Shown here piece by piece: positions 1 through 64,000 of a stretch of DNA of 64,000 bases. Positions within the stretch are counted from its first letter, which is position 1, and the number at the start of each line of letters is the position of its first letter. The DNA is from an uncultured Haloferula sp. (GTDB taxonomy: Bacteria; Verrucomicrobiota; Verrucomicrobiia; Verrucomicrobiales; Akkermansiaceae): contig CBFGTS010000006.1 in the NCBI GenBank assembly GCA_965652295.1, positions 96,001 through 160,000 on the forward strand, written 5' to 3'. Made by a program: the position numbers and the translations under genes. The notes under the pieces were generated by a model, which saw only the letters and a program-made list of their open reading frames with translations, made no database searches and was not told where the DNA came from.

Positions 1-104
1 CAGCATCGGCGGCGGCTGATCCATACCCCCCATGAAAGCGATTCCTCCCCCGTCCATCCAGCCTTGTCTCGCCCCGTCGGAGCGATTAACAAGCTCCCGC
101 GCAA

Positions 105-181
105 GCGCCCGTAGCTCAGTTGGATAGAGCACCCGCCTTCTAAGCGGATGGTCGCTGGTTCGAATCCAGCCGGGCGCGCCA
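105..181 (+). tRNA. tRNA-Arg (anticodon TCT)
   Basis: GCGCCCG acceptor stem pairs with CGGGCGC, followed by encoded GCCA. D-arm GCTCAGTTGGATAGAGC, anticodon loop CTTCTAA, T-arm GGTTCGAATCC; 77 nt. Confidence 0.97.
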
Positions 182-198
182 TTCCCTCCTCCAAAGAC

Positions 199-233
199 AA
201 AAACCCCGCCCGGGATGCGCTCCGGACGGGGTT
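199..233 (-). terminator. Intrinsic terminator of the outer-membrane protein gene
   Basis: Hairpin AACCCCG-CCCGGGA...TCCGGA-CGGGGTT. The A-run on + reads as a U-tail on -, about 20 nt past the stop at 255. Confidence 0.75.
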
Positions 234-254
234 GGATTTGAGCTAGGCAGGAAA

Positions 255-1217
255 TCAGAATTTCCAGACGAGGTCCACGGTCCAGCGGTCGTCGATGACG
301 CTGTCGTTCTCGTCGGTCAGCGGGATTTCATAGGCGAAGCCCACGTCCACCGAATCGGTGACGCGCGAGCGGAAGCCGACGGCGGCGGTGACCAGATCGC
401 GGTTCTGGGTCGCGTTGGCGGCACCGAAGTTCAGCAGGTCGTTGCCCTCGAAGGTCGCCACTACCGGCGTGAGGCCGATCGCCTGGCTGAAGTAGTTCGG
501 GCGGCCGTTGCCGGCGGAGAGCACGTGATGCCAGTTCATTTCCACCAGCGGGATGAACCACGGCAGGACCTCGTAGCTGGCGTGGGCGCTGACGAAGGAA
601 TTCGTCGCCTGCTGGCCGTCGAAGGGAAGGCGCACGCCGCCGGCGCCGGCGATTTGCAGTTTGTCCCACATCTTCACCGTGGAAAGGATCAGGTTCAGGG
701 CTCCGTTGCCCTCGCCCTGATAGACGTCGTGGTTGCCGGTGGGGAACTCATAGGTCGCCGTGCCGCTCATCGCGAAGGAGTTCGCCGGATCGTAGATGAA
801 GGCGTATTTCAGACCGGCGGCGATGTTGGCGAAACCACTCTGCTGCGTCCACAGGGACGGCTGGTCCGGCTTGAAACGCACGTAGCCGTCCTTGGTGGCC
901 ACCAGCGAAAGGCGCTCGCTGAAGGCAACCTCGAACTGGAGCGCATAGACTTCCACGTGACCGCCCATCGCCAGCGGACCGACGATCGTGTTCACCGACG
1001 ACGGCAGGTTGTGATACATCACGATCGGATGGAGGTTCGTGCCCGGCAGCGCCAGGTCGAACAGGGTCGGGTTCGTCACTGGCTTGCGCGCGCCTTCGAA
1101 ACCGCCGGAAGTGGTGGTTTCGATGATTCCCGGCTCGACGGCAACGGTTCCCGCCAAGGCAGTGGCCGCGCAGGCACCGAGCAGGGCGGTGACCGTGGAA
1201 GAGATGGATTTTCTCAT
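255..1217 (-). CDS. Putative outer-membrane beta-barrel protein / transporter
   Basis: Signal peptide MRKSISSTVTALLGACAATALA, alternating amphipathic strands, C-terminal WTVDLVWKF with terminal Phe. Start trimmed to the ATG at 1217. Confidence 0.7.
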   Translation of the reverse strand: MRKSISSTVTALLGACAATALAGTVAVEPGIIETTTSGGFEGARKPVTNPTLFDLALPGTNLHPIVMYHNLPSSVNTIVGPLAMGGHVEVYALQFEVAFSERLSLVATKDGYVRFKPDQPSLWTQQSGFANIAAGLKYAFIYDPANSFAMSGTATYEFPTGNHDVYQGEGNGALNLILSTVKMWDKLQIAGAGGVRLPFDGQQATNSFVSAHASYEVLPWFIPLVEMNWHHVLSAGNGRPNYFSQAIGLTPVVATFEGNDLLNFGAANATQNRDLVTAAVGFRSRVTDSVDVGFAYEIPLTDENDSVIDDRWTVDLVWKF

Positions 1218-1416
1218 GGTGGTTGGTGGATTTCGGTTGGTTGACTCCGGTCCTGCCGGATGCCGGAGAGACTTCCCCCGAACTCCACCCACCTGCTAGT
1301 CACCCACCGCCCCAAGCTGCGCATTTCTTGCTCACGGGAAACCTGCGGCCATGAGGCAACCGCGAACGGACGCCAATCGGCGCGAATTCCTGACGAAGGT
1401 CATGAAGATGGCCAAA

Positions 1417-1512
1417 GGTAGGGCGGACCAGGTAGGGCGGACCGGCCCGGTCCGCCGAAGAATCCCGCCGGTGGCGGTGAAATCGGCGCGGCGGCCCGCC
1501 GCGCCCTACCGG
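1417..1512. repeat. GTAG-type REP doublet plus a partial extra copy
   Basis: GTAGGGCGGACCGGCCCGGTCCGCC (1432-1456) and an inverted partner at 1481-1510; partial GGTAGGGCGGACC at 1417-1429. Reverse-complement match to the units at 27419-27595. Confidence 0.85.
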
Positions 1513-1525
1513 CCTCAGGAGGCTC

Positions 1526-2317
1526 TCAAAGCTTCGCCGCCTGCCAAGCCGCCTCCATTTCCGCGAGATCGGCCTCTTCCAAAGCCACGCCCTGTTCTTT
1601 CAACGCGGCCTCCATCGCGGCGAAGCGTTGCTCGAACTTCCCGTTCGCCGCCGCCATCACCACCTCCGGATCGAGCCCGCGGAACCGGACGAGATTCACC
1701 ACGGAAAACAGCAGATCGCCCAGCTCTTCGGCCGCCGCCTCGGCGTCGGGCGCGTCGGAGAATTCCTCGATCTCCTCCCGGATCTTGTCCACCACGCCCG
1801 CCTCATCCGGCCAGTCGAAGCCGACCTTCGCCGCCTTCTTCTGGAGCTTGGCCGCGCGCAGCAACGCCGGCAGACCCTTGCCCACGCCGTGGAGATAGGG
1901 CTCCGCGCCCTCACCCTTTTCCGCGCGCTTGATGGCATCCCACTGCTGAAGTACGCCATCCGTCGTAGAAACGGCGCTTTGCCCGAAGACGTGCGGATGC
2001 CGCCGGACGAGCTTTTCGGAAATACCGCGGGCCACGTCGTCGAGATCGAAGCCGCCGTCCTCCGCCGCCAGCTCGCTGTGGAAGACGACTTGCAGAAGCA
2101 GATCGCCGAGTTCCTCCTTCAGGTGCTCGCGGTCGCCGCGGCGGATCGTGTCGACGGTTTCGTAGGCTTCCTCGATCAGGTTCGGGATCAGGCTTTCGTG
2201 CGTCTGCTCCGCATCCCACGGGCATCCGCCGGGGGCGCGCAGGCGGTGCATGATGGCCCGCAGGCGGTCCAGCTGCCGCTCCTTTTCCCGGCAGTCGATC
2301 ATTTCGGCGTCGTTCAT
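1526..2317 (-). CDS. mazG: Nucleoside triphosphate pyrophosphohydrolase MazG
   Basis: GGCPWDAEQTHESL, EEAYE, EELGDLLLQVVFH, RRHPHVF, and a second EELGDLLF domain. Confidence 0.95.
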   Translation of the reverse strand: MNDAEMIDCREKERQLDRLRAIMHRLRAPGGCPWDAEQTHESLIPNLIEEAYETVDTIRRGDREHLKEELGDLLLQVVFHSELAAEDGGFDLDDVARGISEKLVRRHPHVFGQSAVSTTDGVLQQWDAIKRAEKGEGAEPYLHGVGKGLPALLRAAKLQKKAAKVGFDWPDEAGVVDKIREEIEEFSDAPDAEAAAEELGDLLFSVVNLVRFRGLDPEVVMAAANGKFEQRFAAMEAALKEQGVALEEADLAEMEAAWQAAKL

Positions 2318-3210
2318 GAATGGCGGTTGGCGGCTTCGTTGAGGATCCGGCGTTCCTCCCCGGTCAGACTGTCGAGCCCCTCACGGGACACCTTTTCGAG
2401 GATGCGATCGACCTCGCTTTCCTCCTTGAGGTCGATCTCGGTGCGCGGCCGGATTTTTCCTCCGACCCGACGCCGGAATTCCCGCGGTCGGATGACCTTG
2501 CGGGAATGCCCCGAGCCTTTGCCGAGGATGCCCGGAAACCGCATCAGGAGCAGGCCCATCAAGCCCCCCCCCAGGTGCCCCGCCTCACCGCCACTGTTCG
2601 CGAACAAGGGGAAGCGGGGAAAGATCACGCCACCGAGAATGGTCAGCATCGCCAGCCCCGCGAAGATCAACGCCAGCTGCCGCATCGTCAGGGTCACCGG
2701 CGGAAAGACGAGCATCACGCGCGCCGCCGGTGCCAGCCGGTAGATCGCGAACAGCAGGCCGAAGACCCCGGCGCTGGCACCGACCAGATTCGAGAGCCCG
2801 ACATCGGCATTCGGCAGCAGCCCGATGGCCAGCAGCAGGGTGAAGAACAATGCTCCGCCAACCCCGCAGAGGAGGTAGTAACCGAGGAACCTGCGGCTGC
2901 CCCACCAGCGCTCCACCCAGGGAGCGAAGAAGTAGACGCCGACCATGTTGAAGAACACGTGGCCCAACGAATCGTGGAGGAACTGGAAGGTAATCAGCCG
3001 CCAGACCTCGCCGCCCAACAAGCCGTGCATGACGTTGAAGGCACCGAGACGTTCAAACGGAGGGCGTTCGAACGAATTACCCTGCCCCCGGTTGGCGATA
3101 TCCAGGATGAATACCGCGATGTTGACGATCAGCAGCGCCTTCGTCACCGGCGGCAGCGGCGGCTTTCCTGACACGGGCCTTCTTTCGTAGTCGCGCTCGG
3201 CAAATCCCAT
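2314..3210 (-). CDS. Rhomboid family intramembrane serine protease
   Basis: WRLITFQFLH, HVFFNM, GASAG (catalytic Ser), GHLGG (catalytic His), C-terminal VDRILEKVSREGLDSLT domain. 4-nt overlap with mazG. Confidence 0.92.
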   Translation of the reverse strand: MGFAERDYERRPVSGKPPLPPVTKALLIVNIAVFILDIANRGQGNSFERPPFERLGAFNVMHGLLGGEVWRLITFQFLHDSLGHVFFNMVGVYFFAPWVERWWGSRRFLGYYLLCGVGGALFFTLLLAIGLLPNADVGLSNLVGASAGVFGLLFAIYRLAPAARVMLVFPPVTLTMRQLALIFAGLAMLTILGGVIFPRFPLFANSGGEAGHLGGGLMGLLLMRFPGILGKGSGHSRKVIRPREFRRRVGGKIRPRTEIDLKEESEVDRILEKVSREGLDSLTGEERRILNEAANRHS

Positions 3211-3384
3211 CGGCGGGACCTTGGCACGGGCCCTTCCGACCGGCAAGGCACCTTGAAGGGAGGAGAGCATCCTCCTCCGCCGCCAGGCATCAAGTGACTG
3301 ATTCGTCCCATGCGGATTCTTCCGCACTCCGGCGAAATGGCATGAATGGAAAGCGGGAGGCGGAATTCGAGGCTTTCCGAAACA

Positions 3385-3400
3385 TGGCACCTCGTTTGCT
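3385..3400 (+). promoter_or_regulatory. Sigma54 -24/-12 promoter motif
   Basis: TGGCACCTCGTTTGCT matches TGGCAC-N5-TTGCW and lies 31 nt before the ATG at 3432. Confidence 0.75.
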
Positions 3401-3431
3401 AACGGCTCCCGTCACCACACCCTCGAAACGT

Positions 3432-3815
3432 ATGATTCAGATTCAGTCCAACCACGCACCCGACGCCCGCCCGATCGAGTCCGAACTCGAACTCGGCGGC
3501 GTCTGGGATCCGACGGCCGTTGCGGACTTGATTCGATCCAAGTCCACCGCCAACGAGACCCCCTGCTTCCTGTTCCTCGGGAAGAAGGAGGCCGGGCTGC
3601 TGCGGCAGCATCTCGGGGCGATCTTCGGCGACGAAAACGTCCCTTGTCTCAAAGACACCTACTACATGGGCCTCGAAGTCATCGAGATCGCCTGCGAATC
3701 CTTTCTCCTCACCAGCGGCCGCAAGACCAGCCGCACTCTCCAGGACCCGATTTCCCGCCGGCCGGCATGGCGCGATGCTTCATCCGACGCCGTCTGGCAT
3801 CTCCGGCTCCACTGA
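3432..3815 (+). CDS. Hypothetical protein (127 aa)
   Basis: Globular-looking ORF with GC-rich third codon positions. Start chosen downstream of the sigma54 motif. No family recognised. Confidence 0.7.
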   Translation: MIQIQSNHAPDARPIESELELGGVWDPTAVADLIRSKSTANETPCFLFLGKKEAGLLRQHLGAIFGDENVPCLKDTYYMGLEVIEIACESFLLTSGRKTSRTLQDPISRRPAWRDASSDAVWHLRLH

Positions 3816-3963
3816 TCCGGGGGAGGAAACATTATCGGGCGGCTCGCGCCCCATCCCGTGAAGTCCCACGCGGGTGAGGGGCGGGCGGCCCCCCTTTTCC
3901 AGGGCTGGCATTCCCAGGGCGAATCCAGACAGGAATCGAGCATACCGGCAAACAGCTGAAGTG

Positions 3964-4127
3964 AACCGCGGATGAACGCAGATAAACGCAGATTTCCTGA
4001 GGATCGACTCTGAACGCCGAGAGAAACGGACGGCCTCCGGACCGATCAGGACGGATTCCGACCTTCTCCGATTCAAATTGACCGCACCTTCCTCCACATC
4101 TGCGTCCATCCCCGTTTATCTGCGGTT
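3964..4127. repeat. Inverted-repeat element built from 10-nt units
   Basis: Left arm AACCGCGGATGAACGCAGATAAACGCAGAT (3964-3993); right arm ATCTGCGTCCATCCCCGTTTATCTGCGGTT (4098-4127). 24/30 complementary. Confidence 0.75.
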
Positions 4128-4213
4128 GGATTTTCCTGGCTTGATCACCCTGCGGGCATTCCAAGCATTCGATGCTTTGATCCATCGCGCATTGCGGCTG
4201 GGATAGCGCCTCC

Positions 4214-5548
4214 ATGAAGCGCCTCGCCCTCCATTGGCAAATCCTCGCCGCCCTGCTGCTTGCCACCGCCACCGGCATGATCTTCCGCGCGCTCTTCGGC
4301 AGCGAGCCGGATGTCTATCCTTTCTGTGCGAAGGCCCTCGGTGCCTCGAAGTTCATCGGCGATCTCTTCATGCAGGCGCTGAAGATGATCATCGTGCCCC
4401 TGATCGTCACCTCGGTGATCAGCGGCATCGCCAGTCTCCAGGGCGTCAAGGGCTTCGGCCGCCTCGGCGGGAAAACCCTCGCCTTCTACGCCCTTACCAC
4501 CCTGCTCGCCGTGCTCACCGGCTTGACGCTCGTGAACCTGATCCGCCCCGGCATCAAGGACGGTGCGCCGAATGTGGAGATCCGCGCCGCCTTCGAGGAC
4601 CGTGCCGCCAGCGCCTCGCCGGAGGAGCAGGCGCGCGTCGCCGAGGCCGCCAGCCGCGAGGCCGGGGATTTCCTCGAAACCTTCCGGATGATGGTCCCGC
4701 CCAACGTCTTCGAGGCCGCCACCGACAACGGCCAGATGCTCGGCGTCATCGTCTTCAGCATCCTTTTCGCCATCGCCATCACCCGCCTGCCGGTGGATGA
4801 AATGCGTACCCTCCGCGAGTTCTTCCAGGCCGGGAACGACGTGATGATCACCGTCACGCGCTGGATCATGGCCATTTCCCCAATCGGCGTGTATGCGCTG
4901 ATGTTCCCGGTGATCTATGCGAACGGCCCTGAGGTCTTTTGGGAAATGAAGGCCTACTTCATCACCGTCCTGCTGGCGCTGGGGCTTCATCTCTGCCTCA
5001 CTCTTCCGCTCATCCTCCATTTCCTCGGAAAGATCCATCCGCTCGACCACTTCCGCGCGATGCGTGACGCCCTGCTGCTCGCCTTTTCCACCGCCTCCTC
5101 CTCCGGCACTCTGCCCGTGACGATGCGCTGTGTGCAGGACAAAGCCGGCGTTTCCAAGCGCACCTCGTCGTTCACCCTGCCGCTCGGAGCCACTGTGAAC
5201 ATGGACGGCACCGCGCTTTACGAATGCGTCGCGGTCGTCTTCGTCGCGCAGGTGATGGGCATCGAAATGGGTTTCGGGCAGCAGTTCTTCGTCGTCACCG
5301 CCGCCCTGCTGACCAGCATCGGCGTCGCCGGCGTGCCCTCCGCCAGCCTCGTCGCCATCCTGTTGATCTTGAAAAACAGCCAGGTTCCCGGCGCGGAAAC
5401 GGCGGTGGTCGCCCTGCTCGCCGTCGATCGCCTGCTCGACATGTCCCGCACCGCCGTCAACGTCTTCGGCGATTCCTGCGCCGCCGTCGTCATCGCCAGA
5501 AGCGAGGGCGAGGATGTCTATGCGGCCGAACCGGCTACCTCACTTTGA
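4214..5548 (+). CDS. Dicarboxylate/amino acid:cation symporter (GltP/DAACS family)
   Basis: AFSTASSSGTLP, LPLGATVNMDGTALY, DRLLDMSRTAVNVFGD. Confidence 0.95.
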   Translation: MKRLALHWQILAALLLATATGMIFRALFGSEPDVYPFCAKALGASKFIGDLFMQALKMIIVPLIVTSVISGIASLQGVKGFGRLGGKTLAFYALTTLLAVLTGLTLVNLIRPGIKDGAPNVEIRAAFEDRAASASPEEQARVAEAASREAGDFLETFRMMVPPNVFEAATDNGQMLGVIVFSILFAIAITRLPVDEMRTLREFFQAGNDVMITVTRWIMAISPIGVYALMFPVIYANGPEVFWEMKAYFITVLLALGLHLCLTLPLILHFLGKIHPLDHFRAMRDALLLAFSTASSSGTLPVTMRCVQDKAGVSKRTSSFTLPLGATVNMDGTALYECVAVVFVAQVMGIEMGFGQQFFVVTAALLTSIGVAGVPSASLVAILLILKNSQVPGAETAVVALLAVDRLLDMSRTAVNVFGDSCAAVVIARSEGEDVYAAEPATSL

Positions 5549-5566
5549 GTGGGTGGAGAGGCGACC

Positions 5567-5595
5567 TTGACCCGTTTCCGGGACAGCCGTATCCT
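5567..5595 (+). promoter_or_regulatory. Sigma70-type promoter of the small gene/NTase pair
   Basis: TTGACC-17 nt-TATCCT, 13 nt upstream of the ATG at 5609. Confidence 0.7.
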
Positions 5596-5608
5596 CCCGA
5601 CATTGATC

Positions 5609-5797
5609 ATGAATTCTCCCGAACACTTCGATCCCAAGAAGCGCGCCGCCGCCAAGCAGGCTTCGCGTCGGGAGGATCGTGAGCGACTGGAGGCTGGCGA
5701 AAGCCCGGAGGTCCTCCAGCGGGAGAACTCGATTTTTCCAGAGGGCTTCTTTGAAAAAGGTCGGTTTCTGAACCTCGCGGAGGTGGTTGGAAAGTGA
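5609..5797 (+). CDS. Small hypothetical protein (62 aa), possible antitoxin-like partner
   Basis: MNSPEHFDPKKRAAAKQASRREDRERL...; its stop overlaps the GTG start of the next gene (GTGA). Confidence 0.65.
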   Translation: MNSPEHFDPKKRAAAKQASRREDRERLEAGESPEVLQRENSIFPEGFFEKGRFLNLAEVVGK

Positions 5798-6515
5798 GCG
5801 ACCAAGAGGCCGATGTAGGAGCATACGTCGGCTTCCTCCGGAGCCTTAACGAGCAATGTGAAACTCAGTTCCTTATTGGCGGGCAAGCCGTCAATTTCTG
5901 GGCAGAGATCGTGTCCCGCCGCAACGGAAAGGGCGGACTTCTTAACTTCCAGCCTTTCACCTCAAAGGACTGTGATATCTGGGTCGATTCCCAGTCTTGG
6001 CAGTTCGTCCGTGAATGCTTCTCCGACCGCCTTCAAGAGGGACCTCACCTGCGGACGGGCAGCTTGGGATTCTCACGCTCAGCGCATCTCCCCCTCGCAT
6101 GGTCGATTTTCTTCCCGCCATCTTCGGTATCCGTCAGCATGATCTTGATCGGATTGCGCGACGCGCCCCTAATTTCCACGGGATTCGGGTGATGGATCCG
6201 ATTTACCTTTTTTTGAGCAAATGTCATTGCTTCATCGGCCTCGACCAGGCCGGACGTCAGGATGAGCGGCACACCAGAATGTTGACGATCATCCTACCCG
6301 ACTATCTGGGCGAACTCATCCGGGACTCCGAAGCGAACCAAATCCCGGCACGCAATGTCGTGAAGGACATCAAACTTCTCCTCAAGCTTTGCCAGGCCCA
6401 AAAGCCAAGAGAAGCCTTGAAACGTCTGGAAATCACCCCGGATTCCCTCGTTCCTTGGAAACGTCTGGCCGAGTCCCCGCTGGAGCTGTTCCGAAAATTC
6501 AGCGGTCAAAGGTAG
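5794..6515 (+). pseudogene. Frameshifted nucleotidyltransferase-fold protein
   Basis: First frame has LIGGQAVNFWA...TSKDCD (GG/DxD NTase motif). It continues in another frame as GTSPADGQLGIL...MVDFL...MDPIYLFLSK...RQDERH. One extra G at about 6039-6041 (GAGGGACC) would join them. May be a sequencing indel. Confidence 0.75.
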
Positions 6516-6593
6516 CCCGGGAGCCCCACTTCAGTCCTCCTCTTCCCTCCCTCAGCGCTTGCCGCGGGGCCCCCGCGCCGGTAAATGCCCGCC

Positions 6594-7880
6594 ATGCACG
6601 GCTTCGCCTACAAGAACGGCTCGCTCCATTGCGAGGGCATCGACCTCGACTCCCTCGCCGCCGAACACGGCACCCCGCTCTATGTCTACTCCGCGGGCAC
6701 GATCCGCGACCACTTCACGCGGCTCGATCAGGCCATGGAAGGCGTCGACCACGAGGTCGCCTATGCCGTGAAGGCAAATTCGAACCTTTCCGTCCTGCGC
6801 CTGCTCGCCGGTCTCGGCGCGGGTTTCGACATCGTTTCCGGCGGCGAGCTTTTCCGCGTGATCCAGGCCGGCGGAGATCCCGCCAAGTGCACCTTCGCCG
6901 GCGTCGGCAAGACCCGTGAGGAAATCGAATACGCGCTGCGCCAAGGTATCTACTCGTTCAACGTCGAGAGCGAGGAAGAGCTGCGCTACATCGATCAGGT
7001 CGCCGGCGAACTCGGCCTCACCGCCCCCGCCGCCGTGCGCGTGAACCCGAACGTCGATGCCAAGACCCACAAGTATATCTCCACCGGCAAGTCGGAGAAC
7101 AAGTTCGGTGTGGATTTCGAGGCCATCGAGGACCTCTACGCCCGCGCCGCCAAGGAGTTGCCGAACGTTCGGCTACGCGGGCTGCAGATGCACATCGGCT
7201 CGCAGCTCACCTCCATCCAGCCCTTCATCGAGGCGGTGGAAAAGGTCACCCCGCTGGCCCTCGCGCTGAAGGAAAAGCACGGTATCGAGTTCTGGTCGAT
7301 CGGCGGCGGCATCGGCATCGTTTACCACGATTCGCTCGCCGCTGGCTCGGTCGATTGGTGGGACGCGAAGTCCGAGCAGGAGCGCCCGCTCACGCTCACC
7401 CAATACGGAGAGACACTTGTGCCCCGGCTCAAGGATCTCGGCCTCAAGATCCTGCTCGAGCCCGGCCGCGCGATCGTTGGCAATGCCGGCGTTCTCCTCA
7501 CCCGCTGCCTCTACGAAAAGCAGGGCACCGCGAAGACCTTCAAGATCGTCGATGCCGGCATGAACGACCTCATCCGTCCGGCGCTCTACGAAGGCCACCA
7601 CGAGATCGTGCCCGTCCGCGAGCCCGCGGAGGAAAGGAAGCTCGTCGATGTCGTCGGACCCATCTGCGAAAGCGGTGATTTCTTCTGCCAGAACCGCGAG
7701 CTCCCGGACTTCCAGCCCGGCGAGGTGATCGCCTTGATGTCCTCGGGGGCCTACGGCTTCGTCATGGCCTCGAATTACAACACCCGCCCGCTCCCCGCCG
7801 AGATCCTCGTCGAGGGAACTACGGCAAATGTCGTACGCAAGCGCCAGACCCTCGACGACCTCATCGCCGCGGAACTCTAA
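6594..7880 (+). CDS. lysA: Diaminopimelate decarboxylase
   Basis: YAVKAN (PLP Lys), HIGSQ, EPGR, GPICESGD, GAYGFVMASNYN. Confidence 0.97.
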   Translation: MHGFAYKNGSLHCEGIDLDSLAAEHGTPLYVYSAGTIRDHFTRLDQAMEGVDHEVAYAVKANSNLSVLRLLAGLGAGFDIVSGGELFRVIQAGGDPAKCTFAGVGKTREEIEYALRQGIYSFNVESEEELRYIDQVAGELGLTAPAAVRVNPNVDAKTHKYISTGKSENKFGVDFEAIEDLYARAAKELPNVRLRGLQMHIGSQLTSIQPFIEAVEKVTPLALALKEKHGIEFWSIGGGIGIVYHDSLAAGSVDWWDAKSEQERPLTLTQYGETLVPRLKDLGLKILLEPGRAIVGNAGVLLTRCLYEKQGTAKTFKIVDAGMNDLIRPALYEGHHEIVPVREPAEERKLVDVVGPICESGDFFCQNRELPDFQPGEVIALMSSGAYGFVMASNYNTRPLPAEILVEGTTANVVRKRQTLDDLIAAEL

Positions 7881-7948
7881 CCGAGGCAACCGTGGCTGCC
7901 CCGACTTGTCGGGGCAGGCCGTGGTGGCGGCTTCAAGCCGCCTTCCCC

Positions 7949-8818
7949 ATGCCGCCGCTCTTCCAGCTCCATCTGCTCGTCCTGCTGATCACCGCCACGG
8001 GGCTCCTCGGGCGGGTGATTTCCCTGCCGGCGGACAGCATCGTCGCGTGGCGGACCCTCATCGCCTCGGCGGGCGCACTGGCGATCGCCGGACTGATCCG
8101 TCGCCAACCCCTCTGGCCGGGATTCCGTCCGATGCTCGTCCTGCTCGGCGTCGGCGCGATCATGGGCCTGCACTGGCTCTGCTTTTTCGCCGCGATCAAG
8201 CTGGCCAACGTCTCGATCTGCCTCGCCGGGCTGGCGAGTCTCTCGCTCTTCACCGCCTTTTCCGAGCCGCTGCTCACCCGCAAACCCATCCGCCCCTACG
8301 AGGTGCTCCTCGGGCTTCTGGTGCTCGCGGGCATCCTGCTGATCGCCGGGGTTTCCCGCGGCTACCTTGCCGGACTGCTCGCCGCCCTCGCCGCCGCCTT
8401 GCTCGCCTCGATTTTCCCCGTCCTCAACCGCACCCTCGTCCACCGCGGAGCCGACCCGCAGGTCATGGTCGGCTGGGAAATGGCCGGGGCGCTGCTGGTC
8501 ACCCTCCCGGTCACCGGTTTCCGCGTCGCGAACGACCTCGGAGGCTTGATTCCCACCCCCGCCGACTGGCTGTGGCTGTTGATCCTCGCGCTCGCCTGCA
8601 CCGTCTTCGGTCACGCGTTTCACATCCACCTGCTGAAACGCATCACCGCCTACCAAGGCAACCTCGCCTTCAACTTCGAGCCGATCTATGGCATCCTCGC
8701 CGCCGGGCTCCTCTTCGGCGAATGGCACGAGCTGCACCCCGGCTTCTACGCCGGAGCGGCGACCATCATCGCCGCCAACCTCCTCCACCCATGGCTGGAG
8801 CGGAGAATCCGCGCCTGA
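7949..8818 (+). CDS. DMT/EamA family transporter
   Basis: About 10 hydrophobic segments in two repeats; LHWLCFFAAIK, NFEPIYGI. Confidence 0.88.
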   Translation: MPPLFQLHLLVLLITATGLLGRVISLPADSIVAWRTLIASAGALAIAGLIRRQPLWPGFRPMLVLLGVGAIMGLHWLCFFAAIKLANVSICLAGLASLSLFTAFSEPLLTRKPIRPYEVLLGLLVLAGILLIAGVSRGYLAGLLAALAAALLASIFPVLNRTLVHRGADPQVMVGWEMAGALLVTLPVTGFRVANDLGGLIPTPADWLWLLILALACTVFGHAFHIHLLKRITAYQGNLAFNFEPIYGILAAGLLFGEWHELHPGFYAGAATIIAANLLHPWLERRIRA

Positions 8819-8819
8819 G

Positions 8820-9998
8820 TCAGGCCCCTGCCTGAGCGGGCTTTCCGATCACCCCACCCGCCTCGTCCCGGGCCCAGGCATCGGCGGCGATCACGCTCTC
8901 CAGCGAGCCCGCGCCTTGCACCGGATGCCGGTCCATCACCTTGCGAACGGTGTCCCAGATCCCGATGAACGGAAGCTCACCCGCCACGAAGGCCTCCACC
9001 GCCACCTCGTTCGCCGCATTGAAAACCGCCGGCAAGGTCCCTCCCTCCAAACCCGCGCGCCGGGCCAGCCCCAGCGCGGGAAACACCTCGTGACGCGGTG
9101 CCTCGAAATCGAGCTTCGCCAGCTCCGCGAAATCGATCCGCTCCAAACCGCCATCGACGCGATCCGGCCACGTCAACGCATACTGGATCGGGAAAACCAT
9201 GTCCGTCCGGCTCAGCTGCGCCAGCACCGAGCCATCGACGAACTCCACCATTGAGTGGATGATGCTCTGCGGATGCACGATCACGTCGATCCGCTCCATT
9301 CCGATCCCGAAAAGCCAACGGGCCTCGATCATTTCCAGCCCCTTGTTGAAAAGCGTGGCGGAATCGATCGTGATCTTCGGCCCCATGTCCCACGTCGGAT
9401 GCTTCAGCGCGCGCTCCACCGTCACCTTCCTCAGCTCCTCCGGCGGCGTTTGGCGAAAAGGACCGCCCGAAGCCGTCAGGATCAGCCGGGAAACCTCGGC
9501 AGCCCCTCCGCGATGGCCATCGAGACATTGGAAAATCGCGTTGTGCTCCGAATCGACCGGCAGGATCCGCACTCCGTGCTTCTCCGCCGCAGCGGTGATC
9601 ACCTCGCCGGCCATCACCAGGATCTCCTTCGAAGCCACCGCCAGGTCCTTGCCGCACTCGATCGCCGCCAGCGCCGGATGCAGGCCGCCGGTTCCCACGA
9701 TGGCCACCAGCACGATGTCCGCCTCCGCCAGGCATGCCAACTCGATGAGTCCGGCATGTCCCACATGCACCGTCACCCCTTCCGGCAGCAGTGCCCGCAG
9801 CGCGGATTCCTTCGAGGCATCGCACACCGCGACGTGCTTCACGCCTGTTTCGCGCACCTGCGCTGCCAGCTTTTCCACGCTCGAATTCGCCGCCAGCCCA
9901 ACCAGTTCGATCCGTTCCGGCAACCGCCGCGCGACCTCCAGAGTCGAGCAACCGATCGACCCCGTGGATCCCAGCAGGACCACCTTCTTGCGTTTCAT
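8820..9998 (-). CDS. dxr: 1-deoxy-D-xylulose-5-phosphate reductoisomerase
   Basis: LGSTGSIG, LPVDSEHNAIFQ, TASGGPF, HPTWDMGPKITIDSAT, NKGLE. Confidence 0.97.
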   Translation of the reverse strand: MKRKKVVLLGSTGSIGCSTLEVARRLPERIELVGLAANSSVEKLAAQVRETGVKHVAVCDASKESALRALLPEGVTVHVGHAGLIELACLAEADIVLVAIVGTGGLHPALAAIECGKDLAVASKEILVMAGEVITAAAEKHGVRILPVDSEHNAIFQCLDGHRGGAAEVSRLILTASGGPFRQTPPEELRKVTVERALKHPTWDMGPKITIDSATLFNKGLEMIEARWLFGIGMERIDVIVHPQSIIHSMVEFVDGSVLAQLSRTDMVFPIQYALTWPDRVDGGLERIDFAELAKLDFEAPRHEVFPALGLARRAGLEGGTLPAVFNAANEVAVEAFVAGELPFIGIWDTVRKVMDRHPVQGAGSLESVIAADAWARDEAGGVIGKPAQAGA

Positions 9999-10906
9999 GC
10001 CACCCATTTCAGATAGAAATACAGCACCGGCGCGGTGAAACAAAGCGAGTCGATCAGGTCCAGCGCCCCACCGATCCCCGGCAACATGTGCCCCGAGTCC
10101 TTGATGCCCAGGCTGCGCTTCACCACGCTTTCCGCCAGGTCACCGACCACCGCCAGCAACGCCAGCACCAGGCTCAGCCCGATCACCGCACCCCAGCCGC
10201 CGAGCACGTGCAAACCCGTGGCGAAGCCCGGGATGTCCTTCTGGAACCAAGCGTAGAGCCCGCAGCCCGCCAACAGCGCGAAGACCAGCGCGCCGCCGAA
10301 GCCCTGCCAGGTTTTGCCGGGACTCACGTGCGGGATCATCTTATGCTTCCCGATCGCCGAGCCGACGATGTAGGCGCCCATGTCGGTGAACTTTGTCACC
10401 GCGATCATCCACAGCAGCACCGCCGCGCCGGGCACCTCACCCTCACCGGGGACCGAGAACACGATACGCGCGCAAAAATTGAAGAGAAACGGCAGGTAGA
10501 TGAAGCCGACCACGTTCGCCGCCACCGCCTGCAACGGCTCCGTGCCGCGGATCGGATGACGGAGCTGCAGCGCGAAAGCCCCGGCCAGCGCCACGAATAC
10601 CGCCGCGCCATCGAGCCACTCCGGCATCCCCCCGGGCAGCGCGCCGAGCAGGAAAAGATACAGCACCACCGAGTACGCCACCGCCAGCAGGATGCCGAAG
10701 CGCGGGAAGCACTTCATGCCCCCGACCTTGACCATTTGGAAATACTCCCAGCTCGCCAGCACCGCGAGAAACCCGACCAGCGACACATAGGCCCAGCCCA
10801 ATCGGCTCGCGAAGCCTGCCGCCACCACCGCCCACAGCCCGAGCGTGCTCGCCGTCCTTCGGAAAAAGACCGCGCGCTTGCTGCTTGGCTGGGTGGGTTC
10901 TGCCAT
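9995..10906 (-). CDS. cdsA: Phosphatidate cytidylyltransferase
   Basis: DMGAY, SPGKTWQG, GDLAESVVKR, IKDSGHMLPGIGGALDLIDS. Adjacent to dxr as usual. Confidence 0.95.
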   Translation of the reverse strand: MAEPTQPSSKRAVFFRRTASTLGLWAVVAAGFASRLGWAYVSLVGFLAVLASWEYFQMVKVGGMKCFPRFGILLAVAYSVVLYLFLLGALPGGMPEWLDGAAVFVALAGAFALQLRHPIRGTEPLQAVAANVVGFIYLPFLFNFCARIVFSVPGEGEVPGAAVLLWMIAVTKFTDMGAYIVGSAIGKHKMIPHVSPGKTWQGFGGALVFALLAGCGLYAWFQKDIPGFATGLHVLGGWGAVIGLSLVLALLAVVGDLAESVVKRSLGIKDSGHMLPGIGGALDLIDSLCFTAPVLYFYLKWVA

Positions 10907-11036
10907 CGTCGGAAACGCGGGCATCCAACCGACTGTCGGCCCGGAGGGCAATCCATTCCGTCACAAGGCCGACCGCCCGCCGGAAATGACCACGATCGCC
11001 ATTGGCCAGATCACCTTCCACGGTCCAAATTGCCCC

Positions 11037-12350
11037 ATGGATCCCAAGACCCAGAACGCCTTCAAACGCCTCTCCCACGCCGTCCCCGATGCCTGCCTGC
11101 ACGACCTCGAGCAACGCGCCGGCTGGCTCCGTGCCATTGCCGACCGGCTTGAGTCCGAGGCCGGACCGCTCGCCCTGCTGATGGCCAAGGAAATGGGCAA
11201 GCCCATCTCCCAAGGCCGCGCCGAGGCCGAAAAATGCGCCTGGGTCTGCCGCTACTACGCCGACCATGCCGCGGATTTCCTGGCCGACGAATCGGTGGAG
11301 ACCGGCCGCGCCGAATCGCTTGTGACCCGCGCGCCGCTGGGAATCGTCCTCGCCGTCATGCCGTGGAACTTCCCGCTCTGGCAGACCTTCCGCTTCACAG
11401 CCCCCGCGCTCGCGGCCGGCAACCGCATCCTGCTCAAGCACGCCTCGAACGTCCCGGGCTGCGCCGCCGCCATCGACCGCCTCGTCGCCGAGGCCACCGG
11501 CACCGATGAACTTCTCGCCCACGTCGAGGTCCCCGGCTCCGAGGTCGATCAGCTCATCGCCGACGAACGCGTCGCGGCCGTCACCTTCACCGGCTCCACC
11601 ACCGCCGGCCGCAAGCTCGCCGCCGCTTGCGGCAGGCATTTGAAAAAGTGCGTCCTCGAACTCGGTGGCAGCGATCCCTACCTCGTGCTCGAAGACGCCG
11701 ACCTCGACCACGCCGCCGCCGTCTGCGCCAAGGCCCGCATGATCAACAACGGTCAGAGCTGCATCGCCGCCAAGCGCCTGCTCGTCGCCGCGCCCGTGCA
11801 CGACGAATTCGTCGACCGCCTCCGCGCCGAACTCGCCGTCTACGAAATGGGCGACCCGCTCGATCCCGACACCAAGCTCGGCCCTCTCGCCCGCCTCGAC
11901 CTCCGCGACGCCCTCCACGATCAGGTCCAGCGCCAGCTCAGCGACAACACCGCCAAAGTCATCATGGGCGGCGAAATCCCCGACCGCGAAGGAGCCTGGT
12001 ATCCCGCCACCCTGGTCGCCGGCGTCCGCCGCGGCACCCCGCTCTTCGACGAAGAAACCTTCGGCCCGGTCGCCGCCGTGGTCCGGGTCAATGGTGCCAC
12101 CGACGGCGTCGAACTCGCCAACGCCACCTCCTTCGGCCTCGGCGCGGCCGTTTTCACGGAAAACCTCGATCTCGCCCGCCGCACCGCCCGGCAGCTCCAC
12201 GCAGGCACGGTCGCCATCAATGCCCAGGTCGTCTCCGACCCCCGCCTGCCCTTCGGCGGTGTGAAAGACAGCGGCTGGGGCCGCGAACTCGGACACGCCG
12301 GGATCCATGAATTCGTCAATTTGAAGACGATTTTGCGCGAAAATTCATAG
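11037..12350 (+). CDS. NAD(P)-dependent aldehyde dehydrogenase (succinate-semialdehyde dehydrogenase-like)
   Basis: MPWNFP, FTGS, LELGGSDP, NNGQSCIAAKR, EETFGP, PFGGVKDSGWGRE. Confidence 0.92.
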   Translation: MDPKTQNAFKRLSHAVPDACLHDLEQRAGWLRAIADRLESEAGPLALLMAKEMGKPISQGRAEAEKCAWVCRYYADHAADFLADESVETGRAESLVTRAPLGIVLAVMPWNFPLWQTFRFTAPALAAGNRILLKHASNVPGCAAAIDRLVAEATGTDELLAHVEVPGSEVDQLIADERVAAVTFTGSTTAGRKLAAACGRHLKKCVLELGGSDPYLVLEDADLDHAAAVCAKARMINNGQSCIAAKRLLVAAPVHDEFVDRLRAELAVYEMGDPLDPDTKLGPLARLDLRDALHDQVQRQLSDNTAKVIMGGEIPDREGAWYPATLVAGVRRGTPLFDEETFGPVAAVVRVNGATDGVELANATSFGLGAAVFTENLDLARRTARQLHAGTVAINAQVVSDPRLPFGGVKDSGWGRELGHAGIHEFVNLKTILRENS

Positions 12351-12613
12351 ATCGTCCGGCCGGAACCCGAATCAATTTGCGAAAAGAGCCCTGCTCTGCC
12401 ATGTCAGACCGACGTTTATTGCATGTAGCCGCCTCTGTTCTGAAGCCACGCGTTTCCCAAGTGCCTTCAAAACCCACACTTCCGATTTCCGCGTAGCTCG
12501 GGCAGTGGCGGCTCTCTCTAGATGTTGGTTGTGTGCATGCGTTCCCGCCGGAGGCGAAATCCTTCGGCGGGACGCTTGCGTACGGGCGGCTGTGTCCGTA
12601 TGGACGCCGCGCC

Positions 12614-14218
12614 ATGGCTAACTTTCGCGTGCTCGTTTCAGACCCGATCTCGGAAAAAGGTGTGGAGGCTCTCGCCGCCGCCCCTGGCATCGATGTCGAC
12701 GTCAACACCGGCCTCCCTCCGGAGGAATTCCTTAAAATCATCGGCGATTACGACGCCCTGGTCGTCCGCTCCCAAACCAAGGTGACCGCCGAAGTGTTCG
12801 CCGCGGCGAAAAAGCTGAAGGCCGTCGGCCGCGCCGGCGTCGGCGTCGACAACATCGACCGTCAGGCCGCCACCGACCACGGCGTGATCGTGATGAACAC
12901 GCCCACCGGCAACACCATCTCGACCGCCGAGCACGCCTTCACCCTGATGCTTTCCTGCGCCCGCAACATCGCCCCGGCCCACGCCGGCGTGCTGGCGGGT
13001 GATTTCAAAGCCGCCCGCAAGGCCTTCCAGGGCATCGAACTCAACGGCAAGCGCCTCGCCGTCATCGGCATGGGCCGCATCGGCACCGAGTTCGCCAAGC
13101 GCGCCCAGGCCTTCAACATGGAGGTCACCGCCTTCGATCCCTTCCTCACCGAAAGCCGCGCCCGCGAACTCAAGGTCACCCTCGCCGAGTCACCCGACGC
13201 CGCCCTCACCGGTGCCGACGTCGTCACCCTCCACGTGCCGCTCACCGAGGAAACCAAGCACGTCCTCAACAAGGACCGTCTCGCCCTGATGAACCCGGGT
13301 GCCATCGTCGTGAACTGCGCCCGCGGCGGCCTCATCGATGAAGCCGCGCTGAAAGATGCCATCGACCGCGGCCACATCGCCGGCTGCGCGCTCGACGTCT
13401 TCGAGAACGAGCCGCCCGCCGCCGACCACCCCCTCTTCAGCCTCGGCAAGCACGTCGCCTTCACCCCGCACCTCGGTGCCTCGACCAATGAGGCCCAGGA
13501 AAACGTCGGCATCGAGGTCGCCATCCAGATCCGCGATTTCCTCAGCACCGGCGAGATCCGCAACGCGATCAACATGCCGTCCCTCGACGCCGCCGCGCTC
13601 AAGGAACTCGGCTCCTACCTCGACCTCGCCGGCGCCCTCGGCTCGGTCCTCGCCAAGCTCGGGCCCGAAAATCCCGACTCGCTCCGGGTTTCCTACCACG
13701 GCGAACTCGCCGGCAAGGACACCGGCCTCGTCTCCCGCACCGCCCTCTTCCGCCTGCTCGAGCGCTCGCGGCCCGACGGTGGTGTCAACCTCGTCAACGC
13801 CCCCGCCGTCGCCAAGTCGATGGGCCTCGACCTCGTCGAGTCCACCATCAACGCCCAGACCGAGTTCAACGACCTCCTCGTCGCCGAGCTCCGCAAGGGC
13901 GACGAGAAGTTCCGCGTCGCCGGCACCATCATCGGCCGCAGCCCGCGCATCGTGGAGATCGACCGCCTGTTCGTCGACGTCTCGATTTCCGGCCACCTTC
14001 TCATCGTCTGCAACGACGACCGCCCCGGCATCGTCGGTGCCGTCGGCACCGCGCTGGGAGAAGCCGGCCAGAACATCGCCAACCTCTCGCTGGCCCGCAA
14101 CAAGTCGGAGAAGAACGCCATGTCCGTCATCGAGCTCGACGCCCCCGCCGACGCCGACCTGATGGCCAAGATCCGCGCCATCCCCGGCGTCACCTGCGCC
14201 ACCGGCATCTCCCTCTGA
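12614..14218 (+). CDS. serA: D-3-phosphoglycerate dehydrogenase
   Basis: GRAGVGVDNID, GMGRIG, NCARGG, TPHLGAST, plus ASB and C-terminal ACT domains (DRPGIVG). Confidence 0.96.
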   Translation: MANFRVLVSDPISEKGVEALAAAPGIDVDVNTGLPPEEFLKIIGDYDALVVRSQTKVTAEVFAAAKKLKAVGRAGVGVDNIDRQAATDHGVIVMNTPTGNTISTAEHAFTLMLSCARNIAPAHAGVLAGDFKAARKAFQGIELNGKRLAVIGMGRIGTEFAKRAQAFNMEVTAFDPFLTESRARELKVTLAESPDAALTGADVVTLHVPLTEETKHVLNKDRLALMNPGAIVVNCARGGLIDEAALKDAIDRGHIAGCALDVFENEPPAADHPLFSLGKHVAFTPHLGASTNEAQENVGIEVAIQIRDFLSTGEIRNAINMPSLDAAALKELGSYLDLAGALGSVLAKLGPENPDSLRVSYHGELAGKDTGLVSRTALFRLLERSRPDGGVNLVNAPAVAKSMGLDLVESTINAQTEFNDLLVAELRKGDEKFRVAGTIIGRSPRIVEIDRLFVDVSISGHLLIVCNDDRPGIVGAVGTALGEAGQNIANLSLARNKSEKNAMSVIELDAPADADLMAKIRAIPGVTCATGISL

Positions 14219-14300
14219 GCGAGCCAAAGCGGCGCGAACCTCCGGTTTGCGAGAGAAGCGCGGGCTTCCAGCCTGCGCCCCGCCACCCCGAAAGCCTTCC

Positions 14301-14334
14301 ACGCCGCCGCCCCACCCCGGGCGGCGGCGTTTTT
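14301..14334 (+). terminator. Intrinsic terminator after serA
   Basis: ACGCCGCCGCCC-loop-GGGCGGCGGCGT followed by a T-run. Confidence 0.85.
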
Positions 14335-14593
14335 CGTCGAACGGATCGCAGGAAATAGGAGGTGGGGTGCTCCGTCCTACAGCCTTGGCAGCCCGCCACC
14401 TCCAGCAACAACTTCCGCATCGCAGCGCATCCCCTCGGTCGCCATGTCTCGCGGAGCGCTGATGACAAAATCGGCATCGCTCCACCCACCAGCAGCTCCG
14501 ATGTCCAGTCCGCGCTGACAAGAGCACAGGCAGCCCGTGCCCCGCCTCCGTGTCCTCAGTCCCTCCGTGATGAAAAGAAGCCGCAACTGACCG

Positions 14594-15175
14594 ATGGTGC
14601 CCCACTCTTCGTTTGAAAACCTCCCGATTTCAGCTCTCATCCCTTCCTCGATCGTGAAAGCCCGTTCTCCATGGCATCTTGGCGCGCTCCTCATTCTCGT
14701 CCCTCTGGCCCTTGTCATCATCCTGGTGAAAACCCAGATCCTTGGCCTCTTCCACCACCCCGCCGCCTCCATGGCTCCCACCATCCCGGCAGGGAGTGAC
14801 ATCTTCGCCACCCGAACGTTCCGAGACGACTTCCAACGAGGCGATCTCGTGATCTTCCGCCCTCCCATCAATCCGGACAGCCGCTTCATCATGCGGGTTC
14901 AGGGCATCGGCGGTGACGTCATCGTGATCAAGGGCGACGAGCTGACCATCAACGGCCTGACGCCGGTTTCGCCTGCCGGCCTCCGCGCCGCTGCCCCCGG
15001 CACCCCGGAACAGTTGAACGACCGCCATCAACGGCTCGCCCCCCGCTTCCCCCTCACCGTGCCTCCGGACCACTACTTCGTCCTCGGTGACAACTTCACC
15101 AACTCTCTCGACAGCCGCTACTGGGGATGCATCTCCCGCGACGACATCACCCATATCCCTCACTTCGTCGAATAG
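14594..15175 (+). CDS. Signal peptidase I (S26) family protein, catalytic Lys replaced by Met
   Basis: TM segment, SMAPTI (box B), RGDLVIF (box C), FIMRVQGIGGD (box D, normally KR), YFVLGDNFTNSLDSRYWG (box E). Start uncertain. Confidence 0.85.
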   Translation: MVPHSSFENLPISALIPSSIVKARSPWHLGALLILVPLALVIILVKTQILGLFHHPAASMAPTIPAGSDIFATRTFRDDFQRGDLVIFRPPINPDSRFIMRVQGIGGDVIVIKGDELTINGLTPVSPAGLRAAAPGTPEQLNDRHQRLAPRFPLTVPPDHYFVLGDNFTNSLDSRYWGCISRDDITHIPHFVE

Positions 15176-15222
15176 CTGCGCGCTTCCTGCCTTCCTCGTC
15201 GCTCGAATCCAGCATCAACGAC

Positions 15223-16188
15223 TCACCCCGCTTTCGGTACCCCGAACACCGAAGGCTCCCGCCGAGTAGCCCTCCTTCCTCCCGGCAGCAGGTCCTTGGA
15301 AACGGCGCGCGAGACGCCGATGAACAGCGTGGCACCGAATCCGGCGTGACCACCCCGGCGACGAAAAATCTCCCACCGTCGACGCAGCGGCTTCGGCCCG
15401 AGCGGGATCGCCTTCAGCGTGCCGCGCTCGATTTCCCGCGCCGCGACCCACGCCGGGAGGATGCCCACGCCGATGTCGAGCATCACCAGGCACTTCATCG
15501 ATTCCTCGTCGTCGAGTTCGATGAAGGGCGCGAGCGACACCCGTTCATTCAGATAATACGCTTCCAGGCACCCGTGGACCGGCGAGCCGGGCTTGGGCAG
15601 GATGAGCTTCTCGCGCTGGATGTCCTCAACCCCGATCCTTTCGAGACGCGTCCAGGCATGCAGCGGGTGCACCACGAAAACCAGCTCGTCCATGCCAAGT
15701 TCCGTGGTTTCGAGGTCGGGGTAATCGCGGCCGAGTGGCGCGATGCCGACGTCGAGCTTCCCCTGGCACACGCCCTCGACCAAGGCATCCGGTGATGCGA
15801 CCTCCACCTTGAGTGAGGTTTCCGGAAAGCTCTCGCGAAACTCCCGGATAACGGCGGGCACGAGGTAACGGCAGGCCGTATCGGTCACGCCGATCCGCAG
15901 TTGTGCCTCGCCCCAGCGGGTGCCGCCGCGGAACTCGGAAACGATTTCCTCAAGACTCAGGATGATTTCCTGCGCCTTTCCGAGCAGCGCCTGACCGGGT
16001 GGCGTCAGAATCAGGCCGGAGCGGGTCCGCTCGAACAACGAAAAGCCGAGAGCCTCTTCGAGCGAACGGAGGCCGTGACTCAACGCCGAAGGCGTGCAGT
16101 CGAGATCGGCGGCCGCCTTTCGCATACTACCGTGCCGGGCGATGAGGACGAACATCTTCAACGACCGCAACTCCAGGGGGTCGGCCAT
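15223..16188 (-). CDS. LysR family transcriptional regulator (cyanate locus)
   Basis: HTH SMRKAAADLDCTPSALSHGLRSLEEALGFSLFER...LTPPG plus substrate-binding domain. Start MADPLEL. Confidence 0.93.
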   Translation of the reverse strand: MADPLELRSLKMFVLIARHGSMRKAAADLDCTPSALSHGLRSLEEALGFSLFERTRSGLILTPPGQALLGKAQEIILSLEEIVSEFRGGTRWGEAQLRIGVTDTACRYLVPAVIREFRESFPETSLKVEVASPDALVEGVCQGKLDVGIAPLGRDYPDLETTELGMDELVFVVHPLHAWTRLERIGVEDIQREKLILPKPGSPVHGCLEAYYLNERVSLAPFIELDDEESMKCLVMLDIGVGILPAWVAAREIERGTLKAIPLGPKPLRRRWEIFRRRGGHAGFGATLFIGVSRAVSKDLLPGGRRATRREPSVFGVPKAG

Positions 16189-16201
16189 GCGCTGGCGACA
16201 G

Positions 16202-16217
16202 AGCAATCGGAGTGCCA
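16202..16217 (-). promoter_or_regulatory. Sigma54 motif for the LysR gene
   Basis: Minus strand reads TGGCACTCCGATTGCT; 13 nt before the ATG. Confidence 0.75.
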
Positions 16218-16255
16218 CGGCGTTGAAAGACTTTCGCCGGTGGAAGGGCGGGCGG

Positions 16256-16268
16256 TGAAGAAATCTCA
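16256..16268. promoter_or_regulatory. Putative LysR box (T-N11-A)
   Basis: TGAAGAAATCTCA resembles TGAA-N5-TTCA at 37236 and 39271. A weaker copy, TGAAAGACTTTCG, is at 16224-16236. Confidence 0.5.
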
Positions 16269-16319
16269 ACGCGGTGGAGAGGGTTTTTCTCCTGCGGTGG
16301 CGGCCGTGCGGTCGGGCGA

Positions 16320-16335
16320 TGGCATCGCGGGTGCT
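16320..16335 (+). promoter_or_regulatory. Sigma54 motif for the cyanate operon
   Basis: TGGCATCGCGGGTGCT: GG-N10-GC with TGGCA and TGCT. Confidence 0.7.
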
Positions 16336-16407
16336 CACCCCGCCGCGGCACATGGCGGGTCCGCCTTTCCCGATCATTCGCCCAGTTAATCCAACCGGCA
16401 GAACAAC

Positions 16408-17868
16408 ATGAAACGAATTACTTCCGATCCGTGGTCCGCGCAAAGCGATCTTGCGAAGGGGCACTTTCACGGGCCTCATCTTCCCCCGGCGAAGGACGAA
16501 GCGTCCCGCGAGTTCGTCGGCCGTCTCGATCCCGATTTCCAGAACCTGGCTGCCACCGGGCACGCCACCTGCCAGCACGGAGGCGGATGTACCTGCGGAG
16601 GCGAAGTCGTTCTGGAGTCCGAGGAGGACGCGGTCGCCCACGTGATCGAGGAGTCGGCCATCCGCGCGATCTTCCCGAACGAACTGAAGCGGCGCCAATT
16701 CATCGAGCGCGTTGGCCGGGCGGCCGCCGTTTCGCTGGTGGGAGGCATTTTCCCGCTGGGCCGGATGACCGCCTGGGCGCAGGAACCGGTCAAGGGGATC
16801 GAGAAGAAGGACCTGTCGATCGGTTTCATCCCGATCACCTGCGCCACGCCGATCATCATGGCGGAGCCGATGGGCTTTTATCAAAAGCACGGCCTCAACG
16901 CCACGGTCCGCAAGGCCTCCGGCTGGGCGATGGTCCGCGACTGGGCGATCAATGGCGACGTGGACGCCGCCCACATGCTCAGCCCGATGCCGCTCTCGAT
17001 CACGCTCGGAGCGGGCTCAAAGCAGATGAACTTTTTCATGCCCGCGGTGGAAAATATCAACGGCCAGGCGATCACCCTGGCGAACAAGCACAAGAACGTG
17101 AAGACGGCGGCCGACATGAAGGGCTTCCGCTTCTGCGTGCCGTTCGACTACTCGATGCACAACTATCTGCTACGCTACTTCCTCGCCGAAGGTGGAGTGG
17201 ACCCGGACAAGGACGTCCAGATCCGCGTGGTGCCGCCGCCGGAAATGGTCGCCAACCTCAGCGCCGGAAACGTGGACGGCTACCTCGCGCCCGACCCATT
17301 CAACCAGCGAGCGGTGTATGAGAAGGTCGGCTTCCTTTTCAAGCTGACGAAGGACATCTGGCCGGGCCACCCGTGTTGCGCGTTCGCCATCTCCGAGGAC
17401 TTCACCAAGAGCTACCCGAACAAGGCCTTGTTCAAGTCGATCGTCGATGCGACCTACTTCTCGTCCGACCCCGCCAACCGCAAGGAGATCGCCAAGGCCA
17501 TCTCGCCGGCCAACTACCTGAACCAGCCGCAGATCGTTCTCGAACAGGTGCTCACCGGGACCTACGCCGACGGGCTCGGCGGGATCCAGAAGGCACCCGA
17601 CCGGATCGACTTCGACCCGATGCCCTGGCACTCGATGGCGATGTGGATCCTCTCGCAGATGGTCCGCTGGGGCCAGGTCAAGCCGGACGTGGACTACGCC
17701 GCGGTCGCGAAGAAGGTCTATCTCGAGGCGGAGTGCGGGGACATGATCGAGGACCTCGGCCACAAGAAGAAGATGATCTCGCTCGGATCGTTCGAGATCA
17801 TGGGCAAGAAATTCGACCCGTCGGATCCCGGAGGTTACGCCAAGAGCTTCGCGATCACCCGAGTCTGA
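16408..17868 (+). CDS. CmpA/NrtA-family ABC substrate-binding protein, probably cyanate (CynA-like)
   Basis: IGFIPITCATPIIMA, ENINGQAITL, PFDYSMHNYLLRY, VPPPEMVANL, HPCC. Tat-like KRRQFI. In an operon with cyanase. Confidence 0.92.
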   Translation: MKRITSDPWSAQSDLAKGHFHGPHLPPAKDEASREFVGRLDPDFQNLAATGHATCQHGGGCTCGGEVVLESEEDAVAHVIEESAIRAIFPNELKRRQFIERVGRAAAVSLVGGIFPLGRMTAWAQEPVKGIEKKDLSIGFIPITCATPIIMAEPMGFYQKHGLNATVRKASGWAMVRDWAINGDVDAAHMLSPMPLSITLGAGSKQMNFFMPAVENINGQAITLANKHKNVKTAADMKGFRFCVPFDYSMHNYLLRYFLAEGGVDPDKDVQIRVVPPPEMVANLSAGNVDGYLAPDPFNQRAVYEKVGFLFKLTKDIWPGHPCCAFAISEDFTKSYPNKALFKSIVDATYFSSDPANRKEIAKAISPANYLNQPQIVLEQVLTGTYADGLGGIQKAPDRIDFDPMPWHSMAMWILSQMVRWGQVKPDVDYAAVAKKVYLEAECGDMIEDLGHKKKMISLGSFEIMGKKFDPSDPGGYAKSFAITRV

Positions 17869-17919
17869 TGAACCGGCGCGTCGGCAGGCACCGCCGGCGC
17901 GCCCCTCCTTTCCGTTCCG

Positions 17920-18810
17920 ATGAACCGAAGTCTCAAGAACGCCTTCGCGCCCTATTTGCTCACGTTGCTGATCTTCGGCATACTGTTGGCATTCTGGCAC
18001 GGGGCGACGCGCCAGCCGCCGTTCGATCCCTCCGGCCACTCGGAGGAGGATCTGATGCTGATGGAATTCAACGGCGACATTCTGCGCGACGAGGCGGGAA
18101 ACTACATCGCCAATCCGGACAAGGTGTCCGGGGTTCCCGGCCCGGGTCCGGTCCTTGACAAGGCACGCGAGGAACTCGGCGAGGCCTTCGTCAAAAAGGG
18201 CACCAACGATCATGGGATCGCCTGGCTGATTCTCTACACCATCCGTCGCTTCATGATCGGCTTTCTCGCCGCATCGGTGATCGCGGTGGGATTCGGGGTC
18301 CTCATCGGCCTGTCGAAGCCGCTGCTCACGGCGCTCAATCCCTTCATCCAGACCCTCAAGCCGATCTCACCGCTGGCGTGGATGCCGCTGCTGCTCTACA
18401 CGGTGAAGGATCCTTTCTGGACCGCGATCCTGGTCGTGTTCATGGCCTCGTTATGGCCGACCATGGCCAACACCGCGCTCGGGGTCTCATCGATCAAGTC
18501 CGACTACCTGCGGGTGGCGAGCATGGTCGAGCTGGGCGTCTGGCGGAAGCTGTTCGGCGTGATCCTTCCGGGTGCCGCGCCGGCGATTTTCGCCGGGCTG
18601 AGGATCTCCTTCGGCAGCGCTTTGGTCGCGGTGGTGCCGGCCGAGATGCTGCTCGGCGAACTCGGCGTCGGTTACCTCAGCTGGATCGAGTGGAACAACC
18701 TCGACATCTCCGGAGTCATCTTCGCCATCGTCATTGTCGGCATCGTCGGCTTCACCCTCGACACTCTCTTCGCCCGTTTCGCCAACCGTTTCAACTACGC
18801 CGAATCCTGA
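17920..18810 (+). CDS. Nitrate/cyanate ABC permease (NrtB/CynB-like)
   Basis: PFIQTLKPISPLAWMP, VVPAEML, GVGYLSWIEWN. Confidence 0.92.
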   Translation: MNRSLKNAFAPYLLTLLIFGILLAFWHGATRQPPFDPSGHSEEDLMLMEFNGDILRDEAGNYIANPDKVSGVPGPGPVLDKAREELGEAFVKKGTNDHGIAWLILYTIRRFMIGFLAASVIAVGFGVLIGLSKPLLTALNPFIQTLKPISPLAWMPLLLYTVKDPFWTAILVVFMASLWPTMANTALGVSSIKSDYLRVASMVELGVWRKLFGVILPGAAPAIFAGLRISFGSALVAVVPAEMLLGELGVGYLSWIEWNNLDISGVIFAIVIVGIVGFTLDTLFARFANRFNYAES

Positions 18811-18816
18811 TCACGC

Positions 18817-19671
18817 ATGAGTTATCTCCACGTTGACCACCTGACCAAACGCTTCTCCTCGATCGAACCCGGAGCGAGACCCGGCGACACCTACACGGTG
18901 TTCTCGAAACTCAACTTCTCGATCGAAAAAGGCGAGTTCGTCTCGATGCTCGGCCACTCCGGCTGTGGAAAGAGCACCCTGCTCAACATCATGGCGGGCT
19001 TCGACTCGGCCACCGAGGGCGGCGTGATCCTCGAAGGCAGGGAGGTCACCTCCCCCGGGCTGGACCGGATGGTGGTCTTCCAGAGCTTCGCCCTGCTGCC
19101 GTGGAAGACGGCTGGCGACAACATCCGTCTCGCCGTCCGGCAAGCGAACCCGAAATGGTCGAAGCATCAGATCGAGGAAACCACCGCGAAATATCTCGAG
19201 TTGATGAACCTCACCGCCGCCGCGAACAAACGTCCGGCCCTGCTGTCAGGCGGCATGCGCCAGCGGGTCGGGCTCGCCCGCGCCTTTTCGGTGAACCCGA
19301 AGGTTCTGCTGCTCGACGAACCCTTCGCCCAGATCGACGCGCTGACCCGCGGGTCCATTCAGGATGAATTGATCCGCATGTGGACCGCCACCGGCAGCAC
19401 CGTGTTCATGGTCACCCACGATGTGGACGAGGCGATCCTGCTGTCCGACCGGATCGCGCTGATGTCGAACGGGCCCGACGCGGAGCTTGCGGAAGTCATT
19501 GAGGTGGACATCCCGCGTCCGCGGACGCGCGAGATGCTCATCGACCATCCGCGCTACCCGGAGATCCGCGCGCACATTCTGCGTTTCCTCGTGAAAGGAG
19601 CGCACGGCCGCGCCAAGCCGACGGACGAGGTCTCGACCGCCGGAACTCCCGAGGCCCGCAAGAGTGCCTGA
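18817..19671 (+). CDS. Nitrate/cyanate ABC ATP-binding protein (NrtD/CynD-like)
   Basis: [31 protein letters not shown]. Confidence 0.95.
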   Translation: MSYLHVDHLTKRFSSIEPGARPGDTYTVFSKLNFSIEKGEFVSMLGHSGCGKSTLLNIMAGFDSATEGGVILEGREVTSPGLDRMVVFQSFALLPWKTAGDNIRLAVRQANPKWSKHQIEETTAKYLELMNLTAAANKRPALLSGGMRQRVGLARAFSVNPKVLLLDEPFAQIDALTRGSIQDELIRMWTATGSTVFMVTHDVDEAILLSDRIALMSNGPDAELAEVIEVDIPRPRTREMLIDHPRYPEIRAHILRFLVKGAHGRAKPTDEVSTAGTPEARKSA

Positions 19672-20757
19672 ATGAGAGCAAACCCGCCACTCGAGGACAC
19701 CTGGCGCGCGCGCCGACGCCCGGTGGTCGAAATCGGCTATGTGCCGATGACCGACTGCGCACCGATCGTGGCCGCCGCCGAGCTGGGATTGTTCGAGCGG
19801 CACGGCATCGACGTCGTCCTACGACGTGAGCCGGGCTGGGCGACCGTGCGCGAAAAAGTCGCCCATGGGGAACTCCACGCCGCGCAGGCACCGGCCAGCA
19901 TGGTCTTCGAACTCAGTTGCGGTTGGGGAACGATCCGCTCGAGCTGTCTGACCGGATTCGTGACCGCTCACAATGGCAACGCGATCACCCTTTCCAACGA
20001 GCTGAGGGAGCTGGGCGTGAGCGATGCCGTCTCCCTCGGCGAACTCGTGAGGGAATGGAAGGGTCGTCGGAGATTCCGCTTCGCCGGCGTGCTGCGCTTT
20101 TCCTCCCAGTACTACCTGATGCGCCGCTGGCTCCAGAGCGGCGGGATCGATCCGGACGAAGATGTGGAGATGGTGATCGTGCCGCCGCCCCAAGTGCATG
20201 CCTGCCTGAAGGCGGGCCACCTCGACGGCTACTGCGTGGCCGAGCCGTGGAGTTCGATCGGGCTTCTCCAAGGTGTCGGCTGGTGTGCCACGCTGACGTC
20301 CGACTTCGATCCGATGCACGTCGAGAAAGTCTTCATGGTCCGTCAGGATTTCCATGATGGCCGCGAAGACTGCCACCTCGCGATCCTGAGCGCGTTGCGC
20401 CAGTCCGCCGAATGGTGCGATGAGTCGGGAAACCGCCGGGAGCTGGCGGAAATGCTCGCCCGACCGGAATACCTCGACCTACCCGAGGAAGCCATTGCGA
20501 CCGCGCTCGTCGGGCCTTTCGAGATGGGCTACGGGCGCAGGACCAATGCCTCGCGGGCCATCGTTTTCCACGATCAGGAGGCCAATCGTCCGACGCTGGA
20601 GAAGGCCCGCTGGGCGCTCCGCGAGATCGAACACCACGGCCTGGTGCCTCCGGCTGCGGCACGCCTGTCCGACGAGCGGATTGCCCGCCATTACCGAACC
20701 GACGTCTATGACTCGATCCCGGTGGTGGGGCCGCGCTGTCAGCCACAAAACTCGTGA
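19672..20757 (+). CDS. Signal-less CmpA/NrtA-fold protein (NasS-like sensor)
   Basis: IGYVPMTDCAPIV, NGNAITLS, LMRRWLQSGGIDPD, VPPPQ, DGYCVAEPW. No N-terminal export signal. Confidence 0.85.
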   Translation: MRANPPLEDTWRARRRPVVEIGYVPMTDCAPIVAAAELGLFERHGIDVVLRREPGWATVREKVAHGELHAAQAPASMVFELSCGWGTIRSSCLTGFVTAHNGNAITLSNELRELGVSDAVSLGELVREWKGRRRFRFAGVLRFSSQYYLMRRWLQSGGIDPDEDVEMVIVPPPQVHACLKAGHLDGYCVAEPWSSIGLLQGVGWCATLTSDFDPMHVEKVFMVRQDFHDGREDCHLAILSALRQSAEWCDESGNRRELAEMLARPEYLDLPEEAIATALVGPFEMGYGRRTNASRAIVFHDQEANRPTLEKARWALREIEHHGLVPPAAARLSDERIARHYRTDVYDSIPVVGPRCQPQNS

Positions 20758-20784
20758 GCGGATGCTTTTCAACCCCACAGACAT

Positions 20785-21231
20785 ATGATGACCAAAATCG
20801 AAATGACCGAAGCCATCCTGGCCGCCAAGTTCGCAAAAGGATGCTCCTGGGCGGAAATCGCCTCGTCCGTCGACCTCTCTGAGATCTTCGTGAGCTCGGC
20901 ATGCCTCGGCCAGAACAGCCTTACGCCCGATGAGGCCGCGAAGCTATGCGCCTTCCTCGACCTTCCCGACGAGGTGGCGGCCGTGCTCGCCCTCTGCCCT
21001 CTGAAAGGCGTCGGTGGTCCCGACCAGCAACGCGACCCACTCATCTATCGATTTTACGAGATCACCTACGTTTACGGGCCCGCGATCAAGGAGATCATCC
21101 ACGAAAAGTTCGGCGACGGGATCATGAGCGCGATCGACTTCACCCTCGAGGTGGACAAGCAGGAGGATCCGAAGGGAGACCGCGTGGTGGTCACCATGAA
21201 TGGCAAGTTCTTGCCCTACAAGAAGTGGTGA
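20785..21231 (+). CDS. cynS: Cyanate hydratase (cyanase)
   Basis: DPLIYRFYEI, IHEKFGDGIMSAIDF, GDRVVVTMNGKFLPY. Confidence 0.97.
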   Translation: MMTKIEMTEAILAAKFAKGCSWAEIASSVDLSEIFVSSACLGQNSLTPDEAAKLCAFLDLPDEVAAVLALCPLKGVGGPDQQRDPLIYRFYEITYVYGPAIKEIIHEKFGDGIMSAIDFTLEVDKQEDPKGDRVVVTMNGKFLPYKKW

Positions 21232-21364
21232 GTCGGGTCGCCGCCGCGGCGAGTTGATTGCCTATTCTCGAGTATTCCCTTCCTCCACCCCGGCAACCTT
21301 CCGGTTTGGCCGCATATCGGTCCGATCTGCGGCCGGGATGGATGGGGGGCAGCCCGCCAAACGA

Positions 21365-24037
21365 TCAACCACCCCCCGGCTGCACGGCGGCGGACCGGTT
21401 GCGGTGGAGCGCGGGGCGGACAACACCGACGAGGTCCTCGGGATCGGCCTGGAAGGCGGGACCGAGGAAGGCGCGGAGCCGGTGGAGTTCGTGCAGCGGG
21501 TCGCGGACGAGAGTGGGATAGTCGATTTCCAAAAGATCGATGCGCGGGTTCCGCCGGAGTTGCCCGAGCAGGCGGGTGAGGTGCGCCTGCTGGAGATCAA
21601 TCAACTTTTCGACAGGAGCGGCCGGGCTTTCGCCGCGGCGCTCGAGCATCTTGGCCTGGGAGGCGACGATTTCCTCGATCGGCCGGCGCATGAAGACGAT
21701 GCGGTAGCGGTGGCGGGGCGGGAGGCTCGGCAGCAGGGCGGAAACGACCTTGATCGTCTTGCCTTCCGCCTGCTCGATGATTTCCGGCCGTTGGCGGAGC
21801 GAGCGGATCTCGTCCCACTCCCAGTAGCCCTCGGGATTGTCCTCATCGGCCGCGCGTTTGCCGTCGTGCATGACCGGCATGCCCGCGGCGCGGAGGATCT
21901 GCATCGTGAGCGATGTGCCGGAGCGCGGGAGTCCTGAAACAAGCGTGAACTCAAGACTGCGGGCGGAGGTCTCATCGGGCGGCGCGCTTTTGACGCGGAG
22001 CCGGGCCCGCTCGGCGGATGCCTTGCGGATCCGGTCGCGTTGCTTGTCGAACTCCGAGTTTTCCATGGCCCGTCGCAAACGGGCTTGGGCGAGCGCGTCC
22101 TCGGCACCCGGGCGACCGAGCGTGCGGCGCACGCGGGTGAGGTGCCGCGCCGCGGGTCGGTGCGAAGGGGCGAGCTGCAGGCAGTTGTTGAGAGCGGCTT
22201 CAGCCGCTTCAAGCTCGCCGCACCGCGCCAGAGCCACACCGAGCAGGAAATGGGCACGCGGCGCACCATACTGGAGCCCCACGGCGTCGAGCGCCGTCTC
22301 GGCCGCGTCGCGCGGTTTTCCGCCGTGGAGCTGGCAGCGCGCGAGGGCGAGATGGGCGCGGGCGTCGCCGGGATCGAGCGCCAGCATACGACGGGCGATT
22401 TCCTCGGCATCGGTCCAGCGGCGCAGCGCCAGATAAGCCTCGGCCAGGCCTCGCAGGAGTTGGGGATTTTCCGGTTCGGTTTCCCGCACGATCGCCAACT
22501 GCTCGAGCGCCTCGGCGTGCCGGCCGCGCTGGGCTGCGACGCTCGCCAGCAACAGCCGCGCCGGCGTGGTAGGACCGAGATTTTCAAGGCAGGCGCGCAG
22601 GGTCTCTTCGGCCTCGTCGGCCAAACCCAGTTTGAGTTGCGTCCGCGCAAGCAATTGCCCGTAGTCCGCCCGTCCGGGCGCGGCGGCGAGGCACTCCTCC
22701 AGGAGTTCGAGGGCCCGCTCGAATTTGCCGCCGTATAGACAGGCGCGGGCGAGGTTCCAACGGTTCTCCCGCTCGGTCGCGGCCCCAGCTTCGGGGCCGA
22801 GCGAGGCCTGATCGATGTATCCGAGGGCGACGAACTGCTCGAGCAGCGCGTCCCCGGCCTCCTGCGGCAGGCGCGGATGACGGGGTTCGTCGTCCGGCGT
22901 CTCCCACGTCGGACAGGTTTCCACCGGCTGCGGCTCGAGGAAAGCTTCCAGCAGAACCCGCCCCTCCATGTCGTCGCCGACCGGCAGCCCGAAGTGGTGG
23001 AGGACGGTGGGTGCGATGTCGAGCAGGCGCGCGCCGTGGATCAGGCGGTCCTGCGCGAGATCCGGCCCGCGGGCGGCGATCATACCCTGCGCGCGGTGCC
23101 AGACGGTGATGCCGGCCGGCACCCGCGGCGTGAAGCGCGGCCGGAGGTGGTCGCTGTGAAAACCGTGATCGGAAACCAGCACCACCGTCGCATCCGGCCC
23201 CGCCAGATGCATGAGCCGCTGGAGCATCATGTCGTGCGCGCGATAGGAGCCGTTCACGACGTCGCGGTACATCTCGAAATCCGCCTCCGGCACCCCCTCC
23301 ATGCGCGGCGGGTGGAAGGGCATGAAGGTGTGGGAAATCTCATCGATCGCCCGGAAATAGACCGCCATGAAATCCCAGTCCGGATCCTTTTCCATCAGCC
23401 ACGTCGCCGCCGACTGCACCGAGTAGGCCTCGGCGAGCTTGTCCGCGAGGAAATGCAGGCGGCGGTCCTTCGACTGATCCACCTCCGCGGCGCGCGGGAC
23501 GAAAGCGCGGAGCACCTCGGCGTCGATCTCGCGCGGGCTCACCCGCAGCGCGTCCAACTCCCGGCCAAGGTCCTCCGGCCAATAGGTTCCGGGAGGAGGA
23601 GGAGGCCATTGCTCCGGGCCGGCTTCCGGCGGCACCGGCCCCAGGTGAGGGAAAAGATTCGAAACCATCCCACCGTTCAGTCCGCGCTCGCCCTGGGTGG
23701 CGAACCAACCCACCACGTGGCTTCGCAGCCCGTGGTCGCCGAGCATTTCCCAGATCGTACGAGACCGGCGGGTGGCGGCGGATACCGGGACAACGCGCCC
23801 GCTGGCGGGATCCACCTCGGTGAAACCGAGGACGCCGTGGTGATACGCCATCTTGCCGGTGGCGATCGAGGTCCAGAGCATCGGCGACAACTGCGGCTCA
23901 AGCGTCGCGAGATTTCCGGAAACTCCACCCTCCACCAACTGCTGCACGCCGGGCAGCATGCCGGCGTCCAGCAAGGGATGGATGACCTTCCAATCGGCCG
24001 AATCCCAGCCGATCAGGAGTAAACGTTGGCGGGCCAT
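21365..24037 (-). CDS. Alkaline-phosphatase-superfamily / TPR / sulfotransferase fusion protein
   Basis: N-terminal LLIGWDSADW, LSPMLWTSIATG, VSDHGF; central TPR helices; C-terminal PAPS-binding loop SGLPRSGTS and FMRRPIEEIVASQ. Confidence 0.88.
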   Translation of the reverse strand: MARQRLLLIGWDSADWKVIHPLLDAGMLPGVQQLVEGGVSGNLATLEPQLSPMLWTSIATGKMAYHHGVLGFTEVDPASGRVVPVSAATRRSRTIWEMLGDHGLRSHVVGWFATQGERGLNGGMVSNLFPHLGPVPPEAGPEQWPPPPPGTYWPEDLGRELDALRVSPREIDAEVLRAFVPRAAEVDQSKDRRLHFLADKLAEAYSVQSAATWLMEKDPDWDFMAVYFRAIDEISHTFMPFHPPRMEGVPEADFEMYRDVVNGSYRAHDMMLQRLMHLAGPDATVVLVSDHGFHSDHLRPRFTPRVPAGITVWHRAQGMIAARGPDLAQDRLIHGARLLDIAPTVLHHFGLPVGDDMEGRVLLEAFLEPQPVETCPTWETPDDEPRHPRLPQEAGDALLEQFVALGYIDQASLGPEAGAATERENRWNLARACLYGGKFERALELLEECLAAAPGRADYGQLLARTQLKLGLADEAEETLRACLENLGPTTPARLLLASVAAQRGRHAEALEQLAIVRETEPENPQLLRGLAEAYLALRRWTDAEEIARRMLALDPGDARAHLALARCQLHGGKPRDAAETALDAVGLQYGAPRAHFLLGVALARCGELEAAEAALNNCLQLAPSHRPAARHLTRVRRTLGRPGAEDALAQARLRRAMENSEFDKQRDRIRKASAERARLRVKSAPPDETSARSLEFTLVSGLPRSGTSLTMQILRAAGMPVMHDGKRAADEDNPEGYWEWDEIRSLRQRPEIIEQAEGKTIKVVSALLPSLPPRHRYRIVFMRRPIEEIVASQAKMLERRGESPAAPVEKLIDLQQAHLTRLLGQLRRNPRIDLLEIDYPTLVRDPLHELHRLRAFLGPAFQADPEDLVGVVRPALHRNRSAAVQPGGG

Positions 24038-24046
24038 GGCGGCGCG

Positions 24047-24658
24047 TCAGGCCGCTTTGCGTTGGCGCCGGGTGATCAGACCGCCCGCGCCCAACGCGAG
24101 CAGGGCGAGGGCCGAAGGCTCCGGCACCGCATCGATGGCGGTCTTGCCGGCGGAGATACTGAGGGCGCTGCCGTCGTCGTTCACCGCGAGGGCCACGAGG
24201 TAGCCGCCCCCTGCCCCATCCAGATAGAACTGCCCCACCGCCTCATACACGTCATCGTCACCGTCGAAGGAGATGTTGGCGTAGTTGAATGTGGTGTCGA
24301 GGGTGGCCCCATACGTCGGCACGCTATCGATGCGATACTGGCCGTAACCCCAGGTCTCGAGGGAAGCGAGATCGCTCTCTCCGTCCGTGAAGTAGTTCAA
24401 GCCGACATTGCTGAACGCGGCGCGCGCATCAACGGCATCGACCACTCCATAGTATTTCTCGTCAGTAAAGATATTCTGGTAAAAGAGCCCCACCGAGATC
24501 CCGGCCGGCGTGGCGGGAGTGGAACTGGAATTCTGGGCACCTGGACCATAGAAAGTCACCAGAATCGCCGCGTCTGCTTGGCCAGCCAAACAACCGGCGC
24601 CAAGGCTTGCAGTGAGGTAGGAGGTGAGCTTCGACGGCTTGGGGTGTCGGGTTTTCAT
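24047..24658 (-). CDS. PEP-CTERM surface protein, Tyr/Asp-rich
   Basis: Leader ending QADA; C-terminal VPEPSALALLALGAGGLITRRQRK. Confidence 0.93.
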   Translation of the reverse strand: MKTRHPKPSKLTSYLTASLGAGCLAGQADAAILVTFYGPGAQNSSSTPATPAGISVGLFYQNIFTDEKYYGVVDAVDARAAFSNVGLNYFTDGESDLASLETWGYGQYRIDSVPTYGATLDTTFNYANISFDGDDDVYEAVGQFYLDGAGGGYLVALAVNDDGSALSISAGKTAIDAVPEPSALALLALGAGGLITRRQRKAA

Positions 24659-25051
24659 GGATTTCGTCAGAATGGTGACGTGGAGGTTGCTAAATATCTT
24701 GCGTTCCCCGCAATATCAAAGTTGCTTCATCGTGAAATCCGCGTTCATCCGGGAACAACTCTCTCATCGTCTATCGACAACTTCAGTCGCCGCAAGGATG
24801 AGGAGTATCAGAGATGGCAGAACCGGGGGATCACGCAAACGCGTCATGCGACCGCATCCGTCTTCGATGGAGTCTGCGCGGCGACCCCGAAACACGAGGG
24901 CTCATCACCAAAAATCTCCAAGAACGTTCCGGTCTCCCGAGAGACGGCGTGGACGGGCATTCCGGCGCTGAGGACCGCCCATACTGGCCTCGGCCCGGGA
25001 GAACAGGCACTCCCACTTTGCGACTCCGTGGATCCGGCGCTATGTTCCTGA

Positions 25052-26251
25052 ATGTCGACCTCTCATCCCACGACCGATCTTTCCATCCAGTTTCTCACCT
25101 CGCTTGATTCCGAACGTTTCAAACGCCTCACCGCCGCGCCCCCTGAGGGCGGGCAGATCGCCACCATCCTTCTTCCCATGGAGGTGAAAGGCGCGGAAAC
25201 GCGGAAGAACCGGATCGCATTCAAAAACGCGCTCGCCGAGCTGCGCTCCCGGCTCAAAGGCAACGGCGGAGCGAGGCTTGGGCGGGTGCTGGAGGAACTC
25301 GAATGCCTGGACGCCCCCACACATGAGTTCTGGCAGCACCAGCACGAGGGCCTCGCGCTGGTGATCCGCGAAGATGGCACGACGGATGCATACGGGCTGC
25401 CCTTTGCACCGGAGTCCCGCGTCCATCTCGGAGAAGCACCATACTTGACCCCGCTGGCACGCCTGATCGGGGGCTTCGAGGCCCACGTGCTGGTGCTCGA
25501 TCTCGACCACGTCCGTCTTTTCTACGCCACCCGCTGGCGGGTACAGGAACTCAAACTGGAGCACACACCGCTGAGCCTTGATGAGGCCATGGCCACCGAC
25601 GATCCGGAGAAGAGCCTCCAGTTCCGCAGCGTTTCCTCCTCGAACCTGCCCGGCGAAGGAGGCGGAACCGCCGCTTTTCACGGCCATGGCATCACGGGGG
25701 ACGAAACCCGTCGCAAGCGCGCCAAGCGCTTCTTCGAACAACTGGACAACGGCGTGCGCGCCACCGCCGGCGACAATGTCCCGCTCGTGCTCTGCGGCCC
25801 CGACGATGAAATCGGCCTCTACCGCGAGGTGAACCACCACCCAAAGCTCAGCCACGAAGCGATCCGCTTCAACGCCAGCAACCTCGACCGCGACGAGCTT
25901 CACCGCCGCATGCGCGAGTGGGTCATCGAGCGCGACGATGCGCTCGTCGAGGAAAGCCTCGGCAACCTGCAGGAGGGCCTCGCCAAGGCCGAGGCGGTGG
26001 ATGAAATCGGGGAGATCGTGCGTTCCGCGAAGAACGGCCGGATCGCCGTGCTTTTCGTCGAGACCGGAGCCCGGCTCTACGGCATCGGGGATGAAACCGG
26101 AGCCATCGTTCATGACTCCCCGCAGCCCGGAGATGAAGAACTGCTCGGCCGCGCCGCCCACCAGGTCGCCAGCCAGGGAGGACGCGTTCATTTCCTCGAT
26201 CCAGGAAGGCTCGCCAACGGCAGCAAGGCAGCGGCAATCCTGCGCTACTGA
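25052..26251 (+). CDS. Bacterial archaeo-eukaryotic release factor-like (baeRF) protein
   Basis: NRIAFKN, FWQHQHEGLA, PYLTPL, SLQF...FHGHG, PLVLCG, GRIAVLFV, C-terminal AAAILRY. Confidence 0.75.
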   Translation: MSTSHPTTDLSIQFLTSLDSERFKRLTAAPPEGGQIATILLPMEVKGAETRKNRIAFKNALAELRSRLKGNGGARLGRVLEELECLDAPTHEFWQHQHEGLALVIREDGTTDAYGLPFAPESRVHLGEAPYLTPLARLIGGFEAHVLVLDLDHVRLFYATRWRVQELKLEHTPLSLDEAMATDDPEKSLQFRSVSSSNLPGEGGGTAAFHGHGITGDETRRKRAKRFFEQLDNGVRATAGDNVPLVLCGPDDEIGLYREVNHHPKLSHEAIRFNASNLDRDELHRRMREWVIERDDALVEESLGNLQEGLAKAEAVDEIGEIVRSAKNGRIAVLFVETGARLYGIGDETGAIVHDSPQPGDEELLGRAAHQVASQGGRVHFLDPGRLANGSKAAAILRY

Positions 26252-26300
26252 GGGAAGCGTTTCTTGAAAGTTCGGGCGGCCGGGCGACGATTCCTCCATC

Positions 26301-27404
26301 GTGCGCGCCCCCCTCCTTTTCGTCGTCCTTGCTGGCTGCCTGCTGGCGGAGGCGGCCGATCGCTTTTCCCCTGGCGAGATCTGGCCGGATGATCAGGGCG
26401 TTCACATCAACGCCCACGGCGGCGGCGTGCTTTTCCATGAAGGAACCTACTATTGGTTCGGCGAGCACAAGGTGTCCGGACCGCGGGGAAACTCGGCCCA
26501 GGTCGGCGTGAGCTGCTACTCTTCCACCGACCTCTACCACTGGAAGAACGAGGGCATCGCCCTGGCCGTGGAGGAAAAGAGGAGTAGCGAGATCACCCGC
26601 GGCTCCATCATTGAGCGGCCGAAAGTCGTCTACAACCGGAAGACCCGGAAGTTCGTGATGTGGTTTCACCTCGAACATCGCGGCGAAAGCTACGGCACCG
26701 CCCGCTGCGCGGTGGCCACTTCCGACAAGGTCACCGGTCCCTACGATTTCATCGAAAGCCACCGCCCGAACCGCGGCGAGTGGCCGCAGAACTACGACCG
26801 CAGGGAAACCAAGGACCAGTGGGTGGACTACCTCAAGCGCGACCGCCGGCGCGGCCAGATGGCGCGCGACATGACCGTGTTCGTCGACGACGACGAAAAG
26901 GCTTACCTCATTTCCTCCGCCGAGGAGAACTACACGCTCAACATCTCTCTGCTCACCGACGACTATCTCGATTTCACCGGCACCTTCTGGCGCCTCTTCC
27001 CCGGCGGGCACAACGAAGCGCCCGCCCTCTGCAAGCACGACGGCAAATACTGGCTGCTCGCCTCCGGCTGCACCGGCTGGGACCCGAACGAAGCCCGCTC
27101 GTACGTCGCCGACTCGATCGGAGGCCCATGGAAAACCCTCGGCAACCCCTGCACCGGGCCGAACGGCACGGGCGGCATGGGCCCCGAGAAAACCTTCGGC
27201 GGTCAGAGCACTTTCATCCTCCCCATCCACGGCAAGCCCGGCCAGTTCATCGCCATGTTCGACGTCTGGCGGCCGAAAGACCCCATCGACGGCCGCTACC
27301 TCTGGCTGCCCATGAACTTCGAAAACGGCCGGATGACCATCGTCTGCCCGAAAAGCTGGCAGCTGAGCGACCTTGATGTGCTCTCGGAAGTCGCCACGCC
27401 GTGA
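26301..27404 (+). CDS. Glycoside hydrolase family 43 protein, secreted
   Basis: Signal peptide, INAHGGG, YYWFGE, IERPKV, RDMTVFVDDD, EAPA, SGCTGW, GQST. Confidence 0.9.
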   Translation: MRAPLLFVVLAGCLLAEAADRFSPGEIWPDDQGVHINAHGGGVLFHEGTYYWFGEHKVSGPRGNSAQVGVSCYSSTDLYHWKNEGIALAVEEKRSSEITRGSIIERPKVVYNRKTRKFVMWFHLEHRGESYGTARCAVATSDKVTGPYDFIESHRPNRGEWPQNYDRRETKDQWVDYLKRDRRRGQMARDMTVFVDDDEKAYLISSAEENYTLNISLLTDDYLDFTGTFWRLFPGGHNEAPALCKHDGKYWLLASGCTGWDPNEARSYVADSIGGPWKTLGNPCTGPNGTGGMGPEKTFGGQSTFILPIHGKPGQFIAMFDVWRPKDPIDGRYLWLPMNFENGRMTIVCPKSWQLSDLDVLSEVATP

Positions 27405-27418
27405 GCGGCCTCCATCGC

Positions 27419-27595
27419 CCGGTAGGGACCGGCGGCCCGCCGGTCCGATTCTCCCTCGCCGCAGGCGGAACTCTTCGGCGGACCGGGCCGGTCCGCCCTA
27501 CCGTCTGCCTTCATCATCCGGTAGGGACCGGCGGCCCGCCGGTCCGATTCTCCCCGCCGCAGGTCCTTCGGCGGACCGGGCCGGTCCGCCCTACC
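27419..27595. repeat. Tandem pair of GTAG-type REP doublets (BIME/REPIN-like)
   Basis: Two units (27419-27502 and 27518-27595), each GTAGGGACCGGCGGCCCGCCGGTCC...GGCGGACCGGGCCGGTCCGCCCTAC. Located between convergent genes. Confidence 0.9.
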
Positions 27596-27638
27596 TTTGA
27601 TCCAATTCACCCACGGTGCCGTGACGACTCCGTTGCGG

Positions 27639-29120
27639 TCACGACAGCACCTCGACCGTCACATCCATGCGCCTGCCATCAACGGTGAGCGCATAACGTT
27701 TCTCCGGACCTCGAGGCGCAGGCTCTGCTGCGGCAACGGCAGCGGGCTTCACGGGGACGGGCGGGGTTTTCTCCGACCGAAGCGCTTCAAGCTGCGCCGG
27801 GAACATCGCGTGGATGACGCAATGCTCGTCGTCGGACGGAAGGCCCTTCGCCTCCAGCTCGCGACGGAGATCCTCCATGTGCTTCGGTTTGGCATCGGGC
27901 GCGTCGGCGGGCCGGCACGTGATCGGCTGCTTGCCCGCATGCTTCGCTGCGAGCTCCTGCAGCTCCGCGCTGACAGGTGCCGGCGTGCGACCGTAGTAGC
28001 CGAGCGCGATGTCCGCCGCCTGCGGCGAAAGCTGTTTCCAGCGGCCGAACTTGACGTTGAGAAACGCCTGCATGCCGACGATCTGCGAGGTCGGCGTGAC
28101 GAGAGGAATCCAGCCGAGCGCCTCGCGGACCACCGGGATTTCCCGGAACACCTCGTCGAAGCGGTCCTCCATCTTCTGCTCCTTGAGCTGGGTGCGGAAG
28201 TTCGAGAGCATGCCGCCCGGCACCTGATATTCGAGCGTGTCGCTGTCCACGATCTCGTTCTGGTGCGAGGTGAACTCGCTCAACTCGGCGTAGGCTTCCT
28301 CCAAAGGCGCACGCATCGCCTTCAGGGCTTCCCGTTGCGCGGGCGAAACCTCCGGACAGCGCGGATGACCTTCGAGCAACGCCAGCATCCGGGCCGCGTC
28401 CGGCTGGCCGGTGCCATTGGCAAAGGGAGCGATCGAGACATCGATGGCATCCACCCCCGCGTCGATCGCCGCAAGATACGTGGCAGCTCCCAGACCCGCG
28501 GTCTCATGAGTGTGGATCCAGACAGGAATGTTGAGCTTCGCTTTCAGCCCGCCGATGATCTCGGCCGCCCGCTGCGGCGGAATGAGCCCGGCCATGTCCT
28601 TGAGCACGATCGCATCGCAGCCCATCTTTTCGAGTTCGTGCCCGAGTCCGATGAAATCCGCCACGGTGTGGACCGGACTGGTGGTGTAGCAGATCGTCCC
28701 GTGGGCCTGCGCGCCGGCGTTCTTCGCCGCATCGATCGCACACCGCATGTTCCGCGGATCATTGAGCGCATCGAAGATCCGGAAGATGTCCATCCCGTGG
28801 CGGGCCGCGGTGGCGATGAAGGCTGCCACCACGTCGTCCGGGAAATGCGCGTACTGCACGATGTTCTGGCCACGCAGCAGCATCATGTGGGGCGTCTTCG
28901 GGCACGCCTGCTTCAACGCATCGAGCCGGTCGAAGGGAAACTCGCCGAGGAAACGAAGGCCGGCGTCGATCGTCGCGCCGCCCCAGGTTTCGAGGGCTCC
29001 GAAGCCCCAGCCGTCGAGCGCCTCGCAGACCGACAGCATTTGCGCGGTGCGCATCCGGGTGGCGGCGAGGCTCTGGTGGCCGTCACGCAGGACGGTGTTG
29101 TTGAAAACGACCGGTTTCAT
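27639..29120 (-). CDS. Pyruvate/oxaloacetate carboxyltransferase (OadA/PycB-like), no biotinyl domain
   Basis: LRDGHQSLAATRM, ETWGGAT, RIFDALND, LKDMAG, HTH, QVPGGMLSN, PLVTPTSQIVG. No AMKM motif. Confidence 0.9.
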   Translation of the reverse strand: MKPVVFNNTVLRDGHQSLAATRMRTAQMLSVCEALDGWGFGALETWGGATIDAGLRFLGEFPFDRLDALKQACPKTPHMMLLRGQNIVQYAHFPDDVVAAFIATAARHGMDIFRIFDALNDPRNMRCAIDAAKNAGAQAHGTICYTTSPVHTVADFIGLGHELEKMGCDAIVLKDMAGLIPPQRAAEIIGGLKAKLNIPVWIHTHETAGLGAATYLAAIDAGVDAIDVSIAPFANGTGQPDAARMLALLEGHPRCPEVSPAQREALKAMRAPLEEAYAELSEFTSHQNEIVDSDTLEYQVPGGMLSNFRTQLKEQKMEDRFDEVFREIPVVREALGWIPLVTPTSQIVGMQAFLNVKFGRWKQLSPQAADIALGYYGRTPAPVSAELQELAAKHAGKQPITCRPADAPDAKPKHMEDLRRELEAKGLPSDDEHCVIHAMFPAQLEALRSEKTPPVPVKPAAVAAAEPAPRGPEKRYALTVDGRRMDVTVEVLS

Positions 29121-29231
29121 GGCTTGTCGGGAGTTTGGGAGCGGGACAGACCGCCCCGCACCTGCCATTGAAACCCCGCCCCCCGGAAGTGGGGAGCGTT
29201 TTGTGTGTCCGCCTTCACGGCGGCGTCGAAG

Positions 29232-29591
29232 TCAGATCGACTTGTAGCGCACCCGCTTGCCGTCGGGTGCCACCGGCCGGTCGTCGACACGCTCGCCGAC
29301 CACATCCATCGACACGCGTCGCGGCCGGGACGCGGGATGATCGTCACTTCCCCGGTCCACCGCCTCATCCGCACGCAGCTCGCGGCCGTCCAGCTTCATG
29401 CCGTTGATGGTTTGCATCGCCTTCATGCCCTCCTCGGGACTGCCGAACGTGACGAAGGCAAAGCCCCTGGGCTTGCCCGTCTCCCGATCGCTCGGACGGT
29501 GGATTTCCATGATCGGCTCGTGTTCGGCCAGCGCTTCCCGCAGGCCGTTGTTGGTCGTCTTGTCGCTGAGGTTGCCTACAAATAATTTCAT
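29232..29591 (-). CDS. RNA recognition motif (RRM) protein
   Basis: RNP2 KLFVGNL and RNP1 RGFAFVTF; DRETG. Confidence 0.92.
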   Translation of the reverse strand: MKLFVGNLSDKTTNNGLREALAEHEPIMEIHRPSDRETGKPRGFAFVTFGSPEEGMKAMQTINGMKLDGRELRADEAVDRGSDDHPASRPRRVSMDVVGERVDDRPVAPDGKRVRYKSI

Positions 29592-30054
29592 CTTGGTTCT
29601 TCACGCAATCCCGCCCGGCCACCGGCAAATTGAGACACTGCGCTTCAACCCGACCCGGGCGCTCCGCCCGTCCTGCAAACGACCAATGCCCGCGCGAGGC
29701 CGCGACAGGCTTCAGCCGACCCTTGCACGGATGCCGGTCGATTCCGAATCCTTTTTGTACGGGGATCTTCGTATGCCTGGAAATTTTCCGTCCGCGGATG
29801 AAATCCTCTCCCTGCCGGTGCGATTGGAGCACCTACAACACCGCGAAAGGGAAACCTCTCCGCGGGGTGCTCAAAGCGAATCGCTTGGAAGGGGTTGAAG
29901 TGCATCGGCTGGGGGGCTGATCCGCAACCTGGGCCGCAAGGTCCGTCCGATCTGGTTCATGTTGGGGCGCATGGTTTCGGGGGAAATCGTGCGCTCCATT
30001 TTTTTGCTCCGTCGGTCGTCTCCGTGCCGGAAAAAACAGCCCGACCAGCCGACC

Positions 30055-31094
30055 TCAACGCGGCCCGGTCACAGGTTGCCCTGTCGTCGGCTCCACCGCA
30101 CGCCTCACTTTCCGCCAATCCGCCTCTTCCAGGCAGCAGGGGTCGGCGGCGACCTGGTGGCCGGGCTCGATCTCCACCAGCGACAGATCAAGACCGACGG
30201 TCTCCTCATAGCGCGGATGGCCCATGCGGTGGCCGAAGGCACTGCCGGCGGGTGGATCGATGGGCGAGGGCACGTCGCCCTCCAGCAGGACCCGCTTGAT
30301 CTCCCGGGTGGGATCGGGGTGCGGGATGGCCGAAAGCAACGCCTTGGTGTAGGCATGCTTCGGATTCTGATAGATGGTCTCGGAATCCGCCAGCTCGACG
30401 ATTTTCCCGAGGTACATCACCGCCACGCGATCGGAGATGTGTTTCACCACCGCGAGGTCGTGGGCGATGAAAAGATAGGACAGTCCGAGATCACGCTGCA
30501 GTTCGAGCAACAGATTCATCACCTGGGACTGCACGGAGACATCGAGCGCGGAAACGGGCTCGTCGCAGATGATCAGCTTCGGCTCAAGGGCGATGGCACG
30601 GGCGATGCCGATCCGCTGGCGCTGGCCGCCGGAGAACTCGAACGGGTAGCGGTCGGCACTGGCGGCGGGCAGTCCGACGCGATCGAGCAGCGCGGCGACC
30701 TTTTTCCGCCGTTCCGCCGCCGGCAGACCGCCGTGGATGCGGAAGGGCTCCTCGATGATTTCGCGGACACTGTGGCGGGCGTTGAGCGATTCGGCGGGGT
30801 CTTGGAAAATCATCTGCAAGTCCCGCCGGATGGGCCGCATCCGGTGGCTTCCAGCGCGGGTGATGTCCTGTCCGTCGAAGGTGATCTTACCCGCGGTCGG
30901 TCGCAGCAGGCGGACGAGTGCCTTGGCGATGGTCGATTTCCCGCAACCGGACTCGCCGACCAGCCCGAGGGTTTCGCCGGGAGTGATGGAGAATGAAACG
31001 CCATCGACCGCTTTCACCTCCGCCTTCTGACGCAGCAGCAGGCCGCCGTGCACGGGGAAGTGGACCTTGAGATCTTCGACTTTCAGGATTTCAC

Positions 31095-31098
<4 letters not shown>
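30055..31098 (-). CDS. Peptide ABC ATP-binding protein (OppF/DppF-like)
   Basis: GESGCGKS, FSGGQRQR, CDEPVSALD, GDVPSPIDPP. Confidence 0.95.
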
Positions 31099-32082
<984 letters not shown>

Positions 32083-32090
<8 letters not shown>

Positions 32091-34224
32091 CGCCGCCTCC
32101 TTCCTGCTCCTCGTCGCCATCTTCCACAGGAACCACGGGAGCTTCCGTTTCCGACTCCGACGGCGCGGGCGGCGCGGGCGGCGCGGCCGCCGCGTAAGTA
32201 CGATATTGATCGTACACCTGGTTGACCTCGGGGAAGGTTTTCCCCGTGCGCATGGCCTCAAGCGTCTCCTTTTTGATCTCCTGATCAATCCAGAAGATAT
32301 GCGAGACATCGGGCTCGTCCGAGATTTTCACGTTGAAGTCATCCGGCCACTGCATCCACCGCCAATAGGCGACCCAGTAGAACGGGCGTTGATAGGCCGG
32401 GACCCAGACGGCGCGATCATGGAAGATTTGTTCAAGCTGGCGGCTCGTCTCGATGACCGTCTCCAGGTCCCGGGCGTTGCGATTGGTCTCAAGGATTGTG
32501 TCGACTTCCTTGTCCGCGAAGCTGGTGAAATTGTTGGTCATCGGCCGCGGCGTCTTGCCGTCCTCCAGAAACGCGTTCGAGGAGTGGAACTGTTGGAAGT
32601 AATCGGGAAACGGCGGGGTCACCCCGAGGCCCACGTAGGCGATTTCATGCTCCTTGCGCGAGGTCTTCTGGAAGGCGGCGGTGCCGTCGAGACCCTCCAG
32701 CTTGAACTCGACCCCGGCACGCTTGGCCTCCTCCTTGATGCGCAGCAGCCAGCGGTCGATCATCGGATGCTTCACGTGGGTGATCGTAAAGGAAAGCCGC
32801 TCCCCCTGCTCGTTGCGCAGAATCCCGTCATTTCCGCGCTCGGTATAACCGGCGCGGGCGAACGCATCGCGCGCCTTGGCGACGGAGAACTCTCTTGCCT
32901 CGATGCCCCTCGGGGAAATGCCACTGAAGCCTTCGTTGAGCAAGTTGAGACGTTCCACGTCGCCGCGGAAGTCGATCTCGATGACCTTGTCCCAGTTCGT
33001 CGCATGGCTGAGACCGATGCGGACATCGAGGTTGTCGAGCGGCGGCTGGGCCATGTTGAAATACATGCCGAAGCACGGACGCGGGTAGCCGTGATAAAAC
33101 ATCGCACGCTCGATGTAGCCCTGGAACACGGGATCGACCTCGATGCGCTCGTACCATTGCTTGGCATCGCGGATCCAATACATGTCGATGTCTCCGCGGA
33201 GGAACATCTGGAAAATCTTTTCTTCGTCGCGGACCAGCCGGTATTCGATGCGATCGACGTTGAAACGGTTCTTGTAGTATTTCCGATCCCTGGCCCACCA
33301 ATCCTGCACCCGGCTCAAGGAGATCGAGCGGCCCTTCACAATGTCCTCCGCACGGATGACATACGGACCGGCCGTGGGACGGACCCGCCAATTGTAGCGT
33401 TCCTCGAAATCCGGGCCGAACTCGCGGTAAAAATCCTCCTGGTAGGGCGTTGCCGAGGCGAAATACGGGGCCATCGGCTTCGGATTGGAGTTACGGATGC
33501 AAAGGTAGTCTTTGCCGTAGGTGGCGATGCCCCAGAACTGCTCTCCATAGTAGGTCCGGTAGAAGGGCTCGCTGAGGTAGGGCGACAGCGAGATGTAAAA
33601 GGTCATCAGGAAATCCCCCGAGGTGACCTCGCGCCCGTCCGACCAGCGCGCATCATCGTCGAGATGGAAATACACGCTCTGGCCGTCCTCCGCGACCGCC
33701 CAGCGATCGGCCAGGCCTGGAATGATTTCGGCCGTATTCGGGTGGACACCCACGAGGGCCATCTCGACGTTGTCCCAGTGGTATTGGCGGAAAAAGCCGT
33801 TGGCCTCCTTGCCCAGCGTGCGGATCGTCGACGGGAAGGTGTTCCCCGCGATGTAGGTGTGATAGGTGCCCCCCTTCACCGCCTCGTCCGAGCCGATCTC
33901 CGGCTGATCCATGCCGGTTTCCCACGCAAGGTCTGGCGGCAGGTCGCTTTCCTGAAGTTGCTCGAAATAAGCAGGTCGCTTGAGTCGGCGTCCGAGGTCG
34001 TCGAGATCGCGCCGCGCCTCGGCGTCGTCGGGATTTTCGGCCAGCTTCGCCTCGAGTTCGGCTTTCCGTTTCTCCAGCTTTTCAAGGGTTTCCCGGTTGT
34101 AACGCTCGTAGAAGGCCTCGCGCTCGGCGGTGTTGTCGTACGGCGGGAACTCCCGCGCCTTCCGGCACTGGGTCAGCAGCGGCACCACGACCGCGAGGGC
34201 GATGACGGTAAGGGTGCGGGTCAT
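32083..34224 (-). CDS. Family-5 solute-binding lipoprotein (YejA-like)
   Basis: Lipobox-like LLTQC, AVKGG, PGLADRW, ARWSDG, NRFNVDRIEY. Confidence 0.88.
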
Positions 34225-35774
34225 TGGTAGGTGGTGAATTTTTTCGGGTCGAAGGCCTCGCGGATGGCCTCGCCGACGAAGGTGATGAGGAGCAGCAGGA
34301 CCACCATGATGGCGAAGACGGAGGTGACGATCCAAGGCGCGCCGAGATTTTCCACGCCGTCATTCAACACCCGGCCCCAGCTCGGGTAGGAGTCCGGTAC
34401 GCCGAAGCCAAGGAAGTCGAGCGCGGTGAGGGAGGCGACCACGCTGGACACACTGAAGGGCACCAGCGTGACGATGGTGGAAACGGTGTTCGGCAGGATG
34501 TGGCGGAAGATCACCCTCCCGGTGCCCGCTCCCAGGACGCGGGCGGCGCTGACGTAGTCGCGGGCCTTTTCCTTGAAGGTGGAGGTTCGCAGATAGATCG
34601 CCACCGAGATCCACGAGAAGATGCTGAAGACCAGCACGATGGTGGCGAGGTTGATGTTATCGCGGCCGAGGTTGGCGGTGATGATGAGGACGACGAGCAG
34701 GAAGGGCACGTTGCTGAGGACCTCCAGAACCCGCTGCATGAGCAGGTCGAACCACCCGCCGAAGTAGCCCATCATCGAACCGATCGCCACGCCGAGCACG
34801 TAGGTGAGCAGCAGGAAAAGGCACGAAGCTTTGAAGACGACCTGCATGCCGCCGTAGAGCTGGGCGAGGATGTCCCAGCCCTTGGAATCGGTGCCGAGCA
34901 GGTGGCCGCGCTTCAGGCTGGGCGGCAGCGGCATGTAGATGCGGCGGACCCAGTTCCCGCCCTCCGGCACCTCGATCCGCTCGGGCACGGTGGTGGCGGT
35001 GCGCACGCCCTTGTCCCAGGTTTCGCGTCCGACCGGAGCCCCGTCCTTGCCATAGACCTCCGTCGATCCCTCGGGCAGTCCGCCGCGCAGGCGACCGGCG
35101 CGGAGCAGCCGCTCCGACGCATCGGGATGATAGGCGTAGGCATAGCCATTGTAAGCCTCGCCCTTCCCTTCTTCGAAAAACCGGCCGTTCCGGAACTCAA
35201 GCGGGACCTCCATCATTTCGTCCGAATCGAAGGTGGGATCCCACGGCACCATCGGCATGAACACAAGCGTATCGCTGCCCTCCGACTGCTGCTTCAGCAA
35301 CCGATAATCGGTTTCCCCCTCGCCCTCCTGACCGAAGGTAGTGGCGGGGAAGGAGCGGGCGACAAAGGCCGGGAAATACCACTCGCCGCCGTGACGGATC
35401 GCGAGCGCACGCCTGCCGACGAGCGCCTGGTCGGCCAGCGCCAGGACCAGCAGGAAGACCAGCAGAACATACGACCCGTAGCCTCGACCCAGCGATCGGA
35501 AGCGCTCCATCTTCCTCATGGTCAGCGGGTTCCACTGGAACTTCCGACCGCGTCCGAGGGCAACCAGTCCGCAGAGCACCAACAACCCGCAGAGCGCGTA
35601 ACCGACGTAGGCTCCCTGATGCTCCCGCCAGCTTCCGGCGGGATACGAGCCCGGCGATGCATCGAACGAATACAGCCAGCGCAGGCTCGGAATCGCCCAA
35701 CCACGGTAATGCCCGTAGGTCGCCAGCACGGCGGCCAGGATCAGGAGCAGTCCGGTTTTTCGGGGGAAATTCAT
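34221..35774 (-). CDS. Peptide ABC permease (YejE-like) with insertion
   Basis: LGTDSKGWDILAQL, YVSAARVLGA, LDFLGFG, GEAIREAFDP. Confidence 0.92.
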   Translation of the reverse strand: MNFPRKTGLLLILAAVLATYGHYRGWAIPSLRWLYSFDASPGSYPAGSWREHQGAYVGYALCGLLVLCGLVALGRGRKFQWNPLTMRKMERFRSLGRGYGSYVLLVFLLVLALADQALVGRRALAIRHGGEWYFPAFVARSFPATTFGQEGEGETDYRLLKQQSEGSDTLVFMPMVPWDPTFDSDEMMEVPLEFRNGRFFEEGKGEAYNGYAYAYHPDASERLLRAGRLRGGLPEGSTEVYGKDGAPVGRETWDKGVRTATTVPERIEVPEGGNWVRRIYMPLPPSLKRGHLLGTDSKGWDILAQLYGGMQVVFKASCLFLLLTYVLGVAIGSMMGYFGGWFDLLMQRVLEVLSNVPFLLVVLIITANLGRDNINLATIVLVFSIFSWISVAIYLRTSTFKEKARDYVSAARVLGAGTGRVIFRHILPNTVSTIVTLVPFSVSSVVASLTALDFLGFGVPDSYPSWGRVLNDGVENLGAPWIVTSVFAIMVVLLLLITFVGEAIREAFDPKKFTTYQ

Positions 35775-35775
35775 G

Positions 35776-37062
35776 TCACTTGTAGCTCACCCGCGGATCC
35801 ACCAGCGCCACGCAGAGGTCGGAAACCACATTGCCCACCAGCATCAGCAGCGCGGAAACGAACAGCACGCCCATGATCACCGGCTCGTCGAATTCCAGGA
35901 TGGAGCTGAAGCTCAGCAGCCCGAAACCGTTGATGTCGAACACCCGTTCGATCAGCACGCTGCCGGTCACGAAAATCGTCAGGTTCGCCCCGAAGGTCGT
36001 GGCGATGGGGATGATGGAATTCCGGAACGCGTGGCGGAAAACCGCGGTGCGGAACCCGGTGCCCTTGGCGATCGCCGTGCGCACGTAGTCGGCCGCCAGG
36101 TTGTCCATCAGGTTGTTTTTCATCAGCATCGTCATCATCGCGAACGAGCTCACCAGATAGCACACCAGCGGCAGCGCCATGTGGTGGGCGAGGTCCTGGA
36201 TTTTTCCCGTCAGGGAAAGCGACTCGAACTCGTCGCCCGTGAAGCCACCGAGCGGAAACCAGCGAAGCTGCGCGGCCAGATACACCACCATCAACGCGCC
36301 CAGCGCGTAGCCGGGGATCGCGTAGCCGGCGAAAACCAGGGCAGAGGTCACGCTGTCGAGCCACGAACGGTGACGGATCGCCTTCACCATGCCCAGCGGC
36401 AGGCAGATGGCGTAGATCAGCACCATGGAAACGCCACCGAACGCGAGCGAGACGGGGATGCGGTCGAGGATCATCGCCCACACCGGGTCCTGGTATTTGC
36501 GCGAATATCCGAGGCTACCCTGCAACAGGCCCTCGAACTTCGGCTGGAAGAACACCGCCCGCGGCTCCGGCAAGGTCGGCAGATCCACGCCCTCCACCCA
36601 GCGCTGCCAACGCACCTCCTGTTCTTCCGGGGTCACGATCCGCGCCTCCCAACCGCTCAGATCCACCCCTTGCGGCGGCTCGATCCGTGCCTGATCGCCC
36701 TCGCGGACGATCGTGACTTCGTCGATCGTTCCCGGGATCGGGATCTTCACGCGATTTTCGCCTGCGGGAAACTCCTTGCCGACCTTGTTCGTATCCCGCG
36801 GCAGCGCGCCCAGCCATTCGAGGTAGCCGCGGAGGATGCCCTTGTCCCGATCGTATTCCTCCTCGATTTCCAGCACCTGCGCGGCGGTCAGGGAAAACCC
36901 GGCCTCGGCGCGGTTGCGTTTCCCGCCTTCGCCCATCATCCGCGAAAGCGCCTGCTCGACCGGCCCGCCCGGCGTCAACCTCACGATCGCAAAGACCAGC
37001 AGCGTGATCCCGATCAGCGTGATCGGAATAAGGAGCAGGCGTCGGAGGAAGTAGGCTTTCAA
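35776..37062 (-). CDS. Peptide ABC permease (YejB-like) with insertion
   Basis: YFLRRLLL, PGGPVE, DYVRTAIAKG, HAFRNS, VDPRV. TTG start. Confidence 0.92.
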   Translation of the reverse strand: MKAYFLRRLLLIPITLIGITLLVFAIVRLTPGGPVEQALSRMMGEGGKRNRAEAGFSLTAAQVLEIEEEYDRDKGILRGYLEWLGALPRDTNKVGKEFPAGENRVKIPIPGTIDEVTIVREGDQARIEPPQGVDLSGWEARIVTPEEQEVRWQRWVEGVDLPTLPEPRAVFFQPKFEGLLQGSLGYSRKYQDPVWAMILDRIPVSLAFGGVSMVLIYAICLPLGMVKAIRHRSWLDSVTSALVFAGYAIPGYALGALMVVYLAAQLRWFPLGGFTGDEFESLSLTGKIQDLAHHMALPLVCYLVSSFAMMTMLMKNNLMDNLAADYVRTAIAKGTGFRTAVFRHAFRNSIIPIATTFGANLTIFVTGSVLIERVFDINGFGLLSFSSILEFDEPVIMGVLFVSALLMLVGNVVSDLCVALVDPRVSYK

Positions 37063-37233
37063 CGGGCGAGGGTGAAACGGCGATGGCTATGCCCTTCCTA
37101 GCCCTGATCGCCCGCCTTGCAAGCCGGGGATGAGAAAGGATCAACCGGGATTCCATCGATGAACGGAAACAGAGCGACGACCAGATCCCGCCTCGCTTCG
37201 GAATTCCCCGGCACCATCTGGAGCGACGCTCAT

Positions 37234-37250
37234 GTTGAACCGAATTCAAC
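37234..37250. promoter_or_regulatory. Palindromic operator (putative LysR box)
   Basis: GTTGAA-CCGAA-TTCAAC, a perfect 6-bp inverted repeat with a T-N11-A core. Confidence 0.6.
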
Positions 37251-37265
37251 TTCTGCGTGAGCCGC

Positions 37266-37281
37266 AGGCATACGCCCTGCT
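37266..37281 (+). promoter_or_regulatory. Sigma54-like motif
   Basis: AGGCATACGCCCTGCT (GG-N10-GC), 40 nt before the ATG at 37322. Confidence 0.55.
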
Positions 37282-37321
37282 TTCGGATCGCGTCACCGAG
37301 AAACTCCCGGCGGCGAGGCCT

Positions 37322-38269
37322 ATGAATCCAGTGAATCATCCACCCTCCGTCGGATTCGTCCCCTCGATCGAGGTGCTTCCGTTTCTCGCATGGGCGGACG
37401 GCTCCGGAATCACTCCGCGAGCGTGCGCCGGATACGGGCATCTGGTCCGCGCCATGTTGACCGGAGAACTCGAGGGCGGGTTGCTGCCTTTCGAGCTGGC
37501 CGTCGCCGACCTCCTCATGCGTCCGGGCCAACGACGCGGGTGGAACATTCCCGCCGTGCTCAAAGCAGGTCCCGTCGAACCGGTTCTCAGCCACGCCGCC
37601 TACAAGAAAATCAGCCCCTCCAGCCGCCGTCGCCTCCACGCGAGCCCGATTTCCCTCGCCCTCGGCGTCGAAGCCCGCGTCAGTTTCGCCCGTCAGCAAC
37701 TCGTTCGTTGGCAACAGAACCTCGGGATGAGCCACCTCACCCCGCCGTCCTTCAAGGTCCTTCCCTTCAGCCTCATGATGAAGGCGCTGGAAAAGGCGGA
37801 AATCGATGGGTTTCTCGCCCCAGCCCCGTGGGGACTTCAGGCGGAGAAAACCGGACTCGGGAGGATCGCATCCCAGTTCGACGAGGGCGAGTTCGCCCAG
37901 CACCTCGTGCTCGTGGACCGCCACCGCGATCCCTCGTACGACCCGTATTCCCGCCTCCCGGCGGAACTACCCGCCTTCCGTGCAGTCTTCAGCGATCCCG
38001 CAGCCACCACCCGCGCCGTCCAGCGCATGACCTCACTGGGCGGGCCGACCATTGATCCCCACACCGCCTGGCAGGCGGTCGAGCGCTACCCACTGGACAC
38101 CCTGCCGGACGAATTCGCACCGGACGAGTCGTGGTTCGCCCGCCAACTTGAGATCCTTGCTGGACGATACCGTGTCAGCGTCCATCCCGGTCTCGCCGGT
38201 GAACTCGTCGCCCGCCAGACGGATCCGGGTGCCCGTCTGCTCCCGGAACCCCGGCACACGCTCGGTTAG
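37322..38269 (+). CDS. Divergent signal-less CmpA/NrtA-fold protein
   Basis: VGFVPSIEVLPF, LTGELEGGLLP, VLPFSLMMKAL...IDGFLAPAPWG parallel NrtA motifs. Stop overlaps the convergent LysR stop. Confidence 0.65.
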   Translation: MNPVNHPPSVGFVPSIEVLPFLAWADGSGITPRACAGYGHLVRAMLTGELEGGLLPFELAVADLLMRPGQRRGWNIPAVLKAGPVEPVLSHAAYKKISPSSRRRLHASPISLALGVEARVSFARQQLVRWQQNLGMSHLTPPSFKVLPFSLMMKALEKAEIDGFLAPAPWGLQAEKTGLGRIASQFDEGEFAQHLVLVDRHRDPSYDPYSRLPAELPAFRAVFSDPAATTRAVQRMTSLGGPTIDPHTAWQAVERYPLDTLPDEFAPDESWFARQLEILAGRYRVSVHPGLAGELVARQTDPGARLLPEPRHTLG

Positions 38270-39198
38270 AAACCATCGGCCATCTCGATAAAGCTGAGAA
38301 GCGCCTCCATCGCCCACGAAAGCTGCATTTCCCCGGGCCAGAAAGCACAGCACGTCGCCCGCAGCCTGGCCCCCGAAAATGGAAGCTCCTTGAGCTGCCC
38401 CGCAGCCACCGAAGAGACCGCCGATGCCCTCCCCAGCACGGCGATGCCCATCCCGACCCGCGCGAACTCGCGAACGCTCTCGTAACTCGGCAAGAGCCAC
38501 TCGCGGTGGCTTCCCGGTTCCGTGAGACGGTGATCGTGAATCAATGAGAGAATCGCCGCGTGCGGAACCAGCAGGCGCCGCTTCACGAGATCCCCCGCAT
38601 CGACCCTGTCTTTGCTGGCCAGAAAATGAAACGGCGCGACATAGAAGCCGAAGTCCCCTTCAAAAAGATTCCGCCGCACGCGGTTGCCCGGCTCGCTCTC
38701 CGCAAAGCCCAGCGTGAACCTCGGAGCCCCCCCGAGGTCCACCCCACCGCCTGCTCCGGGATCATCCGATATCTCAATCCGGACATTGAATCCCGGGAAG
38801 CACTCGAAGAAATCCGGCAGAATCCGCGCAAGCGTGCTGGCACACAAGAACTCCGGCACGGTGATCTGCAGGCTCCTCGCGTCCTCATCCGCCATTGAGA
38901 CCGCCCGTCGCAGGCGCCCCACCCGCTGCAGGATGTCCTCCGCGATCGGCAACAGCCGGATGCCCGCGATCGTCAAGGTCACCTTCGGGCCGTGGCGCTT
39001 GAACAACGCGCAGGACAGCTCCTCCTCCAAGGCCCGCACCGCATGGCTGATCGCCGACGGAGTCAGGTTCAGAGCCGTGGCCGTATGGGCAAAACTCATG
39101 CCCCGCGCCGAATGCACGAAAATCTGAAGGCGCCGGATGTCAACCGGTTGCGGATCGTCGGGGATGCCGAGCGGTGCCCCGGAGGTGTGGATTGGCAT
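38266..39198 (-). CDS. LysR family transcriptional regulator (amide/urea locus)
   Basis: SFAHTATALNLTPSAISHAVRALEEELSCALFKR...LTIAG. Start set to MPIH, just downstream of the sigma54 motif. Confidence 0.9.
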   Translation of the reverse strand: MPIHTSGAPLGIPDDPQPVDIRRLQIFVHSARGMSFAHTATALNLTPSAISHAVRALEEELSCALFKRHGPKVTLTIAGIRLLPIAEDILQRVGRLRRAVSMADEDARSLQITVPEFLCASTLARILPDFFECFPGFNVRIEISDDPGAGGGVDLGGAPRFTLGFAESEPGNRVRRNLFEGDFGFYVAPFHFLASKDRVDAGDLVKRRLLVPHAAILSLIHDHRLTEPGSHREWLLPSYESVREFARVGMGIAVLGRASAVSSVAAGQLKELPFSGARLRATCCAFWPGEMQLSWAMEALLSFIEMADGF

Positions 39199-39210
39199 TA
39201 CCATCATCCA

Positions 39211-39226
39211 TGCACGTTCCTTGCCA
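39211..39226 (-). promoter_or_regulatory. Sigma54 motif for the LysR gene
   Basis: Minus strand reads TGGCAAGGAACGTGCA. Confidence 0.65.
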
Positions 39227-39270
39227 CAATCCAGGGAACCCTCCCCTCCCTGCCGGCCCGACCCGCAGCT

Positions 39271-39283
39271 TGAAATCTATTCA
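39271..39283. promoter_or_regulatory. Putative LysR box
   Basis: TGAAATCTATTCA (TGAA-N5-TTCA), between the divergent promoters. Confidence 0.6.
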
Positions 39284-39311
39284 GCGTCGCATGCCCCGCA
39301 GCGGCCCCTCG

Positions 39312-39327
39312 CGGCACCCCGGTTGCT
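39312..39327 (+). promoter_or_regulatory. Sigma54 motif for the urt-fmd operon
   Basis: CGGCACCCCGGTTGCT matches YGGCAC-N5-TTGCW. Confidence 0.75.
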
Positions 39328-39435
39328 GATCCGGTGAGTCATGTGCGTCTCCCGTCCGGCCCGCCGGCCAGGAGACGCAGGTCCCCATGCTCCCGCAGGT
39401 TCACCGCCTTCGGTGCATCCAATCAAGCAACACCT

Positions 39436-40677
39436 ATGATCCATATGAATAGCACCAAGCACCTGCTCGGAGGTCCGTCCAAGGCATTGGCGGTTCTCCT
39501 GGCCCTTTCCTCCCAGCTAGCCCATGCGCAGGCACCTCCCACCGCCGAGGTCAACACGACGGGACTGGCCGTCACCGATAGCACGGTGACCGTCGGCCAG
39601 CTCCACTCCGCCACCGGCACGATGGCCATCAGCGAAACCGGCTCCATCCAGGCCGAGCAACTTGCCATCGATCAGATCAACTCCGCGGGCGGCGTCCTCG
39701 GCCGGCAGATCAAGGTCATTAAAGAGGATGGTGCCAGCGATTGGCCTACCTTTGCCGAAAAGGCCAAGAAGCTGCTGGTCAGCGACAAGGTCGGCACCGT
39801 CTTCGGCTGCTGGACCTCCGCCTCGCGGAAGGCCGTGCTTCCGATCTTCGAGAAGGAGAACGGGATGCTCTACTATCCCACCTTCTACGAAGGCCTCGAG
39901 CAGTCCAAGAACGTCATCTATACCGGCCAGGAAGCCACCCAGCAGATCATCGCGGGCCTCGACTGGATCGCGAAGGAAAAGAAGGCCAAGACCTTTTATC
40001 TGATCGGCTCCGACTACATCTGGCCCCGCACGTCCAACAAGATCGCGCGCAAGCACATTGAAAACGTGCTCAAGGGCAAGGTCGTCGGAGAGGAATACTA
40101 CGCCTTGGGTCATACCCAGTTCGGATCCCTCATCAACAAGATCAAGCTGAAGAAACCGGATGTTATCTACGCCATCGTCGTCGGTGGCTCGAACGTCTCC
40201 TTCTACAAGCAGCTCAAGGCCGCCGGCATCACCGCCGAGAAACAGACGCTTCTCACCATCTCCGTGACGGAGGACGAAGTCCTCGGGATCGGCGGGGAGA
40301 ACCTGAAGGGCTTCTACTCGGCGATGAAATACTTCCAGAGCCTCGACAACCCGAACAACAAGGCCTTCGTCGCGGCATTCAAAGAGAAATACGGTGCCAA
40401 CTCCGTGATTGGTGACGTCACCCAGGCCGCCTACCTCGGGCCTTGGCTGTGGAAAGCCGCCGTCGAAAAAGCCGGCAGCTTCGATATCGACAAGATCGCC
40501 GCGGCCTCCCCGGGAATCGAACTCACCACCGCGCCGGAGGGCTACGTCAAGATCCACCCCAACCACCACCTCTGGAGCAAGCTCCGGATCGGACAGTGGA
40601 ACCAGGACGGCCAAGCCACCGTGCTCTACGAGTCCGAGCTGATCGAGCCCGACCCCTTCCCGGACGGCTATCAGTGA
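39436..40677 (+). CDS. urtA: Urea/short-chain amide ABC substrate-binding protein
   Basis: LHSATGTMAISE, EDGASDWPTFAEKA, FGCWTSASRKAVLP, FYEGLE, GSDYIWPR. Start at 39436 or 39445. Confidence 0.92.
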   Translation: MIHMNSTKHLLGGPSKALAVLLALSSQLAHAQAPPTAEVNTTGLAVTDSTVTVGQLHSATGTMAISETGSIQAEQLAIDQINSAGGVLGRQIKVIKEDGASDWPTFAEKAKKLLVSDKVGTVFGCWTSASRKAVLPIFEKENGMLYYPTFYEGLEQSKNVIYTGQEATQQIIAGLDWIAKEKKAKTFYLIGSDYIWPRTSNKIARKHIENVLKGKVVGEEYYALGHTQFGSLINKIKLKKPDVIYAIVVGGSNVSFYKQLKAAGITAEKQTLLTISVTEDEVLGIGGENLKGFYSAMKYFQSLDNPNNKAFVAAFKEKYGANSVIGDVTQAAYLGPWLWKAAVEKAGSFDIDKIAAASPGIELTTAPEGYVKIHPNHHLWSKLRIGQWNQDGQATVLYESELIEPDPFPDGYQ

Positions 40678-40796
40678 AGCCCCGCCTGCGACCCCGTTCG
40701 ATCGCTTGATTCATCCACAGGGGGAGGCCGGCCCTCCACGGCATCCGCAAGAAGCCCGCCTCCCCCCATTCTCATTCATCTACAACCGTACTTATT

Positions 40797-41720
40797 ATGG
40801 GAGAATACACCGCAGAAGAAATCAGGAGCATCCTCATCATGCAGGGGTTCTCCGGCCTCAGCCTCTGCAGCGTACTGCTGCTCATGGGCCTGGGACTCGC
40901 CCTGATCTTCGGACAGATGGGCGTGATCAACATGGCGCACGGCGAGTTCATGGCCCTCGGCGCCTACACCGTTTATCTCTTTTCCTCCCTCACCGAAGCT
41001 CACTTCCCATCCTTCGGGCCCTACTACTTCCTCTTCGCCATTCTGGCCGCCTTTCTCATCTGCATGCTCGTCGGCGCCCTGGTGGAGTGGTTGATGATCC
41101 GGCACCTCTACCACCGACCTCTCGATACCCTGCTGGCCACCTGGGGGCTCAGCCTGATCCTCCAACAATCCTACCGCACCATCTTCGGTGCCCGCGAGGT
41201 CACCCCCACCCTGCCCGACTGGTTGATGGGATCCTTCACCTACGGTGACATCGACATCCCCATCAATGGAGTCTTCGTCCTCGGCCTGGCCATCGCAGTG
41301 ACGATTTTCCTGATGACCTTCATGTACCGGTCCGGCTTCGGGCTCCGGCTTCGCGCCACGGTTCAGAACCGCAAGATGAGCGGTGCCGTCGGCATCAACA
41401 CCGGCAAGGTCGACCGCCTCGCATTCGCCCTCGGCTGCGGCATCGCCGGCATCGCCGGTGCCGCCTTCACCACCATCGGCTCCACCGGCCCCGACAGCGG
41501 CAGCCGCTACATCGTCGACGCCTTTCTCGTCGTGGTCGCCGGCGGTGCCGCCAGCCTCCTCGGCACGCTCGCCTCCGCCTTCGGCATCGCCCAGGCCCAG
41601 TCGGTCCTCGAGTTCTTTCTCGATGGCACCAAGGGCAAGGTGGCGACCCTGCTGGTCATCGTCATCGCCCTGATGATCCGGCCCCAAGGGCTTTTCCCTT
41701 CGAAGGTTCGCGCCCACTGA
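40797..41720 (+). CDS. urtB: Urea/amide ABC permease
   Basis: FGQMGVINMAHGEF, PLDTLLATWGLSLILQQ, YIVDAFLVVV. Confidence 0.92.
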   Translation: MGEYTAEEIRSILIMQGFSGLSLCSVLLLMGLGLALIFGQMGVINMAHGEFMALGAYTVYLFSSLTEAHFPSFGPYYFLFAILAAFLICMLVGALVEWLMIRHLYHRPLDTLLATWGLSLILQQSYRTIFGAREVTPTLPDWLMGSFTYGDIDIPINGVFVLGLAIAVTIFLMTFMYRSGFGLRLRATVQNRKMSGAVGINTGKVDRLAFALGCGIAGIAGAAFTTIGSTGPDSGSRYIVDAFLVVVAGGAASLLGTLASAFGIAQAQSVLEFFLDGTKGKVATLLVIVIALMIRPQGLFPSKVRAH

Positions 41721-41728
41721 GCACGTAC

Positions 41729-42910
41729 ATGAACCCCCAACCAACATTGGATATGCCACGTTTTCTCAAGACCCTGTTCAAAACGAAGGCCGAGGTGATC
41801 GGATTCATCGCCCTCATGGTGCTGGTCTTCGTGATCTTTCCCATCTCGATGCCTGTCTTCCGACTCAATCTGGTCGGAAAGTATCTCTCCTTCGGCTTCG
41901 TCGCCATCGGCCTCGTCCTGCTCTGGGGACGCTGCGGGGTTCTCAGCCTCGGCCAGGGTGTCTTCTTCGGCCTCGGCGGCTACTGCATGGCCATGTTTCT
42001 CAAGCTCGAAGCCTCCGACCCCGAATCGACCTCCATCCAGTCCACGCCCGGGATCCCCGACTTCATGGACTGGAACCAGCTGACCGAGCTGCCCTGGTTT
42101 TGGGAGCCCTTCAAAAGCTTCCCCTTCACCGTCGTCGCCGTGTTCATCGTTCCCGCGGTGGTCGCCTTCTTCATCGGCTGGGCACTGTTCCGTCGGCGGG
42201 TCGGTGGCGTCTACTTCGCCATCATCACCCAGGCCATCGCCCTCATCATGTCGCTCGGCATCGATGGAAACCAGGGTTTCACCGGCGGCCGCAACGGCAT
42301 CACCGACCTCCGCACGCTGCTGGGTTGGGACATCCGGTCGGAGAGCGCCCAATATACGCTCTACTTCCTTTGCTCCATCCTTCTTTTCGGCGTCGCCTTG
42401 GGCGCCAAGTATATCATCAACACCCGCCTCGGCCGCGTGCTCGTCGCCATCCGCGACCGCGAGGACCGCGTGCGCTTCTCGGGCTACGATGTCGCCATGG
42501 TGCGGACCTTCATCTTCGCCTTCGCCGCCATGCTCAGTGGCCTCGGCGGGGCATTGTTCGTCCTCCAAGTCGGTTTTATGTCGCCTTCGATCATCGGCAT
42601 CGTCCCCTCCATCGAAATGGTGATCTTCACCGCCGTGGGAGGCCGCCTTTCGGTTCTGGGTGCCATCATCGGCTGCCTGCTGGTAAATTGGGGCAAGACC
42701 ACCTTTTCCGAGGCCTATCCGGACCTCTGGCTCTACCTCATGGGCGGAACCTTCATCGCCGTCGTCATGTTCTTTCCCAATGGAATCGCCGGCTTGGCCG
42801 AAAAACTCCCCGGCTTCGCCAACTGGCTGACGAACATCGTCGCCAAACGTCTCAAGACCTCCTCCCCCGCGTCCCCACCCTCCACCGAAGCGGTTACAGA
42901 TGAACATTGA
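41729..42910 (+). CDS. urtC: Urea/amide ABC permease
   Basis: LSLGQGVFFGLGGY, PDFMDW, GVYFAIITQA, AIRDREDRVRFSGY, SIEMVIFTAVGGR. Confidence 0.92.
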   Translation: MNPQPTLDMPRFLKTLFKTKAEVIGFIALMVLVFVIFPISMPVFRLNLVGKYLSFGFVAIGLVLLWGRCGVLSLGQGVFFGLGGYCMAMFLKLEASDPESTSIQSTPGIPDFMDWNQLTELPWFWEPFKSFPFTVVAVFIVPAVVAFFIGWALFRRRVGGVYFAIITQAIALIMSLGIDGNQGFTGGRNGITDLRTLLGWDIRSESAQYTLYFLCSILLFGVALGAKYIINTRLGRVLVAIRDREDRVRFSGYDVAMVRTFIFAFAAMLSGLGGALFVLQVGFMSPSIIGIVPSIEMVIFTAVGGRLSVLGAIIGCLLVNWGKTTFSEAYPDLWLYLMGGTFIAVVMFFPNGIAGLAEKLPGFANWLTNIVAKRLKTSSPASPPSTEAVTDEH

Positions 42911-43646
42911 AAACGAAGACATACTCACCACCGAGGATCTCGGTGTCTCATTCGACGGTTTCAAGGCGGTCGACGGCTTCAACTTCTATCTAGCCCGGAA
43001 TCACGTGCATGTGATCATCGGGCCCAATGGGGCCGGCAAGACCACCGTGCTCGACCTGATCTGCGGCAAGACCGCCGCCACCACCGGCTCGATCAAGTTC
43101 CACGGCAGGGAGATGCGAGGAAAGCGTGAATACAAAATCGTCCGCGCCGGCATCGGCAGGAAATTCCAGAATCCCTCGATCTACGAAAATCTCACGGTCT
43201 TCGAGAACCTCGAGCTCTCCCACCCGACCGGCCGGGGTGTCATCGGGTGCCTGCTTTTCCGAAGAACTCCCGACGTGCTGAATCGCTGCCACGAGGTCGC
43301 CGAGGAGATCGGCCTGTCGGAAAGCCTTGATGTAGAGGCAGGGATCTTGAGCCACGGACAGAAGCAGTGGCTGGAGATCGGGATGCTCCTCATGCAGCAG
43401 CCGGAAGTCATTATGCTCGATGAACCCGTGGCGGGCATGAGCGTCCGCGAACGCACCGCCACCGCCGAACTCATTCGGCGGATCTCCAAGAACCGCTCGG
43501 TCATCGTGATCGAGCACGATATGGAATTCGTCCGGGAAATCGCCGACCGCGTCACCGTCATGCACCTCGGCAAGATCCTCGCGGAAGGGTCCATGGAGAA
43601 AGTCAGCAGCGATCCCAAGGTCATCGAGGTCTACATCGGCCACTAA
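42900..43646 (+). CDS. urtD: Urea/amide ABC ATP-binding protein
   Basis: GPNGAGKT, GRKFQNP, LSHGQKQWLEIGM, LDEPVAGM. Confidence 0.93.
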   Translation: MNIENEDILTTEDLGVSFDGFKAVDGFNFYLARNHVHVIIGPNGAGKTTVLDLICGKTAATTGSIKFHGREMRGKREYKIVRAGIGRKFQNPSIYENLTVFENLELSHPTGRGVIGCLLFRRTPDVLNRCHEVAEEIGLSESLDVEAGILSHGQKQWLEIGMLLMQQPEVIMLDEPVAGMSVRERTATAELIRRISKNRSVIVIEHDMEFVREIADRVTVMHLGKILAEGSMEKVSSDPKVIEVYIGH

Positions 43647-43657
43647 CCTTCAAAAAC

Positions 43658-44347
43658 ATGATCTCAGTCAGTCATCTCAAAGTGGCCTACGGCCAAAGCG
43701 TGGTCATCCCGGACATGAGCTTCCGCTCCTCCAAAGGCGAAATCCTCGGCATCATCGGGCGCAACGGCATGGGAAAGACCACCCTCTTCCGCTCCCTGAT
43801 CGGAATGATTCCGGCTGCCGGCGGCTCGATCACCGTCAACGACCAGGTCCTCACCAGGCTACCCTCCCACCGCCGCGTCGCGAGTGGCATGGCATTCGTG
43901 CCCCAGGGACGGATGATTTTCCCGTATCTCACCGTTTACGAAAACCTCATCTCCGGAGTAAAGGGACGACCCAAACCCGAGGACATCGAGGAAATCTACT
44001 CGCTCTTCCCCGTGCTTCAAGAAATGCGGAACCGCAAGGGCGGCAACCTGTCCGGAGGCCAGCAACAGCAGCTCGCGATCGGCCGCGCCCTGATGACCAA
44101 ACCGAGCGTTCTCCTCCTCGACGAGCCGACCGAAGGCATCCAGCCCTCGATCATCAAGGACATCTCACGGAGCCTCCGTGAGATCCGCGATCTCAAGAAG
44201 CTCACCATTCTCGTCAGCGAACAGGTTCTGAGTTTCGTCCTCGATACCTGCGATAAATTGATGGTCATCGATAAGGGCAAACTCGTCCGCGAGGACCAAC
44301 GCGCCGACGTCAATGCCGACCAGATCAAGGCCATGCTGGCGGTCTGA
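43658..44347 (+). CDS. urtE: Urea/amide ABC ATP-binding protein
   Basis: GRNGMGKT, LSGGQQQQLAI, LDEPTEGIQPSII. Confidence 0.93.
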   Translation: MISVSHLKVAYGQSVVIPDMSFRSSKGEILGIIGRNGMGKTTLFRSLIGMIPAAGGSITVNDQVLTRLPSHRRVASGMAFVPQGRMIFPYLTVYENLISGVKGRPKPEDIEEIYSLFPVLQEMRNRKGGNLSGGQQQQLAIGRALMTKPSVLLLDEPTEGIQPSIIKDISRSLREIRDLKKLTILVSEQVLSFVLDTCDKLMVIDKGKLVREDQRADVNADQIKAMLAV

Positions 44348-44389
44348 CCACGCCCTCAACTCCACTCCTTTCCAACCCACCACAAAGAC

Positions 44390-45610
44390 ATGAAGACACT
44401 GATTAAAGTCGACCTCGATGCGTCTCCCGAGAGCCAGGAATACCTCCACAACCGCTGGCATCCGGACATTCCCATGGTTGCCACGGTGAAGCCCGGCGAT
44501 GAGTTCCGGGTCGAGTGCATCGACTGGACCGGCGGCCAGATCCAGAACGATGACAACGCCAAGGACATCGAGGTCGTCGACCTGACCAAGGTCCACTACC
44601 TCAGCGGACCGATCGGCGTCGAGGGAGCCGAGCCCGGCGACCTCCTCGTCGTGGACATTCTCGATGTCGGCGTGCTTGAAGAGTCTCAGTGGGGATTCAC
44701 CGGTCTATTCGCCCGGACCAATGGCGGCGGTTTCCTCACCAACGAGTTTCCCGATGCCCGCAAGGCCTGCTGGGATTTCCACGGCATCTACACCTCCTCC
44801 CGGCACATCCCGAACGTCGAGTTCGCCGGCATCATGCACCCCGGCCTCATCGGCTGCCTGCCTTCCAAGGACCTCCTGAATACATGGAACAAGCGGGAAA
44901 AGGAGCTTTTCGATACCGACCCGGAACGAGTTCCGCCCCTCTGCGCCCTGCCCTACTCCGACACCGCCCACATGGGAAAAATGACCGGGCCCGAGCGGGA
45001 CGCCGCCGCAGCCGAAGGCGCACGGACGGTGCCCCCGCGGGAACATGGCGGCAACTGTGACATCAAGAACCTTACCAAGGGATCCAAGGTCTATTTTCCC
45101 GTCTATGTCAAAGGCGGCGGCCTCTCCATGGGCGACATCCACTTCAGCCAGGGAGATGGGGAAATCACCTTCTGTGGAGCGATCGAGATGGCCGGCTATC
45201 TCGACATCCGGGTGAGCCTGATCAAGGGCGGCGTCGAGAAATACGCCATCAAGAATCCGCTCTTCCTGCCCAGCCCGCTGTCTCCCGAATACAAGAGCCA
45301 TATCATCTTCGAAGGCATTTCCGTGGATAACTCCGGCAAGCAATACTACCTCGATCCCTTCGTCTCCTACAAGATGGCCTGCCTCAATGCCATCGAGTAC
45401 ATGAAGAAATTCGGCTACACCGGCGAGCAGGCCTACGCCATCCTCGGCACGGCTCCGGTCCAGGGGCACATCAGCGGCATCGTCGATATCCCCAACGCCT
45501 GCGCCACGCTCTGGCTGCCGACGGAGATCTTCGATTTCAACATCCTGCCCGGAGCGGACGGACCCACCCTGTCCGTCACCCCCGGCACCGATCTCGCCTT
45601 TGTGAAATAG
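44390..45610 (+). CDS. fmdA: Formamidase (FmdA/AmdA family)
   Basis: HNRWHPDIP, DWTGGQI, HYLSGP, PPREHGGNCDIKNL, GDIHFSQGDGEITFCGAIEM. Confidence 0.95.
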   Translation: MKTLIKVDLDASPESQEYLHNRWHPDIPMVATVKPGDEFRVECIDWTGGQIQNDDNAKDIEVVDLTKVHYLSGPIGVEGAEPGDLLVVDILDVGVLEESQWGFTGLFARTNGGGFLTNEFPDARKACWDFHGIYTSSRHIPNVEFAGIMHPGLIGCLPSKDLLNTWNKREKELFDTDPERVPPLCALPYSDTAHMGKMTGPERDAAAAEGARTVPPREHGGNCDIKNLTKGSKVYFPVYVKGGGLSMGDIHFSQGDGEITFCGAIEMAGYLDIRVSLIKGGVEKYAIKNPLFLPSPLSPEYKSHIIFEGISVDNSGKQYYLDPFVSYKMACLNAIEYMKKFGYTGEQAYAILGTAPVQGHISGIVDIPNACATLWLPTEIFDFNILPGADGPTLSVTPGTDLAFVK

Positions 45611-45627
45611 CCGACCATTTCCCCGTC

Positions 45628-45969
45628 ATTCCCCTCTACAGCTACACCTGCGGCGACTGCGGAGACTTCCACTCGCTGCGCACCATTGCCGAGCGGAACT
45701 CACCGGCCGGCTGCCCGCACTGCGGCCGGCAGGCCCGGCGCTTGATCGAGGCCCCGAATCTGGCGGTCATGCATCCCGTAGCGCGCCGCGCGTCCGAGAT
45801 CAATGAAAAGAGCCGCTACGAGCCGCGGGTTCGCCAAGCCCACCAGTGCGGATCGGGCTGTGGTTGCGGTTCGTCCGGAAAGATCCGCCCGGAGCGAAAG
45901 CGCGAAACCAAGCTCGGTACCCTGCAGGGTCAGAAAGCCAGCGCCCGGCCATGGATGCTGGGCCATTGA
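45628..45969 (+). CDS. fmdB: FmdB-family zinc-ribbon protein with apparent ATT start
   Basis: In-frame extension of the 45742 ORF reads (I)PLYSYTCGDCGDF...CPHCG, matching the MPxYxYxCxxCG...CPxCG start of FmdB. C-terminal RPWMLGH. Confidence 0.88.
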   Translation: MPLYSYTCGDCGDFHSLRTIAERNSPAGCPHCGRQARRLIEAPNLAVMHPVARRASEINEKSRYEPRVRQAHQCGSGCGCGSSGKIRPERKRETKLGTLQGQKASARPWMLGH

Positions 45970-45989
45970 TGCCTTCATGCGATGAACTG

Positions 45990-46022
45990 AGCGGGCCGGC
46001 CCGGTGGCAGGGCCGGCCCGCT
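45990..46022. terminator. GC-rich hairpin between convergent fmdB and the transposase
   Basis: AGCGGGCCGGCCC-7 nt-GGGCCGGCCCGCT, a perfect 13-bp stem. No clear U-tail. Confidence 0.6.
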
Positions 46023-46050
46023 GATCTACTGTTCGAAAGTCGAAGGTCGC

Positions 46051-47133
46051 CTACCCCACCCCCACTCGCAGGTTCCGTGCTGTCCAAAGCTCCCCCGCCA
46101 GCGCTCTCAACGCTCCGCGCGGCTTTCTGGCACCGCTCATTCGCTTGTCGCTGAAATACTCCCGAGAGCCTGCGAACACCTCGTTCACAAACGACCGTCC
46201 ACCGATCACCGCTCCGTCCGTGAAGTATCTCACCCGGTGGCGGATCACCTGCGAAATCCGCAAGTCCCTCGATCCATCTGCGGTTTCCAGTCGCTTCATC
46301 TCCGACCGCGCCTTCTCCGGCTCCATCCCTTTCCTCGTCACCCGACCCTCGTCGTCGGACACGGCCACGGATTTCCCGAGCAAGACCCGTCGGTAGCGTT
46401 TCCCCAGCCCACCCTGCGCCCAAGCTCGCACCAGCGCCTCGAAGCCCATCGCTTCGCCATCTTTGCCGATCAAATACTGCATCACCCGCGCCAATCCCGC
46501 CCGGGCCTTTTTCCCTCCCGCCGCAGCCTCCGCGTAGCTGCTCCAGCGGTAGTCCACCGGGTCCTCGCAGATGCCCGCCCGCACCGGATTCAGATCGATG
46601 TACGCCGCCACCGTCTGCGCCGCGAACCCGCTCTCCACCAACACGCTTTTGAAACGCTGTTCCCACAGCCGACCGGTGCGCTGATGCGCCCGATTGAACC
46701 ACGAGGAAAACCGCTGCAGCAGGATTTTCATGAACTCACTGAGGTCGTTCATGCGGTAGGTGTAGGAGGAAAAGATCCGGTCCACCTCCGCTTCGTTTCC
46801 CGCCGCCCGGGCTTCCACCAGAAGGCGTTGCTGCTCCTTCACCTTCCAGGTCGGGTAGAACACCTCCATCCGCCTCAGCAGTTCGTCTTCCGGCATTCGC
46901 TCAGACGGCTGTGGCGGGACCTCGATGAGCAGGTGGAAATGGTTGGACATCAGGCAGTAAGAAAGCACCCGGCAACCCGTGAAATTCTCCGTCATCCGCG
47001 TCAGCGTGCGGAACTTCTCCTTCTCCTCCGGACCGAACGCGAACCGCCTCTCCACCACCCGTGAGATCACGTGGTAGATCGTCGGTTTTTTCGTCGAGTC
47101 CTTCCAAGGTGCCAGCCACCGCTTCCGAGCCAT
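46051..47133 (-). mobile_element. HUH Y1 transposase, REP-associated tyrosine transposase (RAYT)-like
   Basis: YHVISR, YCLMSNHFHLL (HUH), GRLWEQRFKS, YIDLNPVRAG, YRWSSY. No TnpB and no terminal IRs seen. Confidence 0.88.
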
Positions 47134-47282
47134 GGACGGGACCCTACCCAGCCCGCCTTCCACAGAGCAAGCATATTCCCTACTTGTGGTGTGTCCATCT
47201 ATTGGTCTTGATTCAATTCCCCCAGACGGTCACTTTTTCCCTGCCAACCCGGCTCGTGCGCCGCTTTAGTCACCCACGAGCC

Positions 47283-48881
47283 ATGCCACGACGCCTTCTC
47301 ACCCTCGCCGTCGCCGTCCTCGCTCTCGCCGCCTGCTCGCGCGAGACGCAGGTCGAGCGCGCCAATCGCGACGGCATCCTGCTGCTCGGCAATTCCGGCG
47401 AGCCGAAATCACTCGACCCGCAACTGGTCACCGGTGTCCTTGAGAGCAAGATCATCGGCTCGCTGATGGAGGGCCTCGTCGCCGACGATCCCCGCAGCGA
47501 CGACGCCCTGCCACCCGGCGCGGCCGAGTCCTGGGAACACAACGAGGAGCTGACCGAGTGGACCTTCCACCTGCGGCCGGACGGGAAATGGTCCGACGGC
47601 GCGCCCGTCACCGCCCGCGACTACGTGTTCTCCTACCAGCGCATGCTCCACCCGGACCTGATCGCGCCGTACGTGGAAATGCTCTACTTCATCGACAAGG
47701 CCGAGGCCTTCAACAAAGGCGAGATCGATGACTTTTCCGAGGTCGGCGTGTGGGCCGAGGACGACCTCACCCTGCGTCTCCGCCTGCGCGAGCCGGTGCC
47801 CTTCCTTCCCTCGCTCACCCGCCACTACACTTGGTTCGCCGTGCCGCGCCACGTGGTGCTGCTCCACGGAAAAATGACCGACCGGTTCACCGATTGGTGC
47901 CTGCCGCCGAACATGGTCGGCAACGGCCCCTTCCGCCTGAAATCGTGGGAGTTCCACGATTCGATCGAGGTCGAGAAAAACCCGCACTACTGGGACGCGG
48001 AGAACGTCGCGCTGAACGGCATCCGTTTTCTCCCCATCGAAAACCCCTACACCGAGGCCCGCGCGTTCTTCGCCGGCCAGCTCCACAGCTCCTACACGCT
48101 GCCGGCCGACCTGATCGATACCGTGAAGGAAAAGAGCCCGCAGTTCCTACGGCAGGAACCGTACGTCGGCACCGTCTTCGTCCGTCTGAACACCACCAAG
48201 CCCGGCCTCGACGACCCCCGCGTGCGCCGCGCCCTCGGCTTGGCAATCGACCGTGCGGCGCTCACCGAGCACGTGTTGGAAGGCTATTTCCCCGCCACCT
48301 CGCTGACGCCGAAGATGGGACGCTATGAGCCCGAACCGGTACTTCGCTTCGACCCCGAGGAAGCCCGCCGGCTGCTCGCCGAGGCCGGCTACCCGGGAGG
48401 AAAGGGTTTCCCCCGCTACTCCGTGCTGATCAGCCGCCCCGCCGCACGCTCCAGCACCGAGGCGGTTCAGGCGATGTGGCGCAAGCACCTCAACATCATC
48501 GTCGATATCCAGAACAAGGACTGGGGCTCCTACATTTCCGCCCAGCAGTCGTTGGAATTCGACATGGCGATGGCCGGCTGGATCGGCGATTACCTCGACC
48601 CTACCACGTTCCTGAACATGTGGACGAAGGGCAACGGCAACAACAACACCGGCTGGAGCAACGAGCGCTTCGAGGAACTTCTGGCCGAGGCCGCGCACCA
48701 GGCTGATCCGGTGCAGCGGCTCGATTTCCTGCGCCAGGCCGAGCAACTGCTGATGGCCGAGCAGCCGGTGCTCCCCACCGCCTACTACTCCCGCAACTAC
48801 CTCCACCGCCCGGAGGTCAAAGGCTGGTACCCGCTGCTGCTCGACAACCATCCTTACAAATCCATCCGCCTCGATCCCTGA
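47283..48881 (+). CDS. Oligopeptide ABC substrate-binding lipoprotein (OppA-like)
   Basis: Lipobox LAAC, EPKSLDP, KWSDGAPVTA, NGPFRL, KNPHYWD, GWIGDYLDP. Confidence 0.93.
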   Translation: MPRRLLTLAVAVLALAACSRETQVERANRDGILLLGNSGEPKSLDPQLVTGVLESKIIGSLMEGLVADDPRSDDALPPGAAESWEHNEELTEWTFHLRPDGKWSDGAPVTARDYVFSYQRMLHPDLIAPYVEMLYFIDKAEAFNKGEIDDFSEVGVWAEDDLTLRLRLREPVPFLPSLTRHYTWFAVPRHVVLLHGKMTDRFTDWCLPPNMVGNGPFRLKSWEFHDSIEVEKNPHYWDAENVALNGIRFLPIENPYTEARAFFAGQLHSSYTLPADLIDTVKEKSPQFLRQEPYVGTVFVRLNTTKPGLDDPRVRRALGLAIDRAALTEHVLEGYFPATSLTPKMGRYEPEPVLRFDPEEARRLLAEAGYPGGKGFPRYSVLISRPAARSSTEAVQAMWRKHLNIIVDIQNKDWGSYISAQQSLEFDMAMAGWIGDYLDPTTFLNMWTKGNGNNNTGWSNERFEELLAEAAHQADPVQRLDFLRQAEQLLMAEQPVLPTAYYSRNYLHRPEVKGWYPLLLDNHPYKSIRLDP

Positions 48882-48882
48882 C

Positions 48883-49806
48883 ATGCTCCGCGCCATCCTC
48901 CAGCGACTGCTCCAGGGCGTGCTCGTGCTCTTCGTCCTGTTCACGGTCACGTTTCTCCTCGTCAAGCAACTGCCCTACGGACCCTTCCAGCAGGAAAAGG
49001 CCATCCCCGACCACATCCGCGCCAAGGTCGAAGCCTACTACGGCCTCGATCAGCCGACCTCCGTCCAGTATTTCAAGCGCCTCAAGAACTACCTCAAAGG
49101 CGATACCGGCCTGAGCCTCCGCCTCGAGGGCCGGCCGGTTTCCGAAATCATCACGCAGGCCTTCCCCACCTCGCTTCAGCTCGGTATCGCCGCCATGTTC
49201 GTGGCCCTGTTCATTGGCATCCCGCTCGGCACCCTGGCGGCGGCGAAAAAGAACTCGCTCATCGATTTCGGCGCGATGGCCCTGGCCATGACCGGCATCT
49301 GCCTCCCCGCCTTCGTCATCGGCCCGATCCTGGCCGAAATCTTCGGCCGCGGCCTAAAGCTGCTGCCCGCCGTCGGCTGGGACCCCACCACGCCGCGCTC
49401 GTGGATCCTGCCAGCCATCACCCTGGGCCTCGCCACCGCCGCCTACCTTTCCCGCCTCACCCGCGCCGGGATGCTCGATACCCTCTCGCAGGACTTCGTC
49501 CGCACCGCCAAGGCCAAGGGCGTGCCGGGTCGCACGATCCTCGTCCGCCACTGCCTGCGCGGAGGTCTCATCCCCGCCCTCGCCTACATCGGTCCCGCCT
49601 TCGCCGGGCTGATTTCCGGCTCGGTTGTCATTGAAAGCATCTTCCAGATCCCCGGCCTCGGGCAGCACTTCATCAAGGCCATCGAGACCGGCGATGAGCC
49701 CGTCATCCTCGCCACCGTCATGCTCTACGGCACCCTGATCATCATCGCCAATTTCCTCACCGACATCGTCGCCGTTTGGCTCAACCCGCGCCTTCGCACC
49801 CGATGA
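48883..49806 (+). CDS. Oligopeptide ABC permease (OppB-like)
   Basis: DFVRTAKAKG, GSVVIESIFQIPGLG, LNPR. Confidence 0.93.
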   Translation: MLRAILQRLLQGVLVLFVLFTVTFLLVKQLPYGPFQQEKAIPDHIRAKVEAYYGLDQPTSVQYFKRLKNYLKGDTGLSLRLEGRPVSEIITQAFPTSLQLGIAAMFVALFIGIPLGTLAAAKKNSLIDFGAMALAMTGICLPAFVIGPILAEIFGRGLKLLPAVGWDPTTPRSWILPAITLGLATAAYLSRLTRAGMLDTLSQDFVRTAKAKGVPGRTILVRHCLRGGLIPALAYIGPAFAGLISGSVVIESIFQIPGLGQHFIKAIETGDEPVILATVMLYGTLIIIANFLTDIVAVWLNPRLRTR

Positions 49807-50807
49807 CCACCGCCGCCGCATCCACCACCGTCCCACCCCGCCGCGTCGAAAAGGGAGCCTCGCTCTGGCGGGATGCCTGGCGCCGCCTCGCGAAAAACCG
49901 CGCCGCCATGGTCAGCCTCGCCCTGCTGGTCGTCATCGTGCTCGCCTGCGTCATCCTGCCCGCCATTCCCGGGTTCCTCGCCGACCCAGGAATCCAGAAT
50001 CTCGAAAACAAACACCTGCCCCCCAACGCGGAGCACTGGTTCGGCACCGACCACCTCGGGCGCGATCTCTTCAGCCGCATCCTCTTCGGCGGGCGCGTTT
50101 CGATCATGGTCGGCGTCATCACCACCATGGTCTCCGTGACCATCGGCATCACCTGGGGTGCCATCTCCGGGTACGTCGGAGGCCGTACGGATGCCTTCAT
50201 GATGCGTTTCGTCGACATTCTCTACGCCCTGCCTTTCCTCGTGATCGTGATCCTGCTCGGTGCCGTGCTGAGCCCATTGACCGATGATCTCACAAAATTC
50301 ACCGTGGACCTTTTCGCCCCCGAAGGCAGCAGCGCGGCGAAGACCAACGAAGTCCGCACCGCCGTCGAGCCCTTCACCACCCTCGTGCCGCTGTTCATCG
50401 CCATCGGCGCGCTGTCCTGGCTGAACGTCTCCCGGATCGTCCGCGCCCAGGTCCAGAGCGTCGCCCGGCTCGAATTCGTCGAAGCCGCCCGCTCGCTCGG
50501 CCTCGGCCACCTGCGGATCCTATTCCGCCACATCCTGCCGAACACACTCGGGCCGATCATCGTTTACACCACCCTGACTATTCCCGGCGTCATGCTTTTC
50601 GAGGCCACCCTGTCGTTCCTCGGGCTCGGCGTGAAACCGCCGAACTCCTCCTGGGGTATCCTCATCGAGGAGGGCGCCAACCGCATGCTCTCCAACCCCC
50701 GGTTGCTCCTCTTTCCCGCCCTCTTTTTCTCCACCACCCTCTTCGCCCTCAACTTCCTTGGCGATGGCCTGCGCGACGCGCTCGACCCGAAGTCGTCGAA
50801 GGATTGA
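49803..50807 (+). CDS. Oligopeptide ABC permease (OppC-like)
   Basis: HWFGTDHLGRD, FVEAARSLG, EATLSFLGLG, GDGLRDALDP. Confidence 0.93.
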   Translation: MTTAAASTTVPPRRVEKGASLWRDAWRRLAKNRAAMVSLALLVVIVLACVILPAIPGFLADPGIQNLENKHLPPNAEHWFGTDHLGRDLFSRILFGGRVSIMVGVITTMVSVTIGITWGAISGYVGGRTDAFMMRFVDILYALPFLVIVILLGAVLSPLTDDLTKFTVDLFAPEGSSAAKTNEVRTAVEPFTTLVPLFIAIGALSWLNVSRIVRAQVQSVARLEFVEAARSLGLGHLRILFRHILPNTLGPIIVYTTLTIPGVMLFEATLSFLGLGVKPPNSSWGILIEEGANRMLSNPRLLLFPALFFSTTLFALNFLGDGLRDALDPKSSKD

Positions 50808-50865
50808 CGATTTTCGATTGAAGATCGTCGATTAAAGAGATGGATGTTAGATCGCAAAGACGATC

Positions 50866-50907
50866 CTTCAATCTTCAATCTTCAATCTTCAATCTTCAAT
50901 CTTCAAT
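50866..50907. repeat. Heptamer tandem repeat (CTTCAAT)x6
   Basis: Six exact copies ending 3 nt before the radC ATG. Degenerate complementary heptamers (GATTGAC, GATTGAAG, GATTAAAG) at about 50802-50837. Confidence 0.95.
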
Positions 50908-50910
50908 CGC

Positions 50911-51621
50911 ATGAGCCTGATCCGTGACTTGCCGAGCGATGAGCGCCCGCGTGAAAAGCTGGCCCGCCTGGGGCCCGCGGCGCTCGACAACGCCGAGCTG
51001 CTCGCCCTCTTCCTTGGCACCGGGATGAAGGGGAAAAGCTCCATCCAGATCGGGCGCGACATCCTGCGTCACTTCGGCTCGCTCCACGCCCTCGGAGCCG
51101 CCGGCCTCCCTGCCCTGCGCACCACCCCCGGCCTCGGGCTGGCCAAAGCCTGCCAGCTCGCCGCCGCCTTCGAGCTCGGTGCCCGCCTCGCCCGCGAGCG
51201 CATGAACCACACCCCACTCGACTGCCCCGAGCGCATCTACGAATCCTTCGCCCCCCAGCTCGCCCACCTGCCGCACGAGAAACTCCTCGTCGCCATGGTG
51301 AACTCTCGGCTCGAGCACATTGCCACCACCGAGATCACCAGCGGCACCCTCACCGAGACCTCCGCCCATCCGCGCGAAGTCCTGCGACCCATCGTGCTTC
51401 ACCACGCGTGGGGTTTCGTGCTCGTTCACAACCATCCCTCCGGCGATCCCCGCCCGAGTGAAGCCGATCTCGAATTCACCCACCGCCTCAAGGCCGCCGC
51501 CGACGTCCTCAGCATCCGCTTGCTCGACCATCTCATCATCGGCCGCCCCTCCGACTTCCGGGAGCCCTACTATTCCTTCCGGGAAAACGGCCGGTTCGAC
51601 GCCAAGGAACGCGAGGAATAA
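50911..51621 (+). CDS. radC: RadC/JAB-domain protein
   Basis: ERPREKL, ELLALFL, HPREV, HNHPSGDPRPSEAD, LLDHLII. Confidence 0.95.
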   Translation: MSLIRDLPSDERPREKLARLGPAALDNAELLALFLGTGMKGKSSIQIGRDILRHFGSLHALGAAGLPALRTTPGLGLAKACQLAAAFELGARLARERMNHTPLDCPERIYESFAPQLAHLPHEKLLVAMVNSRLEHIATTEITSGTLTETSAHPREVLRPIVLHHAWGFVLVHNHPSGDPRPSEADLEFTHRLKAAADVLSIRLLDHLIIGRPSDFREPYYSFRENGRFDAKEREE

Positions 51622-51751
51622 TTCTCATCCATCCGGGCCTCCACCCCATCCATGAAGCAGCCGAAGCGGCGAACGCTTCGGCTGCTTTAGGGGCACTTCG
51701 TCCACCGGCAACCCCGTGCAATGGACGCGAAACCCCTCAACCCCGGATGGG

Positions 51752-53323
51752 CTACTCCTGCTCCACGCGGAAAAACACCTTCGTCGATTCGATGAACGAC
51801 GCCGTGGACGTCGTCATTCCATCGCCGCCGGGAATCCCCGATCCGATGATCTCCGACCAATCGATCAAGTCTTCGGAAGCGGTGATGCGGTAGGTTGAAC
51901 CGAGGCTGCTCTCCCAGCTCAGCGTGACCTCATCGGCTTCGAGGTCCACCGACACATCAAGAATCCGGAAATCCTCCGGCAGGGGAATCAGCGATTCGCC
52001 GGGAAACGGTATGTAATCGCTATAACTCTGCCGCACCATCGGTATCGCCAGGTCAAAGGCCGTGACGTTCTCGATCAAGGTCCAAGTGACTCCGTCCTGA
52101 CTCCCTTCCATGGTGAATTGCACCGGATCCCACTCCGGGAGATTCGCCGCCGTGCCGAAGGCGTAGTCGACGATGCCCGGCGTCTCCGTGCCGAAATCGA
52201 AAACCAGGGGGGCCTTGGCGTTGTCCACCCACTTGGTCGAGAGAACGCCATCGATGAGACTCGCGGGCCCTTCCTCCGGCACTGGATTGACTCCGCCGGG
52301 ATTCTCCACCGCCACGGGAACCACCAGATCGAACTCATCGTAGAACTCGAACTCGGCGAGCTGCACGAACTCCGCTCCCGGGTCCCGTGTCTTCAGCGTG
52401 TTGAAGCGGATGTAGCGGTAGTTCACCGGCCCGCCCACCACGGACCGCACCACCAGGGAATCGGTCGCGGATAGCCCGGCCTCGGTGTCGGTGGCCACGA
52501 TCTCGAACTCCGTATCGCCAGGGCTGAGGGTCACGCTCGCGGACCCGAAAGGCTCGTTCTCGGTAACGACGCCGGGTGTGATCGTCACCTGATCGGCGAA
52601 GGAGGTGTCCCACGAGAGGAGGATGTCTTCGCCCTGGCGGGAAATCTGGGCGTCCGACGTGAGAGCTTCGACCGCCGGTGGTCCCTTCGGTAGCGTCTCG
52701 ATCACCACGCTTCCAATCCCGACATCGCCGCCGTTGCCGTTGCCGAGCCGGATCCGATCGAAGCTCAACCCGGAGGTGTAAACCGCCGTCGCGAGAACCG
52801 GCCCCGCGATGTCCGTCCCGGCATAGAGCCTCGTCCGTCCGGTCACGAAGTCATAGGTCAGGGTGACGACGCCGCCCACGGTCTGCGGATCGGCAACGGC
52901 CCGCTCCAGACTGGGCGCACCTTCCATACCGATCGAGGTATAGTCGCCGGCGAGGTCGCCGACGAAAACAAGCTCCTGCGCGCCGTTGAAAAGAGACACC
53001 CCTGCGTAGCCTCCATTCTGGCTCAGCAGCGAAAAATCGACCGTCATCTTCAGCAGACGTTCGGTGCCATCGAACGGGTTGGCGAAGTGACCGAACGCGA
53101 GCCGGGCGGCTCCGGTGGTATCAATGGAGCCTCCCTGTACCGTCAGCACCGTCCCGTCCGTCTGGCTCCATGGATTGCCGATATCGGGCAGTTTACCGGG
53201 AAGTTCGGTGCCGTCCGGGTCGTCGAAGTCGTCGGAAAACAGCGTATCCCCGAAGACCGGGGAAGATGCCATCAACAGGGAGACGGGGAGGACGTACCAT
53301 CGGAAGGGAAAAGCTGTCGCCAT
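51752..53323 (-). CDS. Secreted multidomain protein (beta-sandwich, Ig-like, discoidin-like, C-terminal FFRV domain)
   Basis: Signal peptide; YRYIRF...QLAEFEF and LIDG...TKW...EGSQDGVTW (permuted discoidin-like); C-terminal VTLSWES...YRI...DW...FFRV. Confidence 0.75.
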   Translation of the reverse strand: MATAFPFRWYVLPVSLLMASSPVFGDTLFSDDFDDPDGTELPGKLPDIGNPWSQTDGTVLTVQGGSIDTTGAARLAFGHFANPFDGTERLLKMTVDFSLLSQNGGYAGVSLFNGAQELVFVGDLAGDYTSIGMEGAPSLERAVADPQTVGGVVTLTYDFVTGRTRLYAGTDIAGPVLATAVYTSGLSFDRIRLGNGNGGDVGIGSVVIETLPKGPPAVEALTSDAQISRQGEDILLSWDTSFADQVTITPGVVTENEPFGSASVTLSPGDTEFEIVATDTEAGLSATDSLVVRSVVGGPVNYRYIRFNTLKTRDPGAEFVQLAEFEFYDEFDLVVPVAVENPGGVNPVPEEGPASLIDGVLSTKWVDNAKAPLVFDFGTETPGIVDYAFGTAANLPEWDPVQFTMEGSQDGVTWTLIENVTAFDLAIPMVRQSYSDYIPFPGESLIPLPEDFRILDVSVDLEADEVTLSWESSLGSTYRITASEDLIDWSEIIGSGIPGGDGMTTSTASFIESTKVFFRVEQE

Positions 53324-53377
53324 GGGGATAGGGAGTTGGGTTTACGGAACGGCTCGAAATCGCCGCATCTAGAAAGG

Positions 53378-53406
53378 CATGCGGATTCGGAGGCGAAGGA
53401 CCGCCA
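53378..53406 (-). promoter_or_regulatory. Putative ECF promoter (leftward)
   Basis: Minus strand TGGCGG-tccttcgcctccgaa-TCCGCATG. Confidence 0.65.
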
Positions 53407-53467
53407 CGAAATCCGCGGTTTTTCCGGCAGCGGTCGGAGGGAGCGAAAAAAGAATCTTCCGACTTTC

Positions 53468-53496
53468 TGGCGGAAATGGCGGGGGATTTCCGCATG
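53468..53496 (+). promoter_or_regulatory. Putative ECF promoter (rightward)
   Basis: TGGCGG-aaatggcgggggatt-TCCGCATG; same boxes and 15-nt spacing as the leftward copy. Confidence 0.65.
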
Positions 53497-53560
53497 ACCT
53501 CATGATGGGACCTCTCGGTTCGAGGCCCCGGATTGAAAAAACTCAGCGACATCCCCATCC

Positions 53561-54256
53561 ATGAAACATCCCCTGAAAAACCCCTCCCTGCTGGTCACGG
53601 CGGTCACGATCCTCGGTACTTCCGTCGGTCACGCCGCTCTCGTCTTCGCCGATGACTTCAGCGAAGCCGATGGCACGGCGATCATTGGCAAAGCCCCGGA
53701 CATCGGCTCGAACTGGTCCGGAACCGCGCCGACCATCAGTGCCGGCAGCTTCGACACCAGCGGCGCAGGCCGCGAAGCCTACGGAAACTTCACCCTGGCT
53801 CTCGGGTCCGGACAGGTGCTCACCATGAGCTATGATGCCCTCCTCCCCTCCGCGGGTGCCTTCTTCACCGGTGGCTATGGAGGCGTGAGCCTCTATTCCG
53901 ACGCCGGCGAGCGGATCTTCACGGGCGATCTGGGTATCGACACGAACTGGGGGGTCGACCAGGCCGCCGTCCTCGGTGCCCAGGCCAGTTCCGACTCCAC
54001 GATTCCGACCACCGCGACCCTCCAATACTTCTTCGATACGGGGGAGTGGTCGTTCACCACGACCTCGGGGGTGAACCTCTCCGGCACCGGTCTGAGCGGT
54101 GAAGCCCTCAACCGGCTCCGCATCGCTAATGGAGCCGGTGGTGACATCCGCGTCGACAACCTGACGGTGGACATCAGCGCGGTGCCCGAGCCCTCCTCCG
54201 CGCTTCTCTCCGGTCTCGCGGTCCTTGGCTTCGGCCTCTGGCGCCGCAGAGCCTGA
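53561..54256 (+). CDS. PEP-CTERM surface protein
   Basis: Signal peptide ending GHA; C-terminal [23 protein letters not shown]. Confidence 0.93.
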
Positions 54257-54273
54257 AGCTCCGGCTTCGTTCT

Positions 54274-54308
54274 CGGCCGGCCGGATGATCTCCGGCCGGC
54301 TGTTTTTT
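54274..54308 (+). terminator. Intrinsic terminator between the PEP-CTERM and GH31 genes
   Basis: CGGCCGGCCGGA-TGATC-TCCGGCCGGCTG followed by TTTTTT. Confidence 0.8.
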
Positions 54309-54332
54309 CTCCTGATTTCATCCCGCCCTTCC

Positions 54333-57300
54333 ATGACCCGCACCTCGTGTCCCGCCGCCGCTCTTCTTGCCACGGCGGCTTCCCTCGCCCTCTCCTCCGC
54401 CGCTGAGATCGGCCACGAAACCTTCGACTACCCCGATGGCGCGATCGCCGGCAGGTCGGGCGGGACCTTCTGGGACTGGAACCAGCTCACCGCCATTCAC
54501 AGCGGCAGCGCCTCGGATTGGGCTCACGTCTTCGGCACTCCACAGATCGTCTCCGGCGTGCTGCGCACCCACGAATCCGGTGCCCTGCGGGAATACAACG
54601 GCCCGAGCACCGGTCTCGGTGGCGACGAAGGTGCCGGTGCCCTGCGCGGCTCCGGCGTGGTCTACTACCGCGTCGACTACACCCAACGCGGCGAGAATGC
54701 ATGGTCGGGCATGAGCTCATTCGAGTTCGGCACCGAGCGGGTCTTCTTCGGTCAACCGGGCGGCCAGAGCAACCCGCGGCGATTCGGCATCGATCAGGGC
54801 GGCCAGACCGCACTGGGTTCACGTTCCGTGGCTCCGAACCAAACCTTCGACCTCGTCGCGGAGCTCAACCACAGCTCCAACACCCTGCGTCTCTGGGTCG
54901 ACCCCGAGGACGGTAACTCCGCGCCGGAAGCCTCGAAGATCCGCACCGGCTCGGCGTGGTCGTCTTCCATCCGTCTCGCCTCAGGCGGGCCGACGGAGTG
55001 GGACAACCTGCAGGTGGCCACTTCATGGAAAGACCTCGGTCTTCCTCCGAAGTCCGGAGTGCTGCTGGCGGAGACCTTCGCCGGCTACAACGTGGGCAGC
55101 CTCCCCGGCCAGGCCGTCACGAGCACCGGCTTCGGCGTGGGTGCGAGCTGGCAGGGCGACGGACCGGCTGAGTCCACCTTTGCCTCCAGGTCGGTTTTCT
55201 ACCCCGGGCTGCTGCCGGCCGGGGGCAAGCTGGTCACCTCCGGCGATGGTGGTGCCGGCACGACCGCCCTCCTTGACACCGGGAGCTTCGACCGCGCGGG
55301 ACTGCTGGATGCCGATGGAAAGGTCGGAGGAGGCGACATCGAAGGCTCGCTGTATTTCGCCTTCGTCGGCCGCTCGATGACCGACGTCGGCAGCGGCGCT
55401 TTCGGCGGGCTCCACTTTTACCTCGATGGCAACGAACGCACCTTGATCGGAAACAGCTGGCCGGAGTCGAACTTCGGAGCCTCGGCCGAACACACCGCCA
55501 CGGTGATGCCGCTTTCCAGCGCGAACCCGGACCAGAACGGCGGCCTCGAATCCATTGATACCGACAGCCATTTCTTCATCGGTCGCATCGATTTCCGCGC
55601 CGGCGAGGCGGATGACCTCACCATCTGGCTGGACCCGGATCTCTCCGCACCGGAGCTGGACCAGAGCGCCTCGCTCACCACCCGGACGCCGGGCTTCGCC
55701 GACCTGGCCTTCGATGCAATCCACTTCCGCAGTGGAAACGGGAACCCGTGGGAGTTCGACGACCTCCGCATGGGAACTACTTGGGATTCCGTACTTCCGA
55801 CGCCCTACGAAGGCGACCTCATCCGCGTCCAGACCCTGGGCGAGCGGCTGGTGCGGGTCGAAATCCGCGGACCCCAGGGCTTTGAAGATCGCGAGACCTT
55901 CACCGTCGTCGGCCGCGATTGGGACGAGGTCCCCGCCACGACCACGCACGGGGACGGGGAAACGGTCATCAGCACCGCGAGCTACCGCGTCCGCATTCCG
56001 GCCGATGCGACCTCGCTGGAAGGCATCCGGATCGAGTCGCCCTCCGGTGAGCTGCTCCACGAACTTGCCGCCACTCTTCCTGCAAACGCCTATCTTCCCA
56101 GCCCCGAGGATGCCGGTCCGGTCTGGCTCATGGCGGACCACCCGCGGCTGGTGCCCCCACCTTGGGGTGCCACGCCACCGCCGGACAGCAGCGACCCGCA
56201 GTCCGGTTGGGATTCGGGAAACGACGCCCACGATGTGTACGTCTTCCTCCTCCCGGACGGGGCCGACGAAGCGTTCCGCGAGGACTTCCTGCACCTCACC
56301 GGGCCGGTTCCGCTGCCTCCGCTCTCGACCTTCGGTCTCTGGGACAGCCGGTATTTCCCCTACACCGAGGAGACCGCGCTGGAGGTCATCGACACCTACC
56401 GCGCCAAGTCGATCCCGCTCGACATGTTCGTGCTCGATACCGACTGGCGGATCGGCGCATCCGACGGCTACGGCGTGGCCACGAACTATTTCCCGGACAT
56501 GGCCCGCTTCCTTGAGGCAGCGCACGCACGGAATGTCGGCGTGATGTTCAACGACCACCCCGAACCGATCGCTCCCACGGCGCTCGACCCCGCGGAGCTG
56601 CAATACCGTTGGGAAGGGCTGACCTCGATCCTCGACCTTGGCGGCGACGTCTGGTGGTACGACCGGAACTGGCATACCAGCCTGCCCGAACCGATGCCGG
56701 GGATCCGCAAGGAAGTCTGGGGCATGCGGCTTTTCCAGGACATCACGCAGCGCTACGCACCGGACCGCCGGCCGCTGATCATGGCCAACGTGGACGGCAT
56801 CGACAACGGAGCGTGGAACGACCCCTCGCATCCCGCCGCGCACCGTTTCCCGATCTGGTGGACGGGGGACATCTACAGCGACTGGGATGACATCCGGAAC
56901 GAAGTCGCCCTCTCCACCAACAGCGGCATCGCCCGCATGATGCCCTATGTGCACCCCGACTGCGGCGGCCACAACACCAATCCGACCTCGGAAGGCTACG
57001 CGCGCTGGGTGCAGTTCGGCGCGCTCTGTCCGGTGTTCCGGCTTCATGGTGGTGCCAAGGAAATCCGCTATCCCTGGGCCTACGGAGCGGAAGCCGAAGC
57101 GATCGCCCGCGATTACACCCAGCTCCGCTACCGCCTGCTGCCCACCATCTACTCCGCCGCCGCCCGCGCCCACGAGGATGGCATGCCGATCCTGCGCCGC
57201 TGCGACCTTGAATGGCCGGAGCAACCCGAGGCCGCGGGCGACGGTCAGTATCTGTTCGGCGATGACCTGCTGGTCGCACCGCTCACCCAGCCGGGCACCT

Positions 57301-58745
57301 CGTTCGCGGAGCAGGAAAGCGGCCTCCTCCGCACGGCGGAATCCGGCGGGCAGCCGGGGCTCAACGCAGAATACTTTGCCAACCCTTCGCTCACCGGTGC
57401 GCCGGTGCTCTCGCGTGTCGATGCCGCGGTGAACTTCGATTGGGGTACTGGCTCCCCGGGCCATGGCGTGCCCGCCAACAGCTTCTCGGCCCGCTGGACC
57501 GGATGGATCGGTCCATTCGAGGAAACGGGCACCTTCGAGATCGCCCTCCAGGCGGACGACGGCGTACGTCTGTGGATCGATGACGAATTGTTGATCGATG
57601 CCTGGGTGCCGCAGGACGGCATCTATCACTCGGCCTCCTTCCAGGTCACCGCCGGGGAATCCCTGCCGATCCGCATCAGCTACTATGAAGGTAGTGGAGG
57701 CGCGAAGATCCGCTTCGGTGAAGCCGTCCCGCAGTCGTTCAGCCTGTGGCTGCCACCCGGCGAGTGGGAGGACGCGTGGACCGGCGAGCGCCTCAACGGC
57801 CCCGCCACGATCAGCCGCCATTACCCGTTGGCCCGCTGTCCAATCTTCTACCGCGTGGGCGGGGCCGTGCTGACGGTGCCAACGATGCAATACTCCGGCG
57901 AGCGCCCGTGGGGCGAGGTCGTGGTCGATGCCATTTCCCCTTCCACGGACGGCGAATCCACGCGCGTGCTCTACGAAGACGACGGCGAGTCCACGGGCTA
58001 CCTCGAGGGCCTTTCCCGCCGGACGGTGGTGAAAACCCGCCGCCTCGGCGAGCAGCACCGCGTTTCCATCCTACCCGCGTCCGGAGACTACCCCGGAGCC
58101 ATCAGCGAACGTTCCTGGGGCGTTCGTTTCCACCTGCCCGCCGGAACCACGAAAGGCACCGTACTTCGCAATGGCGTACCACTCCCCTGGGACGGCGGCG
58201 AAGCCGTGTGGATCGAAGGAGGCGGTGATTCCGACGACTCCATGCCTCTTGGCGGCGCAGGCACCGGCACCCGTTCGCTGCAAGGTCCGGTGGTCGAGGT
58301 CACCCTGCCTTCCGAGTCCGTGGCCACCGCCCAGGAGGTCATTTTCGGACCGCTCGACTCGGATGGCGATGGCATCCCGGACGAAACCGAAGGCGATGGC
58401 GATCCTGATGGCGACGGCATTCCGAATTACCTCGACGACGATTCGGATGGCGATGGCCAAAGCGATGCCGTGGAAGCCAGCGCCGGCACCGACCGGCTGA
58501 ACCCGGCGGAGTGGTTCCGGATTGAAAGCTTCGACCATTCCGGTGCCGAAACGCTTCGCCTGACCCTTTCCGGCAAACCCGGCCAAACCTATCAGCTCGA
58601 AGGTTCCCCCTCGATGGAGGAAGGCAGCTGGACGGATGTCGGCGAGCCCATCGGCCCGCTGGCGGCCGCAGCCACCGTGGAGATGGAGGTGCCGCTGACG
58701 GAGGAAAGCAGGAGTTTTTTTCGCATCGCCACCGCCGGTCCATGA
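54333..58745 (+). CDS. Secreted multidomain GH31 glycoside hydrolase with PA14 domain and Ca-binding DxDGDG repeats
   Basis: Signal peptide; [16 protein letters not shown] (nucleophile region), WWTGD (acid/base), [32 protein letters not shown]14 FSARWTG...[25 protein letters not shown] repeats. Confidence 0.92.
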
Positions 58746-58749
58746 GGAC

Positions 58750-60969
<2,220 letters not shown>

Positions 60970-60978
60970 GGGTATTCC

Positions 60979-61539
60979 TCAGGGCGCGGCGGTCGATCGA
61001 TCGGCGGTGATCATCTGGTAAAGCTTCGCCCGCGCGAACATCCACTGCCGTTCCACCGAGCGCATGCTGCGACCGACCAGGTCCGCGATTTCCCGGTTGC
61101 CTAGGCCGGCGTAGAACTTCAACAGGACCACCTGCGCCGACGCCGGATCCGTGCGTTCCAGCTGGAGCAAACACTCGTGGATCAGCAACACATGGTCGTT
61201 GTCGCCGGGGAAACCCTGTTCCAGCGCTTCGTCCGGTTCGGTCGCCCGGCGTTTGGCCGCGGATTTCTCACGCGCGCGGTCCACCAGGATCCGCCGCATC
61301 GCCTGGGCGGCGGCTCCGAAGAAATGCGCCCGGTTTTCCCACGTCACCAGTCGGCCTCCGGAAAGCCGCAGCCACGCCTCGTGGACCAACGCCGTGGGCT
61401 GGAGGGTGAACTGCCGGCTTTCATGCCGCAACCGGTCCGAGGCGATCCGCCGCAGTTCCTCATACACGACCGGGAGAATCTGCTCGGTGGTCAGAGCTTC
61501 AGGCCCCTGCTCGGTCGGCGGTTCCTCCTCGAAAAACAT
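60979..61539 (-). CDS. ECF sigma factor of the kinase-associated type
   Basis: VYEELRRIA, TLQPTALVHEAWLRL, WENRAHFFGAAAQAMRRILVD, WMFARAKL. 9 nt upstream of the kinase. Confidence 0.92.
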   Translation of the reverse strand: MFFEEEPPTEQGPEALTTEQILPVVYEELRRIASDRLRHESRQFTLQPTALVHEAWLRLSGGRLVTWENRAHFFGAAAQAMRRILVDRAREKSAAKRRATEPDEALEQGFPGDNDHVLLIHECLLQLERTDPASAQVVLLKFYAGLGNREIADLVGRSMRSVERQWMFARAKLYQMITADRSTAAP

Positions 61540-61658
61540 ACCCTCCCTTCTAAGAATCCGGAGGTGGCGCGACAAGGCAAATGAACGCTGCAAGACCGCC
61601 CTTCAGCCTCTCGTATGCAGCCTTTTTCCGGGAATCGAAAGATCGCAGGCCTCCGCTC

Positions 61659-62330
61659 TCACAGCCATCCCGCCACCTCGAAAGCCCGCCGCGCCCGCTC
61701 CCGGGCATGCTCGCGCAGCGGCTCGCCGTGACCCACCACGACCTGCTCGAACTCCCATTCCATCACCCGCCGCACCGATTTCCGGAGCGCCTCCTCATCC
61801 TGCACGGCGAACCTCATCCGCCGCGAGGTGCCCGGAGCGTGTTCTTTTCCCAGACCCACGCGCAGCAGGCACTGCTTCCAGAGGCCCGTGGCCGCAGGGA
61901 AATTCATCAGCAGGTCGCACACGATCAAGGTCCGGCTGGGCAGGTGAAAAAAGACGTGCTCGCCGAACCCCGGTGCGCCTTCGATCGGTAGCACCTCGAT
62001 CTCGTCCCGCCATTCCTCCGGCGGCGGCATCAGCGGCAGCACCGGGCGACCGATCCCGGGAAAACCCTCCGGGGCGAGGTAGCTCGCCTCGGGAAAGGCG
62101 GCGGCCCCCGCAGCCGCGAAGGTATCGTGATCGATCATCGGATCAGTGATCCACGCCGGTTCGCCCAACGCCCGGATCTGCGCCACGTCATCCGCGGGAA
62201 AATCCGCCGTCGAATGAATGAGCAGCTTGCCCGAGGTCAGCCGGATCACCGTAACGTTGCGATGAATGTCCACCCCGAGGAGGGGAAATTTGAAGGGAAG
62301 ATACCAGATGCCGGAACCGATCGCTTTCAT
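61659..62330 (-). CDS. Hypothetical protein, DUF4336 / metallo-beta-lactamase-like
   Basis: VTVIRLTSGKLLIHS, PMIDHD, EHVFFHLPSRTLIVCDL, WEFEQVVVGHG. Confidence 0.75.
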   Translation of the reverse strand: MKAIGSGIWYLPFKFPLLGVDIHRNVTVIRLTSGKLLIHSTADFPADDVAQIRALGEPAWITDPMIDHDTFAAAGAAAFPEASYLAPEGFPGIGRPVLPLMPPPEEWRDEIEVLPIEGAPGFGEHVFFHLPSRTLIVCDLLMNFPAATGLWKQCLLRVGLGKEHAPGTSRRMRFAVQDEEALRKSVRRVMEWEFEQVVVGHGEPLREHARERARRAFEVAGWL

Positions 62331-62531
62331 GGGAGACGTCACGCCTCCACCAAAACGCCCCGTCTTTCCAACGAAATCAGCGCGGCCTCGGGGAAGTCCG
62401 ACTCTGCCGCGGGAGATCGCTACCCGGCTGCCGGGTTTTCGTGTCACCGGCCGAGGTTTCTCATTCACCCCGAATGGGGAGGTTGCCAAGGTGGTCAAGA
62501 AGCCGGGAGAGTCCCGCGCGCAAATGTCCTT

Positions 62532-63560
62532 ATGAAAGTTTCTTCCTCGTTCTTCACCGTCGGCCTCCTGACCGGTCTGCTGGCCGCGTGCCTGGCATTT
62601 GCCTGGATCGGCCGCCGCGGCGAAACCGGCACCGCCTCGGGGGGCCGCGTCCTCACCGTCGCCCACGCCCTGCCCGTGACCCACCCGGTCCACAAAGGCA
62701 TCGAGAATTTCGGCGATGAGCTGAAGAAACTCTCCAACGGCGCCCTCACCATCGAGATCTTCCCCAGCGAACAGCTTGGCAACGAGACCGAGTGTCTGGA
62801 GAAAGTCCAACAGGGCACCATCGACATCACCAAGACCAGCGCCGCGCCGATCGGCAACTTCGTCCCCGTCTTCAAACTCTTCAGCCTGCCTTATCTGTTC
62901 CGCGACCGCGACCACTTGTGGCGCGCGCTCGACGGCCAGGTCGGCCAGGATTTGCTCACCGCCCTCTCCACCAACGACCAAGGCTCGCCGAGCGGCCTCA
63001 TCGGCCTCGGCTACTACGACGCCGGCAGTCGCAGCTTTTACACCACCCGCCCGGTCACCTCGCCCGCCGACCTCCAGGGTCTCAAGATCCGCGTGATGCA
63101 GGATCCGGTGGCCGAGGACACCGTCAAGGCCATGGGGGCCTCCGCCGTCGCCATGGCATTCGGGGAACTCTACACTTCGCTGAAACAGGGCGGCGTGGAC
63201 GGCGCGGAAAACAACCCGCCCAGCTTCCTTTCCAGCCGCCACTTCGAGGTGTGCAAGCACTACATCCTCGACGCGCATTCCAGCATTCCAGACGTCCTCG
63301 TCGCCAGCGCCAAGCTCTGGGATGGTCTCAACGAAACCGAGCGCGGGTGGGTGCTGGAAGCCATGAAACGCTCGAGCCAGTTCCAGCGCGAACTCTGGGC
63401 GGTCGAGACCGAGCGCGCCCTCAAGGAGCTGGCGGAAGGCGGTGTGACCATTGTCGAGCCCGACCCCGAGCCGTTCCGTCAGGCGGCCGAACCTGTCACC
63501 GAAAAATACGCCACCGGAGCCCGGGCGGAAATGGTCAACCGGATCAAGGAGGTCAAATGA
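62532..63560 (+). CDS. TRAP transporter substrate-binding protein (DctP family)
   Basis: HPVHKG, IFPSEQLG, LPYLF, GSRSF, DLQGLKIRV, GELYTSLKQGGVDGAEN. Confidence 0.94.
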   Translation: MKVSSSFFTVGLLTGLLAACLAFAWIGRRGETGTASGGRVLTVAHALPVTHPVHKGIENFGDELKKLSNGALTIEIFPSEQLGNETECLEKVQQGTIDITKTSAAPIGNFVPVFKLFSLPYLFRDRDHLWRALDGQVGQDLLTALSTNDQGSPSGLIGLGYYDAGSRSFYTTRPVTSPADLQGLKIRVMQDPVAEDTVKAMGASAVAMAFGELYTSLKQGGVDGAENNPPSFLSSRHFEVCKHYILDAHSSIPDVLVASAKLWDGLNETERGWVLEAMKRSSQFQRELWAVETERALKELAEGGVTIVEPDPEPFRQAAEPVTEKYATGARAEMVNRIKEVK

Positions 63561-64000
63561 GCCGTCACGGAACCTTCCACCACATCCTCGTGCGAACCCT
63601 CGGCGGCCTCTGTGCCCTGATGTTCGCCGCTCTGGTGCTCGACGTCCTGTGGGGCGTCTTCACCCGCCAGATCCTCAACGCCCAGCCCGCCTGGACCGAG
63701 GAACTCGCGCGCTTCCTGCTCGTCTGGCTTTCCATCCTCGGCGGCGTGCTGGCCTATGCCGATGACCGACACCTCGGCGTCGATGTCCTCGTCGCCCGCC
63801 TCGACCCCGGAGCCCGGAAGATCGCCCTGCTGGTCTCCCACCTCTGCGTGCTCGGGTTTTCGCTGGCGGTGCTGGTGATCGGCGGCAGTGAGCTCTTCCA
63901 CAGCCGCTGGGAGGCCGGCCAGATGATGTCCGCCCTGCACATCCGCAAGGCCTGGTTCTACCTCGTGCTGCCCCTCGGAGGCTCGCTGATCACCCTGCTC
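63557..64000 (+). CDS. TRAP small permease (DctQ family), truncated by the window end
   Basis: ATG overlaps the dctP stop. My translation gives WGVFTRQIL...WTEELARFLLVWLSILGG...HLGVD. Confidence 0.9.
   Translation, partial: MSRHGTFHHILVRTLGGLCALMFAALVLDVLWGVFTRQILNAQPAWTEELARFLLVWLSILGGVLAYADDRHLGVDVLVARLDPGARKIALLVSHLCVLGFSLAVLVIGGSELFHSRWEAGQMMSALHIRKAWFYLVLPLGGSLITLL

Follow-up and report, generated by a model that had tools for sequence, protein, structure and literature searches.

RaxST of Xanthomonas sulfates, in the cytoplasm, a protein encoded by a neighbouring gene (according to the available parts of PMC4646787 and PMC9372746), and within what was available of the latter source it is essentially the only documented instance of bacterial protein sulfation; the same partial text places Asp directly before Tyr in most TPST substrates. 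As regards PEP-CTERM proteins, the TPR protein that has been linked to them is, in the accessible portion of PMC1569441, the lipoprotein PrsT rather than a cytoplasmic enzyme.

The locus considered here lies in a window of 64,000 nucleotides (the whole stretch of DNA that was analysed) from an uncultured Haloferula sp., and consists of two genes on the reverse strand, as are all the features located below. The first (24047..24658) encodes a partner, or cargo, protein of 203 aa made up of an atypical leader, a beta-rich domain that belongs to a large family without a name, and a PEP-CTERM tail; the second (21365..24037) encodes an 890-aa fusion of an alkaline-phosphatase-superfamily (AlkP) domain, TPRs and a sulfotransferase domain, with no export signal. 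The gap between the two ORFs is 9 nt (24038..24046), and this spacing is as the first-pass annotation had it. No sigma-70 promoter-like site was found at the locus, and terminator-like sites occur there at chance frequency. Both an APS kinase and an exosortase (PF09721, E 7.8e-49, on contig C15) are present in this genome.

The proposed three-part architecture of the enzyme was borne out by domain matches (PF01663 at residues 6-294, E 2e-25; TPRs at about 428-632; PF13469 at 779-862, E 2e-9), as was the lack of a signal peptide, since the AlkP fold opens with a strand that begins at residue 5 and is followed by the metal ligand D12. The AlkP domain (aa 3-370; 22928..24031) has an NPP-type two-metal site comprising D12, S51 (the nucleophile), D232, H236, D290, H291 and H314, and its metal-site residues are conserved in 141-142 of 142 sequences. 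Fold searches with this domain gave Z scores of 26-27 to ENPP7, Xac NPP and ENPP1. In alignment with phosphonoacetate hydrolase, S51 falls on the Thr that 3t02 has mutated, which is the nucleophile of that enzyme. Judged by fold, two-metal ligands and Ser nucleophile, the domain belongs to the NPP branch of the superfamily, and phosphodiesterase activity is predicted for it. Two other assignments were rejected. Formylglycine sulfatases have C/S-x-P-x-R at the nucleophile, a pattern missing from the S51 context (LSPMLW), and sulfatases also reach Z scores of no more than about 24 when folds are compared, as against 26-27 for NPPs; equally, the enzyme is not PrsT (TIGR02917), as it scores 72 bits against a cut-off of 312 and has no lipoprotein signal.

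Beyond the AlkP domain come a helix, LEQFVALGYI (aa 392-408; 22814..22864), whose L405-G406-Y407 is invariant in enzymes with an intact AlkP site and lost in those where the site is dead, and then the TPR array (aa 417-640; 22118..22789), delimited by domain search and model. The minimal sulfotransferase domain (aa 696-880; 21398..21952), recognised by motif conservation, has a 5'-PSB (SGLPRSGTS, 701-709), a 3'-PB (R785, S793) and a family motif DxDNPxGYxE; P-R-x-G-T-S, R785 and S793 are invariant in 45 sequences. With both PAPS motifs in place and no export signal, the description of this protein as a cytoplasmic enzyme with a PAPS-binding sulfotransferase domain stands. The sulfotransferase part lay outside the coverage of whole-model fold searches; a PDB sequence search with its profile gave 56 matches at E up to 1, nearly all of them sulfotransferases, in which SULTs score higher than TPST1/2, these matching profile positions 3-24 only, and a fragment, 8w5z, matches positions 86-172 at E 7.5e-4. 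Among these PDB sequences, the domain is no nearer to tyrosylprotein sulfotransferases than to small-molecule SULTs, and the AlkP and sulfotransferase profiles are unrelated to each other.

In the partner, the leader (aa 1-30; 24569..24658) has a basic N-region, L11-x-x-Y14 and a weakly hydrophobic Gly/Ala stretch (hydrophobicity 1.55, against a median of 2.1 for the PEP-CTERM proteins of this genome), with a signal-peptidase site predicted from the AxA pattern at A28-D29-A30 (within the same interval). Its residues 10-27 are of low confidence in the single-chain model, which offers no confident leader structure. Both the atypical leader and the acidic peptides singled out earlier (TDEKYY, NYFTDGE, DGDDDVYE) are indeed found in this protein. 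Y14 is kept in 117 of 120 close homologues and is never Phe; more widely, an LxxY leader occurs in 60 of 97 partners of intact enzymes, while among partners of intact, sulfotransferase-linked enzymes 27 of 71 lack the Tyr, so that the suggestion of a leader shared by the upstream exported genes holds for many partners but not for all. The mature domain and following helix (aa 31-177; 24128..24568), with strands at 32-160, were modelled at pLDDT 92-98 per block, and no solved fold was matched (best Z 4.1 in the fold search; Foldseek without matches). Sorting tags were the sole named matches when 25 partners (set A3) were searched against Pfam and NCBIfam, and N-glycosylation sequons are not enriched (56 observed, 55 expected).

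The first-pass annotation had staked its reading on fusion homologues having a conserved exported neighbour. Among 92 AlkP-TPR loci flanked on either side by 900 nt or more, 67 have a partner-family gene within 3 kb, and 25 have no partner-domain gene in that range. In one draw of 301 genomes the partner lies within 3.5 kb of 36 of 54 AlkP-TPR loci (directly upstream in 31), and linkage is seen at 27 of 44 loci once the genomes that fed the partner profile are set aside, although the genomes surveyed are kin, so that p-values overstate these results. This genome itself has three AlkP-TPR genes, each with a member of the partner family upstream, and only four such members in all, which puts the adjacency far above chance. 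On contig C1 there is a paralogue with a dead AlkP site and a partner of its own, and C1:43409-44161 encodes a same-domain protein with a plain signal. The pairing of AlkP-TPR enzyme with exported partner is real, and this locus exemplifies a gene set that is widespread in bacteria, whose members carry the source labels Verrucomicrobiota, Bacteroidia and Terriglobia. Relatives of the enzyme number at least 4,436 at E 1e-60 or better, and the partner profile matches 15,365 clusters at 50% identity, including domain copies outside the module; a single-protein scan of GTDB contigs returned three loci only, and no plasmid match was obtained at E 1e-20. No description of the module was found in the open-access literature searched, though supplementary gene tables could list these genes.

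That the AlkP active site is linked to sulfation, as the first-pass annotation had supposed, is supported at two levels. The sulfotransferase family occurs in 30 of the 33 genomes with AlkP-TPR, and AlkP-TPR in 30 of the 34 with the sulfotransferase family; the three AlkP-TPR genomes without a sulfotransferase all have a dead AlkP site. At the level of loci, all 100 ORFs with an adjacent sulfotransferase are AlkP-intact, while none of the eight full-length dead copies has one (a count that leaves out L042, cut by the contig start; the frameshift pieces L223 and L260:3678; L221 and L275, which are one locus with a distant AlkP family, four rows; and L037:421, an unrelated TPR protein). AlkP site and sulfotransferase are lost together, and the dead state represents at least three changes on a quick tree. 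A partner is nevertheless retained next to six of the eight dead copies, suggesting that the protein also has a scaffold role that needs no catalysis. The idea of the sulfotransferase as optional, which came from 13 of 50 metagenome loci with none in view, was dropped after the genome-level co-occurrence test.

It is the C-terminal tail (aa 178-203; 24050..24127), marked out by tail profile and homologue comparison as a candidate docking helix, that is the best-conserved mark of partners (LxxLAxGAxG), rather than acidic tyrosines. Here it consists of VPEPS, the family motif LALLALGAGGL and a basic end, and this arrangement of PEP motif, hydrophobic stretch and basic cluster scores 27.7 bits with TIGR02595 (cut-off 16) and 24.8 with PF07589 (cut-off 20.7); the protein falls far short of the named PEP-CTERM families (PepA NF033554, 28.6 bits against a cut-off of 80, and nine others listed). 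The tail co-varies with the enzyme. When a profile trained on metagenome partners only was scored on proteins from genomes, the median was 21.2 bits for 27 enzyme-adjacent partners and 5.75 for 20 proteins that have the same domain but are not encoded near the enzyme; at least 15 bits was reached by 20 of the former (the other seven falling below) and by one of the latter, and the top score of all belongs to one unrelated PEP-CTERM protein of this genome. ORFs with the tail motif lie near 49 of 92 enzymes, compared with one of 60 random windows. The PEP motif is absent in 78 of 141 top family members, in which the tail nevertheless persists, so that anchoring by PEP-CTERM and exosortase, as first proposed, would suit this protein and genome but is not general. 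In seven loci (L113, L126, L139, L152, L153, L157 and L216) the tail is a separate protein of 63-80 aa, and six of these have tail-less, leader-bearing partners alongside, three with a T9SS tag: where the partner relies on a different export tag, the tail becomes a micro-protein of its own. Going by these comparisons, the tail is a better-conserved element than the leader Tyr, and one that the earlier reading overlooked.

The mechanism that we favour, albeit with slightly less than even confidence, is one in which the precursor docks on the AlkP-TPR scaffold and is modified by the sulfotransferase ahead of its export, the AlkP site contributing to the sulfation. The enzyme would bind the not-yet-exported partner through tail helix and leader, and sulfate would pass from PAPS to a Ser, Thr or Tyr hydroxyl of the partner; the AlkP site might hydrolyse PAP/PAPS-type nucleotides or trim an intermediate. 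Sec export of the partner may be slow and post-translational, as the weak leader suggests, after which signal peptidase would cut the leader, and exosortase (elsewhere the machinery of another tag) would anchor the protein. PAPS supply speaks for this mechanism, an APS kinase being encoded directly downstream in L088 and L093 and present in this genome. Counting against it are the 25 enzymes with no partner nearby, the small-genome genus described below, the want of a family-wide hydroxyl acceptor, the 27 partners that lack the leader Tyr, the absence of any special closeness to TPSTs and a tail signal that is not absolute. Part of the original interpretation survives in this mechanism (the exported neighbour, the PAPS enzyme, the frequent LxxY and the connection of AlkP with sulfation); the acidic-tyrosine signal and general exosortase anchoring do not.

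An alternative that we consider unlikely, yet deserving of the most attention among the rivals, is that the tail or micro-protein does no more than hold the enzyme at the inner membrane or switch it on, the sulfated product being a lipid, glycan or small molecule that the exported protein then binds or displays. One small-genome genus would fit this: six of its genomes keep an intact fusion with the partner missing at E 1e-22 (and none found at E 0.01 in the four tested), and the neighbourhood of the fusion includes a GT9-like gene and a type III secretion chaperone. Glycosyltransferases are neighbours in L080, L240 and L236, the sulfotransferase finds its best PDB sequence matches among small-molecule SULTs, and the micro-protein has nothing obvious to modify. 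Nor does the mature domain show a conserved hydroxyl acceptor, there being no single residue family-wide and the conserved Tyr positions swapping with Phe or Trp. Against this, the scan of 90 of the 133 candidate neighbours showed no recurring genes for the synthesis of glycans or lipids (and likewise no aspartyl/asparaginyl hydroxylase), tail-less partners keep the unusual leader in cis, which a mere anchor does not explain, and TPR arrays usually bind polypeptides.

It is less probable still that the AlkP domain is itself a transferase, which first transfers a phospho-group to the partner (a nucleotide donor might provide glycerol-phosphate or sugar-phosphate, for example), with the sulfotransferase, or GNAT-like or GT2 enzymes elsewhere, decorating the adduct. 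The superfamily does include transferases such as EptA and PptA, the NPP-type diester site is complete, and 40 copies with an intact site lack a sulfotransferase within 1.5 kb; however, those in the 301-genome draw sit in genomes carrying one elsewhere, while many of those from metagenomes are cut by contig ends. Moreover, the AlkP site dies when the sulfotransferase is lost, whereas a GNAT-like gene stays beside four of the eight dead copies, implying that the GNAT step needs no AlkP product.

Poorer prospects attach to the more specific version in the first-pass annotation, in which a RaxST/TPST-like enzyme sulfates mature-domain tyrosines amid acidic residues. The 13 Tyr of the 203-aa protein were confirmed (6.4%, the top share among the listed PEP-CTERM-like ORFs of the genome), the 5'-PSB is of the Arg type, as in TPST, and Y138 has a conserved acidic context in its own clade (mean 2.5 Asp/Glu within five residues), but it is replaced by another aromatic in 30 of 118 cases. 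Neither Tyr richness nor acidic context is conserved across the family: Tyr content is 4.5%, against 4.1% in controls, acidic residues are fewer than in controls, and Asp-Tyr pairs, the hallmark of most TPST substrates noted at the outset, are absent from the mature protein and depleted in 120 close homologues (21 observed, 74 expected). With Tyr not enriched and Asp-Tyr depleted, acidic-tyrosine sulfation is unsupported, and the TPST1 and TPST2 matches span the 20-residue motif only. As for an accidental neighbourhood in a genome with about 68 PEP-CTERM genes, its chances are negligible given the family counts reported above, and repetition of the linkage in other genomes and metagenomes already refutes it.

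Returning to modification of the partner before export, one may extend it to a bolder proposal, which we regard as possible but doubtful: that a tail used in protein sorting has become a portable handle, present in cis or as a micro-protein, on which a cytoplasmic AlkP-TPR platform docks in order to decorate a very large family of surface proteins. The chemistry would be modular, most lineages combining sulfation with a live phosphodiesterase site and others carrying out a GNAT-like step on a dead scaffold. Protein sulfation would then be common in environmental bacteria, as opposed to the single RaxST case in the sources available. If the enzyme does modify its partner, the way in which bacteria come to have sulfated surface proteins would be open to experiment, a sorting tail would have a second job, and an unstudied family of cytoplasmic NPP-type proteins would gain a function; a tool for tag-directed protein sulfation might follow. 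The test is a simple one, involving two adjacent genes and natural dead variants.

Enzymes encoded beside a surface protein that they modify before export are familiar from HMW1C, Aah/TibC and GtfA/B (for serine-rich repeat proteins), and in RiPP systems short terminal leader or follower segments direct enzyme recognition; all of these add sugars or act on short peptides, using unrelated enzymes, and we know of none in which recognition depends on a re-used sorting tail. With Xac NPP, ENPP1/3/4/6/7, PafA and phosphonoacetate hydrolase (PF01663) the enzyme shares the AlkP fold (Z 25-27), two-metal ligands and a hydroxyl nucleophile, but it differs in having Ser rather than Thr as nucleophile, 16-22% identity, no export signal and a fusion to TPRs and a sulfotransferase. 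The partner resembles substrates of PEP-CTERM/exosortase sorting (TIGR02595, PF07589, PF09721) in its PEP motif, hydrophobic stretch and basic end, and in the presence of an exosortase in the genome, but here the leader is atypical and the tail bears an extra family motif, outlasts loss of the PEP and can be a separate gene; and unlike PrsT, as described in the available part of PMC1569441, the TPR protein of the module is a cytoplasmic enzyme rather than a lipoprotein. The closest parallel is with RaxST and RaxX (as far as the partial texts of PMC4646787 and PMC9372746 describe them), where a cytoplasmic PAPS-dependent sulfotransferase with an Arg-type 5'-PSB is likewise encoded beside an exported protein. 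There, however, the substrate is a 60-aa type I-secreted peptide, whereas the module, with no Asp-Tyr signal and no type I exporter seen next door, pairs a folded 200-aa Sec-type protein with a minimal sulfotransferase domain of about 190 aa that is tied to AlkP-TPR and resembles TPST1/2 over the motif only.

The two genes at the centre of this analysis lie on the minus strand of the window, where the partner (an ORF of 203 aa at 24047-24658, ending in a PEP-CTERM signal above cut-off) is separated by a gap of 9 nt from the enzyme (an ORF of 890 aa at 21365-24037, carrying PF01663, TPRs and PF13469). The features listed in the first-pass annotation, namely the PEP-CTERM gene, the gap, the fusion of alkaline-phosphatase-superfamily (AlkP), TPR and sulfotransferase domains, and the 13 tyrosines of the 203-aa protein (the top Tyr share among the listed PEP-CTERM-like ORFs of its genome), are all present in the window sequence. 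The structure model of the fusion is confident (pLDDT 93, pTM 0.86), and because the AlkP fold's first strand stands at its very start, the protein is read as having no export signal; among named homologues, the closest come from Haloferula and Luteolibacter. As to the surroundings, ABC-transporter-like genes and a cyanase gene (cynS) on the plus strand (16408-21231) converge on the fusion, no link between these and the module being seen at other loci; a bacterial archaeo-eukaryotic release factor family protein is encoded at 25052-26251, with transcription directed away from the module, and a short repeated unit in the translations of 27296-27688 suggests small intergenic DNA repeats.

The AlkP-TPR family, to which the fusion belongs, is large, with at least 4,436 members at E 1e-60 or better in a scoring of 8,000 proteins. 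The partners likewise form one family, having a beta-rich domain with the signature G-F-x-F...YGW...AYE, for which Pfam and NCBIfam return sorting tags only and no domain name, and a fold search gave no match among solved folds; its profile has 15,365 matches at E 1e-10 among 50%-identity representatives. Copies of the domain away from the enzyme mostly carry signal peptides that look ordinary and PEP-CTERM tails of the ordinary kind, and serve as a natural control for enzyme-linked features. Five large secreted proteins (P0241, P0242, P0250, P0277 and P0340) contain the domain 4-5 times together with weak metzincin protease matches, and two of them carry T9SS tags.

The first-pass annotation proposed as its own test that the enzyme should have a conserved exported neighbour, and this expectation is borne out. 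Separate profile searches for AlkP, sulfotransferase and partner genes were run on a single draw of 301 genomes from the class. There, a partner lies within 3.5 kb at 36 of 54 AlkP-TPR loci (directly upstream at 31), or at 27 of 44 once the five drawn genomes that fed the partner profile are removed, while over all fetched loci a partner-domain gene lies within 3 kb of 67 of the 92 distinct enzymes having at least 900 nt on both sides; the genomes compared are kin rather than independent, so the significance of this linkage, as of the tail, composition and leader comparisons that follow, is overstated. The genome of the window itself has three AlkP-TPR genes and four partner-family genes, three of the latter being upstream of the three enzymes. 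One of its other two modules (L038:5512-8857, on contig C7) has a second intact fusion, of 42% identity, and a partner with the tail motif and a leader without LxxY; the third (L039:5395-8670, on contig C1) consists of a partner gene, a GNAT-like gene and an AlkP-TPR gene without catalytic residues, and has no sulfotransferase.

Other loci vary this arrangement. In one genus with genomes of 1.7-2.1 Mb, six genomes (L083, L236, L237, L272-L274) have a divergent, intact fusion with no partner found, and in these the enzyme may serve another client; near the L236 fusion lie genes for a GT9-like protein and a SycD/LcrH-like type III secretion chaperone. PqqD-family and radical SAM genes follow a split sulfotransferase in two related loci with no partner gene (L130:7804-9565, L133:6403-8098). 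A cytochrome P450 gene adjoins module genes at L072:4894-6201, and an ORF resembling it by eye adjoins a stand-alone sulfotransferase at L229:6584-7633. One genome in which the search gave no AlkP-TPR has a partner gene, bearing leader and tail, that is broken into two frames (L246:3991-4755), possibly through decay following enzyme loss.

The clearest mark of enzyme adjacency is the partner's C-terminal tail (residues 178-203). A tail profile trained on metagenome partners only gives a median of 21.2 bits for 27 enzyme-adjacent genome partners vs 5.75 for 20 non-adjacent copies, with 15 bits or more reached by 20 of the 27 vs 1 of the 20; among the 68 PEP-CTERM proteins of the window's own genome, the three partners take ranks two to four. 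The consensus is L-G-x-L-A-x-G-A-x-G-L-x-x-W-R, its central Gly being present in 135/135 scored (the profile is anchored on that Gly). Of 141 top family members, 78 keep the tail but lack a PEP motif, and 53 of the 78 are only weakly hydrophobic there (<1.2 over 17 residues). At seven loci, one with a Bacteroidia label, the tail is encoded on its own as a protein of 63-80 aa; at six of these the adjoining partners keep the leader and end otherwise, those of L126, L139 and L153 with a T9SS tag. A motif that is retained when its sorting function is gone, and that can stand apart, likely has a second binding partner, and the first candidate for that role is the cytoplasmic enzyme linked to it. 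The enzyme's invariant helix FVALGY (22814-22864) resembles the tail's LLALGA (24050-24127), and this ALGY helix is gone in 8/8 dead copies, i.e. those that have lost the AlkP nucleophile or metal ligands; the tail might occupy or displace it, though with so short a motif the likeness may be coincidence. In composition, mature domains of enzyme-adjacent partners (the L025-L081 set) have 7.2% Asn vs 4.8-4.9% in non-adjacent copies (one of 13 residue classes compared) and lower Asp/Glu, and they show no extra N-x-S/T sequons.

The leader (residues 1-30, with L11 and Y14 forming LxxY) is a different case. Close homologues retain Y14 in 117 of 120 cases and scored top members in 123 of 127, Phe never taking its place, and the motif occurs in 60/97 partners of intact enzymes; however, it is missing in 27/71 partners of enzymes with an adjacent sulfotransferase. 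The shared leader that had been proposed is thus real in many partners but not universal, and Y14 therefore looks like a recognition residue in many lineages rather than an obligatory sulfation site. The idea of tyrosines in acidic contexts as targets failed when tested. TPST substrates mostly have Asp immediately before Tyr, according to section 4 of a review (PMC9372746); the mature 203-aa partner has no Asp-Tyr pair, and its close homologues have 21 against 74 expected. Partners match the non-adjacent controls in Tyr (4.5% vs 4.1%) and are lower in acidic residues (8.3% vs 11.1%), and of the three contexts originally singled out only Y138 keeps an acidic neighbourhood, the residue being another aromatic in 30/118 homologues.

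As regards the enzyme, its AlkP domain matches nucleotide pyrophosphatase/phosphodiesterases (NPPs) best (Z 26-27, rmsd about 2.7 over about 273 residues) and has a complete two-metal site (D12, S51, D232, H236, D290, H291, H314) kept in 141-142 of 142 aligned homologues, while both PAPS motifs of the sulfotransferase domain are invariant in 45 sequences. In the sulfotransferase profile, small-molecule SULTs rank first (E 5e-7) and TPST1/2 match over the 5'-PSB motif only, so the acceptor is unreadable from sequence. Of 50 metagenome loci, 25 have the sulfotransferase fused, 12 have it as a separate gene and 13 show none; that it might be optional was considered and dropped, as genome-level co-occurrence contradicts it. 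In the 301-genome draw, 30 of 33 genomes with AlkP-TPR also have the sulfotransferase family (30 of 34 in reverse), and the three exceptions have all lost the AlkP nucleophile or metal ligands. Over all loci, none of 8 full-length dead copies has a sulfotransferase within 1.5 kb, while all 100 ORFs with an adjacent sulfotransferase are AlkP-intact, as are 40 others; this count leaves out L042 (cut by a contig start), L223 and L260:3678 (frameshift pieces), L037:421 (an unrelated TPR protein), and L221 and L275 (one locus of a distant AlkP family, 4 rows). Because the AlkP site is lost together with the sulfotransferase, AlkP catalysis appears to serve sulfation. This agrees with part of the earlier proposal, that the domain removes PAP or edits the mark, but NPP-type sites usually prefer diesters to monoesters such as PAP.

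On a rapid FastTree tree, whose branches are long, the dead state requires at least three changes. A partner still adjoins six of the 8 dead copies, and four have as neighbour a recurrent gene of roughly 290 aa, related across loci and weakly GNAT-like (Pfam E 0.027, under cut-off; an Atlas lead). This gene forms a fusion with an intact enzyme in L097 and with a remnant of AlkP in L251. Of the 7 partners scored next to L251 and the dead copies, 1 has LxxY. As dead copies still lie beside partners, the scaffold thus seems to keep a partner-linked role without catalysis.

These results can be assembled into a tentative scheme, to which we give somewhat less than an even chance. A weakly hydrophobic leader would delay export of the partner; the AlkP-TPR scaffold would bind the precursor through the tail helix (or the separate tail protein in trans) plus the leader; the sulfotransferase, with PAPS as donor, would sulfate a hydroxyl group of the partner; removal or processing of the nucleotide would fall to the NPP-type site; and the partner would afterwards be exported and then anchored. 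Linkage, motif co-variation and catalytic co-loss are the observed part, docking, timing and acceptor being proposed. An APS kinase gene lies directly downstream in two loci and is also found in the window's own genome, as is an exosortase. Against docking and sulfation of the partner we count the 25 of 92 enzymes without a partner within 3 kb, the partner-less genus, and the lack of any conserved acceptor residue found across the partner family. A less probable reading, though one to be taken seriously, is that the tail only tethers the enzyme and that what the enzyme makes is a lipid, glycan or small molecule. That phospho-transfer comes first, before other decoration, seems improbable.

As for precedent, the portion of the founding PEP-CTERM paper drawn on here (PMC1569441) names the lipoprotein PrsT alone as a linked TPR protein, and the review cites unpublished observations that bacterial TPST genes often adjoin genes for exported proteins (PMC9372746). 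Searches of the open-access literature found no account of an AlkP-TPR/sulfotransferase module with its partner, and the parts of PMC8776678, PMC12188702 and PMC10957091 drawn on had no bearing on it; the module is real and widespread, and apparently undescribed. New here are the non-adjacent control, the failure of the acidic-Tyr signal, and the finding that AlkP catalysis is coupled to the sulfotransferase and that a dead scaffold survives. In its working the module also recalls dedicated adhesin-modifying enzymes. The partner is a true PEP-CTERM protein; the enzyme fails the tests applied for TPST membership. In way of working, the system it resembles most is RaxST/RaxX, as set out in the part of the RaxX account drawn on here (PMC4646787).
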